IMG/VR virus record: IMGVR_UViG_3300031576_000012
Coordinates: 30,997-94,996 of that record
Source: a virus
Reading direction: 5' to 3' (one strand)
Length of the DNA: 64,000 nucleotides
Part shown: positions 1 to 64,000 of the stretch, piece by piece
How positions within the stretch are numbered: position 1 is the stretch's first letter
Layout of the letters: every line of letters begins with the position of its first letter
Position numbers and translations under genes: made by a program
The notes under the pieces: generated by a model
Told to the model about the DNA's origin: nothing
The model's database searches: none
What the model saw: only the letters and a program-made list of their open reading frames with translations

Positions 1-390
1 TAGGTCTCCTACATGTCTATCATTATCATTCATTACCTTAGCTAGACGCTCAAGCTTCCACAGGAAGATATACATAGCATATGCAGAGTCAAAGTCGTAA
101 GCTTCATAGCCTTGTTTGAAATAAGCTAGGCCACTCCCCACTTGCTGTCTAAAGTGACGGAAAGTTACTCTACGCAGAAATCTATCCCACTCGTATTCAA
201 GAGCTTCTTTAACTGAAAACATTTCAAGATCATCAAAGATATCGAAGTGCTTAAAAAATCTCATATTCGAAAGTTTTCCAGCAATCTTTTGAATTCTGGT
301 TTGCTTATCTTCTTCCCCGTCCATTTTACCGGCTAACTTGGCTGCTCGTTTACCAGAGCGAGTACCCATATTAATCATTTTACTTAACAT
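1..390 (-). CDS. hypothetical protein (partial, runs off window start)
   Basis: Not in ORF track. AAGGAG RBS just upstream of ATG at 390; frame MLSKMINMGTRSGKRAAK... stays open to position 1. Confidence 0.75.
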   Translation of the reverse strand, partial: MLSKMINMGTRSGKRAAKLAGKMDGEEDKQTRIQKIAGKLSNMRFFKHFDIFDDLEMFSVKEALEYEWDRFLRRVTFRHFRQQVGSGLAYFKQGYEAYDFDSAYAMYIFLWKLERLAKVMNDNDRHVGDL

Positions 391-910
391 TGTTTCTCCT
401 TAAAACTTTTATTTTTTTAATAATTAATCCTAATTGTAACATTTCTTTATAGTTAAATTTAGTACTTCTAGTATAATTACATAGGCCACAACAAGAAGTA
501 ACATTATTTAGTAAATACCCTTTATTATTATTTATTCTGTCTAACCCTATTCCTGTTTTATCTAACTCACTAAAACAATAAGTACATTTTTTAGAGATTA
601 ATGCTTTGTATTTATTATAAGTAATATCCCATTTAAGTCCTCGCCTCTTTGCATTATCTCTAGAATGCCAAAATCTTCTTTTTGGAGTTTTTCTTATTTC
701 TTTTGATCTTTCTCTCCATCTTGCTTTCATTTTCTCTGGATTCTCTAAACAATTCTTTTTATAAGATCTAGACGTTTGCTCGAGTTTACACTTTTTACAA
801 TAATAATCACAACCGTCTGATTGACTCTTGTTTTTATAAAAGCTATCAATATTCTTTTTTTCTTTGCAATAAGAACAAATCTTATGTTTTCCAAATTTTA
901 TAAGCAACAT
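380..910 (-). CDS. HNH-type homing endonuclease
   Basis: N-terminal CxxC...CxxC zinc finger; C-terminal CTYC...GLDRINNNKGY..NNVTSCCGLCN HNH-like core; more AT-rich than its neighbours; overlaps the def 3' end. Confidence 0.85.
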   Translation of the reverse strand: MLLIKFGKHKICSYCKEKKNIDSFYKNKSQSDGCDYYCKKCKLEQTSRSYKKNCLENPEKMKARWRERSKEIRKTPKRRFWHSRDNAKRRGLKWDITYNKYKALISKKCTYCFSELDKTGIGLDRINNNKGYLLNNVTSCCGLCNYTRSTKFNYKEMLQLGLIIKKIKVLRRNNVK

Positions 911-1337
911 CTATAAAAAGCTCTCCATTTAAATGCCCAATCTCATGTTGTACAATCTTTGCTTCATCCTCTAAAGCAATAGCACGTTTTTCTTCCCCTT
1001 CTATGTTGTGATACTTGATCTGAATTTCTAAGTTGCGTTTAACAACCCCTGATCTTCCAGGTACAGATAAGCATCCTTCTAAACTATCTCCTTCTTCCCC
1101 TCTCATATCTTCAATAGTGGGGTTAATCATTACATATAATGATTTTTTGGGAGCCTGTACAATAATAACCCTTTTTGTAACTCCTATTTGAGGAGCAGCT
1201 ATACCAACTCCTCCTAAAGCTTTCATGGTATCCATAAGGTCTCTTACAAGCTTCTTCAAAGTGTCATCAAATTTGGTAACACTTGTAGACTTGGCTTTTA
1301 AAGCCTTATTGGGTGTTTTTAGAACACTACGTACCAT
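882..1337 (-). CDS. def: peptide deformylase
   Basis: All three PDF motifs: GVGIAAPQIG, EGCLSVPG, QHEIGHLNG. Confidence 0.95.
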   Translation of the reverse strand: MVRSVLKTPNKALKAKSTSVTKFDDTLKKLVRDLMDTMKALGGVGIAAPQIGVTKRVIIVQAPKKSLYVMINPTIEDMRGEEGDSLEGCLSVPGRSGVVKRNLEIQIKYHNIEGEEKRAIALEDEAKIVQHEIGHLNGELFIDVAYKIWKT

Positions 1338-1590
1338 AATGTTTTGTTACTCCCTCTCTCAATTCTTCTTGGTCTTGCGGGAATAATTCTACATTAGTTA
1401 GACCTAAACTGTCAATAAATTGTTTTGCTACCCTTTGGTCACACTTTTTGTCTACAGGGCTAGACGAACTATAATCAAAATTCTTATCGTTACGTTCAAA
1501 GGTATATACTTTAAGATCAATTCCATTGTCTTCCTCAAGTATGTACCCATTTTTCGTTACAGTAACTTTAACTGATTGCGGCCTCATCAT
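1327..1590 (-). CDS. hypothetical protein
   Basis: Coupled ORF in the minus-strand operon. Confidence 0.7.
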   Translation of the reverse strand: MMRPQSVKVTVTKNGYILEEDNGIDLKVYTFERNDKNFDYSSSSPVDKKCDQRVAKQFIDSLGLTNVELFPQDQEELREGVTKHYGT

Positions 1591-2153
1591 TACATTACCC
1601 CTTTGTACACATCAAGTCTGTCTGTTTTCAGTGTGAAAACTTCATTTTTCTCTTGATTAGGTTCAGTATCTACAACACTCCAATTTTCTTGGGTGAGTAA
1701 GATAAACAGTTTATTGTTTTCTGCTGACTTATAGACCATATTAAATAGTCTATTACAATTTTGCTGAAGATAAGCAGAGAAATCCTTTCTAACTTTAACT
1801 GGCCATAGCTTTGGAATTTCTAATTCAACTGTAACCTTATCTGGAATAGCAATTCCAATTCTATCATAAATCCCTGATTCTTTCTTACTAATCTTATTGA
1901 ATCTACGAACCTCTGAACTAACAGGGATATACATCTTTGTTAATAGCCACATCGGGTAATCCTCTGAATGAGGAAACGAAGGGGTATTAATCTGATCCTT
2001 TTCAAACTGCATAGTAGTGTTTATCTTGTATTTCTTAAACACTCTTATCTGTATATACTTAGCATTTGGGCTTTCTACAATCTTCTTTTTTACTGTAAGT
2101 TGTAGTGCTACAGGGTCAGGTGGAATCCATGTTTCTTTTTTCTTATTTTCCAT
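1590..2153 (-). CDS. hypothetical protein
   Basis: Long ORF; likely start MENKKK at 2153. Confidence 0.75.
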   Translation of the reverse strand: MENKKKETWIPPDPVALQLTVKKKIVESPNAKYIQIRVFKKYKINTTMQFEKDQINTPSFPHSEDYPMWLLTKMYIPVSSEVRRFNKISKKESGIYDRIGIAIPDKVTVELEIPKLWPVKVRKDFSAYLQQNCNRLFNMVYKSAENNKLFILLTQENWSVVDTEPNQEKNEVFTLKTDRLDVYKGVM

Positions 2154-2430
2154 TTGATTTCTTCTTTCCGTTTTCCCCGTCAATAAAAGCTTCTAGGGCT
2201 TTCATCATTGGTTTAGACATTTCAAAATACTCTATGGTTGTTTTCCCACCATGACTATGCAACTCTTCAACGTTCGATATACTATCAAATATGGTAGTAG
2301 AGGTTACTTCGGTTCTCCATACCAAGGCTACTTTTCCATTGGGCCAGATTACTCCGATTGCAACAGAAGGCCCAGTGCCACTGTTACCGTGTACATCTTC
2401 ATGACGGTGTAATCTGAATATTTTAATCAC
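2143..2430 (-). CDS. conserved phage hypothetical protein
   Basis: HRHEDVHGNSGTG...HSHGGKT pattern typical of a widespread small phage family. Confidence 0.75.
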   Translation of the reverse strand: MIKIFRLHRHEDVHGNSGTGPSVAIGVIWPNGKVALVWRTEVTSTTIFDSISNVEELHSHGGKTTIEYFEMSKPMMKALEAFIDGENGKKKSNGK

Positions 2431-2678
2431 TTCTTTAACCCTTCTACTAAGGCTTGTATTTTTCCTTTAAGGTGGCCACTATATTGCCAGCTACCTAAAG
2501 CCCCTGCTGCCATTAGTAAACCAAAGAGAGCAAATGGAGTTACTCGTCCTATCATAACATGAATCAAAGCTACATTCAAAGCTTGACCCAAAAAGATACC
2601 CGACACATAGAACCAGTATCTCTCTTTAAAAGAAAGAACATAAATCTCTGTCTGTTGTTCTTCAGTTAACTGTGTCAT
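2427..2678 (-). CDS. small membrane protein
   Basis: Two hydrophobic segments. Confidence 0.7.
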   Translation of the reverse strand: MTQLTEEQQTEIYVLSFKERYWFYVSGIFLGQALNVALIHVMIGRVTPFALFGLLMAAGALGSWQYSGHLKGKIQALVEGLKK

Positions 2679-2886
2679 CTGATTCCTCTGGTATTAATCT
2701 TACTATATTAAACAGTGCTTTGTCAAGGTTTTCTAAGTAAGGTCTTAAAGCATCAATACACCCTTCTGCATCATAAAACCTAGAATTAGGTTGTTCTCTG
2801 CTAATACGTACCGCTGCTCCAAGGGCCTTACCCATCTCCTTATTAATTTGCGCTATAAGTAATTGAATTTCTTTACTTTTCGCCAT
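2662..2886 (-). CDS. hypothetical protein
   Basis: Overlap-coupled ORF with GGAGG RBS. Confidence 0.7.
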   Translation of the reverse strand: MAKSKEIQLLIAQINKEMGKALGAAVRISREQPNSRFYDAEGCIDALRPYLENLDKALFNIVRLIPEESDDTVN

Positions 2887-3142
2887 TTGTTGCCTCTTTC
2901 ACTGGTTCTTTTAGAGAGTAAATAGCAGAGTTTAAGGACTGAATACTATTGTTGATTTCGTTTAGTTTTGTTTTTAGATCATTCACAGCATACTCTATAT
3001 TCATGAAAGGTTGGTTATAAGAGCTATTATAGCCTGAATCCAAATCACCCTCATTCTGCGCTCTTAGCGCCCTATAGACCCCTTTAGCTACTGCTTTAGT
3101 TAACTCTCTTAGATAGTCATGTAATTCTTGATCGTCTGACAC
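2873..3142 (-). CDS. hypothetical coiled-coil protein
   Basis: GTG start after GAGG; heptad-like C-terminus. Confidence 0.7.
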   Translation of the reverse strand: MSDDQELHDYLRELTKAVAKGVYRALRAQNEGDLDSGYNSSYNQPFMNIEYAVNDLKTKLNEINNSIQSLNSAIYSLKEPVKEATNGEK

Positions 3143-3143
3143 T

Positions 3144-3776
3144 TTAAACCTCTATTACAATGGGCTTGTAGACCCTTCTATAATCATCATCAAGTTGTGA
3201 AGCATTAACAAACTTAGTTCCATCTCTCTCTAATACACCATGAGCTGAATGTATATGCCCAAAAATATGCACAAGGGGTTTAACCCTCTTTACATGATTT
3301 AACAAGTCTTTACAACCTACAGGTTCTCCAGTCATTGGAGTCTTGTCTAAGATCCCATAAGGTGGACCATGAGTAATAAGTACGTCAAGATTAGCAGGAA
3401 TCTTTTCCCAATGCTCATTAAGCTTTTCTCCACGCGGGGCATTAAAAGCCCAATCACAAAATTCTGGCTGATAGGGAGAGCCAAAAAAGGTGAGACCTTC
3501 TACATTAGCCTCTTCTTCATTAAGGTAGATGATACCAGCATCTTTGCACATCTCTCTAGCTAAAGCTGGCTGTCGTTCAAATAGCCAATCATGATTTCCT
3601 GCCACTAGAATTTTATTTTTATGAGGTAGAGCTTTAAACCATTCAAGGAATGCCCCTACCTCTCGTATTGTTCCTGACCCTGTAAAATCTCCTGGATGTA
3701 CAAGGATATCCCCATCTGGTACCACAATCCCTTTATGTTGATTATGAGTATCGCTAATTGCTACTATTTTAGTCAT
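3144..3776 (-). CDS. calcineurin-like metallophosphoesterase
   Basis: Motifs ISDTH, GDFT, GNHD, THGPP, GHIH. Confidence 0.93.
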   Translation of the reverse strand: MTKIVAISDTHNQHKGIVVPDGDILVHPGDFTGSGTIREVGAFLEWFKALPHKNKILVAGNHDWLFERQPALAREMCKDAGIIYLNEEEANVEGLTFFGSPYQPEFCDWAFNAPRGEKLNEHWEKIPANLDVLITHGPPYGILDKTPMTGEPVGCKDLLNHVKRVKPLVHIFGHIHSAHGVLERDGTKFVNASQLDDDYRRVYKPIVIEV

Positions 3777-3984
3777 TAACTAATTCCACCTTTTGCACAT
3801 ATAAGGCTAATGCTTCTTCAAGTGTCTTACCAAGCTTTTGTGCTTGTTCTAGGGTAATTTTAACCGGCCTTACGCCTGTTTCTTTACGGTGGTCTGGTAC
3901 TTCGATAACAACTTGTGTGTCGTTAACTTCAACTACTTTTCCCAAACTATGCTTTGCAGCTACGAAATCTCCAATTTTTAACAT
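3769..3984 (-). CDS. hypothetical protein
   Basis: Coupled ORF; KOW/SH3-like start LKIGDFV. Confidence 0.7.
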   Translation of the reverse strand: MLKIGDFVAAKHSLGKVVEVNDTQVVIEVPDHRKETGVRPVKITLEQAQKLGKTLEEALALYVQKVELVND

Positions 3985-3986
3985 AT

Positions 3987-4226
3987 TTACCTCAGTGTAA
4001 CAATATCTATTCTTGTAATTAACTCATCCTTTTGTAAGGATATTACTTGACGTTTTGTATGAGCGCCCACTTTAATCTCAGGGTAGCTTATGTTTATAGT
4101 CCTCTTGGTTGTAGTATACACAATAACATTTTGGTCAAGATGAACAATACCATGACCAATAATCTTTCCTGCACGAATCTTGTGCTGACTAATCTCCCCT
4201 GTTTGTGTCATATAAAATGTTTTCAT
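3987..4226 (-). CDS. hypothetical protein
   Basis: Coupled ORF. Confidence 0.65.
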   Translation of the reverse strand: MKTFYMTQTGEISQHKIRAGKIIGHGIVHLDQNVIVYTTTKRTINISYPEIKVGAHTKRQVISLQKDELITRIDIVTLR

Positions 4227-4460
4227 TTAAAATTTACCGCTCCTAAACTCACCTTCAAAGTCATCACATATACTTTTAAGTCTTTCATAGTCATCTTTAA
4301 GAGCTTCCCAACCTTCTATCTCTGCTTCTAACTTAGATATTTTTTCTTCTAGCTCATCCATTGTTTTAAACTGACCAGCTATAGTCTCTTCAGCTTCTTC
4401 TAAATCTAACTGAAGTTGCTCAATTAAAGCACTCTTTTCATCACTGCTTAGGTAGTCCAT
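4227..4460 (-). CDS. acidic coiled-coil protein
   Basis: E/D-rich heptads. Confidence 0.7.
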   Translation of the reverse strand: MDYLSSDEKSALIEQLQLDLEEAEETIAGQFKTMDELEEKISKLEAEIEGWEALKDDYERLKSICDDFEGEFRSGKF

Positions 4461-4698
4461 TGGTTTCTTGCTTCTTTACTTGAGGTTTTCTACCATAAAT
4501 AAGATCAAGGGTTTTACGAAGCCTCTTATGTTTAATCAAATCGTTGTGGAATTTACAAATGAATCTGTACCCGTCCCAATCTATTTCGTATCTTCCATTG
4601 GGCAATCTAGTGCTTCCTCTTTGTATACGAACAGAGTACACTTCTCGTTTCTCTACAGACATATGATTTTTACATTTGTGAAAACTACACTTTATCAT
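4441..4698 (-). CDS. hypothetical protein (Cys/His)
   Basis: CxxxxC...CxxH pattern; coupled ORF. Confidence 0.65.
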   Translation of the reverse strand: MIKCSFHKCKNHMSVEKREVYSVRIQRGSTRLPNGRYEIDWDGYRFICKFHNDLIKHKRLRKTLDLIYGRKPQVKKQETNGLPKQ

Positions 4699-4844
4699 TT
4701 CATCCTCTTTAGTAACTCTTTAACTTCTTGAGCTGCAAGTTTAACAAATTCTCTCTGCTTATCCGTAACAACCGTTATATTATACACCTTTATTAATGAA
4801 CTTTCAATAACTTTTTCAATCTCTCTTACAGTTTGTTTGTTCAT
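4695..4844 (-). CDS. 49-aa hypothetical protein, probably leaderless
   Basis: Below the track cutoff; MNKQTVREIEKVIESS...; stop overlaps the next ATG (ATGA); ATG follows a -10 box after a 6-nt spacer. Confidence 0.6.
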   Translation of the reverse strand: MNKQTVREIEKVIESSLIKVYNITVVTDKQREFVKLAAQEVKELLKRMK

Positions 4845-4847
4845 ACA

Positions 4848-5183
4848 TTAAGTATAATCCATCCATGAACCTGTGTCAAGTTGTCTATTGTTCAAGAATT
4901 CCGCATACTTAACCCTATATTGCATAGACAAAGGGGTATTCAAAGTGAAGTCAGGGGTACTACTATATCTTGAGGTAGTAACAGACTCAAAGGTCTCCAT
5001 AGTGAGCATAAAAGTCTCATCTTGGGGTACATTTGTCACCTTATTTTCTAGGAACTTAAACTTAATCATAGCTCTACTTTTCCCAATGGTTAAAGCGTCC
5101 AGCTCGACAAATACGTCTTCAATAACTGCTGTTCGACCATCTTTTACGTCATACACCGTTCCTATTAGCCTATTCTTCATCAT
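4848..5183 (-). CDS. hypothetical protein
   Basis: ORF with GGGAG RBS. Confidence 0.7.
   Translation of the reverse strand: MMKNRLIGTVYDVKDGRTAVIEDVFVELDALTIGKSRAMIKFKFLENKVTNVPQDETFMLTMETFESVTTSRYSSTPDFTLNTPLSMQYRVKYAEFLNNRQLDTGSWMDYT
4851..4879 (-). promoter_or_regulatory. sigma70-type promoter
   Basis: TTGACA-N17-TATACT. Confidence 0.75.
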
Positions 5184-5694
5184 TGTTTTCTCCCTTTCTT
5201 TCCATTTTAAACTTTATTGTATCAGCAAGATGTATTTGAAGTCTACCTTCTTTTAAGGATCTAAGCACTGTCCTAATAGGGGTAGAACCTTTTTTTAGTT
5301 TCATTTTACAAGGGTAACATACAGTATAAGGTACTAATTCAATTTGAGCATAAAGATGTATAGCTCCATCATTAAAGAACGAATGGTTTAGTTCATCAGC
5401 GGTTACTTCCAAGTAAAAAGTACATTTACAAGGATCTTTGTTAATATATTGGTTATCATAAGCAGGGTTAAATTCATATACATTCTTAGATAACTCTTGA
5501 ATAAACTGATTCCTTTTGGCTTCAATGAAAGATTCAGCCGAATCCATTTCATTATGAAGTCTGTCTATCATGCTCTCCATGTTCTCATATCTAATTCTTT
5601 CAATCCTTGTCCTCTTTTTAGAGGTTAAAGTAAACCACAAAGACTTAAAGAAGACAACAATTTGTTCTAAAAGATTTCTATAAGCCATAGACAT
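5170..5694 (-). CDS. hypothetical protein
   Basis: 174-aa coupled ORF. Confidence 0.7.
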   Translation of the reverse strand: MSMAYRNLLEQIVVFFKSLWFTLTSKKRTRIERIRYENMESMIDRLHNEMDSAESFIEAKRNQFIQELSKNVYEFNPAYDNQYINKDPCKCTFYLEVTADELNHSFFNDGAIHLYAQIELVPYTVCYPCKMKLKKGSTPIRTVLRSLKEGRLQIHLADTIKFKMERKGENNDEE

Positions 5695-5894
5695 AACTTT
5701 ATTCTAAGGGTATTAATAACAGTAAGAATTTTAGAACTAGTTTTCCTTCTACTTTTCAACAGAGTGGTAAGACCCTGTACATGGTTTAACAAAACAAAAA
5801 ATCGTGCTTTTAACAGAACAGATTTAGTTCCATTAACAACAGGTGATTCTTCAACTCTAAGAAGACTGTGTTTCAAGTTTGCTTCTTTTCTCAT
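5667..5894 (-). CDS. hypothetical protein
   Basis: Fills the gap in the operon. Confidence 0.5.
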   Translation of the reverse strand: MRKEANLKHSLLRVEESPVVNGTKSVLLKARFFVLLNHVQGLTTLLKSRRKTSSKILTVINTLRIKLCLWLIEIF

Positions 5895-6045
5895 AGTTTT
5901 TATTGGCTTTCTTGTACCCTAACGTTCTAACTTCAAGGTCGTATAACACTGCGTCTTCCGAACACTTCTGAGAACAAAACACGTCATTACTTTGAGACGG
6001 TTTCTTGTTGCACTGAATACAATAGCTAATATGTTCTTCGTTCAT
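5857..6045 (-). CDS. small zinc-ribbon protein
   Basis: CIQC...FCSQKC; GGAGG RBS. Confidence 0.7.
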   Translation of the reverse strand: MNEEHISYCIQCNKKPSQSNDVFCSQKCSEDAVLYDLEVRTLGYKKANKNYEKRSKLETQSS

Positions 6046-6054
6046 ATGCCCTCC

Positions 6055-6082
6055 ATTATACCAAAGGATAAGCTAATGTCAA
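6055..6082 (-). promoter_or_regulatory. sigma70-type promoter
   Basis: TTGACA-N16-TATAAT with TGn extended -10. Confidence 0.75.
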
Positions 6083-6089
6083 CATGAAA

Positions 6090-6557
6090 CTAGCCCCCTC
6101 CAAATATCTTTTTACGATCAACACCTGCCCTAAGTAGGCGACTTCTAATCTTAAACTTACGCTCCTCATTACCTTGAATATAATCACACGTCATATCTCT
6201 ACCCATTTCTTGGTAGTAGTCCCAGAACCTATTAGCTTTAGTGGATGCAAATAGTTCTGCTTTAGCTCCGAATCTCTTTTTGGTCTCTTCAATATCAAAA
6301 ATTATACTTCTAATATTCTTGCTGGTACATACAATGCCTGACTCTGTTTCTGTTAAGGGTGACTGGCAGTACGGACATTTTCCTTTTATTGCTTCATATA
6401 AGTTGCTGTTGCTTTTTTTCCTTTCTCCAATAGCGGGTAAAAGAAAGTTAAACTTAAGGTTTACTCCTTTTTCCATACGGAACTTAATCAATCGCTTTAG
6501 GATTTTCCTAGCCTGAGCGATTGTTTTATTCCTTAAGTCTATCGTTCTTACTTTCAT
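6090..6557 (-). CDS. basic protein with zinc ribbon
   Basis: CPYC...C...C; K/R-rich. Confidence 0.75.
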   Translation of the reverse strand: MKVRTIDLRNKTIAQARKILKRLIKFRMEKGVNLKFNFLLPAIGERKKSNSNLYEAIKGKCPYCQSPLTETESGIVCTSKNIRSIIFDIEETKKRFGAKAELFASTKANRFWDYYQEMGRDMTCDYIQGNEERKFKIRSRLLRAGVDRKKIFGGG

Positions 6558-6658
6558 TTAGCACCTTCCGCATTACTTCTATCTGCTTTTGTAAAGTCTG
6601 CATCTCTTCCATAAGAAGCTTACGTTGCCATTCACTGAGGAATTGAACATGCTCAAGT

Positions 6659-6859
6659 TCATAACAAATTCTCTGAATCCTCTCTAGTAACGCTTTGTCT
6701 ATTGTATAGACTAAGCTCCCCTTCACACATGGGATGGGTTAGTAACTTCTCTCTGTTTAATGTGTGCATCATATCTGCAATTTGTTCTTTTGTTTTCCCT
6801 TCTGGAAACTCCAATATTTTTTCTATTCCACATTTTTCACAATGAATGATAGTTTTCAT
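6659..6859 (-). CDS. hypothetical protein
   Basis: CEKC...HPMC small ORF. Confidence 0.6.
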   Translation of the reverse strand: MKTIIHCEKCGIEKILEFPEGKTKEQIADMMHTLNREKLLTHPMCEGELSLYNRQSVTREDSENLL

Positions 6860-6865
6860 TATTCA

Positions 6866-7213
6866 TTATTCTGAAATCTCTAATAACACAGCTTGTCTGT
6901 CTTCTACCGTTGTGTACTTCAGAATACCTCCGAAGAATGCTAGACCCAAAGGAGAATTAGAACTCTTGCCATATCTAGTTTCAGGTGAAGGGCTAGTTGT
7001 AAACGCCATAACCTCTTTCACACTTTTGTTCTCAGATATCATCTGTAAAACAGCATCTTTAAATATAGCAAGCTGTTCTTGTTTAGGGTTTCTAAACTTA
7101 ACAGATGTGCCAAAGGGGGAAGTAGCAGGAGCAACACTGTTAGTACCTGGAGAAGTACTGTCAATCTTTACTGGCTTCCCATCTGGGGTCTTGAATCCAC
7201 CTAGTAGTTTCAT
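6866..7213 (-). CDS. hypothetical protein
   Basis: Coupled to the vWA gene (ATGA overlap). Confidence 0.7.
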   Translation of the reverse strand: MKLLGGFKTPDGKPVKIDSTSPGTNSVAPATSPFGTSVKFRNPKQEQLAIFKDAVLQMISENKSVKEVMAFTTSPSPETRYGKSSNSPLGLAFFGGILKYTTVEDRQAVLLEISE

Positions 7214-8631
7214 TTCTCTTCCTTCTTTATCTTTACTATCTTACCAAATTTTACAGCATTTGCAAAGTCTTTTTCTGCATACCCATTCTGTGTTAGTACC
7301 CACATGACCCCGTATTTTGGCTTAGGAAGGTTAAAGCTAAACCAACCATCTGTTAGTATTACCAAGGCATCAAAGTCGTGCTTATTGGCATATTTGATCC
7401 ATTCTGAGGCATCTGTACCGCCTCTCCCTGACACCTTAAAGTCTTTAGGGAGCATCTTCTTCTTCATTTTGTAGTGCTCATGGGTCTGAGTGTCCCCAAC
7501 CATAATCTCTATTTTAGCAAGCTTGGTGTTCCATATCCTATTGATTTCACCACCAAATAGTTTTAAATCAGCCTCACTTATAGACCCTGATGAGTCTACA
7601 TAGATACCTAGTTTAAGCCTTGGGTCAGTCTTTTGCCCTTGATAGGTAATTCCAAACCTTCTTGACCTACGTTTTCTGGTATTTATCCTAAAGATTTCTG
7701 TAGCACGTTCCATGAACGACCGTAACCTTTGTTTCCAGTTAATTTCTGTCGTAAGGAACTTAAGTATCTCTTCCTGCATATTACCAGGAAGATTACCGAA
7801 TGACTCAGGGGCTTTCTCTTTAGCCTCTCTAATCATCCGTTTTAGCTCTTCATCTAGGATGCCTTGAGTATTCCCTTGTACAGAATCCCATTCATCATGG
7901 CTACCTGCACCAAAATCAAATCTAACTTTTCCGCTCTTAATGTCTTCTTTTAGTTGCTCTTGCTCTTCAGGTGTGAGATTTGTTTCCCCCGTCTCAGGAT
8001 TAATGTATACAGTCTTGCGTTGAAACTTCTTTAGTAGGTCTTTATTCTCAGTGATAGATTTATAATAGAATTCAGCTGTACGTTTTTCGGGTAAGCCGTA
8101 ATCTTGTGGCAATAAGCATGAACAGCATTTACCATCTTTATCTGCTTTAGGTAGTTGCTTCTCTGCTTCTTCTTCTGTCATCCCATGTTGTTTTATAAGC
8201 TTCTCTTTCATTGCTGCTTTATCAAACCTGGGTAGGTTAGCGATATAACAATTGATTGCCATATCAGCCGCTACATTCCACAAATGAGGATCAAGGGATT
8301 TACCCCTAGTCAAATGGTCATTTAGTAAATGGTACACCTCATGGGTTGCAACTGCCTTAGCTTCATCAGAAGACAGAGATGAATAAAAGAATGGGTTTAC
8401 TAAAAGAAAGTATCTTGAATCAATTGCACACACTGCTGCTGTTGGAATATCTACAGACATTCTTCGATTCAGCATTTGAATTAGATGCCCAACAAATGCA
8501 TGAGACCGTAAGAGGGTATGGATAGCAGAACTCAGAAGCAAATTAGTATGGTCGATTGCTTCTTTAGTCTCCTCTTCGATCTTTTTGATCTCTTCAGGAG
8601 TAAACTGTGGTATTACAGGATTACTTGCCAT
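7210..8631 (-). CDS. metallopeptidase-vWA domain protein (DUF2201-like)
   Basis: HEVYH zincin motif followed by H..R...WNVAADMAIN; C-terminal vWA MIDAS VDSSGSI, GRGGTD, LTDG. Confidence 0.9.
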   Translation of the reverse strand: MASNPVIPQFTPEEIKKIEEETKEAIDHTNLLLSSAIHTLLRSHAFVGHLIQMLNRRMSVDIPTAAVCAIDSRYFLLVNPFFYSSLSSDEAKAVATHEVYHLLNDHLTRGKSLDPHLWNVAADMAINCYIANLPRFDKAAMKEKLIKQHGMTEEEAEKQLPKADKDGKCCSCLLPQDYGLPEKRTAEFYYKSITENKDLLKKFQRKTVYINPETGETNLTPEEQEQLKEDIKSGKVRFDFGAGSHDEWDSVQGNTQGILDEELKRMIREAKEKAPESFGNLPGNMQEEILKFLTTEINWKQRLRSFMERATEIFRINTRKRRSRRFGITYQGQKTDPRLKLGIYVDSSGSISEADLKLFGGEINRIWNTKLAKIEIMVGDTQTHEHYKMKKKMLPKDFKVSGRGGTDASEWIKYANKHDFDALVILTDGWFSFNLPKPKYGVMWVLTQNGYAEKDFANAVKFGKIVKIKKEEK

Positions 8632-8839
8632 CTCTCAAATCTCCAGAATAGGTAACTAACTTGTTCGGTCTGATAGGATCATCTGGAAGTATAGTTAAGT
8701 TCCCCTTTCTTAAGATTCTTGATATGGTCATCCATCCTGCTACTGATGCCTCTTCAATTGTTAAGCCTCTAAGATCAGCAGTAGGGAAAGTCTCTACAAC
8801 AACTTGCTTAAACACTAGGCTAAAGTCTTCATTAGTCAT
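8621..8839 (-). CDS. hypothetical protein
   Basis: Coupled between the ATPase and vWA genes. Confidence 0.65.
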   Translation of the reverse strand: MTNEDFSLVFKQVVVETFPTADLRGLTIEEASVAGWMTISRILRKGNLTILPDDPIRPNKLVTYSGDLRDGK

Positions 8840-9969
8840 TTGCGTTTTCCTTTCTTCTCTTCTTTGTTAAGCTTGGTGATAACATCAAAGAATTCTTTGG
8901 CTACTTTGTGATGTGGACTGTCTGGTTTTCCAGACCAATTTACAATCACCTCTGTAGTTGCAAAACATTTCTGCATCAGAGTATCTGCACCCACATATGC
9001 AATGTCTTGAGCAATGTCTAGCATAAAGGTTAGAAGATTAACCACTTGGTTTTCATCCTCTGATACTTCTTTATCATTGAATCGTTCTTTGCTAAACAGT
9101 TCTTCAATCGCTTGCTTCTGTTCTGGGAGCTTTCCATCTGCTACAATCTTTTTAACGTCCTCTCTAATTGATGGATAGTCTTTGAGAATCTTAGTTACAT
9201 CAATAGCTAGGTAGTTAGACTTCCTGAATTGATCGTACTGTACCGCTGCGGCTGTTCCTACTAACCCTGATGCAGCATCAATCATGCAAGCGTCAATATA
9301 TCCAAGCTTCTCAAGTGAATTAACCATTCTAGCTAACATCACTGCACTTCTACGATTAGGCTTCACACTATCAAAGTCAAAGCTCTTTTGTTTAGCATCA
9401 AGCAATTTAGGATTAGCCCTGAAGAAGGAAACAACATCAGGTCTTACACCAATCTCTTTTGCATACGCATACCATTCATCTTTAGTCGGTGTCAAATCAA
9501 TGTGACAGAACCGGCTCATCAATGCTGGTTCAATATCTGTTACTTGGTAATCATCATCACCAGGATTACCAGCTGCTACGATACATGCACCCTTTGGTAG
9601 TTTGTAGTGGTTCATAATCCCGCCTGTAAGAACCAATTGGAACACACAGTTCAAAACATCTGGACGTGCCCTATTCAATTCATCAAGGAATAGAATGCCC
9701 TTCCAATTAGGATCTTGCGGAAGGAAGGAAGACATTAGGAACTCAGCTGTCTTTTTACCGTTCTTATCTGTACTCTCAATAGGCAAGCCCATCCAATCAC
9801 CTGATTCAGTCAGTGCTGCTCTAACGTCAATGAAGTTAATACCTAGCTTTTCTGTAACTTGGAAGACTGTTTCACTTTTACCAATACCGTGAACTCCCCA
9901 AAGCCACACAGATACTCCTGCATGTCGTCCCGCTTCGATTATCTTCTTTGCCGTGGTGATACTTGCCAT
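8836..9969 (-). CDS. MoxR-like AAA+ ATPase
   Basis: Walker A GVHGIGKS, Walker B LFLDELNRA, sensor AAGNP, Arg finger ALMSRF, PNRRS. Confidence 0.92.
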   Translation of the reverse strand: MASITTAKKIIEAGRHAGVSVWLWGVHGIGKSETVFQVTEKLGINFIDVRAALTESGDWMGLPIESTDKNGKKTAEFLMSSFLPQDPNWKGILFLDELNRARPDVLNCVFQLVLTGGIMNHYKLPKGACIVAAGNPGDDDYQVTDIEPALMSRFCHIDLTPTKDEWYAYAKEIGVRPDVVSFFRANPKLLDAKQKSFDFDSVKPNRRSAVMLARMVNSLEKLGYIDACMIDAASGLVGTAAAVQYDQFRKSNYLAIDVTKILKDYPSIREDVKKIVADGKLPEQKQAIEELFSKERFNDKEVSEDENQVVNLLTFMLDIAQDIAYVGADTLMQKCFATTEVIVNWSGKPDSPHHKVAKEFFDVITKLNKEEKKGKRK

Positions 9970-9983
9970 GTTCTGTTCTCCTT

Positions 9984-10490
9984 TTATTTTTTTGCGTTAG
10001 CTACAATTACTTGTAGTTCTTTTTGAACTTTTACTGGATAGTCCATATTGGTAATTATATGTCCATTGTTGTAGTGAAGTAAAGCTTTTTCTACATTACC
10101 GCGATACTTTTTTAATAGGTGGGAGAGAAACAAAGAACCACATGCCACATTACGATCAGGGGCAAATGCTTCTTCTTTAGTAAGACCGCAAAGGTTTTTA
10201 TATATAACTGGGGTTAGCTGCATTAGCCCAACTGCACCCGAAGATTGATTATAAGCATAAGGATCACCATCACTTTCTACTTCGATAACTGCTCTTGTGA
10301 TATTGGGATCAATAACTGAAAATTGGCCAATCTCAAAAGACGTTTTAGTAGCTGAAGTCTTTTTAAGGAATTCATTCTCTGTTCGGAGAATAGAAATGTC
10401 ATGGAAAGCTAGAGCAAGCAACATATAGTTCATAGCAACTAAAGCTGCTAGAGCAAAAATCATATATCTATTTTGTAATGTAATTCTCAT
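9984..10490 (-). CDS. lytic transglycosylase (SLT) with N-terminal membrane anchor
   Basis: AVIEVESDG (catalytic Glu), GAVGLMQL, ALLHYNNG; hydrophobic residues 9-29. Confidence 0.92.
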   Translation of the reverse strand: MRITLQNRYMIFALAALVAMNYMLLALAFHDISILRTENEFLKKTSATKTSFEIGQFSVIDPNITRAVIEVESDGDPYAYNQSSGAVGLMQLTPVIYKNLCGLTKEEAFAPDRNVACGSLFLSHLLKKYRGNVEKALLHYNNGHIITNMDYPVKVQKELQVIVANAKK

Positions 10491-11158
10491 TTTATGCCTT
10501 TCGGTTTATTCAATACGTATATGTTACCTAGCTTTATATTATACGCATTTTGTTCTGATGAGTCAAGGTAAATGACCCTAATTGTATTCTTGTGTTTGCT
10601 TAGATATTCTGCGACAAGCTTGGTCAACTCTACGTTGTTTGGTTTTTGTTCGTGTTCAGTAAGCACATTATTATATTGATAACCCCTTGATATTGCTTGA
10701 AATTCTGCGTTAAACTTAAATCCTTGAACCAATCGTAGGGCTATTTTAGCTGGGGTATCAACTAATATAGCGTCAACAGTATTCTTTTCTTTTGGTGAGG
10801 CTTTATACATTTTGAAGTCTAGTATTTTAATCTCTCTACCTTTAGCACTATATAAGCGTGTTTTATGTAGGTTAATTAAAGAGGCTTCCTGCATCAACTC
10901 GGTTAACGATTTACCCCTGTACTGCCTGTTCTCTCTACCTACAGAGCCATAATATTTAGTCTTTAAAGAAATAAGAACTTTGTTTTGTGCTTCTATTTCA
11001 GTCAAATAAAACGAAGCTTCTTTGTGCATTTTACTTGATTGAGTGAAATCAACACTTGTAACACAAGCATTAAATGCAGCATTCAATTTTACAATACCTT
11101 CTTGACATTTACCAACAAGGGTACTAAAGTGCGCTGCTGAATGTGTACGTCTAGGCAT
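10487..11158 (-). CDS. hypothetical protein
   Basis: 223-aa coupled ORF. Confidence 0.75.
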   Translation of the reverse strand: MPRRTHSAAHFSTLVGKCQEGIVKLNAAFNACVTSVDFTQSSKMHKEASFYLTEIEAQNKVLISLKTKYYGSVGRENRQYRGKSLTELMQEASLINLHKTRLYSAKGREIKILDFKMYKASPKEKNTVDAILVDTPAKIALRLVQGFKFNAEFQAISRGYQYNNVLTEHEQKPNNVELTKLVAEYLSKHKNTIRVIYLDSSEQNAYNIKLGNIYVLNKPKGIK

Positions 11159-11456
11159 TGCCTTTAGGCTCCACCTTGCTTAGAATGTCATCAATACGCT
11201 GTTCACGTTGAGCCTCTTGTTCCTTTTGAAATACTTCAACTTGTGCCTTAGCTTGTTCTAACTTTTTATCCATACTGAGAGTCAATACCTTGTATTGCTT
11301 ATCAAATTCGCTCATCACTTCATCTTTAGTAGTTAGCCTACAACTAACAAGAATGTCTGTCAAAACATCCATCATGATCCTTTGTTCAGTTAGAATCTGC
11401 ATCAAAGCCATGAAATTAATCTCAACAGGTACCATATTGGGATTATTATTTCGCAT
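11151..11456 (-). CDS. hypothetical coiled-coil protein
   Basis: Likely start MRNNNPNM at 11456. Confidence 0.7.
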   Translation of the reverse strand: MRNNNPNMVPVEINFMALMQILTEQRIMMDVLTDILVSCRLTTKDEVMSEFDKQYKVLTLSMDKKLEQAKAQVEVFQKEQEAQREQRIDDILSKVEPKGNA

Positions 11457-11730
11457 TCTTCTTTTTCCTTTCCTGCTCTTTTTTGATCGTTGTCTTAAGC
11501 TTGGTCTCCAATTCTTTACATTCAAGTTTCTTGTCCTTACAGTTTGCATCCATATACTTAAGTCTTTGATTTACAACACCTTTTAGCATTGGATTGTCCT
11601 TCAAGAATGGATCAGCAATCTTAGTAAAACTTGTAAACCTTTGTTTCAATTCTCCTAAAATCTCTAATGATTCTGAAGACTTCTTTATCTTTTCTTTAAT
11701 CTTTTGAATCTTAGTTGGTTTCTTTTTCAT
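11446..11730 (-). CDS. Lys-rich hypothetical protein
   Basis: ATG at 11730 after GAGGGG, directly downstream of a promoter. Confidence 0.7.
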   Translation of the reverse strand: MKKKPTKIQKIKEKIKKSSESLEILGELKQRFTSFTKIADPFLKDNPMLKGVVNQRLKYMDANCKDKKLECKELETKLKTTIKKEQERKKKNAK

Positions 11731-11740
11731 ATACCCCTCT

Positions 11741-11769
11741 ATTATATCATATATAATATTATAAGTCAA
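11741..11769 (-). promoter_or_regulatory. sigma70-type promoter
   Basis: TTGACT-N17-TATAAT. Confidence 0.75.
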
Positions 11770-11910
11770 TTACTCATACAATTGTAATCTCTTTTATTTG
11801 TATACATACTTCTTATTGTATTAATATATTGCATATAAATTAATTATAATCTACATAAATATTGTATTAACATAATTGTATCTTGTAAGAATACAATTGT
11901 AATTATAATA
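11770..11910. repeat. very AT-rich non-coding segment with ATACAATTGTAAT x2 and TATTGTATTAA x2
   Basis: 13-mer at 11776 and 11891 (contains palindrome TACAATTGTA); 11-mer at 11814 and 11860. Confidence 0.7.
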
Positions 11911-11913
11911 TAT

Positions 11914-11942
11914 ATTATAACCTTTATCTCAGCCATTGTCAA
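11914..11942 (-). promoter_or_regulatory. consensus sigma70-type promoter
   Basis: TTGACA-N17-TATAAT. Confidence 0.85.
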
Positions 11943-12262
11943 TCTAAATTATCGTATTCGATTTCAGACCCTTCATATGAGTCTTCATCACAATCTAGCC
12001 CCTCTGCCTCTTCATCTACCTTTTTAGTAATGATATCATATAGTTCTTTATCATTTAGTTTAATGTTATTGGTAACGTCTTCCCCCTCTTCAGTTCTAAT
12101 TTTAAAACTAAAGTCATCTAAGAATGACATACGTACACCTCTATTACCATCAGCATCAGCCCCGTAATTGTTATCAGTAACGAAAGTGTAATCTACTTCA
12201 ATCTCAAAGAAACGATAGTCATGATTGTTTCTAGTATCTGTATATACAAAATTATGATTCAT
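11939..12262 (-). CDS. acidic hypothetical protein
   Basis: Start MNHNF after GGAG; contains YGADADGNRG; D/E-rich tail. Confidence 0.75.
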   Translation of the reverse strand: MNHNFVYTDTRNNHDYRFFEIEVDYTFVTDNNYGADADGNRGVRMSFLDDFSFKIRTEEGEDVTNNIKLNDKELYDIITKKVDEEAEGLDCDEDSYEGSEIEYDNLD

Positions 12263-12479
12263 TAGTCTTCTCCAAAATGGTTTTAACATACTTGCTAACC
12301 TCTTGTTCTACAAGGGGCTTATTACTCCAATCAGGTGGGAATACATTCTTGTATTCATCCTTCAAACGCATCATAGAAAATACATGAATTTCACACGCGG
12401 TATTAATAACCGTATCATGCTCTTCTGCATACGCATTATTACACATTAACATAATTAAAGCAAGTAAAATCTTTTTCAT
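12252..12479 (-). CDS. small secreted protein
   Basis: Signal-peptide-like MKKILLALIMLMCNNAYA; AGGAG RBS. Confidence 0.7.
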   Translation of the reverse strand: MKKILLALIMLMCNNAYAEEHDTVINTACEIHVFSMMRLKDEYKNVFPPDWSNKPLVEQEVSKYVKTILEKTNES

Positions 12480-12497
12480 TATCTTCTCTCCTTTTAA

Positions 12498-12526
12498 ATT
12501 TTACGTTGTTTTACGTTCATTGTCAA
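12498..12526 (-). promoter_or_regulatory. sigma70-type promoter
   Basis: TTGACA-N17-TAAAAT. Confidence 0.75.
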
Positions 12527-12971
12527 ATGACTCTTTTAAACAAAGAGTATCTTATAAATACATTTGGTATTTGTTGGTCTGAAGTGGGGTACTTTCCTTG
12601 CTGCCCACCACCAGGGTACCTTTGCCATGAGACCTTATTCTGTTTCTCATGCTCTTTGTTGTAAGGTATTATCCTTATCTTGTCTTTAGGTATGTTCATT
12701 TCTGTATAGTCTTTCTACTGAACCCTATACTAAAACTACAGAATCCAATGAATAATGCAATAACTGTGCCAAATATAAAACCCATGTATATTAAAGAGAA
12801 CACAACTCTAAGACACTCTTTAAAAAATTCTATTACTATTTCAATCATATTAATCTCTTCCTCCCAACCAATATTTAATATTATACCATATCGTTAAGGT
12901 AATTTTAATAGCATAACACATGAAGTCGTTAAATTCTTTTTTGAAATTAGCCAATTTAAAACTCCTTTTAG

Positions 12972-13181
12972 TTACTTACCATTGATGATTGTAAAGTCAC
13001 CGTCACCACGTACAGGGGCGATACTCCTTACTCCCATTTGACTAATGGTGTATGCCGTATCTTTCAATGACGCTTTCTTTTGTAGGTCTTTACATATTTT
13101 AATTGCATCCATCATTGTGATATTATCAATCAATGTTTCAATTACTCCATTAGACCGCTTGTATATAAGACAATTCTTCAT
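12972..13181 (-). CDS. hypothetical protein
   Basis: AAGGG RBS; part of the small-gene array. Confidence 0.65.
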   Translation of the reverse strand: MKNCLIYKRSNGVIETLIDNITMMDAIKICKDLQKKASLKDTAYTISQMGVRSIAPVRGDGDFTIINGK

Positions 13182-13193
13182 TTGTATACCCTT

Positions 13194-13445
13194 TTAGTTA
13201 TATTGTTGAACATCAAATACATTACTATTAATCAATTCAATTATGACATTCCCATTTTCTAATTCATTCTCATGTTGCTTAACGAATGTTGAAATGGCCA
13301 ATTTATCAAGGCTTTTTATAATCCACTTCAATGAATGGGATGCATGTACAAAATTTTTATCTGCATGTTGTCCTTCACTGATAGCTGTTAGGTTACTATC
13401 TAGCCCTTTCAATACTTCCAATGTCCTTTGCTCTGATTCAGTCAT
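13194..13445 (-). CDS. hypothetical protein
   Basis: GGGAG RBS. Confidence 0.7.
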   Translation of the reverse strand: MTESEQRTLEVLKGLDSNLTAISEGQHADKNFVHASHSLKWIIKSLDKLAISTFVKQHENELENGNVIIELINSNVFDVQQYN

Positions 13446-13446
13446 G

Positions 13447-13716
13447 TTACTTGCTCCCTACAAAAGGTTTATCATCGCTAGGTACTAAGTCAATCAAGTT
13501 TGCATATTGAACTACCGGCTTTCTACCACGCTTTAGCTGCAAGCTTTCATCAAATACTTTCACTTGCTCCAATAGTGACGCGGCTATCTCATTACCCGCT
13601 TTAGCATCTTTTAATAGTTTAGTTCTAACATTGCGCCTTGTCTTCTTATCTAGTACCACACCTGATACTACTTCCCTAATTACAGTTTCACTAATTGTCG
13701 TTTGTCCCTTTGGCAT
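13447..13716 (-). CDS. hypothetical protein
   Basis: AAGGGA RBS; contains KRGRKP (AT-hook-like). Confidence 0.7.
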   Translation of the reverse strand: MPKGQTTISETVIREVVSGVVLDKKTRRNVRTKLLKDAKAGNEIAASLLEQVKVFDESLQLKRGRKPVVQYANLIDLVPSDDKPFVGSK

Positions 13717-13730
13717 GTTATCGTCCCTTT

Positions 13731-13943
13731 CTATAAGTTAATTGAAACGTCTTTAATAAAACATTCATCGCAAAATCTCACAATTGTACAAATACTATCA
13801 GCTACTTCTTTAAATTTTTTATATTTATTTTCTTTTAATCCTTCTTTCAAAATATCATTTGATATTGTATATTTTTTATTGCATTTTGGGCAACTAGCAT
13901 CATGATATATCATAAAATTATTCCTTTCTTTTCGTACAATCAT
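13731..13943 (-). CDS. small zinc-finger protein
   Basis: CPKC...FCDEC. Confidence 0.6.
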   Translation of the reverse strand: MIVRKERNNFMIYHDASCPKCNKKYTISNDILKEGLKENKYKKFKEVADSICTIVRFCDECFIKDVSINL

Positions 13944-14136
13944 TTAATAGTTCTAGTGTGAATGGATCAAGATATCCTTTTTGAATTCCCATTTCATCTA
14001 TTGCGTCTAGCATCTCACTTGCCGCTTGATAGGCTACCTCAAGGTATCCATCTCCTGTCAATTCAGCATGGGTACCTAATGCCCCTACTGCATCATACAA
14101 CTTGCCTCTTAGCCCTAGATAATCATACTTTGTCAT
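13918..14136 (-). CDS. hypothetical protein
   Basis: GAGGT RBS. Confidence 0.7.
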   Translation of the reverse strand: MTKYDYLGLRGKLYDAVGALGTHAELTGDGYLEVAYQAASEMLDAIDEMGIQKGYLDPFTLELLNDCTKRKE

Positions 14137-14427
14137 AATTACCTCACGAATGCTTTTACATATGCATGTACAGCGGGGGGAATTTGAGCAAACAAATACA
14201 TTGCCCCAATAAAATATCCTACTAGCGCCAACATGATTGTTACAAATAATATTTTTTGTTTAGTTTCAAATATCATTTTATTATCCTTTCTTTGTTATAG
14301 TTGTTCACAATACTCTATTTGTTCCTCACCTATTGCCAAAATAAGAGTATCAATATCCTCCTCTTGACAGTCTACTACAAAAACTTCACCGCTTACAAGC
14401 TTTATCTCATACGTTGAATTAATCACA

Positions 14428-14679
14428 TTAATTTACTCCTCTATAGTCAAAGTCTTGATATGAACATTCATTGTCTTGACTGATAATCTTTGCAATTCTA
14501 TTGCCTGCCAAGTCTTCAATGTAACTGTCATGCCCTTCTACCATTGTAGTCAATAGTTCCCCTTCATCTAATAGGTCACTAATCTTTTCTAATGTATATC
14601 CTTTCTTAACTATCATAATATCTTGTGATACATGACCGCTAACTGTAAAAGATATTCTACCTGTTTTTGAATTAGCCAA
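14428..14679 (-). CDS. hypothetical protein
   Basis: TTG start after GGGAGG. Confidence 0.65.
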   Translation of the reverse strand: MANSKTGRISFTVSGHVSQDIMIVKKGYTLEKISDLLDEGELLTTMVEGHDSYIEDLAGNRIAKIISQDNECSYQDFDYRGVN

Positions 14680-14680
14680 T

Positions 14681-14935
14681 TTAAACCTCCCTTTTAATAT
14701 TCATTATATAGTTAACTAATTTGTTAGTCAACATTTCTTGCTTTCTTTGTTTTGACACTGCCCCTATAAAAAACCTTCTCATTGAATTACCATATCTTTT
14801 TTTATTACACTTGCCGCACATGCCCTTACCTAATCCCCTTTTTAGCATGTATTTTACTTGCGTATGATATTCTGCATTACATTGTTTACAATTTACTTTG
14901 CATGACGTAGTTAATCCTTCAATTGGTGTTTTCAT
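14681..14935 (-). CDS. zinc-finger hypothetical protein
   Basis: CKQC...CGKC. Confidence 0.65.
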   Translation of the reverse strand: MKTPIEGLTTSCKVNCKQCNAEYHTQVKYMLKRGLGKGMCGKCNKKRYGNSMRRFFIGAVSKQRKQEMLTNKLVNYIMNIKREV

Positions 14936-15159
14936 TATCGTACCTCAATTTCTTCAATACTAACCCATGAGTCATTTTCAAAATGGTTTAAGTCTTCCAC
15001 TGTTTTAATTGTTTCTTTTAAGTCTTCACTATATTGCTTTAAGATATCCTTTTGAAAGTTTAAAGCTTTCTTTTTTTTGTCGAATACTTCAATTTGTCTT
15101 CCATTGTCGTATTCATGTGTTAGTACATATACTTTCATTATATTGTCCTTTCTTAGCAT
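14935..15159 (-). CDS. hypothetical protein
   Basis: MKVYVL...IEEIEV pattern common in phage early genes. Confidence 0.7.
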   Translation of the reverse strand: MLRKDNIMKVYVLTHEYDNGRQIEVFDKKKKALNFQKDILKQYSEDLKETIKTVEDLNHFENDSWVSIEEIEVR

Positions 15160-15731
15160 CGTGTTAGATTCTCAAACAAGTACCCGTTATCATCTTGCGG
15201 CAAACAATCGTTACGCGCTGCAAAGATAGATATTTCACATTCTTTGCACAATTCTACTCTTTCTTTAATTGACATATTCTCCCATGTTTCACATGCTAGT
15301 TCCCATTCCATTTCAGAAAACAAGTCTTCATTAAGAATAGGGTAGCTATCTAGGCTTTCTTGAATCAATGCCCATTCAATGAATACGGGGGTTATGTTGC
15401 CCATTTCATCTATTGGCTTAATACTAAACCCGTCAACGTGCCCTACTGCCCAATGGTTATGACTTTCCATTCTAATATGCCCTGAATTCTCAAAAGGTTT
15501 TAGTTTTTCCTCAATAACCTTTGCATTGCATTGTGTAAGTGTATCAGCGTCACGGTTTGAATAATACACTATGCCCCAATTTTCAGCGTCTTTAGGTTTA
15601 CCAAACCAAACAAAACTATCAAACTTTGCCCAATTGCCGCGTACTTCATTAGCAAACTCTAAAAGCTTTTTCGGATTAGCCAATATTTTAGACTGTTTTA
15701 GCATGTTGCACCTTTTTGTTAAATTGTTCAT
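15153..15731 (-). CDS. conserved phage hypothetical protein
   Basis: HWAVGHVD and LDSYPILNED motifs. Confidence 0.75.
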   Translation of the reverse strand: MNNLTKRCNMLKQSKILANPKKLLEFANEVRGNWAKFDSFVWFGKPKDAENWGIVYYSNRDADTLTQCNAKVIEEKLKPFENSGHIRMESHNHWAVGHVDGFSIKPIDEMGNITPVFIEWALIQESLDSYPILNEDLFSEMEWELACETWENMSIKERVELCKECEISIFAARNDCLPQDDNGYLFENLTRC

Positions 15732-15900
15732 TGTTTTCTATTTGATGATACCCATTTCTAAAAAATACTTGTTTCCCTATATCTTGTTTTTGCACCCTTC
15801 CAAAAAAGTCATATAAGAATATATTTTTCCCGTGTTTTGTTCTATGGGCGCTAATCATCCCTTGCCCTATATCCTGTTTTTGTATGGTGTAAACATGCAT
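15688..15900 (-). CDS. hypothetical protein
   Basis: Internal repeat QKQDIG x2. Confidence 0.6.
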   Translation of the reverse strand: MHVYTIQKQDIGQGMISAHRTKHGKNIFLYDFFGRVQKQDIGKQVFFRNGYHQIENNEQFNKKVQHAKTV

Positions 15901-15902
15901 AA

Positions 15903-16037
15903 CTAAGCTTTCCTTTCTTGTCTGAATAGGCTTAAAGCTTCACTCTTAGTATATCCAAAGTAAACCCGCTTGAACAAATACCCTTGCACAATATCAGTTA
16001 TGACATATGCCCCGTGAATGTTCTTAGTGATAGTCAT
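15903..16037 (-). CDS. 44-aa hypothetical protein
   Basis: Below cutoff: MTITKNIHGAYVITDIVQGYLFKRVYFGYTKSEALSLFRQERKA; AAGGGGG RBS. Confidence 0.65.
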   Translation of the reverse strand: MTITKNIHGAYVITDIVQGYLFKRVYFGYTKSEALSLFRQERKA

Positions 16038-16048
16038 ATATAACCCCC

Positions 16049-16603
16049 TTATATGTAGAAAGCTTGCCCATTAGCAAGAAACGTCATTTCATTACATTGT
16101 GCTAATTCAATCAAGCTTTCATCACTTGTTTGATGTTCAATATCACTATACCCAATTTTTTCAAACTCCATTGACAAGCTTTGCAAGAATTCAAGGCAAG
16201 CGTTTTCTATCAAGCCAATTGTTTCAGAGTTTGCCCTATTATCACAATGTGTAAAAAGTGTCATGCTGTTTTTATAGGTATAATGCCCCTTAGTCTTAAC
16301 GTCTAAGCTTTCAAATTCTACAGCGTCAAGTATTTCAGGGGTTATGCCCTTGCAATGTTCTAGCACGTTTGCCCTTGTCAAATTCCCTTCGAATGCTACC
16401 CCGTCCCCTTGGCAACAACTCAATGACCAATTAGCTTTTAAATCAAGCTTTCTTTCTTCAAGTAACATTGCAAAATTATCTGAAACAATTTCATAAATAA
16501 ACCCGTTTTCATATTCTGATTGTCTAAGCTTTTCAATTGCCCTTTCCTTTGCCTTTGGTTCTAATTCTTCAATGCTATAAACTGTTATTTCTACTTTTTG
16601 TAT
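16049..16603 (-). CDS. conserved phage protein (family often labelled antitoxin of toxin-antitoxin stability system); ATA at the expected start
   Basis: Frame open 45 codons upstream of the track start, giving xQKVEITVYSIEELEPKAKERAIE; also QGDG and TSDESLIELAQCNEMTFLANG motifs. Confidence 0.7.
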   Translation of the reverse strand: MQKVEITVYSIEELEPKAKERAIEKLRQSEYENGFIYEIVSDNFAMLLEERKLDLKANWSLSCCQGDGVAFEGNLTRANVLEHCKGITPEILDAVEFESLDVKTKGHYTYKNSMTLFTHCDNRANSETIGLIENACLEFLQSLSMEFEKIGYSDIEHQTSDESLIELAQCNEMTFLANGQAFYI

Positions 16604-16604
16604 G

Positions 16605-16862
16605 TTATAACTCGCTTTCTATTATTAAGGTTTTCAATTCTTCCCCTGTACCATCAAAAGGCATTGGTATATATCCTTCATAACACCTATTAGCATAATC
16701 TGATATACAAACGTCTGATAGTTCCCAATGCTTACCCGTTTTAGTAAAATATGCATATGATTCACAGTTATGATTTTCTTCATTGCATTCATTATCTTTA
16801 CAAATATCTAAACTCAATTCATTCAAGTATTTTGTTGTATTGTTCCATTGTGTTTTAGTCAT
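16605..16862 (-). CDS. hypothetical protein
   Basis: AAAGGGGACAATATG leader. Confidence 0.7.
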   Translation of the reverse strand: MTKTQWNNTTKYLNELSLDICKDNECNEENHNCESYAYFTKTGKHWELSDVCISDYANRCYEGYIPMPFDGTGEELKTLIIESEL

Positions 16863-16872
16863 ATTGTCCCCT

Positions 16873-17109
16873 TTACTTTACAAGATTGTCTAAAATGGTT
16901 TGATCTACTTCTTTGCATTCCATGCCCGAAAATTCAGTGCCTAACCATTTATTGATATGCCTTGACGTTGTAACGCTCCATTTTTTGCTTGTACGTACTA
17001 CCCCTAAACCACTAATAAAAGCGGCTACGGGGGTTTTATATGAAAAGAGAATAGAGTTATTTTCTGTTTCTAGTACCGTCATGTTACTTGCGTATGGATT
17101 AATTTTCAT
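16873..17109 (-). CDS. conserved phage hypothetical protein
   Basis: FSYKTPVA...SVTTSRHINKW motif family. Confidence 0.8.
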   Translation of the reverse strand: MKINPYASNMTVLETENNSILFSYKTPVAAFISGLGVVRTSKKWSVTTSRHINKWLGTEFSGMECKEVDQTILDNLVK

Positions 17110-17157
17110 TTTATGCCCTTTCTTGTTTGTTGTTTATTGCCCTATTCATTAAGCTTA

Positions 17158-17361
17158 CTATTCCATGCATTCAATGTCAAGCTTTATTTCAATCAATCTA
17201 TTATAAAGATTTACATGCTCTTTTGTATTTTCCTTGTCTTCTCTAATTAAGCGTAGGCTTTCACTAATCAGATAATTGATATTTTCAAGCTTTGCTTGCT
17301 TAGTCATATAGCTTGCCTTGCCTGTCTTAAAGAAGCTTAATCCGCTTTGTAGTAGTGTCAT
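17158..17361 (-). CDS. hypothetical protein
   Basis: AAAGGGGACAACATG leader. Confidence 0.65.
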   Translation of the reverse strand: MTLLQSGLSFFKTGKASYMTKQAKLENINYLISESLRLIREDKENTKEHVNLYNRLIEIKLDIECME

Positions 17362-17371
17362 GTTGTCCCCT

Positions 17372-17494
17372 TTACTTGTCTACCCAATTAATTAACCCAA
17401 TGAATAACGCGCCAAAATCAACATATATAATGACCATAGAAGCGATTACAGCTAGAACTATTGCCGCTATATACTCTTTACCTTGCTTTGTCAT
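17372..17494 (-). CDS. 40-aa membrane peptide
   Basis: Below cutoff: MTKQGKEYIAAIVLAVIASMVIIYVDFGALFIGLINWVDK; TAATG coupling. Confidence 0.6.
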   Translation of the reverse strand: MTKQGKEYIAAIVLAVIASMVIIYVDFGALFIGLINWVDK

Positions 17495-17682
17495 TATTTC
17501 TTACCTTGAAGCTTTCTAATCATTGCGATATCGCCACGCTTTACCGCTTCCGTCAATAACACTGAAAGGGGGTTAACAGGCTTTGACGTTTCAGCCTTAA
17601 CAACGGGGCGGCTATTTTTAACCCCATTCAATGATCGTTCAATACGTCTTACCTCTCTATCATTATCGTATATGTCTTTCAT
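17494..17682 (-). CDS. hypothetical protein, first gene of the leftward arm
   Basis: AAAGGGGACAACATG leader at 17682. Confidence 0.7.
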   Translation of the reverse strand: MKDIYDNDREVRRIERSLNGVKNSRPVVKAETSKPVNPLSVLLTEAVKRGDIAMIRKLQGKK

Positions 17683-17727
17683 GTTGTCCCCTTTCACTTC
17701 ATTCTGTTTATTGTTGCCCATATATAG

Positions 17728-17756
17728 AGAGTATCAAACTAAGCTTACTATGTCAA
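17728..17756 (-). promoter_or_regulatory. leftward sigma70-type promoter
   Basis: TTGACA-N17-TACTCT with TGn. Confidence 0.65.
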
Positions 17757-18129
17757 CATTTAATTTCAGCAATCCTTCAAAGGAATGCTAAACCTATCTA
17801 TCGCATATAAAGGGTTAATAGGCTATGATAGAGCATAGATAAATCGTTGATATTACAAGGAAATATGCATATTATTGATATTGTTAGTTATTATTAGCAG
17901 TAACCGGATTTCCCCAACATGCTACATAGCACTATATACTATGGCAATAAACCTACCTATTATCCCTATTGCTCAATATTGCCCATTCCTATATATACCC
18001 TAACCCCCTATGTAGTACATTCTTATATGCAAGCTTAGTGCCAATTGTATTAGCGGCGCTAACATACATGACCATACATCAAAGGTTTGTTCCCTCTGCA
18101 ACATACATGCCAAGGTACAAAGATATTGC

Positions 18130-18158
18130 TTGACATATAATCCTATTCCTGGTATAAT
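18130..18158 (+). promoter_or_regulatory. rightward consensus sigma70-type promoter
   Basis: TTGACA-N17-TATAAT with TGn extended -10. Confidence 0.85.
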
Positions 18159-18363
18159 ATATGCATGTGTTATGTATATAAGCATAATTCATTGCACCCT
18201 ATATATGTATTATTACATATTGATAATTGAATGTCAATATATAAATTGATTAATGATTTCAATATGATATGGGTATGGCATAGGGTATGCATACATGATA
18301 AGGGGTACGGTTATATGCACATTGTATGCCATAGGCCACTGGTACCCCAAATGATAACAACAA

Positions 18364-18388
18364 TTTTAGCAAAGGAACAATCATTCCT
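18364..18388 (+). repeat. left copy of inverted repeat
   Basis: GGAACAATCATTCCT (18374-18388) is the exact reverse complement of 20849-20863; the match extends imperfectly to about 25 bp. Confidence 0.85.
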
Positions 18389-18667
18389 ATGAGTTTAATG
18401 GATGAATTACAAGATCATATTCATAACTGGATGAATTCACACGGAAAAGAGCCTCCTTGTATTAATGTGACTCTCTCTGAGTATAAAATAATAGAGAAGG
18501 AATTACTCAGTAACGCTAATACCCTCTATATGCCATTACAGGGGGGAGCTAAACTACTGAGTTTTGATGGAGTTCATATTAACATAGCACAAGAATCTGA
18601 TCTTGGGGAGTCAATAGATGAGGAACAAGAGCAAGTCTGGTATGCTCAAGAGTATGACCAAGAGTAG
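18389..18667 (+). CDS. acidic hypothetical protein
   Basis: AGGA RBS; first gene after the rightward promoter. Confidence 0.7.
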   Translation: MSLMDELQDHIHNWMNSHGKEPPCINVTLSEYKIIEKELLSNANTLYMPLQGGAKLLSFDGVHINIAQESDLGESIDEEQEQVWYAQEYDQE

Positions 18668-18821
18668 TATAAAGGTAGTACTTAATAAAAAGATTGACAA
18701 AGCTATTACCGATATGTTACAATACGTTATAGATAGGGTAGACTTAGAGAAGGCAGAACTAGCTGAAGAAGAACAGGATAGACTTGAGAGAGAATATGGA
18801 AGAACCAAGAATAAAGACTGA
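18618..18821 (+). CDS. hypothetical protein
   Basis: GGGGAG RBS. Confidence 0.65.
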   Translation: MRNKSKSGMLKSMTKSSIKVVLNKKIDKAITDMLQYVIDRVDLEKAELAEEEQDRLEREYGRTKNKD

Positions 18822-19062
18822 AGAGCACAGTTTTATGCATCAAGGGGACTGTATAGGACATACTCATAAGTTTACAATTAAGATTAGTACGGTTCCAAAT
18901 GTAACTCCTGGGCAGCTTGTAGAAGTATTCAGGGATGACGTAAAGATTATGAACTATATGATATTAAACGATCAGTGTCCAAGGGTGATCTCTACATACT
19001 TTAAAGAAGAAGAGGGAACCCAGGATGAGTATAATATAAAATATTCAAAAGAAGAGGAATAA
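18796..19062 (+). CDS. hypothetical protein
   Basis: Overlap-coupled ORF, likely start MEEPRIK. Confidence 0.65.
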   Translation: MEEPRIKTEEHSFMHQGDCIGHTHKFTIKISTVPNVTPGQLVEVFRDDVKIMNYMILNDQCPRVISTYFKEEEGTQDEYNIKYSKEEE

Positions 19063-19070
19063 ACATTCCT

Positions 19071-19373
19071 ATGTCAGATCCTAAAGATATATTGGCTGAA
19101 ATTATGGACCAGGATGAATATAAGCCTAAACGAGAGAACGCTGTGATCAAGATCCAAATACAGGATAAGTATGGTCAGGTTTACGGCGTTACTGAAACGC
19201 TCGTGGGCGCGGTTGCGGATTATGACCCCCGCGATGTCTCTGAAAGAGTGGAGGAGAAGCTCCTTGTCCTCCTTCAGGAGATCTTATACGGAACACGAGA
19301 TCCAGACGAGGATAAAGAAGAGCGGGAGGTAGACAATGAGCAAACCATCAAAGATTACGAGCAAAAAGAATAA
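19071..19373 (+). CDS. acidic hypothetical protein
   Basis: GAGGA RBS; ends DNEQTIKDYEQKE. Confidence 0.75.
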   Translation: MSDPKDILAEIMDQDEYKPKRENAVIKIQIQDKYGQVYGVTETLVGAVADYDPRDVSERVEEKLLVLLQEILYGTRDPDEDKEEREVDNEQTIKDYEQKE

Positions 19374-19566
19374 GGTCTCTTTTCCTAATGGAAGTATGGT
19401 GGTTATGGATGAGCATCAGTTGGATGCTTTGACCTACCTTACAGCTGAACTTAAGAACTCCAATCAGTTTGTTTATGGTACATTCTTAGATATCTGGAAC
19501 GAATTATATGAGAAAGAGGCTGAAAACGAAAGCCTTATAAGGGAATATGAGCAGAAATCGAGCTAA
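19336..19566 (+). CDS. hypothetical protein
   Basis: GGGAGGT RBS; ends ENESLIREYEQKSS. Confidence 0.75.
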   Translation: MSKPSKITSKKNKVSFPNGSMVVMDEHQLDALTYLTAELKNSNQFVYGTFLDIWNELYEKEAENESLIREYEQKSS

Positions 19567-19642
19567 CCGACTGATATCATGGATAATTTCGGTGGTCGCG
19601 GCGGTTTTACTCTACCTTTACGTGAAAACCCAGGTCAAATAG
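19547..19642 (+). CDS. 31-aa single-pass membrane peptide
   Basis: Below cutoff: MSRNRANRLISWIISVVAAVLLYLYVKTQVK; AAGGGA RBS; fills the gap exactly. Confidence 0.6.
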   Translation: MSRNRANRLISWIISVVAAVLLYLYVKTQVK

Positions 19643-19649
19643 GCGTGAG

Positions 19650-19907
19650 ATGAGAAAAAAACGGAAAAAAACGGAAAAACAGAAACCGCTGGGTCCGGTA
19701 CCAAAGACCCCTAAAGAACTTTTTGAGATACACATGGACAAAATCGAGCCAGGACTGGCAAAAGCAGTAGGAAAGTATGCGGATTTCATTAATCCCTTCT
19801 TAAAGATGCCTAAGCTTACTCCTGATAGACAATTAATCAATAAAGAAGAAGAGAATGAACGATTAATCGAGGAATATCAACAAGTTAACAAGAAAGAGGA
19901 GTCTTAA
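19650..19907 (+). CDS. hypothetical protein
   Basis: Basic N-terminus; ends ENERLIEEYQQVNKKEES. Confidence 0.7.
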   Translation: MRKKRKKTEKQKPLGPVPKTPKELFEIHMDKIEPGLAKAVGKYADFINPFLKMPKLTPDRQLINKEEENERLIEEYQQVNKKEES

Positions 19908-20123
19908 ATGGAATATACACAATCTAAATTGGTTTTAGAGCTTCTATCCAAAGCGTTAGAGTTCTATGCCAAGGACGAGAACTATGAAACGGTACCAACA
20001 GATGATGACACAGATAGCTTTGCGTTACTCCCTAGTGAAGTAGAACGTGATCGTGGTCGGGTAGCGAAGGAAACATTACACAATATCAGGGAGATTATGG
20101 GAAAAGAAGAGAAACATGGATAG
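19908..20123 (+). CDS. hypothetical protein
   Basis: GAGGAG RBS; ALEFYA motif common in phage early proteins. Confidence 0.75.
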   Translation: MEYTQSKLVLELLSKALEFYAKDENYETVPTDDDTDSFALLPSEVERDRGRVAKETLHNIREIMGKEEKHG

Positions 20124-20331
20124 GATAGAACAATTTGTCAATGAGTATGTAGGATTTATGTCTATAAACGACACAGATGCCGCAGGACAAGCGGAACTAC
20201 TAAAGGAGATGGTCAAGGATCTCCTTGTAGAAGATCGTCTCAGGACGCTCAATATAATCGAAATTAAAGGTATTCCCTTAGACAGTCAGACCAAGAATAC
20301 AATCTTGGGGGAGGAAATCAATGCCTTTTAA
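20116..20331 (+). CDS. hypothetical protein
   Basis: Coupled ORF. Confidence 0.7.
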   Translation: MDRIEQFVNEYVGFMSINDTDAAGQAELLKEMVKDLLVEDRLRTLNIIEIKGIPLDSQTKNTILGEEINAF

Positions 20332-20515
20332 GGTTTATACATCAGATGAGGCTAAACTGGAAGCCAAGTTGAATGAAATCCAGGAATCAGGGGAGAATGT
20401 GGTTCAAGTTGTACTTATGGTATGGCAAGATGCAGAATCCGCTTATTTTAAAATTATATCGTTATCAATGGCTCCTTGGAAGCCTAAACAGGAACCAGAA
20501 AGTCAAAAACAATGA
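20321..20515 (+). CDS. hypothetical protein
   Basis: GGAGGA RBS. Confidence 0.7.
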   Translation: MPFKVYTSDEAKLEAKLNEIQESGENVVQVVLMVWQDAESAYFKIISLSMAPWKPKQEPESQKQ

Positions 20516-20835
20516 AAAAGCTAATAATATCCACGTTTTGCATGTTGTCTATGTTTGGCTGTGCTGATAAGTTTGATCTGTCAGAATATAGCAATAATCA
20601 GATTACAGAGGCTCGTGAGAAGTGTGCTTTTGGAACAATGAAGGTTTTAAATGAAAAGTCTCCATTAGAGATTGAAAAGATCATTTGTAGCCTAAAGAGC
20701 AGAAAAGATCACTGTAAGATCACTCCAGAGGAAGTTCAGGAGTTTACCTTAAGAGTATTCAATTCTTGTGTAGAAGGGGTGCTTAAGAGTCAAAAACCTG
20801 AGTTTGAACCTAAAAAGGGCCAGTTTCCGGTATAA
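20512..20835 (+). CDS. putative lipoprotein
   Basis: MKK + hydrophobic stretch + lipobox-like MFGC. Confidence 0.7.
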   Translation: MKKLIISTFCMLSMFGCADKFDLSEYSNNQITEAREKCAFGTMKVLNEKSPLEIEKIICSLKSRKDHCKITPEEVQEFTLRVFNSCVEGVLKSQKPEFEPKKGQFPV

Positions 20836-20848
20836 GTGAAAATAGTTG

Positions 20849-20875
20849 AGGAATGATTGTTCCCTTTTGTTAGAA
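20849..20875 (-). repeat. right copy of inverted repeat
   Basis: AGGAATGATTGTTCC(CTTTTGTTAGAA), reverse complement of the 18364-18388 element. Confidence 0.85.
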
Positions 20876-20974
20876 AAAGGGTGAATATTAGGATAACTGT
20901 ATAGAAGTCTGTTTATTGGTCTGGGCTTATGATTAACTCCTTAGAAACTTTACGTTTTTGAGGATGTTACGTTT

Positions 20975-21181
20975 TTGAGTTATATCATGAATGAAAGATT
21001 AAACCGCCCAGATTTAATTAAGCTTACTTTATTGTTAGAATATTACGATGAAATCCTTATTAATCACGCCCAGGCCAAAATAGTGATTCTTTCGGAACAT
21101 CGGAACATTCTACAGGAACGAAGCCGTATTTTGTCTCTCTTGCGGGATAAAAGAAAAAAGGCATTATTGTTGAGTAGATAA
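20975..21181 (+). CDS. hypothetical protein
   Basis: Leu-rich ORF; start uncertain. Confidence 0.5.
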   Translation: MSYIMNERLNRPDLIKLTLLLEYYDEILINHAQAKIVILSEHRNILQERSRILSLLRDKRKKALLLSR

Positions 21182-21206
21182 TCTTATTCTAGTGAGGTAA
21201 TCAACC

Positions 21207-21713
21207 GTGATGAGCGAAAAGCCATTCAAACAGAAGTTTAAAGAACTAATGGATGACGCTTCTAAACTCGTTAAGGAAGCTACCCCAAAAGAAATAGAAG
21301 AGATTAAGGTTAATCTATTTAATACAACTATTCTCCCTTCCTCAGACCTGGTTTGCAAAACCGACGAGGAATTTGATTTACGAGTACTTTATCGTATTAC
21401 AGGAGTCATTGGTGAATTGCCTTACATTCTTATACATCATGATGAACTTACAGACGCGCAAATCGAAAAGCATCGACAAAAAGCTCTCTCTGAGCACAAA
21501 AAGTTCATCTTACCCTCTATTGTCGAACCAATCTCAAATCACCCTGATCGCCAATTTACCCCTTATCTCGTATTTCCAACACACGACAAATTACTTTTTC
21601 TATTGCCTCTCGAAGGCTCGGCTTTTTCTGATATCGAATTTGAAGATCCACAATCTGAATCTGATGAGGATTTAGAAGACGATTTCGACTTTCCATCTGA
21701 GGATGAAGAATAG
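21207..21713 (+). CDS. hypothetical protein with acidic tail
   Basis: GAGGT RBS; C-terminal D/E/F-rich tail. Confidence 0.75.
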   Translation: MMSEKPFKQKFKELMDDASKLVKEATPKEIEEIKVNLFNTTILPSSDLVCKTDEEFDLRVLYRITGVIGELPYILIHHDELTDAQIEKHRQKALSEHKKFILPSIVEPISNHPDRQFTPYLVFPTHDKLLFLLPLEGSAFSDIEFEDPQSESDEDLEDDFDFPSEDEE

Positions 21714-22010
21714 CTGGTGAAGGAAACGAGTATGGTGAAAACTATACTCATGCAATTCCTCCCAACTATCCCTTTAAAAAAGGATAGTACTTCCTCCTCA
21801 TCTGTTGGGCTAGGTGGCTTCGGCTGCCTAGTCCTTCAGAATTTATGTTCTTAAAGGCATAAACACAGTTTATGTTTTAAAAGACATAGATGCTTATACT
21901 GATGTGGCCATAAGCTTTAAACGGCCCGTGAAAGTGACCGCAAGGTCTGTGCAGCTATGCCCTATCCTACGTAGTAGGAATATAAGACTTAAATATGTTA
22001 TAGGGAAGTA
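21696..22010 (+). ncRNA. candidate structured non-coding RNA
   Basis: GAAA-, UUCG- and GCAA-capped helices, G-U pairs and an H-type pseudoknot within a 300-nt intergenic gap (see findings). Confidence 0.5.
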
Positions 22011-22014
22011 TTCT

Positions 22015-22212
22015 ATGGATATTAAAAATACATTAAAAATAGTCGGTATCTATGCAGGGGTCGCTATAGCGTACATTCTTGCTGTAGATTTTTTTGCTGG
22101 TTACTTCCTTGGCAAATTCGATTATTGTATGGTAAAAATGTTTTTTAGTATGATCTTAGGTTGTTTTGCTCTTCATCCTCTTTCCAGATGGATTATTGGA
22201 AAAATTCTATAA
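22015..22212 (+). CDS. small two-TM membrane protein
   Basis: ATG 22015 after AGGGA; two hydrophobic segments. Confidence 0.6.
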   Translation: MDIKNTLKIVGIYAGVAIAYILAVDFFAGYFLGKFDYCMVKMFFSMILGCFALHPLSRWIIGKIL

Positions 22213-22613
22213 TGGCTAAACCAAAAGATAACATAACCAAAAACAGTTCAGTTGCTACAAAGAAACCTGAAATGATTAATGGTGCCCCAGTTCGTAAGAG
22301 TGGGTCTGCTATTGCATCTATGCCAAAAAAGGAATATGTCAATACTATGAAATTTGACTATTCTAGTTTAGAATATAAGCAATATCCTAATAGGGTCAAA
22401 GTAAATATAGAATTGAATGAAGAGAGATTCCCAGCGGAATCTAAAGTTCCTCCTTATGATAAATATGATGAAAAGGGGAACTACATTAAAAATAAGTTTA
22501 TTGCTACTGAAAAGAAAGTGAAGAAGGTAGAAGGAGTAAAATACTCAATAGGTCAACTAGTGAGAGAACATGCCCTTTCTAACCCTCATAAAAACAATGG
22601 AAGAAAAAGATAA
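22212..22613 (+). CDS. basic hypothetical protein
   Basis: TAATG-coupled start MAKPK. Confidence 0.7.
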   Translation: MAKPKDNITKNSSVATKKPEMINGAPVRKSGSAIASMPKKEYVNTMKFDYSSLEYKQYPNRVKVNIELNEERFPAESKVPPYDKYDEKGNYIKNKFIATEKKVKKVEGVKYSIGQLVREHALSNPHKNNGRKR

Positions 22614-23145
22614 AACCTTATCCATCGTAAAAGATGAAGAAAAGGACAATCAGGAATTTACGAAGCTTTCTCTAAAAAAAAGAGTCGAGGCACTAGCACC
22701 TGGAAAATATAATCTTTTTCAAGAACTTTTACAAGAAATTCAAGCTTCAGATATTATTGATAATCTTCAAGGTAAAGATCTTTATCTTGAGAATCAATTA
22801 GCAAGATTAAAAATTCTTATTACAAATAAGTTTTCTTCAGATAAAGAAACAGCTGATTTGTTATTAGAATACACTCCTCCTGAACGAACTATTTATGGTT
22901 GGTTTATTGATGAGTGGAAAGAAGCAGTAATGTTAAAAGTTAAGTCTTCTTTTAGATTTAATGAATCAAGACGTTCTGCAGTATTTGATTCTATTTATAA
23001 AAAAGCAGTGGAAAAGGGAGACATGAAGGCTGCTGAGTTGTTTTGCAAACTCTCAGGAGATTTAGAATCGGGGAAGGGTTCTAAGGAATCTAAAGAAATG
23101 GAAGACTTTAAAGACTTCAATAGGATTCTTCATGGCAAAAAATAA
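22570..23145 (+). CDS. terS: putative terminase small subunit
   Basis: Directly upstream of terL; HTH-like PERTIYGW and SIYKKAVEKGDMKAAELF pattern. Confidence 0.7.
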   Translation: MPFLTLIKTMEEKDKTLSIVKDEEKDNQEFTKLSLKKRVEALAPGKYNLFQELLQEIQASDIIDNLQGKDLYLENQLARLKILITNKFSSDKETADLLLEYTPPERTIYGWFIDEWKEAVMLKVKSSFRFNESRRSAVFDSIYKKAVEKGDMKAAELFCKLSGDLESGKGSKESKEMEDFKDFNRILHGKK

Positions 23146-23148
23146 TCT

Positions 23149-24624
23149 ATGTCACAATACGGCGAACCGCTTAAAATCCATGAATTGCATGTTGAAGAAC
23201 TAGTAGAGGAATTCTCGAAACGAGGCATTACTACCACTTCTTCAAAGATTGGTAAGCTACATCCAGCACAAATTCAAATCGTTCATGACGTAGGAAGATT
23301 CAAAGTATTAGCCTGTGGAAGACGTTTTGGTAAATCTTTGTTCTGTACGGCTGTAGCAGCTGCAGTTGCTATGCAGCCAGGAAGAAAGATCTGGATTGTT
23401 TCTGATAACTATGGTCTAACAGATAGAGTATTTGCAGAACTTTATCATCTTTTTGTTAATGAATTGAAATTAGCTGACTCTTCTAAAGGTGGAGCATCTT
23501 CTAAATTAAACAGATACATCAGATTACCTAATGGCAGTGTCATTGAAGGTAAATCTTGTGAAAACCGCAAATCTCTCGTAGGTGAATCTATTGATTTACT
23601 TATTTGGGATGAGTGCGCTTTAACTGTTGGAGGGGAAGATATCTGGAATCAGGAGCTTCGTCCTACTTTAATTGATAGAGAAGGTTCAGCTATCTTCATT
23701 TCTACTCCCCGTGGGAGAAACCATTTGTATAAGTTTTATATGAATGGGTTAGAAGGTATAGCTGCCAGAGAGAAACAGGCTCAAGGCTTACCTCTTACTG
23801 AAGATGAAACTATAAAATCAGAATGGTCAGGATTTAAATTTAGTTCTTATTGCAATACCACCAATCAAGGTGGCTATTTGAAGAAATCAGAAATTGATTC
23901 AATGAGACTATCAATGCCTGATGTTAAGTTTAGGCAAGAAGTTATGGCTGATTTTACAGCTGTAGCTGATTCTGTGTTCCCTGAATTTGCACAAGAGACT
24001 CAAGTTGTTGATTGGGACTTCAATCCAGCATGGCCAGTTTATGTGGCAATGGATTTTAACTACCAAACACCTTGTACTTCTTTGTATCTTCAAATTGATC
24101 CTAACAATAATATCTTAGTAATTGATGAATATCATCCTAAAGACGCACATAAAACCGTGCATCAACAGGCTAAACAGCTTTTAGAGATGGATCAAAGGTA
24201 TAATAAGAGAATTGAACTTATTGTAGCAGATATAGCTGGAAAACAGAAAGATCTAAATGGAAGAAGTGCATGGGATGATCTAGCTGATTGGAATATATAC
24301 CCAGTTGGCAGAAAGCAAAAAATAGAAACAGGTTGTGATTTAATTCGTTTATGGTGTTCATACCCTAAAGTAGACCAAAATAATCAACCTGTGTTTGATA
24401 AAGAAGAAAAACATATCGTATATCCTAAACTCTTTGTAAATAATAGATGTAAAAATTTAATATTTGCCTTAGAAGCTGCTCGTGCTCCAGAGGGGCAAGG
24501 TGGGGTTTCTAAAGAAGGATATAGAAAAGATGGTATAACAGACGGTCCATTAGATGCACTTCGGTATATTCTAGTGTACCTCTTACATGATTCCAATTTA
24601 GTTGGAACATTACCAGTAGTTTAA
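23149..24624 (+). CDS. terL: terminase large subunit
   Basis: CGRRFGKS Walker A, LLIWDECA Walker B, ISTPRG coupling motif, nuclease AMDFNY and DGPLDALRY. Confidence 0.95.
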   Translation: MSQYGEPLKIHELHVEELVEEFSKRGITTTSSKIGKLHPAQIQIVHDVGRFKVLACGRRFGKSLFCTAVAAAVAMQPGRKIWIVSDNYGLTDRVFAELYHLFVNELKLADSSKGGASSKLNRYIRLPNGSVIEGKSCENRKSLVGESIDLLIWDECALTVGGEDIWNQELRPTLIDREGSAIFISTPRGRNHLYKFYMNGLEGIAAREKQAQGLPLTEDETIKSEWSGFKFSSYCNTTNQGGYLKKSEIDSMRLSMPDVKFRQEVMADFTAVADSVFPEFAQETQVVDWDFNPAWPVYVAMDFNYQTPCTSLYLQIDPNNNILVIDEYHPKDAHKTVHQQAKQLLEMDQRYNKRIELIVADIAGKQKDLNGRSAWDDLADWNIYPVGRKQKIETGCDLIRLWCSYPKVDQNNQPVFDKEEKHIVYPKLFVNNRCKNLIFALEAARAPEGQGGVSKEGYRKDGITDGPLDALRYILVYLLHDSNLVGTLPVV

Positions 24625-24648
24625 GAATAGCAAAGTAAGGAAGATAAA

Positions 24649-24969
24649 ATGGCAGATCCACATATTGACAGTCGTAAGCGTGTTCGTGAAAGAATTGAAC
24701 CTACGGTTGTTCACAACACAGCAGAATTAAATGGCACAAACACAGTAGGAACTGTTCGACTTGACATTGTATGTCAGAGAATTACGGTCGAACTAGGTAG
24801 TCTAACTGCGAACGTAGATGGTTCGATTAATGGGAAGAATTTCTTCTCAATCGCAGCCGCTGCTACGGGCCGTGTTAGCTATGGCACAACAGCAGGTAAT
24901 CACTTAGTAAAGTGGGTAAAAATCACTCGAACAGCTGGTACTGATGTAGCCGTAGTCATTGGAGTTTAA
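24649..24969 (+). CDS. beta-rich putative virion protein
   Basis: DGSINGKNF-type beta-sandwich pattern; AAGGA RBS. Confidence 0.7.
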   Translation: MADPHIDSRKRVRERIEPTVVHNTAELNGTNTVGTVRLDIVCQRITVELGSLTANVDGSINGKNFFSIAAAATGRVSYGTTAGNHLVKWVKITRTAGTDVAVVIGV

Positions 24970-24971
24970 AA

Positions 24972-25196
24972 ATGCCTAGTACCCCTAAGTTATTGAGGTA
25001 CTCATCGGGGTTTTTTAAGCTTGTAAAAGAAGAACTACCAGAGGCTATCAAAAACGATAATGAGTTGCATACTAAAGTACTAGTTTTACTTTATAATAAG
25101 TATGCGAACAAATCATGGGGGAACACTCTTCCCACACAACGTTATGAAGAGATGAATAATTACGTTTATACGTTATTAGAAGAATATTTCGAATAA
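24972..25196 (+). CDS. hypothetical protein
   Basis: GGAG RBS. Confidence 0.65.
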   Translation: MPSTPKLLRYSSGFFKLVKEELPEAIKNDNELHTKVLVLLYNKYANKSWGNTLPTQRYEEMNNYVYTLLEEYFE

Positions 25197-25212
25197 ACAT
25201 GGAGTAAAAACA

Positions 25213-25515
25213 ATGGCTGAAGAAAGAAAGAAACATCTCTTGAATACACAAGGGAATTTGATGAAGGGTAAAGGGCATCAAAAGGGGAAAGACTATATGG
25301 CAGATGACGCGACTAGGAAGAATCCTACCATGTCAGATGTTGGTATAGGCAGTTCCTTTACGCTTGCTAGGCTTCGTAATGAAGCTCAGAGAGTGAAGGC
25401 TGAAAGACGCATCCCTGGTAATCTCGGATACCAAGTTAATCTTGGACCAAAATCCGAAGTTGCAGGCTCTACCATCACAAAACAAAAACGAATGCTATAT
25501 AATGGTAAGAAATAA
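25213..25515 (+). CDS. basic hypothetical protein
   Basis: GGAG RBS; K/R/G-rich. Confidence 0.7.
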   Translation: MAEERKKHLLNTQGNLMKGKGHQKGKDYMADDATRKNPTMSDVGIGSSFTLARLRNEAQRVKAERRIPGNLGYQVNLGPKSEVAGSTITKQKRMLYNGKK

Positions 25516-25570
25516 TTACTATTGCAGCATACATGTATACATATAAAAAACAAAAAAGGAGTAACAAACA

Positions 25571-26101
25571 ATGGGTCTAAATATTAAACCTGTTAGACGT
25601 TTGCATAAACTCCGCTCAGACGTGAGTGACAATGTTCCTGGACATGAAAAGGTAGAGAAGTTAGATAAAACTCTAAATTCTTCACCTGGTTCTTACAAAG
25701 TTGCTCGTGGTATTCGTCGTCGTCATGAAGAGAGCTTCGGTGGCGATGCATTAGAGAGAGACAAGCCCAAGTTGGCTTGGGAAGTTGATGCGACATTAGA
25801 TCGTTTTGACTTTGATGCTGGTGCTCCTACCGATTTTGGTATTAGGATCACTCTTCCCTCTAGCGCACAACTCAGTGACCGTGGCTTAAAAGCAGGCGAT
25901 GAACTACGAATTCTTGATAAAGGTTCGACATTAAAAGGTAAACGCTTTAAAGTAGTTTCTGAAGCAAATACAACTAACGTAGCTCTTGGTAAAGCAAGAC
26001 TAGTTAGTGCTACAGTACTACGTTTAAAAGACGTTAACCCGTTCACAACCGAAAACACAATTCGAATTCGTATTGAGCTTGAAGCAGGCAATCGTCGATA
26101 A
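25571..26101 (+). CDS. putative virion protein
   Basis: AAGGAG RBS; GLKAGDELRI beta module. Confidence 0.75.
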   Translation: MGLNIKPVRRLHKLRSDVSDNVPGHEKVEKLDKTLNSSPGSYKVARGIRRRHEESFGGDALERDKPKLAWEVDATLDRFDFDAGAPTDFGIRITLPSSAQLSDRGLKAGDELRILDKGSTLKGKRFKVVSEANTTNVALGKARLVSATVLRLKDVNPFTTENTIRIRIELEAGNRR

Positions 26102-26140
26102 GACATAACTATATAATTATATAATTAGGAGAAATTAACA

Positions 26141-26305
26141 ATGGCTGAAATGAAATCAAATGCGAAGATGGTACCAGCAAGTGCCCCCTCGCTAAAGTCT
26201 CGTGGAATGCGAATGAAAAATAATCCTCCAGTCGGTTCAAAGAAACCGTTGGATCATAACGTTTCAAAGAAGCATGAAGAGGCTTTCCAAGGAAAAGATA
26301 AGTAA
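26141..26305 (+). CDS. 54-aa basic protein
   Basis: Below cutoff: MAEMKSNAKMVPASAPSLKSRGMRMKNNPP...GKDK; AGGAG RBS. Confidence 0.7.
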   Translation: MAEMKSNAKMVPASAPSLKSRGMRMKNNPPVGSKKPLDHNVSKKHEEAFQGKDK

Positions 26306-26322
26306 TCTTACTTAATAACTAG

Positions 26323-26352
26323 TAGGGGGCGGTGAGAAATCATCTCCCCCTA
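26323..26352 (+). terminator. GC-rich hairpin (terminator/attenuator) before the portal gene
   Basis: TAGGGGG-C-GGTGA GAAA TCATC-T-CCCCCTA; weak U-tract. Confidence 0.55.
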
Positions 26353-26375
26353 TTAATGAGTAAAGAGGAGTATTC

Positions 26376-28304
26376 GTGAGTTTTAATTTAGGTGTTCAAA
26401 ATTATCCAGGTGGATATTTAGGTGGATTCGGCTTTGGGACAGTCGGAATTTATCTATACGAAGATGTCTACTATCGTCAATGGATTACTGAAATTGCCTT
26501 AGCCTTCTATGAAGGTAGGCAGGACGAGTTTGTTTGGTTGGATCTTCTAAAGCAATTTAGGAATCCTGAAAAACAACAGATCCTTCCATTAAACTTTACA
26601 AAAGAGATTATAGACGAAATCTCAATTCTTTATCGAGAAGAACCTATCTATAAGATAGTTGACTCTGAAACAGGAGAACTCTTAGATAAAGATCAGAAAC
26701 TTTGGGAGAAAGTTCAAAAAGATTCCCGTTATCTTCAAATAATGGATAAAGTTGATAGATGGTGTCATTTACTTGGCACTGTTCTAATCAAGGTATCTTT
26801 TATTGATGGTAAAGGAGAAATGGTAAAAGCCACCGAAGGAGGTAAAGTTCAACTTGACGTTCTTCATGGTGGTGTTTACGATATTAAATATATTGATAGT
26901 CCCTTTCATATATCGGAACTATTAATCGGTTTTGGTCAAGGTTTTGTTGGCTTTAATAGAGGATCTGGTCCTTTAGGTCAAAGACGTGGGGGCTATGTAG
27001 CTGGTATTGGGTCTAATGCAACTGGTGGAAACCAAGCTAACCCTGCTAGTGTTCATGGTCAAATCTCTGAGATTTATTGGTCCCCAGAATCTCATAAAGT
27101 AACTCAGAAAGAAGGAGATACAGAGAAGGTCGTTCATGAGGGTGAAAATCCTTATGGTCGTATTCCTGCGGTTCCTTTCTTTAATTCTGAGCCAGCACAC
27201 TATTATTTTTTACCTATTAATGAGCCTTTGATTTATGCAAATCATGCTCTTAATATGCGTATTACAGACTTAAACCATATTGCTAAGTTCCAATCTTTCG
27301 GAGTTCCAGTTCTATCTGGAGTTGAAAGAGGAACTTCTATTAGACGTGGTAGACCAGTTGATGACTTCAATTTCTTTAGAGCTGGATCTGCAAGTCGTTC
27401 TAATGTTGGTGGAGCTGCCAGATTCGGACAAGGCACTCAACACAGAACATTTGATAACAGTTATGCCTTCTTTGCAGACGGTAATGCTGATGCAAATGCT
27501 GTAGGAATGAGTATTGGTCCTGATACTGCAATCGCGGTAGGAGAAAAAGGAGACTTTAAGTTTGCCTCTCCAAATGCAGATATTCTAGGACTAGCTTCTA
27601 CTATCCAACAAATTCAGGATTGGGTTCGTGTCAATCATGGATTAACCGCCAAAGGTACTAAAGCCGAAGGTGGAGGTGGAGTAGAGTCCGGTTTTAGTAA
27701 GATGTTGTCCAAGATTGGTGTTCTAGAAGAAAATATTAGACGCCAAAAGTTGTTCAGGGAAAGAGAACAACAGTTATTTGATGTAATCAAAGAACTTTGG
27801 AATGTCCATTATGCGAATGATGGAACACAACAGTTTAGTGAGAATTCCACTCTTGAGATCACCTATGTAGAACCTCAATTTCCAGTTGATCCATTAACTA
27901 AGGTAAACTTAATTGAAGGACAAAGGAAGATTATTGAGACTGGTGATAAGAGAGCAATTAAGGAACTCTTTAAACACCTTTCCGAACCTCAGATTGATAA
28001 GATGATTAAAGATTATCATGATGATAGGATGGCCCAAGCTGATCGAGAATTAGAGCTTCTTGAAAAGCAAGCAACAAAAATGGGAGAACTAGGGCTTGAT
28101 TTTAATTCATCTGGCCAAGATGGTCAGAATAAGTTCTCATCCATGACAAAAGCAAAAGGTGCTGATAAAGCTGTGTCCGGTCAGGATAACAAACTAAAGC
28201 ACTCTGAAGACAGTTCGAAGCAAAAAGGCAAGAACTTAGATTTTCGGAAACAGCCTAAAGAGGTAAAGGCTGCTAAACCACAAGGTAAGGAAAAGGAAGA
28301 ATAA
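26376..28304 (+). CDS. portal protein (SPP1 gp6-like)
   Basis: Position after terL; LNFTKEIIDE, NPYGRIPAVPF and ESG motifs. Confidence 0.88.
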   Translation: MSFNLGVQNYPGGYLGGFGFGTVGIYLYEDVYYRQWITEIALAFYEGRQDEFVWLDLLKQFRNPEKQQILPLNFTKEIIDEISILYREEPIYKIVDSETGELLDKDQKLWEKVQKDSRYLQIMDKVDRWCHLLGTVLIKVSFIDGKGEMVKATEGGKVQLDVLHGGVYDIKYIDSPFHISELLIGFGQGFVGFNRGSGPLGQRRGGYVAGIGSNATGGNQANPASVHGQISEIYWSPESHKVTQKEGDTEKVVHEGENPYGRIPAVPFFNSEPAHYYFLPINEPLIYANHALNMRITDLNHIAKFQSFGVPVLSGVERGTSIRRGRPVDDFNFFRAGSASRSNVGGAARFGQGTQHRTFDNSYAFFADGNADANAVGMSIGPDTAIAVGEKGDFKFASPNADILGLASTIQQIQDWVRVNHGLTAKGTKAEGGGGVESGFSKMLSKIGVLEENIRRQKLFREREQQLFDVIKELWNVHYANDGTQQFSENSTLEITYVEPQFPVDPLTKVNLIEGQRKIIETGDKRAIKELFKHLSEPQIDKMIKDYHDDRMAQADRELELLEKQATKMGELGLDFNSSGQDGQNKFSSMTKAKGADKAVSGQDNKLKHSEDSSKQKGKNLDFRKQPKEVKAAKPQGKEKEE

Positions 28305-28322
28305 AAAAGAGAGGGAATTGCA

Positions 28323-28631
28323 ATGGAAAATAAGTATAGCTTAGTGTTGGATACACTACCTATGTCTTTTAGCTTAGATCAAGGTTCTAGGGAGGCAATG
28401 ATCAAAGCTCATAAGAAGTGGTCCATCAAAATTAAAAGAAGTCTGTGGATTGATATCCCAGCAAAAACACCTGTAACCATGAATACAAAGGTTTTTATTG
28501 CTCTTAGAGTAGTAGAGATCACTCCTGAACAGGAGAAAGCGTCTCAGGTGGAACAAGACCCAAGATATAAAACGTTTTTTCAGAACGCCAAGAATATCGG
28601 TCCTGATATAACAGATCAAGGGTATAAATAA
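28323..28631 (+). CDS. hypothetical protein
   Basis: GAGGGA RBS. Confidence 0.7.
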   Translation: MENKYSLVLDTLPMSFSLDQGSREAMIKAHKKWSIKIKRSLWIDIPAKTPVTMNTKVFIALRVVEITPEQEKASQVEQDPRYKTFFQNAKNIGPDITDQGYK

Positions 28632-28696
28632 ACGTACATTTGAATTGAATTCAAAGTACAAACATCTAATATGGGGTTGAACCCCAGGAGATTAAA

Positions 28697-29581
28697 ATGA
28701 ACTTAAATAAGTTATTTGGTACAAAAGATAAGACTGACTCTAAGAGTGATGCAACTACTTCGGAGACTCAGATAACAGCTCCTGCTACAACAGATGAAGG
28801 AAATACGGAAGAAGTAACAGGAACTGAACAAACTCTTTCTACGGAGACAACTGTAACAGCTGAAGCAGATAAAACTGCAGAAACTGATAAGAGTAATGAT
28901 CCTTACGCACAATGGACAAGAGAGCAAATCGTTAAAGAGATGCAAGCTCGTGGACAGGAAGCGGCAAAGAATCGCGTCGAAAAGAAGGAAATTGAACGAC
29001 AACTCAGAGAAGAATACGAGAAACACCTAAAGTCATTAGAAGAAAAATTCTCACCATTTGTTGAGAAAGCTAATGAACTGAAGAAAATGCAGGATAAGGA
29101 ACTTGATCGCAAACGTTCGCTGGAAGAAAAACTAGCGGCTCGTGAAGTTAAGATCGAGGAACTTCTTTCTGAAAAGAATCAAGTAGAAACTTCTCTTAAA
29201 AATGAAAAAATTGAGTTGCAATCACAGCTCGAAAAGAAAGTAGCTGATTTAAATGCTTATGAAAGCTACTGGAAAGAGCAGCTAGAAAAAGAGTTAGCCT
29301 TAGTACCACAACAGCATAAGAAACTAGCGGATCTGATTGTAAAAGGAGCAGGCTCGGATGTACGAGAAGCCCTTGAAGCAATTCGTCAAGCTAAAACCGA
29401 TAATGTTTTTGGAACAAAGAAAGTTACAGTGTATAATGCTACGCCAAATGCTAAACAAGGAGCACGTATGGACGCAGCTTCAGCACAGAAGTCAACTGAT
29501 GGTATGTCGAAAAAGGACAAAATCTCTCAGGGGCTTAATAAGTGGAAATCTATCCAAAGACGTAGACTCGGTGGTGAATAA
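28697..29581 (+). CDS. capsid scaffolding protein
   Basis: Disordered acidic N-terminus and long coiled coil (EAAKNRVEKKE); immediately upstream of the MCP. Confidence 0.8.
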   Translation: MNLNKLFGTKDKTDSKSDATTSETQITAPATTDEGNTEEVTGTEQTLSTETTVTAEADKTAETDKSNDPYAQWTREQIVKEMQARGQEAAKNRVEKKEIERQLREEYEKHLKSLEEKFSPFVEKANELKKMQDKELDRKRSLEEKLAAREVKIEELLSEKNQVETSLKNEKIELQSQLEKKVADLNAYESYWKEQLEKELALVPQQHKKLADLIVKGAGSDVREALEAIRQAKTDNVFGTKKVTVYNATPNAKQGARMDAASAQKSTDGMSKKDKISQGLNKWKSIQRRRLGGE

Positions 29582-29630
29582 GATCTATTCATCTTTTATA
29601 ACAATATAATCAACCTAATAGGAGTTATTA

Positions 29631-30998
29631 ATGGCACAAGTCATTTCATTAGCTGATGCAGCTAAATTATCTAATAATCTCTTGGTTGAAGGTGTAATTG
29701 AAGATATTATCACTATTAATGAGTGGTACCGTTTTCTACCTTTCGTTGTATTTGAAGGACTTTCCTATACATTTACACGAGAGGCTCAAATCGCTAAGTC
29801 TGCTTTCGCAGCTCCTGGTGCTAACCTCAACCAATTGAAATATCAGAAGGGTGCAACCGTTTCAAACGTAAACGTTCACCTAGCTGCTATCATTGGCGAC
29901 ATTATCATGGACGGACAGATCGAAGACCAACTATCTGATCACAACGATCAGCTACAGGTCCAGATCAGTTCAAAGTCTAAGGATATTGCTCGTACTTACA
30001 TGAACTCAATCATCAATGGCCGTAGAATCCCTGGTGGTCCACTTGTTCAATCGAACAACGGTCCTATCGGAATCGAAGCCAAATTCGACGGTATGAAAGC
30101 TATTCTAGATGCAGAATCTGGAAACAGCGATGACGTTAACCATCCTTTCTATAATGCTGGTGCTTCAACACAAACACTAGACCTTACAGAGGATGACAGC
30201 GCATCACCCCGTTTGAATCGTCCAGGCCGCGTATTTACACTAGAAGATCTAGACAACTTGATCGACCGTGTAACTACAGGTAAACCTGACTTCTTGATGA
30301 TGCACTCAAGAGACATCCGTACACTAAGAGTATTACTACGTAATACTGGTGGTGGAACAGATGCATATCAAATTCAGCAAGTTGGTCTCGGAAATATGAA
30401 GCCTATGCTTATGTATCAAGAGATCCCTGTATTCCGAAACGATTTTATTTCTCGTTTCGAACCAGTTAACTTGGTGGATTCAGGCGCAGTTGCCGCAGTA
30501 GGCGCTGCCTCAATCACAACCGCTGAAGACTATTCTCTAGGCGTACCCGCAGCTCTTGCTGATGGTATTGCTGCAGGAACAGCAGCCGCAGTTGTACGTG
30601 GTGATGATGGAATTCTTCGGAAATACAAAATCACTGTCGCAACAGCAGCTAACCCTTCAGTACTCACAGTAGTCGCAACTGGAACATTCCTTGATGTTGA
30701 AAACAACAACAATGAACTCCAACTTGCACCAAACGATGTATCCCTCGGACTCGTAGGCAAAACCTATGAACTCTATGAGAGAGCAGACGGTTCGGAAGTC
30801 TATTGTGGACGTTGGGGTGAGATGGAAGGCGTTTGCGGATTTACTTCTGCTAATGACGCCGGTGTTGTATTCGAATTCGTTGGTCCTCGTGAGAACGAGA
30901 ACGCCAATCAGTACCGCCTCAAGTGGTATTGTGGGTTCGATCTCTACAACCGCCTCTCGCTTGCTAGAATGCGTAGAGTTCTACCTCTCGGAGCATAA
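29631..30998 (+). CDS. major capsid protein (HK97 fold) with an inserted domain
   Basis: SLADAAKL..N.L..GVIE N-terminus, LPF, FDG, IPVFRNDFI, RLKWYCG; codon usage typical of high expression; downstream terminator. Confidence 0.92.
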   Translation: MAQVISLADAAKLSNNLLVEGVIEDIITINEWYRFLPFVVFEGLSYTFTREAQIAKSAFAAPGANLNQLKYQKGATVSNVNVHLAAIIGDIIMDGQIEDQLSDHNDQLQVQISSKSKDIARTYMNSIINGRRIPGGPLVQSNNGPIGIEAKFDGMKAILDAESGNSDDVNHPFYNAGASTQTLDLTEDDSASPRLNRPGRVFTLEDLDNLIDRVTTGKPDFLMMHSRDIRTLRVLLRNTGGGTDAYQIQQVGLGNMKPMLMYQEIPVFRNDFISRFEPVNLVDSGAVAAVGAASITTAEDYSLGVPAALADGIAAGTAAAVVRGDDGILRKYKITVATAANPSVLTVVATGTFLDVENNNNELQLAPNDVSLGLVGKTYELYERADGSEVYCGRWGEMEGVCGFTSANDAGVVFEFVGPRENENANQYRLKWYCGFDLYNRLSLARMRRVLPLGA

Positions 30999-31022
30999 TC
31001 CAAGAGTAAACTAATTAAGATT

Positions 31023-31050
31023 GGGGGAGATTAACGTCTCCCCCTTTCTT
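31023..31050 (+). terminator. intrinsic terminator after the MCP
   Basis: GGGGGAGAT-TAAC-GTCTCCCCC followed by TTTCTT. Confidence 0.85.
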
Positions 31051-31072
31051 ATCTTTCTATGGAGGAAAGAGG

Positions 31073-31675
31073 ATGTATTATACAACTAAAAAACAAGGAG
31101 CCTTAGATAAAGACTACATACTGGTAAAACACCCACTGAATATAGGTGGGAATTACTTCTTAATGGGAGTTAAGTTTGTAAATGGTATTGCAGTTGTAGA
31201 AAGAGGTTCTAAAGTTCATAAGAATTTATTGAGATCACCTCTTCTTAAGAATCGTAAAGAATTCGGTTTAGAGTGGTTAGTAAAGTTTGGTTTTCGTACA
31301 AAAGATGTACAAATGGTATTTGGTAAGGATATTTACTATTCTTACTTAAAAGCTATCGAAAAAGAAAAAACCAAACAAGCTGAAATTGATTCTATAGTTA
31401 AAGAAGCTATGGAAGCTATACCAACTCAACTTGAAGAACTTACACTAGAAGAAGTGTCAAGTGAACCAAATCCAATAGAAGATGTAATTGAAGAAGCACC
31501 AACTATGTCACTTGATGATATTATTGCTGCTCATAAAGTATTACATCAATGTATATTGGTAAAAGAGGATGAAACAGTCTGTGATAAGCCTGTTTCTAAA
31601 GGAAGTCCATCTGGACTATATTGTTTCGCGCATATGCGTAAAGACCCAGAATATAAGAAAAAATTGGAGGAATAA
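31073..31675 (+). CDS. hypothetical protein with C-terminal C3H zinc-finger-like motif
   Basis: C...C...CFAH. Confidence 0.75.
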   Translation: MYYTTKKQGALDKDYILVKHPLNIGGNYFLMGVKFVNGIAVVERGSKVHKNLLRSPLLKNRKEFGLEWLVKFGFRTKDVQMVFGKDIYYSYLKAIEKEKTKQAEIDSIVKEAMEAIPTQLEELTLEEVSSEPNPIEDVIEEAPTMSLDDIIAAHKVLHQCILVKEDETVCDKPVSKGSPSGLYCFAHMRKDPEYKKKLEE

Positions 31676-31677
31676 GC

Positions 31678-31962
31678 ATGTTAGTTTTATTTGATAATGA
31701 TACTCTTCAACTTAATGTAAGAGCAGGAGCTTTGGAAACATACGCACCTGATGAACAAGTTAAAGCAGTTACTGCAAAGACAGAAGAATTAAAAGTAAAG
31801 GTTCAGGCTAAACAAACAGAAATGGCAGAAATTTATAAAAAGTTCATTACTGAAGAAATTGAGCCTGTACGAGTTGAAATTCGTAAAGCTGTTCTTGAGA
31901 TCAACAAAAAAAATAATCCCAATCTAGAACAGATTTTAGAAGCACAGAAGCCAGGACAGTAA
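31678..31962 (+). CDS. coiled-coil hypothetical protein
   Basis: GGAGGA RBS. Confidence 0.7.
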   Translation: MLVLFDNDTLQLNVRAGALETYAPDEQVKAVTAKTEELKVKVQAKQTEMAEIYKKFITEEIEPVRVEIRKAVLEINKKNNPNLEQILEAQKPGQ

Positions 31963-31986
31963 GAGTCCTCAGTACGGGAGTAACTT

Positions 31987-32775
31987 ATGGGTACAAAAAA
32001 TAACTCCGCTGGGTCTCAACATAACCCACGGGGTACAACCCAAGGTATTACGCTCGTAGCACATGAGTCGGGACTCCCTATTGATAGCATTGTAGATGTT
32101 AATGGTAAACGGAGGCTCGCAGTTGATGCTAATATAAGCATCGCTAGTGCTACCATTAACGTAGACTTGGAATCAGATACAGATAACGTTGCCATACGTA
32201 ATACTAGTAACGATAATGAGTTACTAATACATAGCGACGGTAGTATTTCTATTCGTTTAAAAGATGAATCAGGAGCAGCTTTTTCAACTGCTAATCCCCT
32301 TCCTGTTGAAATTGCAGCTGGAAATCTTGATGTTGAATTAGATGCAGCTGATGGGGACAATGTTGCTATTCATGATAATGAAGGCCATGAGCTTGAAATT
32401 AATGCTGATGGTTCAATTAACGTTAATGCTACATTTGGATCAGGTGGCACACCATTTTCTCTCTTTGATGAGATAAGTGCAATAGCCTCTGCAACTCTAA
32501 CTACTATTCTCACACACACTGTACCTGCACTTACTACTTTAAAATTATATAAAATTGAAGTAAGTGGAACCAATACTGCTACGTATGAACTTTATGTAAA
32601 TGCAGTTATTGAAGGTAGACGTAGAACATACTTCGGCGGCTCATTATCTGAAGCATTTGAGTTTCCCACAAGTTCCTTGTTGTTAGCAGCAGGGGATGTA
32701 GTAGACGTGAAAGTAATACATGGTAGACCTTTCACTGGTGATTTTGAAGCAAGGCTTCATGGGGAGACACTCTAA
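31987..32775 (+). CDS. putative virion fibre/collar protein
   Basis: Internal repeat DNVAI...EL.I..DGSI; beta-rich C-terminal domain. Confidence 0.7.
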   Translation: MGTKNNSAGSQHNPRGTTQGITLVAHESGLPIDSIVDVNGKRRLAVDANISIASATINVDLESDTDNVAIRNTSNDNELLIHSDGSISIRLKDESGAAFSTANPLPVEIAAGNLDVELDAADGDNVAIHDNEGHELEINADGSINVNATFGSGGTPFSLFDEISAIASATLTTILTHTVPALTTLKLYKIEVSGTNTATYELYVNAVIEGRRRTYFGGSLSEAFEFPTSSLLLAAGDVVDVKVIHGRPFTGDFEARLHGETL

Positions 32776-32963
32776 TGGCTAATATTGAATTAAAAAGAAC
32801 TCAATTAGAGCTAATAAGAGTTAGAGCAGCTAAAGCTGAAATGGAATTTGTTATTGCTGAAAAACTTGAAGATATTGAAAGAGTAAAGAATAACATAAAA
32901 ATTCAAGAAGCTAGAGAAGCTGAACTTATAAAAAAACTAGCCGAGACAAAAGAGGTAATATAA
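32775..32963 (+). CDS. small coiled-coil protein
   Basis: TAATG coupling. Confidence 0.7.
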   Translation: MANIELKRTQLELIRVRAAKAEMEFVIAEKLEDIERVKNNIKIQEAREAELIKKLAETKEVI

Positions 32964-33731
32964 ATGGCTGATCAAAATACAGCACTTCCCATTCGTTCTG
33001 AAGCAGATGGCACAGACGAACGAGTACATACAAAAATAGTAGACGGAACTACTCCTTCCCAAAGAGCAACTGTTGATACTGATGGGAATTTACATATTGA
33101 AGCACATGCTAATGATCCTGCAAACGTAGATCGGGTTTTACGAGTTAGCGAACTTGGAGCATTAACACCTGATGGTGTTTTTCATGCTACAAATAACACT
33201 AAACCTGGAAACGTAGGATTAGTTGGACATTCAAGAGCTGCATCTCCTGGCGATTCAGATCAAAATAATAGATTAACTTCTATTACTTCTGGTACTGTTC
33301 ATGCATTAGATGTAGCAATACGAGATGAGAGTGGTAATCCATTTTCAGCTTCAAATCCAATTCCTGTAACATCAGTTGATAGTGAAGGCACAGAAGTTAA
33401 TAATTACGATACTACAGCAGCAGTAGCCGCTGGAGCATCTGATAACCATGATTACACTGTAACTGCACTAATGACTTTGAAACTTTCACAGATTGAAGCA
33501 ACGGCTTCAGGTAAGTTGAAATTAGAAGTTCAAGTGGAAACAGGAGTAGCTACGGCAGTATTTAATACTTTATGGGTACTATTTAACTCTACAGCAAATC
33601 CTAATATTCAGCTTCCAATAAATGAACCAGTATCGGTACCTGCGGGTGTTAAAGTAAGACTAATTAGAACTAATAAAGATAACCAACCACAAGACGTATA
33701 TTCAACAATATCAGGTCACGAAATCGTATAA
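32964..33731 (+). CDS. putative virion fibre/collar protein
   Basis: Paralogous to 31987 (DESG..FS..NP.PV). Confidence 0.7.
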   Translation: MADQNTALPIRSEADGTDERVHTKIVDGTTPSQRATVDTDGNLHIEAHANDPANVDRVLRVSELGALTPDGVFHATNNTKPGNVGLVGHSRAASPGDSDQNNRLTSITSGTVHALDVAIRDESGNPFSASNPIPVTSVDSEGTEVNNYDTTAAVAAGASDNHDYTVTALMTLKLSQIEATASGKLKLEVQVETGVATAVFNTLWVLFNSTANPNIQLPINEPVSVPAGVKVRLIRTNKDNQPQDVYSTISGHEIV

Positions 33732-33744
33732 TTAGGATGGGCCA

Positions 33745-34872
33745 ATGGCTGATTTAACAGAAGGACAATCTGCTCAGACTATAAAAGTAGTGGGTGCCAC
33801 AGGTGCCGTCGAGAGTGCTAACTTTCTTATAGTTAATGCTGATGGTTCAATCAATACTACTGCTTCTGTTACTAGTAGCGGGGTAGAGCAACATATAATT
33901 GATTCTGCTGGCGATTTATATATTGCCGGTACAACTAAAGGTATTTTATCTTTATCAAGAGTAGTTGGAGCTGCACCTTCTTTAACAGCTGGACAGTTTT
34001 CTGGACTAACACTTGATACTGCTGGTAACTTACGGATTGTTGATAGACATGCTCGTTTAAATGCACTTTCAGATGTTGGGGCATCTGGCTATGGAATAAT
34101 GGGCAGTGACGGCACTGTTCTTAGATGGTTAAAAGTAGACACATCAGGAGCTTTAGTAATATCGGCTGTTGCTTCCCCAAACACATTCTTTAGTTTTGGA
34201 GACATAGCAGTAGCAGTTATCGCAGAATTTGCAGTAAGACGAACAACCTATACTGAACCTGCTGCCAACGCTCAAAGGTCTATGTCTTCTTCTTCGGCAC
34301 TAGATACAGCCGCAGGAACAGGCGCTAGAACAGTAAGAATTACATATTTTGATACAACTGGTGCAGGACCATTTACAGAGACAATTACTCTTAATGGTAC
34401 TACATTTGTTAATACTGTAGCTACAGATATTCGCTTTATTGAAAAGATGGAAGTAATTACCGTTGGATCTACTAGATCTAATGCTGGAATTATAACTCTT
34501 TTCGGTGCAGTATCTGCTGGCGGTGGTACAGTTGGAACAATTGCTGCAACAAATAAACAGACATTTTGGTGTCATCATTATATAGCTACTGGCAAAAAAA
34601 TGAACGTTACTGGTATTTCAGTAAGTCACAATGGAACAACAGTAGGATCTGGCGGTGTGTTTCATATTAGATCAATCCCAATAGGTGTAACAAACGTACC
34701 AGAAATCCAAATTTCAGATTTCGTAAGATTATACGGACAATCAAGTACATTTGCTAGAAACTACGATTCACCCATTAGAGTAATTGGGCCAGCAAGAGTT
34801 ATAATGTATTTAACTCCTGAATCTTCAACTTCTGTTACTTTTCGTGCATCTCTTGACTATTTTGAGGAATAA
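33745..34872 (+). CDS. putative virion structural protein
   Basis: VNADGSIN; SSSSALDTAAGTGARTVRI domain typical of phage structural proteins. Confidence 0.75.
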   Translation: MADLTEGQSAQTIKVVGATGAVESANFLIVNADGSINTTASVTSSGVEQHIIDSAGDLYIAGTTKGILSLSRVVGAAPSLTAGQFSGLTLDTAGNLRIVDRHARLNALSDVGASGYGIMGSDGTVLRWLKVDTSGALVISAVASPNTFFSFGDIAVAVIAEFAVRRTTYTEPAANAQRSMSSSSALDTAAGTGARTVRITYFDTTGAGPFTETITLNGTTFVNTVATDIRFIEKMEVITVGSTRSNAGIITLFGAVSAGGGTVGTIAATNKQTFWCHHYIATGKKMNVTGISVSHNGTTVGSGGVFHIRSIPIGVTNVPEIQISDFVRLYGQSSTFARNYDSPIRVIGPARVIMYLTPESSTSVTFRASLDYFEE

Positions 34873-34875
34873 GAT

Positions 34876-35535
34876 ATGGAAGTAATTTGGACAGAGTTTA
34901 AAAAATTTGTGCAAGATAAAGACCTTTCTATCCAATTTGTGGAAGCACAAGGAAATTATCATCTAAAAGCATTTGATGGTTATTTTTCTCTTGATTGTAT
35001 CCTTCCTATTGGGGTGGATAATCCCGATACAAATGACTTTGAAGCTAACTTTAAAGTTGCTGGGAATAAAAAATTAGAACAAAGAAATTCTGATGGGTAT
35101 ATAGTCTCTGCTCCTACTTTTGAAGATGCTCAAGGACTAACTACAGTTTGGAAAGGGCATTTATATACAGCTCAACCAAATTCATTAAATATATATGATG
35201 AAGTAGTTACAACACAGTTAAGGCTCAGAGGAGGTTGGTATAAAGTTTTATCTACAGGAGCTAATATAGGTGATTATGTTGAGTTTTCTATTATTGATAA
35301 AGATAATGTTTTAGGATTGTTTGCTTATTTTGGTCTAACTGTGGGTCAGGATGTATTAGAATTAAAAAAGTTTGTAAAGACAGAATATATTAACCCCTTA
35401 AGCTTGGAACGTCAAGATTTCGTATCTGGGGGGGCTTCGGAGGTAATGGCTGGATTATATTTCAGAACTTATTACTATAACTCAGGTTTAACAGCAGTTA
35501 AATTTTCGGTAATGGAGAAATATCATGAAAATTAA
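34876..35535 (+). CDS. putative virion protein
   Basis: GAGGA RBS; inside the structural operon. Confidence 0.7.
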   Translation: MEVIWTEFKKFVQDKDLSIQFVEAQGNYHLKAFDGYFSLDCILPIGVDNPDTNDFEANFKVAGNKKLEQRNSDGYIVSAPTFEDAQGLTTVWKGHLYTAQPNSLNIYDEVVTTQLRLRGGWYKVLSTGANIGDYVEFSIIDKDNVLGLFAYFGLTVGQDVLELKKFVKTEYINPLSLERQDFVSGGASEVMAGLYFRTYYYNSGLTAVKFSVMEKYHEN

Positions 35536-35683
35536 TATAAATGATAAAGAAGTTGATTTAGTTGTTAATGGAGAAGTCCAAACTGAAGTAGTTAAGAAAG
35601 CAAAACTAATAGATAAGAATATATTAGCTGATGAAGTAGTAAGAAAAGCAAAAGAAAAATTACAATCTGAAGGACAACTATAA
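35525..35683 (+). CDS. 52-aa hypothetical protein
   Basis: Below cutoff: MKININDKEVDLVVNGEV...; GGAG RBS; TAATG-coupled to the next gene. Confidence 0.6.
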   Translation: MKININDKEVDLVVNGEVQTEVVKKAKLIDKNILADEVVRKAKEKLQSEGQL

Positions 35684-35904
35684 TGAGAGTTAAACGATAT
35701 TTCTGGAACATTTTGCTTTCTATAGATCAGTTTTTTAATGCACTAACTGGTGGTGATCCAGATGAAACCATGAGTTCAAGAATTGGAAAGAATAAAGACA
35801 AAAGCAAACTTGCTAGATTTTTGTCTGGATTCTTAGATTTATTTGAATGGAATCATACAGAAAAGTCTATTGAAAAAGACGAAGGTAAGGACGAGTCAGT
35901 TTAA
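35683..35904 (+). CDS. conserved small phage protein
   Basis: DQFFNALTGGDPDETMSSR motif family. Confidence 0.8.
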   Translation: MRVKRYFWNILLSIDQFFNALTGGDPDETMSSRIGKNKDKSKLARFLSGFLDLFEWNHTEKSIEKDEGKDESV

Positions 35905-35923
35905 GTAATTAAATAGAGGAAGC

Positions 35924-36127
35924 ATGAAAATTACTAATACAAAGAAACCTGAACAAGATTTTGGAATTAGGAATGATATTAAAACTGAAATTAGAGTTAG
36001 AAAAAATCAAAAGAATTTTCTAATTAAATTAGTTTTAAGTATATCCTTAGTCAATACTATTTTGTTAGGACTATTATTAGCGACTTCCTGGGAGGGAGTT
36101 GTTCAATGGCTACAAAAGATCTTATAA
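35924..36127 (+). CDS. single-TM protein
   Basis: C-terminal hydrophobic helix. Confidence 0.65.
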   Translation: MKITNTKKPEQDFGIRNDIKTEIRVRKNQKNFLIKLVLSISLVNTILLGLLLATSWEGVVQWLQKIL

Positions 36128-36471
36128 AAAAGCTTACTAATTCTATTAGTGTTAAGCCAGAGCAACTAAAGCCTGCAATAAAAAAACAGGAAGATATGGC
36201 AGAAGTAAAAGTAGTAACCCTAATGAAACAAGAAACTGTTGAAGAAAGGGTTCAAGAGGAAATTGAAGATATTAAGAAGGCTGAAGAAACTCCTGATAGA
36301 CGATATTTTGAAGTTAAAATAAATCGTCTTCAAGAACAACTTTCTGATCTTAATTCCAGATTAGATGATATCTGTTCTAATATGGAACTTTTGTTTGAAC
36401 AACATCATAAATTGGTAGGTTCTTTAGAAAAACCTAAATCATTTTGGAAAAGGCTATTTAAATGGCAATAA
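36106..36471 (+). CDS. coiled-coil protein
   Basis: GGAGGGAG RBS; ends KSFWKRLF. Confidence 0.7.
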   Translation: MATKDLIKKLTNSISVKPEQLKPAIKKQEDMAEVKVVTLMKQETVEERVQEEIEDIKKAEETPDRRYFEVKINRLQEQLSDLNSRLDDICSNMELLFEQHHKLVGSLEKPKSFWKRLFKWQ

Positions 36472-37745
36472 CTATCAGTTTTACATCACCTGCTAACCCT
36501 CCTCATAATATTACTAGTTTTCAAGTAGAACGTAGTAAACGACCTGCTTCTGGTTCTATTGTTCTAGCTGGAGATGTTAACAATGTTTTAAAGGTAGTAA
36601 CAGTAGTATTCTCCGGTCCAGTACCAGCAAATGGTGCTTTAGCTGGTGATCAAATGCATATTGCTGGTTTAGTCTACAGAATTGTAACTAACACCTCAAC
36701 TACGATTACCTTTACTACTGATACTGATTTATCAACAATTACCTCATTCCCCGCTTCTTTTGATATATTGAATGATTTAGCTGAGTTTGGTGAGTTCGAT
36801 GTTATGGGAACCGTAACTCCAGCTCTTCCTTTCAACGCTAATGATGTTCATCAATATACTGACTCTACAGGTACTATCTTCGATTTTTATCGAATTAAGT
36901 CTATAGATTCAGGGGGCAACCTAAGTATTAACTCTCTCTCAGCACCTTTTAGACCTGGACAAGTGGTAACACTTACGGTAACAGATCGAAGGCTAACTCC
37001 TAAAGATTCCTTAAGGGGGATCATTGGTGGTTCAGTTACGTTTGAAGTAGAGGTTATCTTAGGAGGTAGACGGCAAGATCCTAAAGATAATGTAGTCTAT
37101 GCTGATGTATTTATCCCTTCTCAGTTAGCTCCTAATGGTCAATTTATGCTATTAGCTTCTTTACAGATGGCAAGAGTAGGCATGGCCAGATATCAAACAA
37201 CCTGGAACATTCCAGCGTCTATACCAAGTTTAGGTGTAGCTATTATCCCTAGTGATGATTATGTAGTCTCTTATAAGGCTAACTTCATTGGATTAGTCAA
37301 TGCAGCACCTAACAGCTATATTCAATTTGATAGTGAATATTTTTCAATCAATCTTCTAGATGGTCCAGTTCATGGTCGCTTTTCAGCTTATGCAACAATT
37401 GATGATCTAAGAATGACTTTCTTTGAAGTAGATGCATATTTACCTGAAGCTATTAAGAAAACAGATGTTGAAGCTCGTAATAAAGTACTTCAATATCATC
37501 TTGAAACTGCTTCGGATAAGTTAAATGAAGAATTGAATATTCATCAAGTTAGAAGCAACTCTTCTGATAGAAAAGAATATGTTACTGCTAGATCAGTATA
37601 CACTCTTCTTTTAGCAGCTAGAGGACAAAACTCTTCGGCTGTATCTGATGAGTTTGTAAAACAGTGGAAAGAACGAGCTGAATACATTCTTGCTCAGTTA
37701 AAGCGTGAAGGTGTTGCACAAGGAATTCCATTAGGTAGAGGTTAA
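36462..37745 (+). CDS. head-tail adaptor-like protein with N-terminal beta domains
   Basis: C-terminal YATIDDL...ASDKLN helical adaptor-type domain; position in the neck region. Confidence 0.65.
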   Translation: MAITISFTSPANPPHNITSFQVERSKRPASGSIVLAGDVNNVLKVVTVVFSGPVPANGALAGDQMHIAGLVYRIVTNTSTTITFTTDTDLSTITSFPASFDILNDLAEFGEFDVMGTVTPALPFNANDVHQYTDSTGTIFDFYRIKSIDSGGNLSINSLSAPFRPGQVVTLTVTDRRLTPKDSLRGIIGGSVTFEVEVILGGRRQDPKDNVVYADVFIPSQLAPNGQFMLLASLQMARVGMARYQTTWNIPASIPSLGVAIIPSDDYVVSYKANFIGLVNAAPNSYIQFDSEYFSINLLDGPVHGRFSAYATIDDLRMTFFEVDAYLPEAIKKTDVEARNKVLQYHLETASDKLNEELNIHQVRSNSSDRKEYVTARSVYTLLLAARGQNSSAVSDEFVKQWKERAEYILAQLKREGVAQGIPLGRG

Positions 37746-37746
37746 T

Positions 37747-38382
37747 ATGGCTCGTGACATTTCTATCACAGTAACAGGTATAGAAAGTTTAGATGGGCTA
37801 TTAAAAGATTTAGACTCTGCTTTAGAAGCCAATTTATACTTAGGTTTTGAAGCCTATATCAGACAGCAATTAGTTCCTAGAATGAAAAGAAGATTGGCTC
37901 AAGCTACTGAATCAGTATCCCCATCTAATCTAAATCCTAATACAGGACAAGGAACTTCTGGTGGTGGATATGGGGTACCTAAGAATAGTTCTAAATATGC
38001 AGATTGGAAAACTTCCAGATCTAACTTACCTTTAGTAGGTGAGTTAAGTACCAGAGAGTTGGTAGCAACAGGTCACTTTGTTGATTCTATAGATGTTACA
38101 GATACTTTAAGGGGAGAAGGATTCTTTAGTTTTGGAGTTGGGCCTAAGAGTGGAGAAAGACCAACCGCTACTCCTTACTCTGATGACCCAGAAGGTAGTT
38201 TTCAAGCAAATGTTTCTAATAGTGTGGACAACGCAAAATTAGCAGAATGGATAGAAGACTCCAAATATGCATGGTTGGCAAAAGAATATGAAGATGTCTT
38301 AAAAGATGTAGAACCCTTAGTTCTCTATATCCTAAAGACAACTCTAATGGAATTAGCTCAAAAGTATATGAGTGGTAAATAA
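37747..38382 (+). CDS. neck/tail completion protein
   Basis: ITVTGIESL start; LVATGHFVDSI motif (virion morphogenesis family). Confidence 0.65.
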   Translation: MARDISITVTGIESLDGLLKDLDSALEANLYLGFEAYIRQQLVPRMKRRLAQATESVSPSNLNPNTGQGTSGGGYGVPKNSSKYADWKTSRSNLPLVGELSTRELVATGHFVDSIDVTDTLRGEGFFSFGVGPKSGERPTATPYSDDPEGSFQANVSNSVDNAKLAEWIEDSKYAWLAKEYEDVLKDVEPLVLYILKTTLMELAQKYMSGK

Positions 38383-39836
38383 TGGCTAAAAAATTTGTAA
38401 GAATTATTGAAGACATTGAAGAAGCCCTCTCAAGGGAAGTTCGCCATATTATCTTTTGGGAAGGTAGATACCGAGGAGATGATGGAATTGCTTTTAAAGA
38501 ATTATTCTCTCCATTCACAGGTGAGTTGATAAGACAGCCTATTGAACCTCGCTTCTATGATGATTCTGCAGACAGTTTAATAACTACACATCCTCGTTTT
38601 ACTCTACGTCTTTTGAAACTATATGAAGATAGGACGACTAAAAGGGGTACACCTCCTTATGGTGAAGAGTTAGTTTCTTTACTTCCTGGACCAGGTGCGT
38701 ATAAGACTAAGTTTGGTGGGGAAGATGCTAAAACTACTAATGGTGGTGGTGATAGCACAATCGACCTTACACATAGAAAAATTAGAGAAGTTCTAGTGGG
38801 TGATTGGATTAGACTTCTTACTAAGAACAATATTGGCACTTATAGAATAAGTGCTATTACTTTAAACGGAAATGGCCCTCATACTTTAACTTTAAGTAAT
38901 GATTTGCTAACAAACCTGCCTATCTTTAATTATAATAAGAATGCAGGAATTATCGCGTTTAGAGAATTTGTAGATCTAAAAGTAGTAAAAATTGGAGACA
39001 CCATAGTTGATAATACTAGTACTGCTTTTGTTATCACTGCTGTTAATGCTCCAGATTCTACTTTAGCGATTGCTCCAAGTAGTGCTATTGCAAACGGTGC
39101 AAATGCTAAGATTACTAGAATTGGTAACGTTCTTCAAAATGATGATTCAGATGAAAATGTTTGTTACCAACTTTTAGATCCTACACAGCCTATTGCTGAT
39201 AAAGGAACAAGGTACGTAAAAAAGAGTCAATTGATTCCTTATACCTTTCTTTATTATATTAAGATTGTATCTCGTGAGAGAGATGATCATATTGCAGTGG
39301 CTGATAGAATGATGCAAGTATTCAACCCTCCAAGAGGAGCGTTAGGGACTGTAATTCGTTCTCAAGTTTCTGCCCACGGCATTTTGAAAAAAGATGCTAA
39401 TGCAGGAGATAAAATCCTTTATGTAGATGATTCATCTATATTTTATCCTAATGATCGTGTAAGGATTTTAGATAATCTAAGTTCTGGAGAAGAGGCAATC
39501 GTAGACAGTGTTAATAATGTAAGTAATGCTGTTACTATTAGGACTTCTTTAACCGCTTCGTATTCTAAAGATCGTTGTGGTTTACTCGCAAGTAATGTAG
39601 ATTTTTGTGCATTAGAGCGGGATTTTATGAACCATGAAACTGAAGATAAAGAAGATATGCAATTATGGGTTCACAGGTTCACTTTCAGGATAGAAGCCTG
39701 GGTTGAATCTAGGATAGAACCTCTAGAAACAAGCTACCAAGAAACAACGGAGAGGGAAGTTGGAGATGTTAACTACATCAAGGCTTGTTTAGAAAATATG
39801 GATGCGGTTATCTTAGATGAGAACCTCATTACATAA
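38382..39836 (+). CDS. putative tail terminator/neck protein with inserted beta modules
   Basis: Directly before the sheath region; ends FTFRIEAWV; three GD-type beta modules. Confidence 0.6.
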   Translation: MAKKFVRIIEDIEEALSREVRHIIFWEGRYRGDDGIAFKELFSPFTGELIRQPIEPRFYDDSADSLITTHPRFTLRLLKLYEDRTTKRGTPPYGEELVSLLPGPGAYKTKFGGEDAKTTNGGGDSTIDLTHRKIREVLVGDWIRLLTKNNIGTYRISAITLNGNGPHTLTLSNDLLTNLPIFNYNKNAGIIAFREFVDLKVVKIGDTIVDNTSTAFVITAVNAPDSTLAIAPSSAIANGANAKITRIGNVLQNDDSDENVCYQLLDPTQPIADKGTRYVKKSQLIPYTFLYYIKIVSRERDDHIAVADRMMQVFNPPRGALGTVIRSQVSAHGILKKDANAGDKILYVDDSSIFYPNDRVRILDNLSSGEEAIVDSVNNVSNAVTIRTSLTASYSKDRCGLLASNVDFCALERDFMNHETEDKEDMQLWVHRFTFRIEAWVESRIEPLETSYQETTEREVGDVNYIKACLENMDAVILDENLIT

Positions 39837-39848
39837 TGGGAGGGATTA

Positions 39849-40145
39849 ATGAAAAAATACAAAAATGTAAGTGGAACTCCCCTTGCTTTAGATTGTATTA
39901 CTAAAACAGTTTATATGAAACCAGGAGAGGTTTTATCATTACCTCGTTCAAGAGATATAAGATATTACTCTGGTTTAGGTAAATTAGTTTTAATCAAAGA
40001 AAGAAAAATGGAAGTTCCTGTGTTAAATCAGGAACCTATTCAACCTACTCTTCAAGCGCAGGAAGTTCTTAAAAAGAAGAAATCTTCCAAAAGACATGAA
40101 GAGAAGGAAGAAGAAAATTATAACAATAAAATGGAGAATGAATAA
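39849..40145 (+). CDS. hypothetical protein
   Basis: YKNVSG...PGE small pre-sheath protein. Confidence 0.7.
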   Translation: MKKYKNVSGTPLALDCITKTVYMKPGEVLSLPRSRDIRYYSGLGKLVLIKERKMEVPVLNQEPIQPTLQAQEVLKKKKSSKRHEEKEEENYNNKMENE

Positions 40146-42739
40146 TGGCTGATTTGTTAAACACAAATATAGGCCCAGAAAGAGTTGAGGTAATTCCTCA
40201 ACCTATTGGTGTTATTCCTATTCCAGGTGCTCCTACCGCTATTACAGCATTTTTGCTACGTTCTAGCAAAGCAGGCGCTCCTTTGGATACCCCAGTAGAG
40301 ATCCTTAATCTCGAACAGTTCGTAGATCAGTTCGGTGATGAGGATGAGATGGGTCTTGCGTATTATGCCTTGCAGGGTTTTTATGACAATGCAGGCTCAG
40401 GAAATAAAGCCCTTATCATCAATGTATCCCCTACTTCTTCTGGATCTAGCGTTTTCGAACGCGGAGTTGCAGAAGTTGGTTCAGGTGGTTTGATCGAAGA
40501 CGAAAGTGAAATTCTAACTGGCTTGAGTGTATCTTCATACACAGCAGCCACAGGTATTCTAGCTTTTAGCGGATCACCTTCCTTTGCCAATGTACAAGTT
40601 GGAGACTACTTTAAAGATGATAGTGGTCGTTTATATGAAATCTTAGCGTTTAGTGACGCTTTAGATACCCTTGAAATTGCCAAGAATCTTACAACTCATG
40701 CTTCAAACCCTGTTCACTCAGCTGGTGGTTTAGATTTAACCACAACTGCTGGTAAGGTTTTGAGACTATTTGATGCAGATGAACACAATTCAAGAGCACT
40801 AATTCAAGAAGGTGCCGTAAAAGGTGCCGTAACCCTTACAGCAAGCGTAGATCGTCTTGTTACTGCTTTGGCAGGTGGTTTCTTGAATATGGGTGCAAGA
40901 GTCGGTGATTTACTATTGGATAGTGCGTCTGCACTATTTTACATCACCGCAGTACTAGATGACGATAAAGTAGAACTTGATAGAGCAGGTGCAGCTCTTG
41001 GTGCAGCTACAGTAAAAGCTGGGATAATTAATATTATCCAAGACACTAAGAGAAGTTCATCTGACAATGCTTCGGTAACTCCTCAGAATACCTCTGCATT
41101 TTCAAGTTCTGGTGCGGGATTTGCTTTACTTCCTACTTCTGTAGGACCATATCCTGCTGAGTCACTTAATGGGCATTTTATGATTATTAACGCTGTAGAA
41201 AAGGAAATCCTTTCTTCAGATATCGTTGCTAGTGGTACTTTGAACGCATTGTTCGGTACTTCCGTAAATACCCTCGTATATACCTCCGCAACTGGTTTAG
41301 TTCAGTTTGCTGCTGCAGAAGATCTATCTACTGTAAGCCCAGGAGACGTTTGGAGAGACGCTTCAAACAACGACTTCATTATTAACGCTGTTAATGATGC
41401 TGGTGATAATATCACAATTCGTCCTGGTCAGGTGGTAAATACTGCTGTTGGTTCTACAATTCGAGATGGACAATCAAAATTGTACTTCTTGGATACAGCA
41501 TTCAATCCTGGAACCTCAAACGTTCCTACCTTCTTTGAACCTGCCAATGAGTTGGATCTTCCAACCTCGGTAACTGGTTTAGCAGATGATTATTTCGTCG
41601 CTGATGCAGTGGTTCAAGATGCAGACTATATTGGTTCTGCAGCAAATGGTAAAGGGTTACATGCTTTGGATGAAGAGGACGATGTAAATCTAGTCTGCAT
41701 TCCTGAAGTAACCTCTAGAGCAGTTCAAAATGCTCTTATTGACTATTGTGAAGTTCAACGTGATGATTGCTTTGCTTTACTTGCAATCCCACGTAATATT
41801 TCTTCAGCAGTACTAGATAAAACAAAACTAAGCGTATCAGTAAGCACAGTTGTTACTGGCGCAACACAGAGTACAGTTTCACTTTCAGGTAGCCCAAATC
41901 TATCAGAAGTAGCCGTTGGAGATCTTTTAAGCTTCAACTCTGCTAAATATTTGATCACAGATGTTGACGATGACGATAATAAGTTAACCGTTGCTTCTAC
42001 TTCAATTTCTGGTTCAGGTGCTGCTGCAATCGTGGAACCTAGCTCTATTACATATAAAGAGATAATTGTTAATAATCCTAGCAAACGTGCTGCATGGTTC
42101 TTAAACCATCTTCAGATACAAAGACTATCGGATAGTTCAATCGCCGTAGTTGATCCTGTTGGATACGTAGCTGGTGTTATGGCAAGAATGGATGCAAATC
42201 TATCAATCGGGGGTGTAAGTCATGCTCCTGCTGGCTCCCGTTTTGCTGGAATTGCTGGTATCGTAGGATTGGATCTAAAGCTTTCAGAGAAGCAACATGG
42301 TGAAGGGTTAAGAGAAAATTTCATTAACCGTATCACTGAGTTCCCTGGAGCAGGAAGATTGATCTTTGGTGGATATACTGCGGATAGTGGTACATCTCCA
42401 GCATTAACTGCTGAAGAGCAATTGATTCAAGTCATTCGTACAGTTCTCTTTATTAAGAAATCTTTGGAACCAGGGTTGAGAAGCTTCCTTTGGGAAAATT
42501 TCTCTCCTGCTACACAGCTACAGGCTCACAATGCAATTCTTTCTTTCTTAAGAAATAATTCGTATTTGTTTCCTGCAGGGTTGCCAGAGAAAGAGCAATT
42601 TCGAGTTATCAGCGTAACAGCTACTGCTGAAGCTCTAGCTAAGGGTCTTATGAAGTTTAGAGTACAGATTAGACCTAATACAGCTATCAGATTCATTGAG
42701 ATTGCCCTTGAATTCCCAATTCCACAAATACAAGGATAA
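40145..42739 (+). CDS. tail sheath protein (extended)
   Basis: PGAPTAITAF, GLHAL...VNLVCIP, GYVAGVMARMD...HAPAG, IN.I..FPG.G, P....FI C-terminal motifs. Confidence 0.95.
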   Translation: MADLLNTNIGPERVEVIPQPIGVIPIPGAPTAITAFLLRSSKAGAPLDTPVEILNLEQFVDQFGDEDEMGLAYYALQGFYDNAGSGNKALIINVSPTSSGSSVFERGVAEVGSGGLIEDESEILTGLSVSSYTAATGILAFSGSPSFANVQVGDYFKDDSGRLYEILAFSDALDTLEIAKNLTTHASNPVHSAGGLDLTTTAGKVLRLFDADEHNSRALIQEGAVKGAVTLTASVDRLVTALAGGFLNMGARVGDLLLDSASALFYITAVLDDDKVELDRAGAALGAATVKAGIINIIQDTKRSSSDNASVTPQNTSAFSSSGAGFALLPTSVGPYPAESLNGHFMIINAVEKEILSSDIVASGTLNALFGTSVNTLVYTSATGLVQFAAAEDLSTVSPGDVWRDASNNDFIINAVNDAGDNITIRPGQVVNTAVGSTIRDGQSKLYFLDTAFNPGTSNVPTFFEPANELDLPTSVTGLADDYFVADAVVQDADYIGSAANGKGLHALDEEDDVNLVCIPEVTSRAVQNALIDYCEVQRDDCFALLAIPRNISSAVLDKTKLSVSVSTVVTGATQSTVSLSGSPNLSEVAVGDLLSFNSAKYLITDVDDDDNKLTVASTSISGSGAAAIVEPSSITYKEIIVNNPSKRAAWFLNHLQIQRLSDSSIAVVDPVGYVAGVMARMDANLSIGGVSHAPAGSRFAGIAGIVGLDLKLSEKQHGEGLRENFINRITEFPGAGRLIFGGYTADSGTSPALTAEEQLIQVIRTVLFIKKSLEPGLRSFLWENFSPATQLQAHNAILSFLRNNSYLFPAGLPEKEQFRVISVTATAEALAKGLMKFRVQIRPNTAIRFIEIALEFPIPQIQG

Positions 42740-42750
42740 GGAGATAACAC

Positions 42751-43302
42751 ATGGCACGAAGTTCAAAAGTAGATGCTGTCGAAAAATTCCGTTTTACGGT
42801 TTCGTATGATGGCATGACCCGCGCTGGGTTTAGTGAAGTCTCTGTTCCTAAGTATACTGTCACAAAAGGGGAATATAGAGAAGGTAATGCGCCTGACAAC
42901 GTTCAGTTATTTCCAGGTCTTACAAGATGTGAAGATGTTGTAATGTCCCGTGGACTTACAAATAACCAGGATTTCTATGCATGGCTCAAATTAGTATTTG
43001 ATCCAGCACAACTTCCAGGTGGTCTTCCACAAGCAGGACAAGGCCCTGATGCAACACCATTAGGCAATCCTGCTGAATATCGTAAAGATTTGACTATTAC
43101 TTTACATCATCGTAATGGTCAGCCAATTAAACAATGGCTTCTTTACAATGCATGGCCAGTCGCTATGCAACCTGGCTCAGACATGAATGCAACTGAAGAT
43201 GGAGAAAAGTCTCTCGAACAGATTTCGGTCGGTTATGAGAGTTTCGAGGAACTACAAGGTTCTGAGATTTCTGCTCCTTCTGCAGGTTTTGATCAAGAAT
43301 AA
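42751..43302 (+). CDS. major tail tube protein (T4 gp19-like)
   Basis: AGFSEVS, EYREG, PG, RG, YRKDLTI, NAWP; followed by a terminator. Confidence 0.93.
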   Translation: MARSSKVDAVEKFRFTVSYDGMTRAGFSEVSVPKYTVTKGEYREGNAPDNVQLFPGLTRCEDVVMSRGLTNNQDFYAWLKLVFDPAQLPGGLPQAGQGPDATPLGNPAEYRKDLTITLHHRNGQPIKQWLLYNAWPVAMQPGSDMNATEDGEKSLEQISVGYESFEELQGSEISAPSAGFDQE

Positions 43303-43313
43303 TTAAATAAGTT

Positions 43314-43349
43314 GGGGAGAGAGGAGTAAAGCCCTCTCTCCTCCTTATT
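43314..43349 (+). terminator. terminator after the tail tube gene
   Basis: GGGGAGAGAGG...CCTCTCTCCTC 11-bp stem followed by TTATT. Confidence 0.75.
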
Positions 43350-43403
43350 GCTACAAAAGTAGCACAATTGAGATTTTGTTAGATAACTAGCACGAGGTAG
43401 ATA

Positions 43404-44009
43404 ATGGCTAGAAGCTCTTCTGTAGATGCGGTAGAAAAATTTAGATTCTCTGTATTTATATTTAATCTTTCACTAGATCCAGCTTCTTTAGCACAAACCT
43501 TTGCAACAGGGTTTTTAAGAGGTGGTTTTTCGGAGATTACATTACCGAAACAAACTACCACTGTTATGGAGTACAGAGAGAATATTGACTCTGCTCATCC
43601 ACAACTAATCCCTGGACTTACAAAGTATGAACCAATTACCTTTCGAAGAGGGGTAACTAAGAATTCTGATTTTTATAGATGGGCTAACCAAGTTCATGAT
43701 CCTAATCAGATAATTGCTTCGGCAATTCAAAGAATTAAAGGTGTTCCTGATGATGCACCTCCTTCTGAGTCTTTAAACTTTAGAAGGGATGTAATGATTG
43801 TAGCTCATGATAGAACGGGCGAACCTGCAAAAGCATGGTTGATAAGAGATGCCTGGGTTTCCAGCTACAAACCAGGAGACGATTTAGTAGCATCAGAGGA
43901 CTCTGCTAAATTGATTGAAGAAATGGAGCTTCGTTATGAATCTTTTGAAGAGATCACAACAGAGGCTATCATTAGTGGTGGGCTAAATAGTATTTTAGGA
44001 GCTTTATAA
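43404..44009 (+). CDS. tail tube paralog 2 (gp19-like)
   Basis: MARSSSVDAVEKFRF, GGFSEI, EYRE, PGLTKY, FRRG. Confidence 0.9.
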   Translation: MARSSSVDAVEKFRFSVFIFNLSLDPASLAQTFATGFLRGGFSEITLPKQTTTVMEYRENIDSAHPQLIPGLTKYEPITFRRGVTKNSDFYRWANQVHDPNQIIASAIQRIKGVPDDAPPSESLNFRRDVMIVAHDRTGEPAKAWLIRDAWVSSYKPGDDLVASEDSAKLIEEMELRYESFEEITTEAIISGGLNSILGAL

Positions 44010-44010
44010 T

Positions 44011-44568
44011 ATGCCTCGTAGTGGTGGGTTTGATCCCTTAGATAAGTTTCGCTGGAAGATATACGTAGTTGGACCAGCTGGTGCCAATTGGATTAGAGCA
44101 GGATTCGCTTCTTGTTCTTCCCCAGGTATCACTATCCTATACGAAAGCTATCCTGAAGGTGGAAGCCATATGAATCCAAGGAAGATTCATCAAGGTGCTA
44201 CTTTTAAGGCCATTACTCTTACAAGAGGAGTGGTTGCTAAAGCAGGCAATGATGACTTTGCTAGATGGATGTATGATGCGTATAATGCAATGGCTCCAGA
44301 AACAAGCGCAATAAAAACACCTAATTATAGGACAGATATTGTTATTGAACATCTTGACAGAGATGCTTCAGTTGTTAAACGATGGTATCTGAGGAACTGT
44401 GTTCCAACAAGTTATGAACCAGCTTCAGATTTTGAAGCAAAGGATGATAACGCAGTTTCAATAGAAACTCTCACATTTGAATATGAAGGCTTTGAAGAGG
44501 AAAGACCTAATAGCCTCATAAGTGATGTAGGGGATTTTTACAGACGGTTTTCAAGAGGAATTTTTTAA
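44011..44568 (+). CDS. tail tube paralog 3 (gp19-like)
   Basis: DPLDKFRW, AGFASCS, YPEGG, ITLTRG, IETLTFEYEG. Confidence 0.9.
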   Translation: MPRSGGFDPLDKFRWKIYVVGPAGANWIRAGFASCSSPGITILYESYPEGGSHMNPRKIHQGATFKAITLTRGVVAKAGNDDFARWMYDAYNAMAPETSAIKTPNYRTDIVIEHLDRDASVVKRWYLRNCVPTSYEPASDFEAKDDNAVSIETLTFEYEGFEEERPNSLISDVGDFYRRFSRGIF

Positions 44569-44593
44569 TCAGGGTATATAGGGAGGAAAATAT

Positions 44594-45334
44594 ATGCTTA
44601 TAGAGTTACCTTGTGGAATTTTACATAATGATGTTGTATTTGATCGGGTAGTCGTAAAGGAACTTACAGGTCGGCAACAAAACTACTTAATCAACATGGA
44701 GTTAGTTGCAAACAACCTTGGGCACATTCCCAAGCTTTTAGAAGATCTAACTTTTCAGTTTCAAACTGCAGAAGGAAGACCTCTAGAACTGCCTGTAAAG
44801 GAAGCTATTTGGCAGCTTTCTTCAGAAGATGTTGAATTTATTCTTTTGAAGATAAGAGAAGAGACATATGGTTCAGTACTGGCTTTGCCCGTAACTTGTC
44901 CACATTGCTCTAAATCTCAATTGAAGAAAGTAGATTTAGACAAGCTTGATGTAATAAAGCTTAAGGATAAGAAAGTCAGAACCAAATTAGTTGAGCTTCC
45001 GAAATCCAAGCAAACTGCTGAAGTTAAATTGCTCTACCTTAAAGATCTATTTGATCTCTATAAGGCTTTAAGAGAGAAGCAAACTACATTGTATACGTCC
45101 TCGCTGGCGTTATCAGTGCAGAAACTTGGAGATAAGTCACCAATCAATGAGGAGGATTTAATGAATCTTCCTGTTAAAGATTTACAACTTATCGAAAAGG
45201 CATTTGGAGATTTAAGGAGTTCAGTGGACACCTTAATTACAAATGAGTGCGAGGGATGCCAGAAAGAGTTCGATGTGGCTCTTCCGGTAATGGACCCAAG
45301 TTTTTTCGTCCAACCTCAGACCCCCACAACATAA
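44594..45334 (+). CDS. tail assembly chaperone / T4 gp26-like hub assembly protein
   Basis: IELPCG, CPHC and CEGC zinc sites; sits between the tubes and the tape measure. Confidence 0.8.
   Translation: MLIELPCGILHNDVVFDRVVVKELTGRQQNYLINMELVANNLGHIPKLLEDLTFQFQTAEGRPLELPVKEAIWQLSSEDVEFILLKIREETYGSVLALPVTCPHCSKSQLKKVDLDKLDVIKLKDKKVRTKLVELPKSKQTAEVKLLYLKDLFDLYKALREKQTTLYTSSLALSVQKLGDKSPINEEDLMNLPVKDLQLIEKAFGDLRSSVDTLITNECEGCQKEFDVALPVMDPSFFVQPQTPTT
45301..45307 (+). other. -1 ribosomal frameshift slippery site T TTT TTC
   Basis: X XXY YYZ heptamer in frame (AGT TTT TTC); the -1 frame is open to 45513. Confidence 0.8.
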
Positions 45335-45513
45335 TACCAACAGAATATCTAGATCACAAATCGGATCTGCTAAATGACTATGAATACTTAGCACAAGCAT
45401 TCAGATGGGGTCCAGATCAGGTAGATTATATAGGTTGGAGTTATAGGAAACACATTATTGACGATCATAGATCAGCAATGAAAGAAGTAGAAGCCCGTGG
45501 CAGGACCAAATAA
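45301..45513 (+). CDS. frameshift-encoded C-terminal extension of the tail chaperone (gpGT-like)
   Basis: -1 frame ORF without its own RBS; YLAQAFRWGPDQV...W..R pattern typical of GT tails. Confidence 0.75.
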   Translation, partial: FFRPTSDPHNIIPTEYLDHKSDLLNDYEYLAQAFRWGPDQVDYIGWSYRKHIIDDHRSAMKEVEARGRTK

Positions 45514-47503
45514 CATAAACATATTAATTAGTGTTAAAAACCAAGCTTCTGGACCTCTAAGACAGGTTCGGAAAGAGGTAACTGACTTCAGAAATGAACT
45601 AGTACAGTTCAATAGAAGGCTGTTTACTGCTAGTGCGGTTTATGCTACATTTACTCAAGCGTTTAGAAAAGCGTTTGATTTTGCAGCTGTAGGCGCAGAT
45701 TTTGATATGTTTAGAAGTAGGTTTGAATCTACTTTTGATGAAAGTTATTTGAAGAGATTGCGTATTGCGTCCAAAGGAACAATGGATGCGATGTCCATGA
45801 TGCAACTCTCTATTCAAAACCATGCTCGTGGTCTAAAACAAGCTGAAACAGAAAAGATCTTCACTTTATCTGTTGGTGCAGCTAAGTTATTAGGTACTTC
45901 GACTTCACAAGCCGCAAGTAAGATGTCAAAAGCCTTACATGGCTTGAGTGTTACTGGTATGCAGCAATTTATGGTTGCTTTGAACACCAATAATCAGTTC
46001 AAAAATATGGACGTAATGATTAAACGTCTAACCAAAGGGTTAAACTCTGCGGGAATGGAAACTACAAATTTCCGAAGAATCGCACTAAGAGAACTTGAAA
46101 TTGCTCTAGGGGAAATCTCAGCTGAAACTGGAGATGCTAAAACCCTATTTATGCAATTAGGTGCTAGTACTGATAGCGTAAGACAAGTATTTGGTAGTTT
46201 TCTATCAAGAGCTGTCTCACCTCTAGCTGCTGGAATGGCAAGATTGAATTGGGATTTATTCGATAAATTCAATGATATTTTGTCTAACTCTAATAAACAA
46301 GTCAAAAACTTAAGAGAAGGACTTGTAGACTTCGCTCAAATGGGCGGGGGTATTGTAGGAGCTACAGCAGGATTAGTCGGTGGATTGTCACTATTAGCTT
46401 TAGCTGGTTCGACATTAGGAGTTACATTTGGTGGAGTTGTAGGTCTTCTAAGTTTATTCTTAGTAGGAATGAAGAAAGCTAAAGATGGAAGTGGTGGTTT
46501 TCTACAAGCTATATCTAACTTTGGTACAGCTTTAAAGTTCTGGTATCAAGCGTTTACTTCTTATCAAGATGGGGTTTCAACCTTCTCTGGTGAAGTAATG
46601 GGCCGCTTAAATAAAATGGATGAGTCATCTAGAAATAGAATTGTATTCATCGCAAAAATGTTTGTATTGGCACGTTCTGCGATAGATGGTTTTACAGACG
46701 GGATTAAAAATACAATCAATTTTGCTACTAAATTATTAACTACGTTCGGTTTATTCGACGCAAAGACAAAACAATTTAGTAAAGGATTTGAAGATTTTAT
46801 TAAAGGATCATTTAAAGCATTAGGAGCAATGGCTACTGTTTGGGCTTTATTTAAAGGAGTCGGAGCAGTAAAAGGTATGCTATCCAAGATCCCAGGAGTC
46901 GGAAGACTCTTCGGAGGTGGTGGAGGCGCTCCAAAAGGAAATGCATCTGATCCTATTTATACAAGAAGCGCAGATGGCCTACTTGGTGGTGCAGGTGGAG
47001 CACTTGGAGGTATGACCAGTTTGTGGACTACCTTAACTGCTAAACATGCTCTAACAATGGGCAATGTCCTTAAAGTAGGATTAGGTAGCGCAGGTTGGCT
47101 TGCCGCAGCTGGAGCAGCTGGTTATGGCGTAGGAACAATGGCTGATCAACAGTGGGATCTTTCAGGTAAAATTGCTGATGCTTTGTTCAAGTCTTCTGCT
47201 GGTGCAAATGCTGGTAAGGATCTTTTAGGTTCTAATAAAGGTCAGGCCGGAGCACTTAATAGAGCTACTATGGATGAGGGATTTACTGCTTCTGCTCAGA
47301 ATTTTTCTAGAGCAAAGAATTTAGCAGGACTAGTATCTCAAATGGAATCAAAAGGTGGTTCATTTGATACAGAATCTCTTAAGAAATTGACCAGTGGTGG
47401 GTTAAACATTGAAGAAACAAATACTTTAATCGAAAATATTTATACATTTTTAAGAAATAATAAGCCTAATCAATTTGTCACTAAACTTAATGCAGGGAGT
47501 TAA
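45497..47503 (+). CDS. tape measure protein
   Basis: Long helical A/G-rich protein with hydrophobic segments; N-terminal I.I...NQASGPL; canonical position. Confidence 0.88.
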   Translation: MAGPNNINILISVKNQASGPLRQVRKEVTDFRNELVQFNRRLFTASAVYATFTQAFRKAFDFAAVGADFDMFRSRFESTFDESYLKRLRIASKGTMDAMSMMQLSIQNHARGLKQAETEKIFTLSVGAAKLLGTSTSQAASKMSKALHGLSVTGMQQFMVALNTNNQFKNMDVMIKRLTKGLNSAGMETTNFRRIALRELEIALGEISAETGDAKTLFMQLGASTDSVRQVFGSFLSRAVSPLAAGMARLNWDLFDKFNDILSNSNKQVKNLREGLVDFAQMGGGIVGATAGLVGGLSLLALAGSTLGVTFGGVVGLLSLFLVGMKKAKDGSGGFLQAISNFGTALKFWYQAFTSYQDGVSTFSGEVMGRLNKMDESSRNRIVFIAKMFVLARSAIDGFTDGIKNTINFATKLLTTFGLFDAKTKQFSKGFEDFIKGSFKALGAMATVWALFKGVGAVKGMLSKIPGVGRLFGGGGGAPKGNASDPIYTRSADGLLGGAGGALGGMTSLWTTLTAKHALTMGNVLKVGLGSAGWLAAAGAAGYGVGTMADQQWDLSGKIADALFKSSAGANAGKDLLGSNKGQAGALNRATMDEGFTASAQNFSRAKNLAGLVSQMESKGGSFDTESLKKLTSGGLNIEETNTLIENIYTFLRNNKPNQFVTKLNAGS

Positions 47504-47505
47504 AT

Positions 47506-48222
47506 ATGGCTACAGATAGTACTCCTACAATTTATAGTTTTTCAAGACGAGCTTTAAAAAAAGCTAGATTAGAAGTAGTAAGAGGGGATAACATCTCTGG
47601 AATTTCTTTAGGAGCTTTAGCAGAATTTTTTATAAATCCCTCTACGTGGGCTGAAAGTAAAACGGCCAATTGGGTAAAACATAATGTTCCAGGTAATAGT
47701 GATCCTCATCAACAATGGACCTCAAGTGGTGCAAGAACAATAACTTTTGAAGCCTTAGTTACTAATGACTCAGAAAATGGCATGGTTGTAAAAGACTCAA
47801 GCCAAGCTGCAGTATGTAACCCTCCAAGAGTTACTTCTGTAGTTAAAAGGATTGGTGCTATTGCTGCACAGGCTTTTAATATCTCAGGATTAAACCTAGA
47901 CGATGTTAAAGCAATCAATAGTTCTTCGGCTTTGAAATTAAATATTAATGAGAAGTTAAACTTTTACAGAAGTTTATGTTATCCAAATTTGGTTTCATCT
48001 CGTAATAGGGTAGAATCTGCCCCTTTCTTTGTTAAGTTGATTGTAGGATCTACCTTTGGGAAAAGAACTCAAAACTCGTTATTTGTTGTAGATAAGGTAG
48101 ATATTCAGATTACTAAACAATATCCTGATCTAGCTCCAATTGAAGCTAGAGTTACCTTTACTTTAACGGAGTTTGTTGGAAGAATTCTATCAGCTGATAC
48201 AAATATTCTAACGGATCAATAA
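47506..48222 (+). CDS. tube initiator (P2 gpU / CIS tube-like)
   Basis: FFINP...W...G.R.ITF...PIEARVTFTLTE. Confidence 0.8.
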   Translation: MATDSTPTIYSFSRRALKKARLEVVRGDNISGISLGALAEFFINPSTWAESKTANWVKHNVPGNSDPHQQWTSSGARTITFEALVTNDSENGMVVKDSSQAAVCNPPRVTSVVKRIGAIAAQAFNISGLNLDDVKAINSSSALKLNINEKLNFYRSLCYPNLVSSRNRVESAPFFVKLIVGSTFGKRTQNSLFVVDKVDIQITKQYPDLAPIEARVTFTLTEFVGRILSADTNILTDQ

Positions 48223-48545
48223 TGGCACGATTTAAAGATGGTTCAAGATATACTAATGGTAGTTTTACATTAGATGCTAATAAGAAAGAATTTTTAATTC
48301 TCCGAGGTAATGTTAGTATTCCTGAAAGTGGTCAGGATGTATTTTTTACTGTAAAAGGGGAACATCTTACCAGAGTGGATATTATATCTACGGAAGTATA
48401 TGGTAGGCCCGACTTGGGTTGGGTTATTATGGATGTCAATAAAATTAGACAACCCTTAGCAGATTTAAGAGTTGGTCAGGAATTACGAATTCCACCTCTC
48501 ACACTAGTTCAACAAGCGATTGAGCATTTAAACAAACAGGAGTAA
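48222..48545 (+). CDS. LysM-like baseplate protein (gpX/gp53-like)
   Basis: RVDIISTEVYG...W.I...N.I...GQELRIP. Confidence 0.85.
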   Translation: MARFKDGSRYTNGSFTLDANKKEFLILRGNVSIPESGQDVFFTVKGEHLTRVDIISTEVYGRPDLGWVIMDVNKIRQPLADLRVGQELRIPPLTLVQQAIEHLNKQE

Positions 48546-48548
48546 AAT

Positions 48549-50210
48549 ATGGCATTCATTGACAAGAATGAGATGAAAGACCCATATTTTTCTGTCAGAA
48601 TCGGACCTCCTGGAGGACAACCTGATCAAATGGTCACTTTGCCTACTTGGGTACACCAGTTAATTTACTCTTTTGAATATTCAGAGACTATTAATGGTGG
48701 AGAAGATTCCGCTGCTAGAATTAAATTGTTGTTTTATGAAACTCTCAATAGACCTGGATCTGTATTAGATCTTAAGATTAAAGATGGTAACATTATCTTT
48801 AAGGAACCAAAGCAGGTAAAAGAGGGTACTAAACAAGCATCTACTAGCATTGCTAATAAACCAGTGGCTAGTAATCAAGCTAAAGAATCTGGGTCGAAAC
48901 AATCCGCAGATACTAAGGCTAAATCAGAAAAAGAAGCAGAGAAAAAACTTCCTTCTGTATTTCTCTTACAAGAAAGAAATACCATAGAAGTAACTTGGGG
49001 GTATAGAAGTGCTAAAAATGCTCTATTGCAACCCAGGACTGTTAGAGCTGAGATCTTACAAATTACCCACAGGGCATCTGGAGAAGATATAGCCTCTACA
49101 GAAGTAAGTGCGGTAGATATAGGTACTGGGGAATTCTCTAAAGTATTTCCAAAAGAAGGTATTGATTTTACTATTAAAAAAGTAAAAGAATTACTTAGCG
49201 GTGCCCTTAAAGATTCTAGAGCAGCCGACAAAGCAAATGATGATAAGCCAGCTCGTATTGATGATATAGCTACAGCAATTGCTACGGCTTTGTTAAAAGA
49301 CACAGAAGTAAACGTTCAATTAGCTGACTCTGATTTAAAGATTGATATCCAAGATGATATCAGTGGAAGAAGATGGAGTACAGGAACTAATCTTCATGAC
49401 TTCTTAAAAGATTTAGCAGAAAAGATTTTTGCTCATTATTATATGAGCACTACCGTTAAAAACGGAAAAGTAAAAGCAGTTTTAAATATCGTGTCTAGAA
49501 GAAAACACGAAGGTTCAACAAGATTCCACTTTATGTGGATGTCAGGTTTAGCCGCTGCTGGTATTAACTCTAATAAGGGAACTTCATTAGTGTTTAATAC
49601 ATTAAAAGATTATGATATGCAATTATACCCAGTAGGTGGTTCAGGTGGAAGTTCAACAGGGGTATGTTCAGAAGAAAAACAAGTAGTAGGTTCTTCAGCT
49701 AATTATGAAGGAATTTTTAGACCCAAAGGGGCAGAACCTGTAGGTTCGATACAGTTTGTTAAGGTACAACAAGTTAAAACTACTGGGGATACAGCTGAAA
49801 AAGTAGACGCTACAGGAGCACCAGTTTACTCAGCTTCTTGTAGTGAAGAAAGCCATATTGCTAAGGCGAATAGATTAGCTGGAAGAATGGAAGCAAATTT
49901 AAGACTTTCCTTTAATAGTATTGGGATACCAAGGCTAAAACCTGAAGTAATCTTCATGTCTAATATAGGACAGCGTTATAGTGGTTTGTATTATCTTCTC
50001 TCGGTTACTCATACAATTACAGCGGAAAGCGGTTATGTATGTGCAGCTGTGGGTGAATCTAATAGTATAGCAAGTGGCGGTGTTGATGTTGGTGGAAACC
50101 CAGCTGTTAAAGAACCTGCTCCTGATCAAGTTCAATTGGCATTCAGGGCAGAACCTGGAAAGTCAAAGAAGGCTATCTTAGATACAGCTACTGTGCTTAA
50201 GAAAAAATAA
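48549..50210 (+). CDS. baseplate hub protein (gpD/gp27-like)
   Basis: VTWGY; GIPRLKP...IGQRYSGLYY..SVTH.I...GY C-terminal signature. Confidence 0.85.
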   Translation: MAFIDKNEMKDPYFSVRIGPPGGQPDQMVTLPTWVHQLIYSFEYSETINGGEDSAARIKLLFYETLNRPGSVLDLKIKDGNIIFKEPKQVKEGTKQASTSIANKPVASNQAKESGSKQSADTKAKSEKEAEKKLPSVFLLQERNTIEVTWGYRSAKNALLQPRTVRAEILQITHRASGEDIASTEVSAVDIGTGEFSKVFPKEGIDFTIKKVKELLSGALKDSRAADKANDDKPARIDDIATAIATALLKDTEVNVQLADSDLKIDIQDDISGRRWSTGTNLHDFLKDLAEKIFAHYYMSTTVKNGKVKAVLNIVSRRKHEGSTRFHFMWMSGLAAAGINSNKGTSLVFNTLKDYDMQLYPVGGSGGSSTGVCSEEKQVVGSSANYEGIFRPKGAEPVGSIQFVKVQQVKTTGDTAEKVDATGAPVYSASCSEESHIAKANRLAGRMEANLRLSFNSIGIPRLKPEVIFMSNIGQRYSGLYYLLSVTHTITAESGYVCAAVGESNSIASGGVDVGGNPAVKEPAPDQVQLAFRAEPGKSKKAILDTATVLKKK

Positions 50211-50221
50211 CGGAGGAGTTA

Positions 50222-51202
50222 ATGTCAATAAAGGTTAAGAACTGGATGGGGGAGTATAGTTATTTAGGCCCCTCTAAAGCTCTAGTAGTTGACAATAAAG
50301 ATCCTTCTTTTAAGGGCAGGATTAAGGTTTTAAGCCCTGTTTTTGGTGAAACTGGCTACATACATTACATTTACCCTGAAGATGGCTTCTTTAGCCCTCC
50401 AGATATAGGTTCGGTAGTACTTGTAGAGACAGACGGGGGAGACCCTAACTATATTGTAGCTAGAGGCACAATTAATGACGGGGACAAGTTAAACCCCGAT
50501 ACCAGAGTCGAATTAAGACGTTCTGTACCTACTAACAGGGGTTGGTCTACCCCAGGAGACTTAGACGCTCTAGGGAAGCCATTATCGACTAATGGGGGCC
50601 ATTTAATCGAGTTGGACGATGGTTTAGCCATTGATAACAACGGAAATGTAACCCATACCAAGGAATCTAAGGGTTTTAGGGTGTCTACGCTAGGTGGTCA
50701 CTTCCTACGCATGTGGGAAGAGGAAACTGATGGAACCCAGAAAAACCGAATAGAATTAGGTACTTCTGGTGGTCATAGCTTCTTTATGGCTGATGAGGCG
50801 GGTAAAACTAGCAATCAACAGCGTATAGAGTTTAAAACTACAGGGAATCAATATGTTCAGCTTATTGATGAAGCTGATTCCCAGCAACAGCAGGTTATCA
50901 TAAAAGATGCGGATCTCAGAACAATTGAAATCATTAAATCGAGTGATCGTATTCGCATTAGGAATTCGTCAAATACGATTCATATTGATATTGACCTTGC
51001 TAATGACACTATTGAAGTTGATGCAAAAATTGTAAAACTAGGTACAAATGCTACTGAGCATTTAGTTCGTGGAGATGCATTTAGAACTTTATTTAATATG
51101 CATACTCATCCAACTCCTGCTGGACCAAGTTTAAAACCATTTGAACAGATGGACCCTTCTTCAGCAAATACGCATCTTTCTAAAGAACATATGGTGGAGT
51201 AA
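50222..51202 (+). CDS. baseplate central spike (gpV/gp5-like)
   Basis: VVDNKDP...GRIKV OB-fold, PPDIGSVVLV, GH repeats, C-terminal HTH iron-binding tip. Confidence 0.9.
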   Translation: MSIKVKNWMGEYSYLGPSKALVVDNKDPSFKGRIKVLSPVFGETGYIHYIYPEDGFFSPPDIGSVVLVETDGGDPNYIVARGTINDGDKLNPDTRVELRRSVPTNRGWSTPGDLDALGKPLSTNGGHLIELDDGLAIDNNGNVTHTKESKGFRVSTLGGHFLRMWEEETDGTQKNRIELGTSGGHSFFMADEAGKTSNQQRIEFKTTGNQYVQLIDEADSQQQQVIIKDADLRTIEIIKSSDRIRIRNSSNTIHIDIDLANDTIEVDAKIVKLGTNATEHLVRGDAFRTLFNMHTHPTPAGPSLKPFEQMDPSSANTHLSKEHMVE

Positions 51203-51204
51203 TT

Positions 51205-51393
51205 ATGGCAGATTCTATTGCAACCTTACAAGGTAAAATTGTACTTTTGATTAATAATATGCTAACCCCTGCTTTTCAAGATCCAGCAGCTAGGTCAGCA
51301 GCTATCAGTCAATATGCTCTTGATCTAGCAACTGCTATTGATCAACATATTAAGTCACACAAAACTTCTGTAGAAAATGAAAGCTTAGTATAA
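51205..51393 (+). CDS. small baseplate-region protein
   Basis: GGAG RBS; LATAIDQHIK. Confidence 0.7.
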   Translation: MADSIATLQGKIVLLINNMLTPAFQDPAARSAAISQYALDLATAIDQHIKSHKTSVENESLV

Positions 51394-51394
51394 T

Positions 51395-51787
51395 ATGCCT
51401 ATCGGTAGACCACATTTTGGTAAGGGACTTAAGTTTCCCATCAAAAATCAATTTGAAAGTCAAATGGGAGTCGATAAGATTCTAGAGGACATACAATTGC
51501 TTTTACTTACCTCACCAGGGGAAAGAGTAATGAGACCATTATTTGGTAGTGGGTTGCCTAGCCGATTATGGGATAATTTAGATATTGTAGCAGAAGAGGG
51601 TGTCAATGATATCGCTTTTGCTCTCAGAGAATTTGAACCAAGAGTTACTCTTATTGAGGTTCAACCACTAATTGATAGGGCTAGAGGCGCTGTCTTTTTT
51701 CAAATTAGAATGATTATTTTAGAAACCAATCAGGAGGCTAACTTAGTGTTTCCATTTAAGCCTGCTTCTGAAATTGGTCAACGATAA
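51395..51787 (+). CDS. baseplate wedge / sheath initiator (gp25/gpW)
   Basis: GLKFP, LLTSPGERVMRPLFG, EPRV. Confidence 0.95.
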   Translation: MPIGRPHFGKGLKFPIKNQFESQMGVDKILEDIQLLLLTSPGERVMRPLFGSGLPSRLWDNLDIVAEEGVNDIAFALREFEPRVTLIEVQPLIDRARGAVFFQIRMIILETNQEANLVFPFKPASEIGQR

Positions 51788-51800
51788 GGAGCTATAGAAA

Positions 51801-54800
51801 ATGGCAAGTAACCGCTCCATAGATTATGTGGCAAAAGATTTTGATTCTATCGTAGACGCATTAATTGCTTACGCTACTATCAATTTCGGACCAGATACTT
51901 CGTCTAATCGCCAATGGACAGACTTCAACGTTGATGATTTTAGCCGTACTTGGCTAGAACTATTAGCTTATGTTGGAGACTTAGTATTTTATTACTTAGA
52001 TGTCCAAGCTACACAAAGTAATCTTGAAACAGCTACAATTAGATCAGCTGTTTTAAACATCGCTAAACAATTCGGATATGTAGTCCCTACAGCGACTTCT
52101 GCCTCTGGTTTAGCCAAATTCACCTTAACAAGTGCTCAAACTGTTCCTGTTGGGTTTAGACTGTCTTCTACAAATGGAGCACAGTTCTTTGTAGCAAGTG
52201 CTACTACTCAACCAGGATCTACGTCATTGCAACCTATTTTACAGGTTGTTCAAGGTGAACAGAAGCAAGATACCTTTATCGCTAAAGGGGTGCAAAATGA
52301 AGAACTTATTCTTAATTTTATCCCTCTAGTTAAAGATACAGATAACTCAATTGCATTGCTTAAAAGTCCTCGTGTTACTGTTAATGCTAATGCCTTTGAT
52401 CTTGTAGAAACCTTCGTTAATAGCCTACCTACAGATAAACACTATCGTTTATTCACAGATCCAGATGGAAGAACTATCTTGAGATTTGGCGATGGTATCT
52501 TTGGTGAAAAACTAGATTCTAATGATAGTGTAATTGCAGACTACCGAGTAGGTGGTGGCACGGTGGGTAATATCGCTGCTGATACACTTACAACATTAGT
52601 TGACAGCTCTACCTTCATCCAATCCGTAACCAATTCAGAAGCTTTCAGTGGAGGCGCAGATGAGCCTTCTACTGATAGGTTAAGGGGATTAGTCCCTGCT
52701 CACTTGAAAACTCTGGAACGAGCGGTAGCTCTACAAGATTATGCTGATATCGTTTTGGCTAACTTTCCTTCAGTTTCTAAGGCAGCCGCTGAAAGAAATA
52801 TAGATGACCCAGGAGTGGACATAAATGTCTACATTGTACCTTCAGGTACTTCTATTACTCCTATTACATCTAATCCGTCTCTACTAAACAACATTGGTGA
52901 TTATCTAGACGAACGGAAACCAGTGACTACAGTTATTAGCATCAGAGATGCTTTTGCTGTAGATACTTTATTTAAATTAGAAATGTTCTTACAGAATGGT
53001 ATTTCACGATCAGATGTTGCTGAAAATGTTACCACTCTATTAGAGACCTTTTTTAATCTAGAATCTGGTGATGTAGATGGAAGTGGTACCAAGTTCGGGC
53101 AGACCATTTTAATTAATGACCTATATGATATTTTGGCTACAATTGAAGGTGTTGATAGATTTGAACTTAAAAAGTTTCATTATCGCCCACGAGTAGTAGT
53201 CAGTAAATCATTAGGAGCTAATTATATCGTAGGAGAGGTTAAACTCTTTCCAACTGCTGATGATTCAGAATGGTTAATTGCCCCAAATTACTCTGTAACA
53301 AATCCAGAGTATATCTCATATACTGCCTTTAAAAAGATTAGGGCTGCAGTAACCAACTTAAGTGAAGACAGTCTTTCAGATGATACTTTAAATTTCTCAG
53401 CTGTAGAAAGTTCTACTTCTGCTATTAATATAGAGGGAGCAGTAAATCAAGTATTTGATTCAACTAAGACTTTTTTAACAGATGAATTCGTAGGAGGTTC
53501 AGATGCGATTACTATTACAAATGTCTCAGGCAATACTTGGGATTTCTCAGGAGCAGCTTTTACTCCTCGTAATGGTGATAGAGTCCAGCAAGGTAGTAAT
53601 TTTGCTTTCATAAAACAAATTATAGATGTGGATACGTTTCTTCTTTCCTCTGGAGCACCAGGAGCTTTATCTAACGGTGCAGCTACAATGATTAGAGATG
53701 AGTATCTCTTTATTGATGCAGCTAATAATATCTGGACTATTGAAGATAATGATGCCCATTCTTTAGTATTATCACAATTTGCGATAAACAATGTTATCAT
53801 ATCAGACGTAGCAGCCGGTGAATATAAGGTTGTTAAAAGTCTTATCGGCGCTAACTTAGTGTTTAGAAATTTAACTTTTCAAGGAATCGACTATAACACA
53901 CATAATACTTTCTACAGATTAAATTCAAATTTCAATCTTGTAGGAACTATTAGTGATGAGTTTCAGATTTCGAGACCCCAACAAAGACTAGGAAATTTTG
54001 GTGTAAACGTAACCATTGATTCCTTTAGTTTAAGCACTCCAACTCCTGGAAAGGGAAGAGTACACTTTGCTGGAGCACCAGACTTTAGTGGTGTAACAGT
54101 AGGTACTTCAAGTGATTATGTCCTAATTGATAATAATAAAAATATCTTTGAAATTGTAGGCGTGAATAACGTAGACAAGACAGTGGATATTCTTCATCAA
54201 TCAGGAACAACAGTAAATCCTATGGTATCAGGTGGATCTCCTGCATCAATTTGTCAACGATATTACAGTGATAATAACGAGATAAGTTTTGCGATAGGCA
54301 TTTCAAACCTCCCAACAGGGTTAGGTTTTCAAGCTTTAGGTTCTATTACAACAGTTCCTGTTGCGAATATTGTAGACGGGGAAACCTTCGTATTAAATGA
54401 CGGAGTTAATCCTATCGTTACCTTTGAGTTCAACAAAGTAGGTACAGTAGCTTTCGGGAACGTAGAAGTAGATCTTATAACAGGCTCTCCTACAACTGCT
54501 AATGATGTAAGAGACAGAATTATAACAGCTATCTCAGGAGCACCATTACTAGCTATTTCAGGCTCTATTGGTGGAGCAAGTCTAGTAGCTTTACAGAATG
54601 ATTCTTTGGGAACCCAAGGAAATCAGAACGTTATAGAAGGTGTAGCTGATGCTGGCTTTACAGTAATAGGCATGTCAGGGGGGTTAAATTCGGGAAGTAT
54701 CCCAACCCCTATCATTCCTGGTCCGGCACAATTCCCTGATGATTTAGGATTTGATAATAGCGGCAATTCCTTGGATCATTTTGAATTCAGGATATCCGGT

Positions 54801-54893
54801 TTTGCTGATGACGTTGTAAATTTAAGAAAAAATGAAATCCCACAATTTGACTCAGATGATTTAGAGTTAGATCTTCGTGGCGGCGTAGTTTAA
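51801..54893 (+). CDS. baseplate wedge protein (gpJ/gp6-like) with long C-terminal extension
   Basis: DYVAKDFDSI, AKQFGY, FGDGIFG, GG..GN, SGGADE, RAVALQDY. Confidence 0.93.
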   Translation: MASNRSIDYVAKDFDSIVDALIAYATINFGPDTSSNRQWTDFNVDDFSRTWLELLAYVGDLVFYYLDVQATQSNLETATIRSAVLNIAKQFGYVVPTATSASGLAKFTLTSAQTVPVGFRLSSTNGAQFFVASATTQPGSTSLQPILQVVQGEQKQDTFIAKGVQNEELILNFIPLVKDTDNSIALLKSPRVTVNANAFDLVETFVNSLPTDKHYRLFTDPDGRTILRFGDGIFGEKLDSNDSVIADYRVGGGTVGNIAADTLTTLVDSSTFIQSVTNSEAFSGGADEPSTDRLRGLVPAHLKTLERAVALQDYADIVLANFPSVSKAAAERNIDDPGVDINVYIVPSGTSITPITSNPSLLNNIGDYLDERKPVTTVISIRDAFAVDTLFKLEMFLQNGISRSDVAENVTTLLETFFNLESGDVDGSGTKFGQTILINDLYDILATIEGVDRFELKKFHYRPRVVVSKSLGANYIVGEVKLFPTADDSEWLIAPNYSVTNPEYISYTAFKKIRAAVTNLSEDSLSDDTLNFSAVESSTSAINIEGAVNQVFDSTKTFLTDEFVGGSDAITITNVSGNTWDFSGAAFTPRNGDRVQQGSNFAFIKQIIDVDTFLLSSGAPGALSNGAATMIRDEYLFIDAANNIWTIEDNDAHSLVLSQFAINNVIISDVAAGEYKVVKSLIGANLVFRNLTFQGIDYNTHNTFYRLNSNFNLVGTISDEFQISRPQQRLGNFGVNVTIDSFSLSTPTPGKGRVHFAGAPDFSGVTVGTSSDYVLIDNNKNIFEIVGVNNVDKTVDILHQSGTTVNPMVSGGSPASICQRYYSDNNEISFAIGISNLPTGLGFQALGSITTVPVANIVDGETFVLNDGVNPIVTFEFNKVGTVAFGNVEVDLITGSPTTANDVRDRIITAISGAPLLAISGSIGGASLVALQNDSLGTQGNQNVIEGVADAGFTVIGMSGGLNSGSIPTPIIPGPAQFPDDLGFDNSGNSLDHFEFRISGFADDVVNLRKNEIPQFDSDDLELDLRGGVV

Positions 54894-54908
54894 TAGTAGG
54901 AGCAAAGA

Positions 54909-57900
54909 ATGTCAAATTTAGTTATTTCAAGACCACCGCAGTTTCTTGATCCCTGGTTCATCGAAATTGAACAGGTATGGGATGAGATTGAAGCTTCGGT
55001 AAATGACAATGACGCTCGTATCACTACTCTAGAAGGCTTAGTTATTGGTGGAACAGGGGTTGTTACTTCTGTATCCAAATCTGGGGATACTCAGTTAACT
55101 AGTGATGTTACATTCACTGGTACTGGAAGTGTGTCCTTAAGTCAAGTAGGCCAAAATATAGAGATAGCCGGTACAGGTGTAACTGATCACGGAGCACTAA
55201 CAGGATTAGGAGATGATGACCATCTTCAATACATCCTTGTTGCTGGAACGAGAGCATTTTCTGGGAATCAATCCTTTGGATTTTTCCAAGCTACTAACTT
55301 TAGAGTAGAGAATGTTGCAGTAATACCAGCTCCTGGAAATCAAGGAAGATTGATTTTCGACAACGTAGCATTAGATCTTAAAGTAGATAACGGTACATCC
55401 TTTGTATCGGTCGGAGTAACTGATCATGGATTCTTAACTGGTCTTGGGGACGATGATCACCTTCAATATTTACTTGTCAGTGGTGCTAGAGCAGTAACAG
55501 GAGACTTTACAGTAGAGGGTATCTATAAGAACCAGGCTACTGAATCCTTTGAAATCCAATCTCAAGAAGACGATGGTGCTCTTGCTGTTGGTACTATTGT
55601 AGATACCTTTAATAACTTAACTGTTGCTGGTGCAAAACTAGTTTCAGTTCGAAATATGGGTGTAGAGAAGTTCTACATTGATAAAGATGGAAATATAAGC
55701 GTAAACCTAATGTATGGTCATATCGCTTCTCTTACTTCTTTATCAGCAATGATTGATACAGACAATGATAGCATAGTTGAAACTTTTAAAATTGAACATG
55801 ATTCTGATCTTCCTGGATCAGGTGGACTACTCTTTGAAGTAAATGAAGCTGGGGAAGCCCAAATAGCTACATCACTACGAGTAGGTTCTTTAGGAGTTCC
55901 AACTGCTACTTTAGATGTTAATGGCGATGCAGATATTTCTGGAGAACTTAAATTCTCTGGTTCTAATATTATATCCTCTCTTTCAAGTTTAACTTTTATA
56001 ATTGATACAAATAATGATGAAACAGCTTCCTTTATATGGCAAGAAGGTGCTGGAGCCACAATTCTTCAATTAGATGAAGATAAATCTCTACATGTTCTAG
56101 GTACTTTAAAGGGAGGTTCACCAGCAAACACATTTAGAATTGAAGCTAAACGATTAGCAGGAGGCCCTTCAACTGCTATTGAAATGGATACCCAAGTTGC
56201 TTATTCGGGATCTGATAAGCTTCTATCTATTAAGAATTTAGGAGTTGAAAAACTATATATTGATTTTGATGGTGTAATAGTTGGAGGTAGCTCCCCTTTC
56301 AAGTTTAAAAGTAGAACTCCTACAAATGAAGGAACCCAAGCTACTGGAACTATTACTATTATTGATAATACTTTCGATGCTGGGGATTCAGTAACAATTA
56401 CTGATCCTACATTAGTGCCTTTTACTTTTACAGAAACTACTGATTTTGCAATCGGGATTACAGCAAATGATACAGCTTCTAATTTAGCTGCTGCTATTAA
56501 CTCTGTTTACCCTGCTCTTTCAAGTCAAGTATCAGCCTTAGCTGCTGGCAATATTGTTACTATAACAGTAACTGCTGCTGGGGCTTTAGGTAATAGTTTT
56601 GCGTTAAGTGAGTCTGATAACGCTACAGATAATTTTACTCTTTCAGGAGCATTTTTTACTGGTGGTACAGATGTACCTTCAGTAGTTTATGAATTTGATT
56701 CAATTAATGATCATACAGTTGCGGGTTCAAAGCTCTTTAGCTTAAAACGAGCTGGAGTTGAGAAATTCTTCATTGATAAAGACGGAAATTTTAGTGGTAA
56801 CTTTGTTACTACAGTTGATCCTAGTGCTGGTGGAGCTGGAATACAAGCAGCTATGAATGCTGTTAATACCGCTGGAGGTGGGATAGTTCAACTTTTAGAA
56901 GGTATATATGTAATTTCTGCTGCAATTACCCCAGATGTTGGTATGAATAATGTTGAAGTTCGAGGAGTAGGTGAAGGAACAATCCTACAACATAATGGAT
57001 TGGGTTCATTTCAAGTATTCTTAGTTCAAGGTACAAGTGTTAGTAGCGGAGTAGCCGCAAATAACGTTTTAATTAGTGCTACAACTATTACTACAACTGT
57101 TGCTGCAAATGCAGCTGTATTCCTTGTTGGGGATTCAGTAAAGATTGCCGGTAATGGGGATGATACTTTCGAAGAAGCTGAAATGAATGAGGTTGCTATT
57201 GCTGGGGATGGTGGAACTGGAATAGTAGGATTAAAATATCCTATTAGACGAAATATTACTTCGGTTACTCTCTCTGGTTTTAGAAATGGGCAAAATAATA
57301 AGTTTAAAGATTTTAGAATGACCGCTGCTACCCCATTTGGAATGGACGATGTATTTATCGGTACTAGACAAAAGAACTGTGAATTAGAAAATCTTTTCGT
57401 AGATTCTTTTTATAGTACTCAGGCGTTAGAGTTTTCTACTGGGTGGAAAAATAAAATAAATAATTGTAAAATTAAAGATTTGGTAACACTAAGTAGCGGT
57501 GTACAATTATCAAATGAATTAGAAAGTTCTGTAGAACACTGTACAATCGTTGGAATGCCTGTTACAGGAATTAAAGTAATATTTAGATCTAACGATAATA
57601 GAATTAGTAATAATTTAATTACCAACTGTGTTTCTGGTATTTACGTAGACGGATTAAGTGGAACTCGAACTCGAAGAATATTATGCAGCAATAATAAACT
57701 ATCTGAGATTGAAACTTTTGGTATTAGATTTGAGCATGTAAGAGATGCAGTAGTATCCAATAACTCATTAGATAATTGTGCCTATAAACAAACAGGCGGG
57801 GATGTACAGGCTATTTATGGTGGTACATTGCACAATGTTTCCATCCTTGGTAATAATATTAATTATGCTCGTATGGGGATCAGTCTTGCAACTAGTGAGG

Positions 57901-58322
57901 ATTGTAACATCTCAAATAATAATCTTAAAAATATAGTTGGAGCACCAAGCAGTGCTTATGGAGATGCCCTTACATATCACGGAAGTAGAGGATGTATAAC
58001 AGGAAACATCATCCAAAATTGTACTAAAGCAGGATCGCCTGCTATGGAAATTGGTGGAACTACAGGGTTTGGGTTAGGTTTTATCGTATCTAATAATATA
58101 GTAGATACTATTAACGGGAATGGGATATCAATGTTTCAAGACTCTGGTACAGGAGCTGGGCATGTTATTTCAGGAAACGTTATACGAAATATAGCTGGTT
58201 CTTTTGCATTGGTAATTGCTAACGGAATCACAGATTCTATCATTATGGGCAATAACTGTCTTGGTGAGGGTATTTCGGAAGGTACGGGTACTGGTAATGA
58301 CTTCATTGGAAATAAGGAGTAA
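54909..58322 (+). CDS. tail fibre/tailspike with right-handed beta-helix
   Basis: DHG.LTGLGDDDHLQY x2; GIQAAMN...GGGIVQLLEG.Y; many I..N.I parallel beta-helix repeats. Confidence 0.85.
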   Translation: MSNLVISRPPQFLDPWFIEIEQVWDEIEASVNDNDARITTLEGLVIGGTGVVTSVSKSGDTQLTSDVTFTGTGSVSLSQVGQNIEIAGTGVTDHGALTGLGDDDHLQYILVAGTRAFSGNQSFGFFQATNFRVENVAVIPAPGNQGRLIFDNVALDLKVDNGTSFVSVGVTDHGFLTGLGDDDHLQYLLVSGARAVTGDFTVEGIYKNQATESFEIQSQEDDGALAVGTIVDTFNNLTVAGAKLVSVRNMGVEKFYIDKDGNISVNLMYGHIASLTSLSAMIDTDNDSIVETFKIEHDSDLPGSGGLLFEVNEAGEAQIATSLRVGSLGVPTATLDVNGDADISGELKFSGSNIISSLSSLTFIIDTNNDETASFIWQEGAGATILQLDEDKSLHVLGTLKGGSPANTFRIEAKRLAGGPSTAIEMDTQVAYSGSDKLLSIKNLGVEKLYIDFDGVIVGGSSPFKFKSRTPTNEGTQATGTITIIDNTFDAGDSVTITDPTLVPFTFTETTDFAIGITANDTASNLAAAINSVYPALSSQVSALAAGNIVTITVTAAGALGNSFALSESDNATDNFTLSGAFFTGGTDVPSVVYEFDSINDHTVAGSKLFSLKRAGVEKFFIDKDGNFSGNFVTTVDPSAGGAGIQAAMNAVNTAGGGIVQLLEGIYVISAAITPDVGMNNVEVRGVGEGTILQHNGLGSFQVFLVQGTSVSSGVAANNVLISATTITTTVAANAAVFLVGDSVKIAGNGDDTFEEAEMNEVAIAGDGGTGIVGLKYPIRRNITSVTLSGFRNGQNNKFKDFRMTAATPFGMDDVFIGTRQKNCELENLFVDSFYSTQALEFSTGWKNKINNCKIKDLVTLSSGVQLSNELESSVEHCTIVGMPVTGIKVIFRSNDNRISNNLITNCVSGIYVDGLSGTRTRRILCSNNKLSEIETFGIRFEHVRDAVVSNNSLDNCAYKQTGGDVQAIYGGTLHNVSILGNNINYARMGISLATSEDCNISNNNLKNIVGAPSSAYGDALTYHGSRGCITGNIIQNCTKAGSPAMEIGGTTGFGLGFIVSNNIVDTINGNGISMFQDSGTGAGHVISGNVIRNIAGSFALVIANGITDSIIMGNNCLGEGISEGTGTGNDFIGNKE

Positions 58323-58324
58323 AC

Positions 58325-60010
58325 ATGGCTGGCACTAAGATTAAACATAAATCAGGAGTAGCCGATGGCGCTACAGCTATAGGCCATGAATTTGATACTA
58401 AGACCAGCTTAGTTACAGCAGGTGCGAAAATACTTTCTGTAAAGAACGCTGGAACAGAAAAATTCTCAGTAGATAAAGATGGTAATAGTTCTCAGCAGTT
58501 TGAACGTACTGTTAGACCTGATGAAGGAGCTGCAGGAATCAACTCAGCTATCTCAGCATTAAATGCTCTAGGTGGTGGTAAGGTTAAGTTACTTGCGGGA
58601 ACATATAATATCAACGTATCAGTTGGTGCTTTTACTATAACTAACTTCAATAACATCGAAATTGAAGGAGTTGGGGAAGGCACAATTCTTGATATTAACT
58701 CTGGAGCAGGATTGACTGGTGGTACAGCTATGGCGGTTGGTGGAACTGCCCCAATTTTATCAACACCGATCAATGATATCACGGTTGGAGATACATCTAT
58801 TTTTACTACAACTGTTGCAACTGCTGGAAACGTTTTAGCTGGAGATTTTATTAGACTTTCTGGATATGATGTAGATGGGGTTTATGATGAAGAATGGCAT
58901 GAAGCTTCTGCAAATGGTAATGCTGGAACAGGAGAAATCCCACTTCATGGGAAAATTTTACGTACCATGAATGATGGTTCTGGAACATTAGTAGCATCTG
59001 CTTCACGTAATGGTAGAAATAACTCAGTTAAAAATGTACGATTTACACACAGTTCAGGAGTAGCAGTAGGTTTTCTAACAAGTGATAACAGTTTTAGAAA
59101 TCTTTTTGAAAATATTACTTGTGATACTTTTATAGCAGCTGATTCCGCTTTAAGTATGACTGGTATTTATAATACTATGAGAGGTTGTAAAATTCGTAAT
59201 GTATTAACAACTGGTACTGCTATCACAATGCAAAGTGATTTATTTGGTCTTTGTGAAAATAATATGATTGATACTGTTGCGAATACTACATTTTCATTAG
59301 GTATAAATGGTTCGGTTGATTTTATTTGTAGGGGCAATAAGATTTATAATTCAGCAGGTTCTGGAATATGTAATATCTATGGTTCTGGTGCTGTAAATAG
59401 ACGATGTTCTATCTATGATAATTTAGTCTCCAAAACTGGAGTTTATGGAATTGCAATGGGCGGTGGAGTAGCTTTTACAGCTGAAATTAATATTCATAAT
59501 AATTCTATTGATGGATGTCTTTCAGGTGCTGGAATAGAAATCCCAGGAGGAAGACGATATTCAATTATAGGTAATCATGTTTATAATTGTTCACAAGGTA
59601 TTAGAACTCAAGGGGGAAAAGATTCTGTTATCATGGGAAATACTTTACAAAAGATTTCTCCAAATGATGGGATTTCATTACAACTCTCAGCATCTGTTGG
59701 TTTAGTGATTAAAGGTAACATGATTAAAAATGTGCCCTCTTCTAATGCTATTTCAGTATCCGAAGTATCCAAGTGTGTAATTGAAGGAAATATGATTGAT
59801 ACAGCAAATGTGGGTATTTCATGTTCAGGAGTTTCCTGTACAGATAACGTAATTAATGGCAACGTAATTTTAAATATTACAGCAGCTAGTTCGGGTATTC
59901 TTCAAACTAATGATGTTACCAATTCTACTATAGTTGGAAATAATGCTAGAGGAGAAGGTATAACTTTAGGCACTGGTGCTGGACATCTTTCTGGATTAAA
60001 TCAGGAGTAA
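58325..60010 (+). CDS. tailspike with right-handed beta-helix (pectate-lyase-like)
   Basis: GINSAI..L...GGGKVKLLAGTY; IEGVGEGTIL; I.GN repeats. Confidence 0.85.
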   Translation: MAGTKIKHKSGVADGATAIGHEFDTKTSLVTAGAKILSVKNAGTEKFSVDKDGNSSQQFERTVRPDEGAAGINSAISALNALGGGKVKLLAGTYNINVSVGAFTITNFNNIEIEGVGEGTILDINSGAGLTGGTAMAVGGTAPILSTPINDITVGDTSIFTTTVATAGNVLAGDFIRLSGYDVDGVYDEEWHEASANGNAGTGEIPLHGKILRTMNDGSGTLVASASRNGRNNSVKNVRFTHSSGVAVGFLTSDNSFRNLFENITCDTFIAADSALSMTGIYNTMRGCKIRNVLTTGTAITMQSDLFGLCENNMIDTVANTTFSLGINGSVDFICRGNKIYNSAGSGICNIYGSGAVNRRCSIYDNLVSKTGVYGIAMGGGVAFTAEINIHNNSIDGCLSGAGIEIPGGRRYSIIGNHVYNCSQGIRTQGGKDSVIMGNTLQKISPNDGISLQLSASVGLVIKGNMIKNVPSSNAISVSEVSKCVIEGNMIDTANVGISCSGVSCTDNVINGNVILNITAASSGILQTNDVTNSTIVGNNARGEGITLGTGAGHLSGLNQE

Positions 60011-60013
60011 AAC

Positions 60014-61606
60014 ATGGCTGGACGAGTTAAATTAATATCAAGTGAAACAGTAGCAAATACCCCTGCTTTTGAAATGGATTCTAAATCTGATTTCAGTGCT
60101 GGTGGGAATTGGATGCTTTGGAAAAATCTTGGCACTACATTTGCTGATATCCGACCTACATTATTTTCTCATATCGGAGTTGGAAATAGTTCATTTGGTG
60201 GAAAACTATCAGTAAATGCTACTGGTCCAAGTTCAATTGGATTGGATGTTCGTGGCGATCTTAATATGTCTACAACTGGTGGTATATCTCGTGGAGAAGC
60301 TTCCTTATCCCTTATTGATACTGCTGTTGCTTCCCCACTAGAACATCATGTCAATTTTAATGATAGAGTAGTATTAAGAATTCAAGGTATGTTGGATGGG
60401 TCTTTAAATAGACAGTTTCCAAGAATCCGAACACTTATGGCTCCTACTATCTCAAATGCTGCTTTTCAAATTTGGGATGAAAATAACCATACCACACCAG
60501 GTAATAAACTACTTCAACTATTACATAATAATGGAGCTAAGATAGCTTTTGATGTTGATGTTGATGGTACCTTACGAGGACAAGATTTAGCTAATGGTGG
60601 CGGTACAAATAACCCATTTAAATTCTTAACAAGAGAACAAGATAACGCAACAGGAGTTGGATATATATTCGATTCTGCTACCTTATCTAATGCAAGCTCA
60701 CGACTAGCTTCCTTTAGAAATAATGGAACTGAAAATGTCAGAATTAAGTTTAATGGTTATACATGGCTTGGTGGAACTCCTGGTGGATACACCCCAGATT
60801 CCCTAGCAGGATTAGTAGTTAATGCTCCTTTGATTCAATTTGGTTCTGGTTCAGCTCAAGTTGGATTGGATCTCAAAGGTGGATCAGCAGGGGCTTATAT
60901 TTCTGATTCTTCGGTATTCTGGTTACACTTCTTAAAGTCTCCAAGTAAAGTAGAATTTGACGTTAAACAATCTTTTGCTAATAACGTAGGTATTATCGAG
61001 ACACAGCAAGCAAACGGTAGTGCAGGATCAGGTTCTCCTGGTTTTAAAATTAATGCTGTAAATGCGTTGTCTACTGCTGGAGATAGACTCTTATCCTTAC
61101 ATAATGGTGGTAGTGAACGACTTTATGTTGAGTACGATGGTACGATCTATGCCGGTCAAGTAAATAACCCGTTTAATATGAAATCGTTGGAAGACGATGG
61201 AAGTACAGCAATTGGATATATCTTTGATACAGTTAACTCTCTAACTACAACTACTGCTAAACTATTCTCTTTTAGAAATGGTGGAACAGAGAAATTTGGA
61301 TTAGCCAAGAATGGTGGTATCAATGCTGGTTCTAAGGGAGTAGCAGTTAGCGCAAGTAGCACTGGTGAAACTCTTATTGGAGTAACTGATACTTCTGCTG
61401 CAAGAACAATTACATTAGATCAGGATGATGAAGTAACAGGTAGAGTAGTTATTGTTAAAGACGAATCAGGTGCAGCTGGTACAAACAATATTACAGTTGA
61501 TACAGAAGGTTCTTCGACTATCGACGGAACCGCTTCAGTTGCAATTACTGCCAACTACGGAGTACTTAGAGTATATTTCCGTAATGGTAATTGGTTTAGC
61601 TTCTAA
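60014..61606 (+). CDS. tail fibre protein
   Basis: Five copies of the shared fibre module; C-terminal KDESG.AGTNNIT...TIDG...W domain. Confidence 0.8.
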   Translation: MAGRVKLISSETVANTPAFEMDSKSDFSAGGNWMLWKNLGTTFADIRPTLFSHIGVGNSSFGGKLSVNATGPSSIGLDVRGDLNMSTTGGISRGEASLSLIDTAVASPLEHHVNFNDRVVLRIQGMLDGSLNRQFPRIRTLMAPTISNAAFQIWDENNHTTPGNKLLQLLHNNGAKIAFDVDVDGTLRGQDLANGGGTNNPFKFLTREQDNATGVGYIFDSATLSNASSRLASFRNNGTENVRIKFNGYTWLGGTPGGYTPDSLAGLVVNAPLIQFGSGSAQVGLDLKGGSAGAYISDSSVFWLHFLKSPSKVEFDVKQSFANNVGIIETQQANGSAGSGSPGFKINAVNALSTAGDRLLSLHNGGSERLYVEYDGTIYAGQVNNPFNMKSLEDDGSTAIGYIFDTVNSLTTTTAKLFSFRNGGTEKFGLAKNGGINAGSKGVAVSASSTGETLIGVTDTSAARTITLDQDDEVTGRVVIVKDESGAAGTNNITVDTEGSSTIDGTASVAITANYGVLRVYFRNGNWFSF

Positions 61607-61619
61607 TAAGGAGATATAA

Positions 61620-61931
61620 ATGGCTATTGAATCAAGAAGAATACCAAGAGTTATTTCTAGAACTCCTACAGCAGTTAGTTATATGTCTACAGGAGAAGGT
61701 TTGATTGCGGTAACTAATACAGCCGCTCCGAGAACTATTACTCTTTCAAATGATGATAAAATTAACGGGAAAGTTATTGATATTAAAGATGAATCTGGTG
61801 GAGCCGGAACTAATAATATTACAGTAACCCCACAAACAGGAACCATTGATGGTGCTGCTTCAGTATTAATCACCGCAAATTATGGTATATTAAGAGTCTA
61901 TAGTGATGGAAATTCGTGGTTTTCAAGATAA
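61620..61931 (+). CDS. stand-alone fibre-tip domain protein
   Basis: Closely similar to the last ~80 aa of 60014..61606. Confidence 0.8.
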   Translation: MAIESRRIPRVISRTPTAVSYMSTGEGLIAVTNTAAPRTITLSNDDKINGKVIDIKDESGGAGTNNITVTPQTGTIDGAASVLITANYGILRVYSDGNSWFSR

Positions 61932-61935
61932 TTGT

Positions 61936-62514
61936 ATGAAACTCAATAATATAAATGAAAAACTGTCTAAAGATGTTCTTGTGGACTTATATTATACCCA
62001 AAAAATGTCTGTAGAGAAGATAACAAAAGTAACAAAATCTTCTAAACCAACTGTAATAAATCAAATGAAAAAATTTGATATACTGAGACGAAATAGAAAA
62101 GAAATGACAAGTGGATTAAATCATTGGAAATTTCAACCAGCTTTAGACAGGATTTGTTTGCATTGCCTTAAAAGTTATAGGGCAAATACAATAAATGACA
62201 GCAATTTTTGTAGTTTAGCCTGTTATTGGCAATCTATGGAAAAAGATTTTGAACCAACACATAGACGATTTTTAACAACCAGTAAATGGAAGAAATTTGC
62301 AGCTAAAGTAAAAAATAATAGGAATCTTATTTGTAATTTATGTTCTCTTAAAAATGAAGAATGTATTGAACTGTATGGAAAATCATTACATTTACATCAT
62401 ATTATACCAAGAGACATAAGACCTGATTTAGCTTTAGATGAAAATAATCTTAATCTATTGTGCCCAACTTGTCATATAAAAGAACATAAACAATCAAATT
62501 GGTTTAGTCGATAA
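61936..62514 (+). CDS. HNH homing endonuclease
   Basis: HTH-like N-terminus, CLHC..FCSLAC, CNLC...LHLHHI.P...NLNLLCPTCH...H; AT-rich. Confidence 0.9.
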   Translation: MKLNNINEKLSKDVLVDLYYTQKMSVEKITKVTKSSKPTVINQMKKFDILRRNRKEMTSGLNHWKFQPALDRICLHCLKSYRANTINDSNFCSLACYWQSMEKDFEPTHRRFLTTSKWKKFAAKVKNNRNLICNLCSLKNEECIELYGKSLHLHHIIPRDIRPDLALDENNLNLLCPTCHIKEHKQSNWFSR

Positions 62515-62523
62515 GGAGATATA

Positions 62524-63858
62524 ATGTCTGACGTAAATTTTAACGTAACTGATGATTTAGCTGGATCAGGTGGGTCTTTTGTAGGAAGTATTCAAACTCA
62601 ACAAAGTGTTTTGGGTGCCGATGCCAATTTCACTAGCTCTACAGAATCTCAAGTAGCGTCTGTACAAGTATCAATTACTACTTCAATTGCAAATGAAACA
62701 GTAGAAGTAGGATATGTAGGACATGCTCAACAGATCGGGGCTACATATGCTCAAATTTCTTTAGGAGCTAAGGTAGATTCTGATGCTACTTTGTGGTTTG
62801 ATGATACTGATTTCGCAGGTGGTTCTGGGGTAATTCAATCTGTTACAGGCACTAGAAAAATTACTATTTCTACACCAGGGGTTCATCTTATTAAGTTGAT
62901 GGCGGCTAATCCACAAAATGCTGGAACTGCACGACTTCTTGCGGCATCATCTACTGCTGCTTCTATATTCCAAGTTACTCAATATGGTGGTGGAAGTAAA
63001 TTAATTACGGTAACTGAAACAACGCTTGCCGCAGATTTTACGATTGTCCAAGCATTTTCAGATGTTGATGGCGCTGGAATGGCTCAGGTTGATTCTGTAC
63101 AGTTGACCGTTACTACCGTAGCCAACGAAAGACTTCTGATAAACTATAACGGATGTATCAATTCTACTGGCAACGTAGGTTTTAGAGATGCCATTTTAGG
63201 ATATCAAATTGATAGCAATACTCCAGTTGTTTGCGGTTATTGGAACCATGAATCTGCTACTGGTGATTCTGATTTAGCTAGTTTTTCTAGGCTAACCGCA
63301 GCTCTTTCTGCTGGTACTCATATTATTAAATTAACAGCTTCTAAAAGTAATACCAACGGAGCTATTTTAAAAGGATATCCTGGTTCTAATAATGCTTTTA
63401 AAACTTCATTTCAAGCAACGCAGTTTGGTGGTGATAATCAAGCAACAAGTTGGGTAGCATTTACTCCTACTGGAGCTTGGACAACAAACTCAACCTATAC
63501 AGGAATGTATAGAAAAATTGGAGATACCCTTGAGTGCAGAGTTAAGATTGCTCTTGCAGGCGCACCCAACTCAGCTCAACTTACAGTAAACTTGCCAGCA
63601 GGTTTTACAATTGATACGGCAAAGATGCTATCACCATCTGCGGATATTACACTATTAATGGGTGTCGCCATTTATAGGGATACCGGAGTTGGTTCATGGC
63701 ATGGAAATGTAGCATATAGTTCAACTACTTCAGTAAGATTATATGTATCAAATACAAGCGGTACTTATCTAAATCCAACCTCAGTTGATCAGGCTACACC
63801 GTTCAGCTTTGGAAACACAGACTTTGTTGAATTTACTTTTAGTGTACCAGTTCTTTAA
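62524..63858 (+). CDS. tail fibre / receptor-binding protein
   Basis: Two tandem beta-sandwich repeats (...G.H.IKL.A...FQ.TQ.GG) and a C-terminal WVAFTPT...YRKIGD head domain. Confidence 0.75.
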   Translation: MSDVNFNVTDDLAGSGGSFVGSIQTQQSVLGADANFTSSTESQVASVQVSITTSIANETVEVGYVGHAQQIGATYAQISLGAKVDSDATLWFDDTDFAGGSGVIQSVTGTRKITISTPGVHLIKLMAANPQNAGTARLLAASSTAASIFQVTQYGGGSKLITVTETTLAADFTIVQAFSDVDGAGMAQVDSVQLTVTTVANERLLINYNGCINSTGNVGFRDAILGYQIDSNTPVVCGYWNHESATGDSDLASFSRLTAALSAGTHIIKLTASKSNTNGAILKGYPGSNNAFKTSFQATQFGGDNQATSWVAFTPTGAWTTNSTYTGMYRKIGDTLECRVKIALAGAPNSAQLTVNLPAGFTIDTAKMLSPSADITLLMGVAIYRDTGVGSWHGNVAYSSTTSVRLYVSNTSGTYLNPTSVDQATPFSFGNTDFVEFTFSVPVL

Positions 63859-63876
63859 TAATTAAGGAGATATAAA

Positions 63877-64000
63877 ATGGCATTAGTTAAACTTTTGGCT
63901 CAGGCCGAAGCACAACCATCTATTGATAAAGCAAAGCTTCTCAGCGTAGAAGTTGAACCAGCAAGCAAGCGCATGAAGGTTCAATTAGCTAAAGGCTATG
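63877..64000 (+). CDS. hypothetical protein (partial)
   Basis: AAGGAG RBS; MALVKLLAQAEAQP... open to the window end. Confidence 0.65.
   Translation, partial: MALVKLLAQAEAQPSIDKAKLLSVEVEPASKRMKVQLAKGY

Follow-up and report, generated by a model that had tools for sequence, protein, structure and literature searches.

A conserved structured RNA element at the start of the packaging module in uncultured phages of about 100 kb

Only for a handful of model phages have RNA elements been described at the late or packaging switch (nut and qut in lambda, put in HK022 and c4 in P1), and models of phage gene timing rest mostly on proteins. In phages P1 and P7, the c4 RNA is part of the same transcript as its target and occludes a ribosome-binding site by means of short complementary tracts (PMC12197685). 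It resembles the element described here in being phage-encoded, in lying in the operon that it controls and in directing two short exposed tracts against purine-rich ribosome-binding sites (PMC12197685), a pairing role that is proposed for our element. Yet the latter has no Rfam C4 match and differs in size and fold; it occurs at the entrance of a packaging operon instead of an immunity operon; and its tracts are generic anti-Shine-Dalgarno (anti-SD) sequences, for which no specific target was found in four phage genomes. In the c4 precursor, complementary tracts (a1 and b1) are also present upstream, like the purine tracts A and B of the element.

Small RNAs of the RsaE/RoxS and RNAIII type likewise combine covarying hairpins, invariant unpaired C/U-rich tracts that mask Shine-Dalgarno (SD) sequences and a terminal stable hairpin. 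They are, however, host-encoded, possess their own promoters and canonical terminators and are represented in Rfam, whereas our element displayed neither an Rfam match, nor a predicted promoter in front, nor a U tract. The lambda nut (boxA/boxB) and HK022 put sites are operon-entry RNAs in which hairpins are associated with conserved linear sequence and which are transcribed ahead of the controlled genes; for the element, control in cis is putative and, unlike in these sites, its loops lack conservation; a boxA consensus could not be seen, and no N-like partner emerged. T7 RNase III hairpins and intrinsic terminators recall its third hairpin (hp3), a long stable intercistronic hairpin with a U/A-rich tail, but hp3 was not picked up by a simple terminator scan and such a comparison leaves two further hairpins and 36 nt of linkers unexplained. 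Finally, 8,495 candidate structured RNAs were catalogued from IMG/VR, some of which consistently precede packaging genes (Fremin et al. 2023, PMC10690425); data source and kind of object are the same as here, and overlap with our element may exist.

Extent and distribution of the element

The window (the whole stretch of 64,000 nucleotides analysed here) is part of an IMG/VR record of 94,996 bp with an estimated completeness of 83%. A word index tied it to a cave metagenome, its probable source sample, for which two DNA runs are listed. Genes were oriented leftward left of ~18 kb and rightward from 18.4 kb, and the rightward arm, in which the element falls, opens at near-consensus sigma-70 promoters predicted at ~18.1-18.2 kb. 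Between the stop codon TAG (21711-13) of an ORF designated 'FSD' and the ATG at 22015, which is the next credible start, 301 nt were non-coding (21714-22014), as expected from the preliminary description, where a gap of ~300 nt in a gene-dense genome was reported. The genes that follow code for a 65-aa membrane protein, a basic 133-aa protein, a 191-aa protein, the large terminase (TerL, 23149-24624, T4-type: PF03237; phrog_2), the portal and structural proteins.

The whole gap was originally described as one new phage RNA of ~300 nt. A structured, covarying RNA of + strand sense and with no corresponding Rfam family was indeed present, but it was shorter: the first ~130 bases (21713-21842) are a real folded RNA element and the remaining ~170 bases are lineage-specific filler. 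Coordinates of the element and its surroundings are collected in Table 1.

Table 1. Features of the element and of its immediate surroundings in the window
Feature	Position	Strand	Evidence
'FSD' protein gene, 168 aa, acidic tail	21207..21713	+	homologues aligned (A5, A8); stop abuts or overlaps element in 7/8 lineages
Purine tract A, UGAGGAUGAAG, putative 5' side of outer helix P1 (partner 21790-21800)	21698..21708	+	inverted repeat I5, 91% complementary; MFE fold
Conserved structured RNA element, whole (covariance model R1, 126 positions)	21713..21842	+	cmsearch 100.7 bits; fold z = -7.83
Purine tract B, GGUGAAGGAA (GGGAGG in relatives), putative 5' side of P2 (partner 21756-21763)	21716..21725	+	MFE folds
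hp1, 9-bp hairpin, GAAA loop, GAGUAUGGU-GAAA-ACUAUACUC	21728..21749	+	100% of cells paired; double changes in 8/9 pairs, 8 sequences
Invariant linker 1, AUGCAAUUCCUCCCA, anti-SD-like CCUCC	21750..21764	+	AUG and UUCCUCCCA same in 8/8 sequences
hp2, 7-bp hairpin ACUAUCC...GGAUAGU	21765..21788	+	double changes in 7/9 model pairs; inverted repeat I6
Invariant linker 2, ACUUCCUCCUCAUCUGUUGGG	21789..21809	+	19/21 bases identical, 8/8 sequences
hp3, lower stem UCUG/CAGA and 12-bp G-U-rich stem, UUCG loop	21801..21840	+	double changes in 5/11 pairs; 90.7% of cells pair
Two tandem AU-rich hairpins UUUAUGU...CAUAAA, partly shared	21842..21890	+	direct repeat D1, inverted repeat I1
Lineage-specific non-coding spacer, no selected structure detectable	21891..22014	.	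z = +0.18; no homologue among 131 loci
Small membrane protein ORF, 65 aa, first gene past gap	22015..22212	+	homologues in L102 (63 aa) and L091 (84 aa)

Searching IMG/VR and JGI metagenomes by TerL and by DNA pattern yielded seven further distinct copies (L003, L008, L034, L042, L091, which is the same phage as L002, L101, which is continued by L104, and L102), so that the homologue set consisted of only 8 sequences from ~6 independent lineages. Exact-pattern scans of IMG/VR mostly returned chance or low-complexity TCC-repeat matches; these were removed by visual inspection and with the help of the model. Model R1 gave the seven other copies 96-125 bits (cmsearch). Exactly one copy was present in the window's own 95-kb record, and one per genome in all 8 distinct sequences covering the site. 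The location was fixed as well, i.e. just 5' of variable small genes and the packaging genes, and co-oriented with them.

The element-bearing phages, which originated from cave, sediment and other environmental metagenomes, displayed TerL identities of 61-73% to the window phage, and two of them are complete genomes with terminal repeats (112 kb and 117 kb). R1 was absent from distant phages with 24-31% TerL identity, and blastn of positions 21600-22100 against the INPHARED phage genomes gave no match. GTDB genome contigs contained 0 matches to the DNA pattern and no TerL relatives and therefore supplied neither a prophage copy nor a host clue.

The preliminary description could not match the sequence to a tRNA, a tmRNA, a riboswitch or a known ribozyme. 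ARAGORN, with 0 tRNA or tmRNA genes in the window, and the covariance models of Rfam 15, with 0 matches in the 64-kb window at gathering thresholds (C4, pRNA, riboswitches, RsaE and int-alpA included), agreed with this. Permissive filters applied to 21500-22250 yielded only 8 chance-level matches at E <= 10 (12-24 bits against thresholds of 40-93), none of them of a related type. By these comparisons, the element is new to Rfam and to deposited phage genomes (INPHARED). Likewise, a phi29-type pRNA found no support, neither in Rfam, where the pRNA model did not match, nor in the packaging genes, which include a T4-type TerL (PF03237). Genomes of ~95-117 kb are not known to be of the type that uses pRNA.

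Hairpins, linkers and purine tracts

Every copy displayed the same order of parts: a GGGAGG-like purine tract, a spacer of ~5 nt, hp1, linker 1, hp2, linker 2 (consensus ACUUCCUCCUCRUCUGUUGGG) and hp3. The hairpin stems had no common sequence between lineages while their shape was kept. In alignment A6, which was fitted to the model, double changes occurred in 20/33 pairs (an unfitted MAFFT/RNAalifold run likewise gave 20/33), standard pairing reached 92.6% of cells as against 46-53% (about 48%) with slid partners, and 0/500 column shuffles attained any of the observed covariation measures. Covariation among homologues, suggested earlier as a check, was thus found in each of hp1-hp3 in the 8 sequences, and the alignments indicate that the three hairpins are kept by compensatory changes; coming from about six independent lineages, this evidence is strong but not exhaustive.

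The GAAA-capped hairpin and the 12-bp stem with cUUCGg loop (21807-34) singled out in the preliminary description proved to be real and conserved, and correspond to hp1 and hp3. The hp3 stem is further extended by UCUG (21801-04) and CAGA (21837-40), a lower stem which takes in the end of the second CU tract. Hairpin hp2 had been missing from the initial list. Loops varied, with GAAA, GUAA, UUCG, UUUG, UUCC or UUUCA in hp1, and an A-rich sequence in the window but GCAA or UUCG in relatives in hp2. As one stable tetraloop (GNRA, UNCG and others) can thus stand in for another, the hairpins have the appearance of scaffolds.

Fold stability was concentrated in the same part of the gap. The z-score for 21696-22015 was -5.6 on the + strand and -5.05 on the - strand; for 21696-21842 it was -7.83 (-63.9 kcal/mol) versus -5.12 (-52.8 kcal/mol). 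The possibility, raised beforehand, that stability would be no better than that of shuffled sequences once the UUCG hairpin was taken away was not borne out (z = -5.16 for 21696-21803, i.e. with hp3 removed). Within model pairs, 25 cells were G-U and 7 were A-C. This 25:7 bias and the advantage of 11 kcal/mol for the + strand point to an RNA read in the sense of the flanking genes and not to a duplex-DNA site; the statement that the helices read best on the + strand holds for 21713-21842.

A site acting at the DNA level, in which TTCCTCC boxes would be bound by the small terminase (pac/cos-like) or a late-transcription factor or would form part of a promoter, is very improbable on these grounds. 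The position upstream of packaging genes, the presence of two similar boxes ~35-40 bp apart and the fact that both strands folded better than shuffles would suit it. Yet hairpins maintained by compensatory double changes and a strand-specific G-U over A-C bias are not required of duplex DNA, no sigma-70-like promoter was predicted at or directly before the element, and its single copy speaks against a repeated promoter. No second match to linker 2 was found in the window at up to 3 mismatches. A repeated promoter for a single-subunit RNA polymerase, considered for linker 2 because of its terminal GGG, was dropped for the same single-copy occurrence.

The linkers, 15 and 21 nt long, were near-invariant though TerL identity was only 61-73%. 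Variation in linker 1 was restricted to the 3 nt after AUG (CAA, CAG or UGA), and linker 2 is CU-rich and resembles an anti-SD sequence. A small protein or regulatory mini-ORF read from the invariant AUG (21750), with the purine tract as an SD brought near by hp1, is barely credible. In its favour, the succession GGGAGG, 5 nt, hp1 and AUG has the geometry of a split SD, the start codon never varies and 6/8 sequences have MQFLP in common; but neither frame nor length was conserved, as the ORFs comprised 34, 43, 10, 1, 1, at least 100 (running on into the following gene), 10 and 38 codons, UGA directly follows AUG in L034 and L042, and the second invariant tract was read in three different frames across copies. 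MQFLP as a leader peptide was rejected on account of AUG-UGA in L034 and L042 and of frame shifts elsewhere.

Both CU tracts have potential partners at the 5' edge of the element. As anticipated in the preliminary description for the region around 21696, which was given two alternative partners, one of them near 21795, tract A can pair with CUUCCUCCUCA (21790-800), and the MFE fold contains this pairing. Folding with 35 nt of 5' flank gave the same nested P1/P2 junction in the MFE structures of 6/8 homologues, with P1 joining the purine run in which the upstream ORF ends to the second CU tract and P2 joining the GGGAGG-like run to the first. P2 duplex energies ranged from -6 to -12.8 kcal/mol; 3 lineages beat every background window of their own locus, and the other 5 lay at 4-24%. 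The GAGG core fitted both CU tracts equally well and no P1/P2 pair displayed changes on both sides, covariation being absent from these helices because their CU 3' strands never vary. P1 and P2 are thus helices that we infer from predicted folds. L102 carries perfect GGAGGA and GGGAGG tracts with no FSD gene within 378 nt upstream, which indicates that the purine tracts are not merely codons for an acidic tail.

The predicted folds also recall a riboswitch-like sensor, i.e. a three-way-junction aptamer with conserved junction strands and hp3 as expression platform; two covarying arms and a closing helix are joined by invariant strands, the 3' one of which is overlapped by an adjacent strong hairpin. 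The likeness is one of junction and hairpin architecture only. No Rfam riboswitch reached threshold (the 8 matches at E <= 10 being unrelated noise), the junction consists of plain CU repeats, complementary to runs of purines, instead of the scattered conserved bases of a binding pocket, hp3 has no U tract and no conserved alternative pairing was found, all of which makes a sensor of this kind highly unlikely.

Flanking genes and the remainder of the gap

The FSD gene precedes the element in most genomes. The element begins within a few bases of the FSD stop codon in 7/8 lineages (overlapping it in L034 and L042), L102 being the exception. A search for FSD homologues recovered 12 sequences, 8 of them encoded on contigs outside the set analysed here, and a second IMG/VR scan with the short FSD type returned only the contig of L003. 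FSD belonged to no Pfam or PHROG family and had no usable ESM Atlas match, and its AF2 model (pLDDT 72) gave no Foldseek match at E <= 0.001 and VIA-align Z <= 4. Canonical U-tract terminators precede FSD in L008 and L101, so that this gene probably opens a transcription unit continuing into packaging. Most likely, the element is transcribed within a rightward message that starts with FSD and continues through the packaging and late genes. In L003, the following gene has its SD and AUG no more than 20 nt past hp3, and expression of the packaging genes therefore needs transcription through the element.

The 3' part of the gap was of a different nature. Fold z-scores for 21843-22014 were only -1.97 (+) and -2.31 (-), and neither blastn nor tblastx found a homologue of this part among 131 loci; on this basis, the idea of a decayed gene in these 172 nt was dropped. 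Several pairings initially proposed here did not rise above chance, namely the H-type pseudoknot, the GACC-GCAA-GGUC hairpin and CCCUAU/AUAGGG (z = +0.18 for 21891-22014) as well as CACAG/CUGUG. The two tandem hairpins (21842-63 and 21869-90) fared better, since they exist as repeats D1 and I1 and a stem UUAUGU/ACAUAA recurs 3' of hp3 in L101/L104 (two copies) and L102 (one copy, which holds the SD and AUG of the membrane-protein gene); this recurrence is partial and was not accompanied by covariation.

Gene content immediately 3' of the element was variable. L003 has no variable small gene there, a small membrane protein gene occurs in the window and L102, a gene for an 'MDPAS' protein in L091, another small ORF in L034 and L042 (followed in L034 by an MDPAS homologue), and a CxxC zinc-finger protein gene in L008 and L104. 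The 65-aa membrane ORF of the window, homologous from its first residue to that of L102, had no Pfam or PHROG family match. Further downstream, a lysine/arginine-rich protein of 108-151 aa was present in all lineages whose locus reaches that far. Judging from this gene content, the site downstream of the element behaves as a hot spot for small accessory genes, to which the additional 172 nt of the window belong.

Possible modes of action

The start of the packaging module, co-orientation, single copy and anti-SD-like tracts fit best with a role in gene expression; among the roles put forward at first (late-gene switch, packaging RNA or anti-defence decoy), nothing points to a packaging-motor RNA or a decoy. 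Our preferred reading, held tentatively and at somewhat less than even confidence, is a regulatory RNA working through SD/anti-SD pairing at the entrance to the late/packaging operon. It fits the combination of covarying scaffold hairpins, two invariant CCUCC tracts with identical core and matching purine tracts just upstream. The hairpins would serve as scaffolds presenting the two CCUCC tracts, which would act through base pairing of the SD/anti-SD type. In the unprocessed and untranslated message, the CU tracts would be masked by the two GGAGG-like purine tracts at the 5' edge of the element, P1 and P2 forming a three-way junction that in part overlaps the final codons of the gene upstream. 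Completion of that gene's translation, or cleavage 5' of hp1, would then release the tracts for pairing with purine-rich ribosome-binding sites, whether in trans or further downstream on the message itself. The outcome would be a c4-like gate on expression at the packaging-operon entrance, with hp3 as a stable 3' boundary (a processing or protection hairpin, or a weak terminator).

Two c4-type features, then, can be compared directly: the two invariant CU tracts, which were seen, and their complementarity to downstream SDs, which extended over only 4-7 nt (by eye), as it would for any SD. No extended complementary target common to four phage genomes was found, the matches being the element's own complement and chance-level sequences with 1 mismatch. 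The fact that the gene directly downstream differs between lineages is also a point against an SD/anti-SD gate.

A passive operon-junction element is a possible though doubtful alternative. Hairpin hp3, with hp1 and hp2, would then separate the FSD and late messages through leaky termination, RNase III-type processing or stabilisation of a 3' end, and the CU tracts would have no pairing function. The GC-rich stem of hp3 (a 12-bp and a 4-bp lower stem, 16-17 bp in all) followed by a U/A-rich tail (AUUUAU, UUUUAU) favours this explanation, as does the position between blocks resembling transcription units, with terminators before FSD in L008 and L101. However, hp3 was not flagged in the window, L105 or L102 by a terminator scan that required 5 or more U in 8 nt, beginning 0-2 nt past the stem, whereas the scan did flag true terminators with long U runs at 31023-44 of the window (with UUUCUUAUCU) and at 2210-24 of L105 (GGAGGCUAAAUCUCC-UGCGUUUUUA). 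A passive junction also leaves the near-invariant linkers of 15 and 21 nt and two extra covarying hairpins unexplained. Whatever the role of the remainder, hp3 may terminate weakly, serve as a processing site or protect the 3' end.

Recognition by a protein was considered as well, either for nut/put-like antitermination or as a translational operator, with the linkers bound by FSD, by the basic protein of ~130 aa or by a host factor. It is typical of RNAs that bind proteins or RNA polymerase that covarying stems enclose invariant single-stranded tracts, and synteny with FSD (7/8 lineages) and with the lysine/arginine-rich protein (all loci reaching it) provides candidates. Such a site is nonetheless unlikely: the loops of hp1 and hp2, in contrast to that of boxB, are not constant (GNRA, UNCG and others); no boxA-like GCUCUU(U)A was visible by eye in the 8 element sequences; and FSD has no recognisable RNA-binding fold or family and does not adjoin the element in L102.

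Returning to SD/anti-SD pairing, a bolder version of it can be envisaged, for which the odds are rather poor. The element would be the first member of a class of phage RNAs acting as tandem mimics of the anti-SD tail of 16S rRNA; after translation of the gene upstream had unmasked them, or after excision from the late message, these would bind GGAGG-type sites in trans and thereby shut off or re-time host or early phage translation as packaging begins.

What the loci provide is a strongly covarying RNA with two invariant anti-SD-like tracts at the late/packaging switch of uncultured phages of ~100 kb. If the SD/anti-SD gate is true, it would constitute a compact and portable module of translation-coupled control, and the masking of ribosome sites by RNA would serve the timing of late genes in phages.

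Protein genes around the RNA element

Between the RNA element and the gene for the conserved basic protein of ~130 aa lies a slot that, across the related phages (loci numbered L), forms a hot spot of differing small genes (see table). It was occupied by genes for a membrane protein (63-84 aa), for an 'MDPAS...WYEFLG' protein (~64-75 aa) or for a CxxCxGxG zinc-finger protein; in L003, nothing lay between the RNA element and the basic-protein gene. Beyond the slot, the basic protein (motifs RFPxE...KKYDEKGxYIK...SLSNP) was in every case followed by a 183-192-aa ORF adjoining the large terminase gene TerL. A family match was sought for this basic protein and none was found; it possibly binds nucleic acids and serves in packaging or regulation.

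On the other side of the RNA element, FSD proteins (100-168 aa) shared the invariant pattern C...G...F..P...P...F.D and frequently displayed an acidic tail (e.g. DFDFPSEDEE or EFEPDF); searches for Pfam and PHROG families and for fold matches returned none. Further upstream, the 68-aa ORF of the window is probably a real small gene, since its motif 'H[AT]QAKI[IV]xLxEHR' also occurred in same-place ORFs of L107 and L109.

Coordinates of features in the window and in related loci
Feature	Window	Related loci
Predicted sigma-70 promoters flanking the strand switch	18130-18158 (+); 18237-18209 (-); 18694-18723 (+)	
68-aa ORF, TTG start, upstream of FSD	20975-21181	
Conserved non-coding stretch upstream of FSD		L008 (as L105 2078-2300); L101 about 2540-2790
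FSD gene	21207-21713	L003 2616-2963; L008 5846-6298 (-); L091 6109-6537 (-)
Slot	21843-22212	L091 5532-5937 (-); L034 255-667; L008 5491-5757 (-); L104 (continuing L101) 145-519
Lysine/arginine-rich (basic) protein gene, 108-151 aa	22212-22613	L003 3098-3469; L091 5140-5532 (-); L102 708-1163
Strong, bidirectional-looking terminator	31023-31044	

Non-coding DNA upstream of FSD

The stretch common to L008 and L101 (CATCCGTATCT...TGTGTTACG...) ended 3' in a canonical terminator, the stem of which was not the same in the two loci, followed by a shared TATAGC box that could be a non-sigma-70 promoter. In both, the unit continuing into the packaging genes seems to open with FSD. A weaker resemblance (CCATCCGTAC) was observed in L102, upstream of its RNA element.

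Signals elsewhere in the window

The strong terminator (GGGGGAGA-UUAACG-UCUCCCCC plus U tract) lay directly 3' of a 455-aa ORF (29631-30998). The predicted promoters at the strand switch were near-perfect (12/12 and 11/12, with extended -10 TG), an indication that the host has a canonical sigma-70 and ribosome sites of the GGAGG type.
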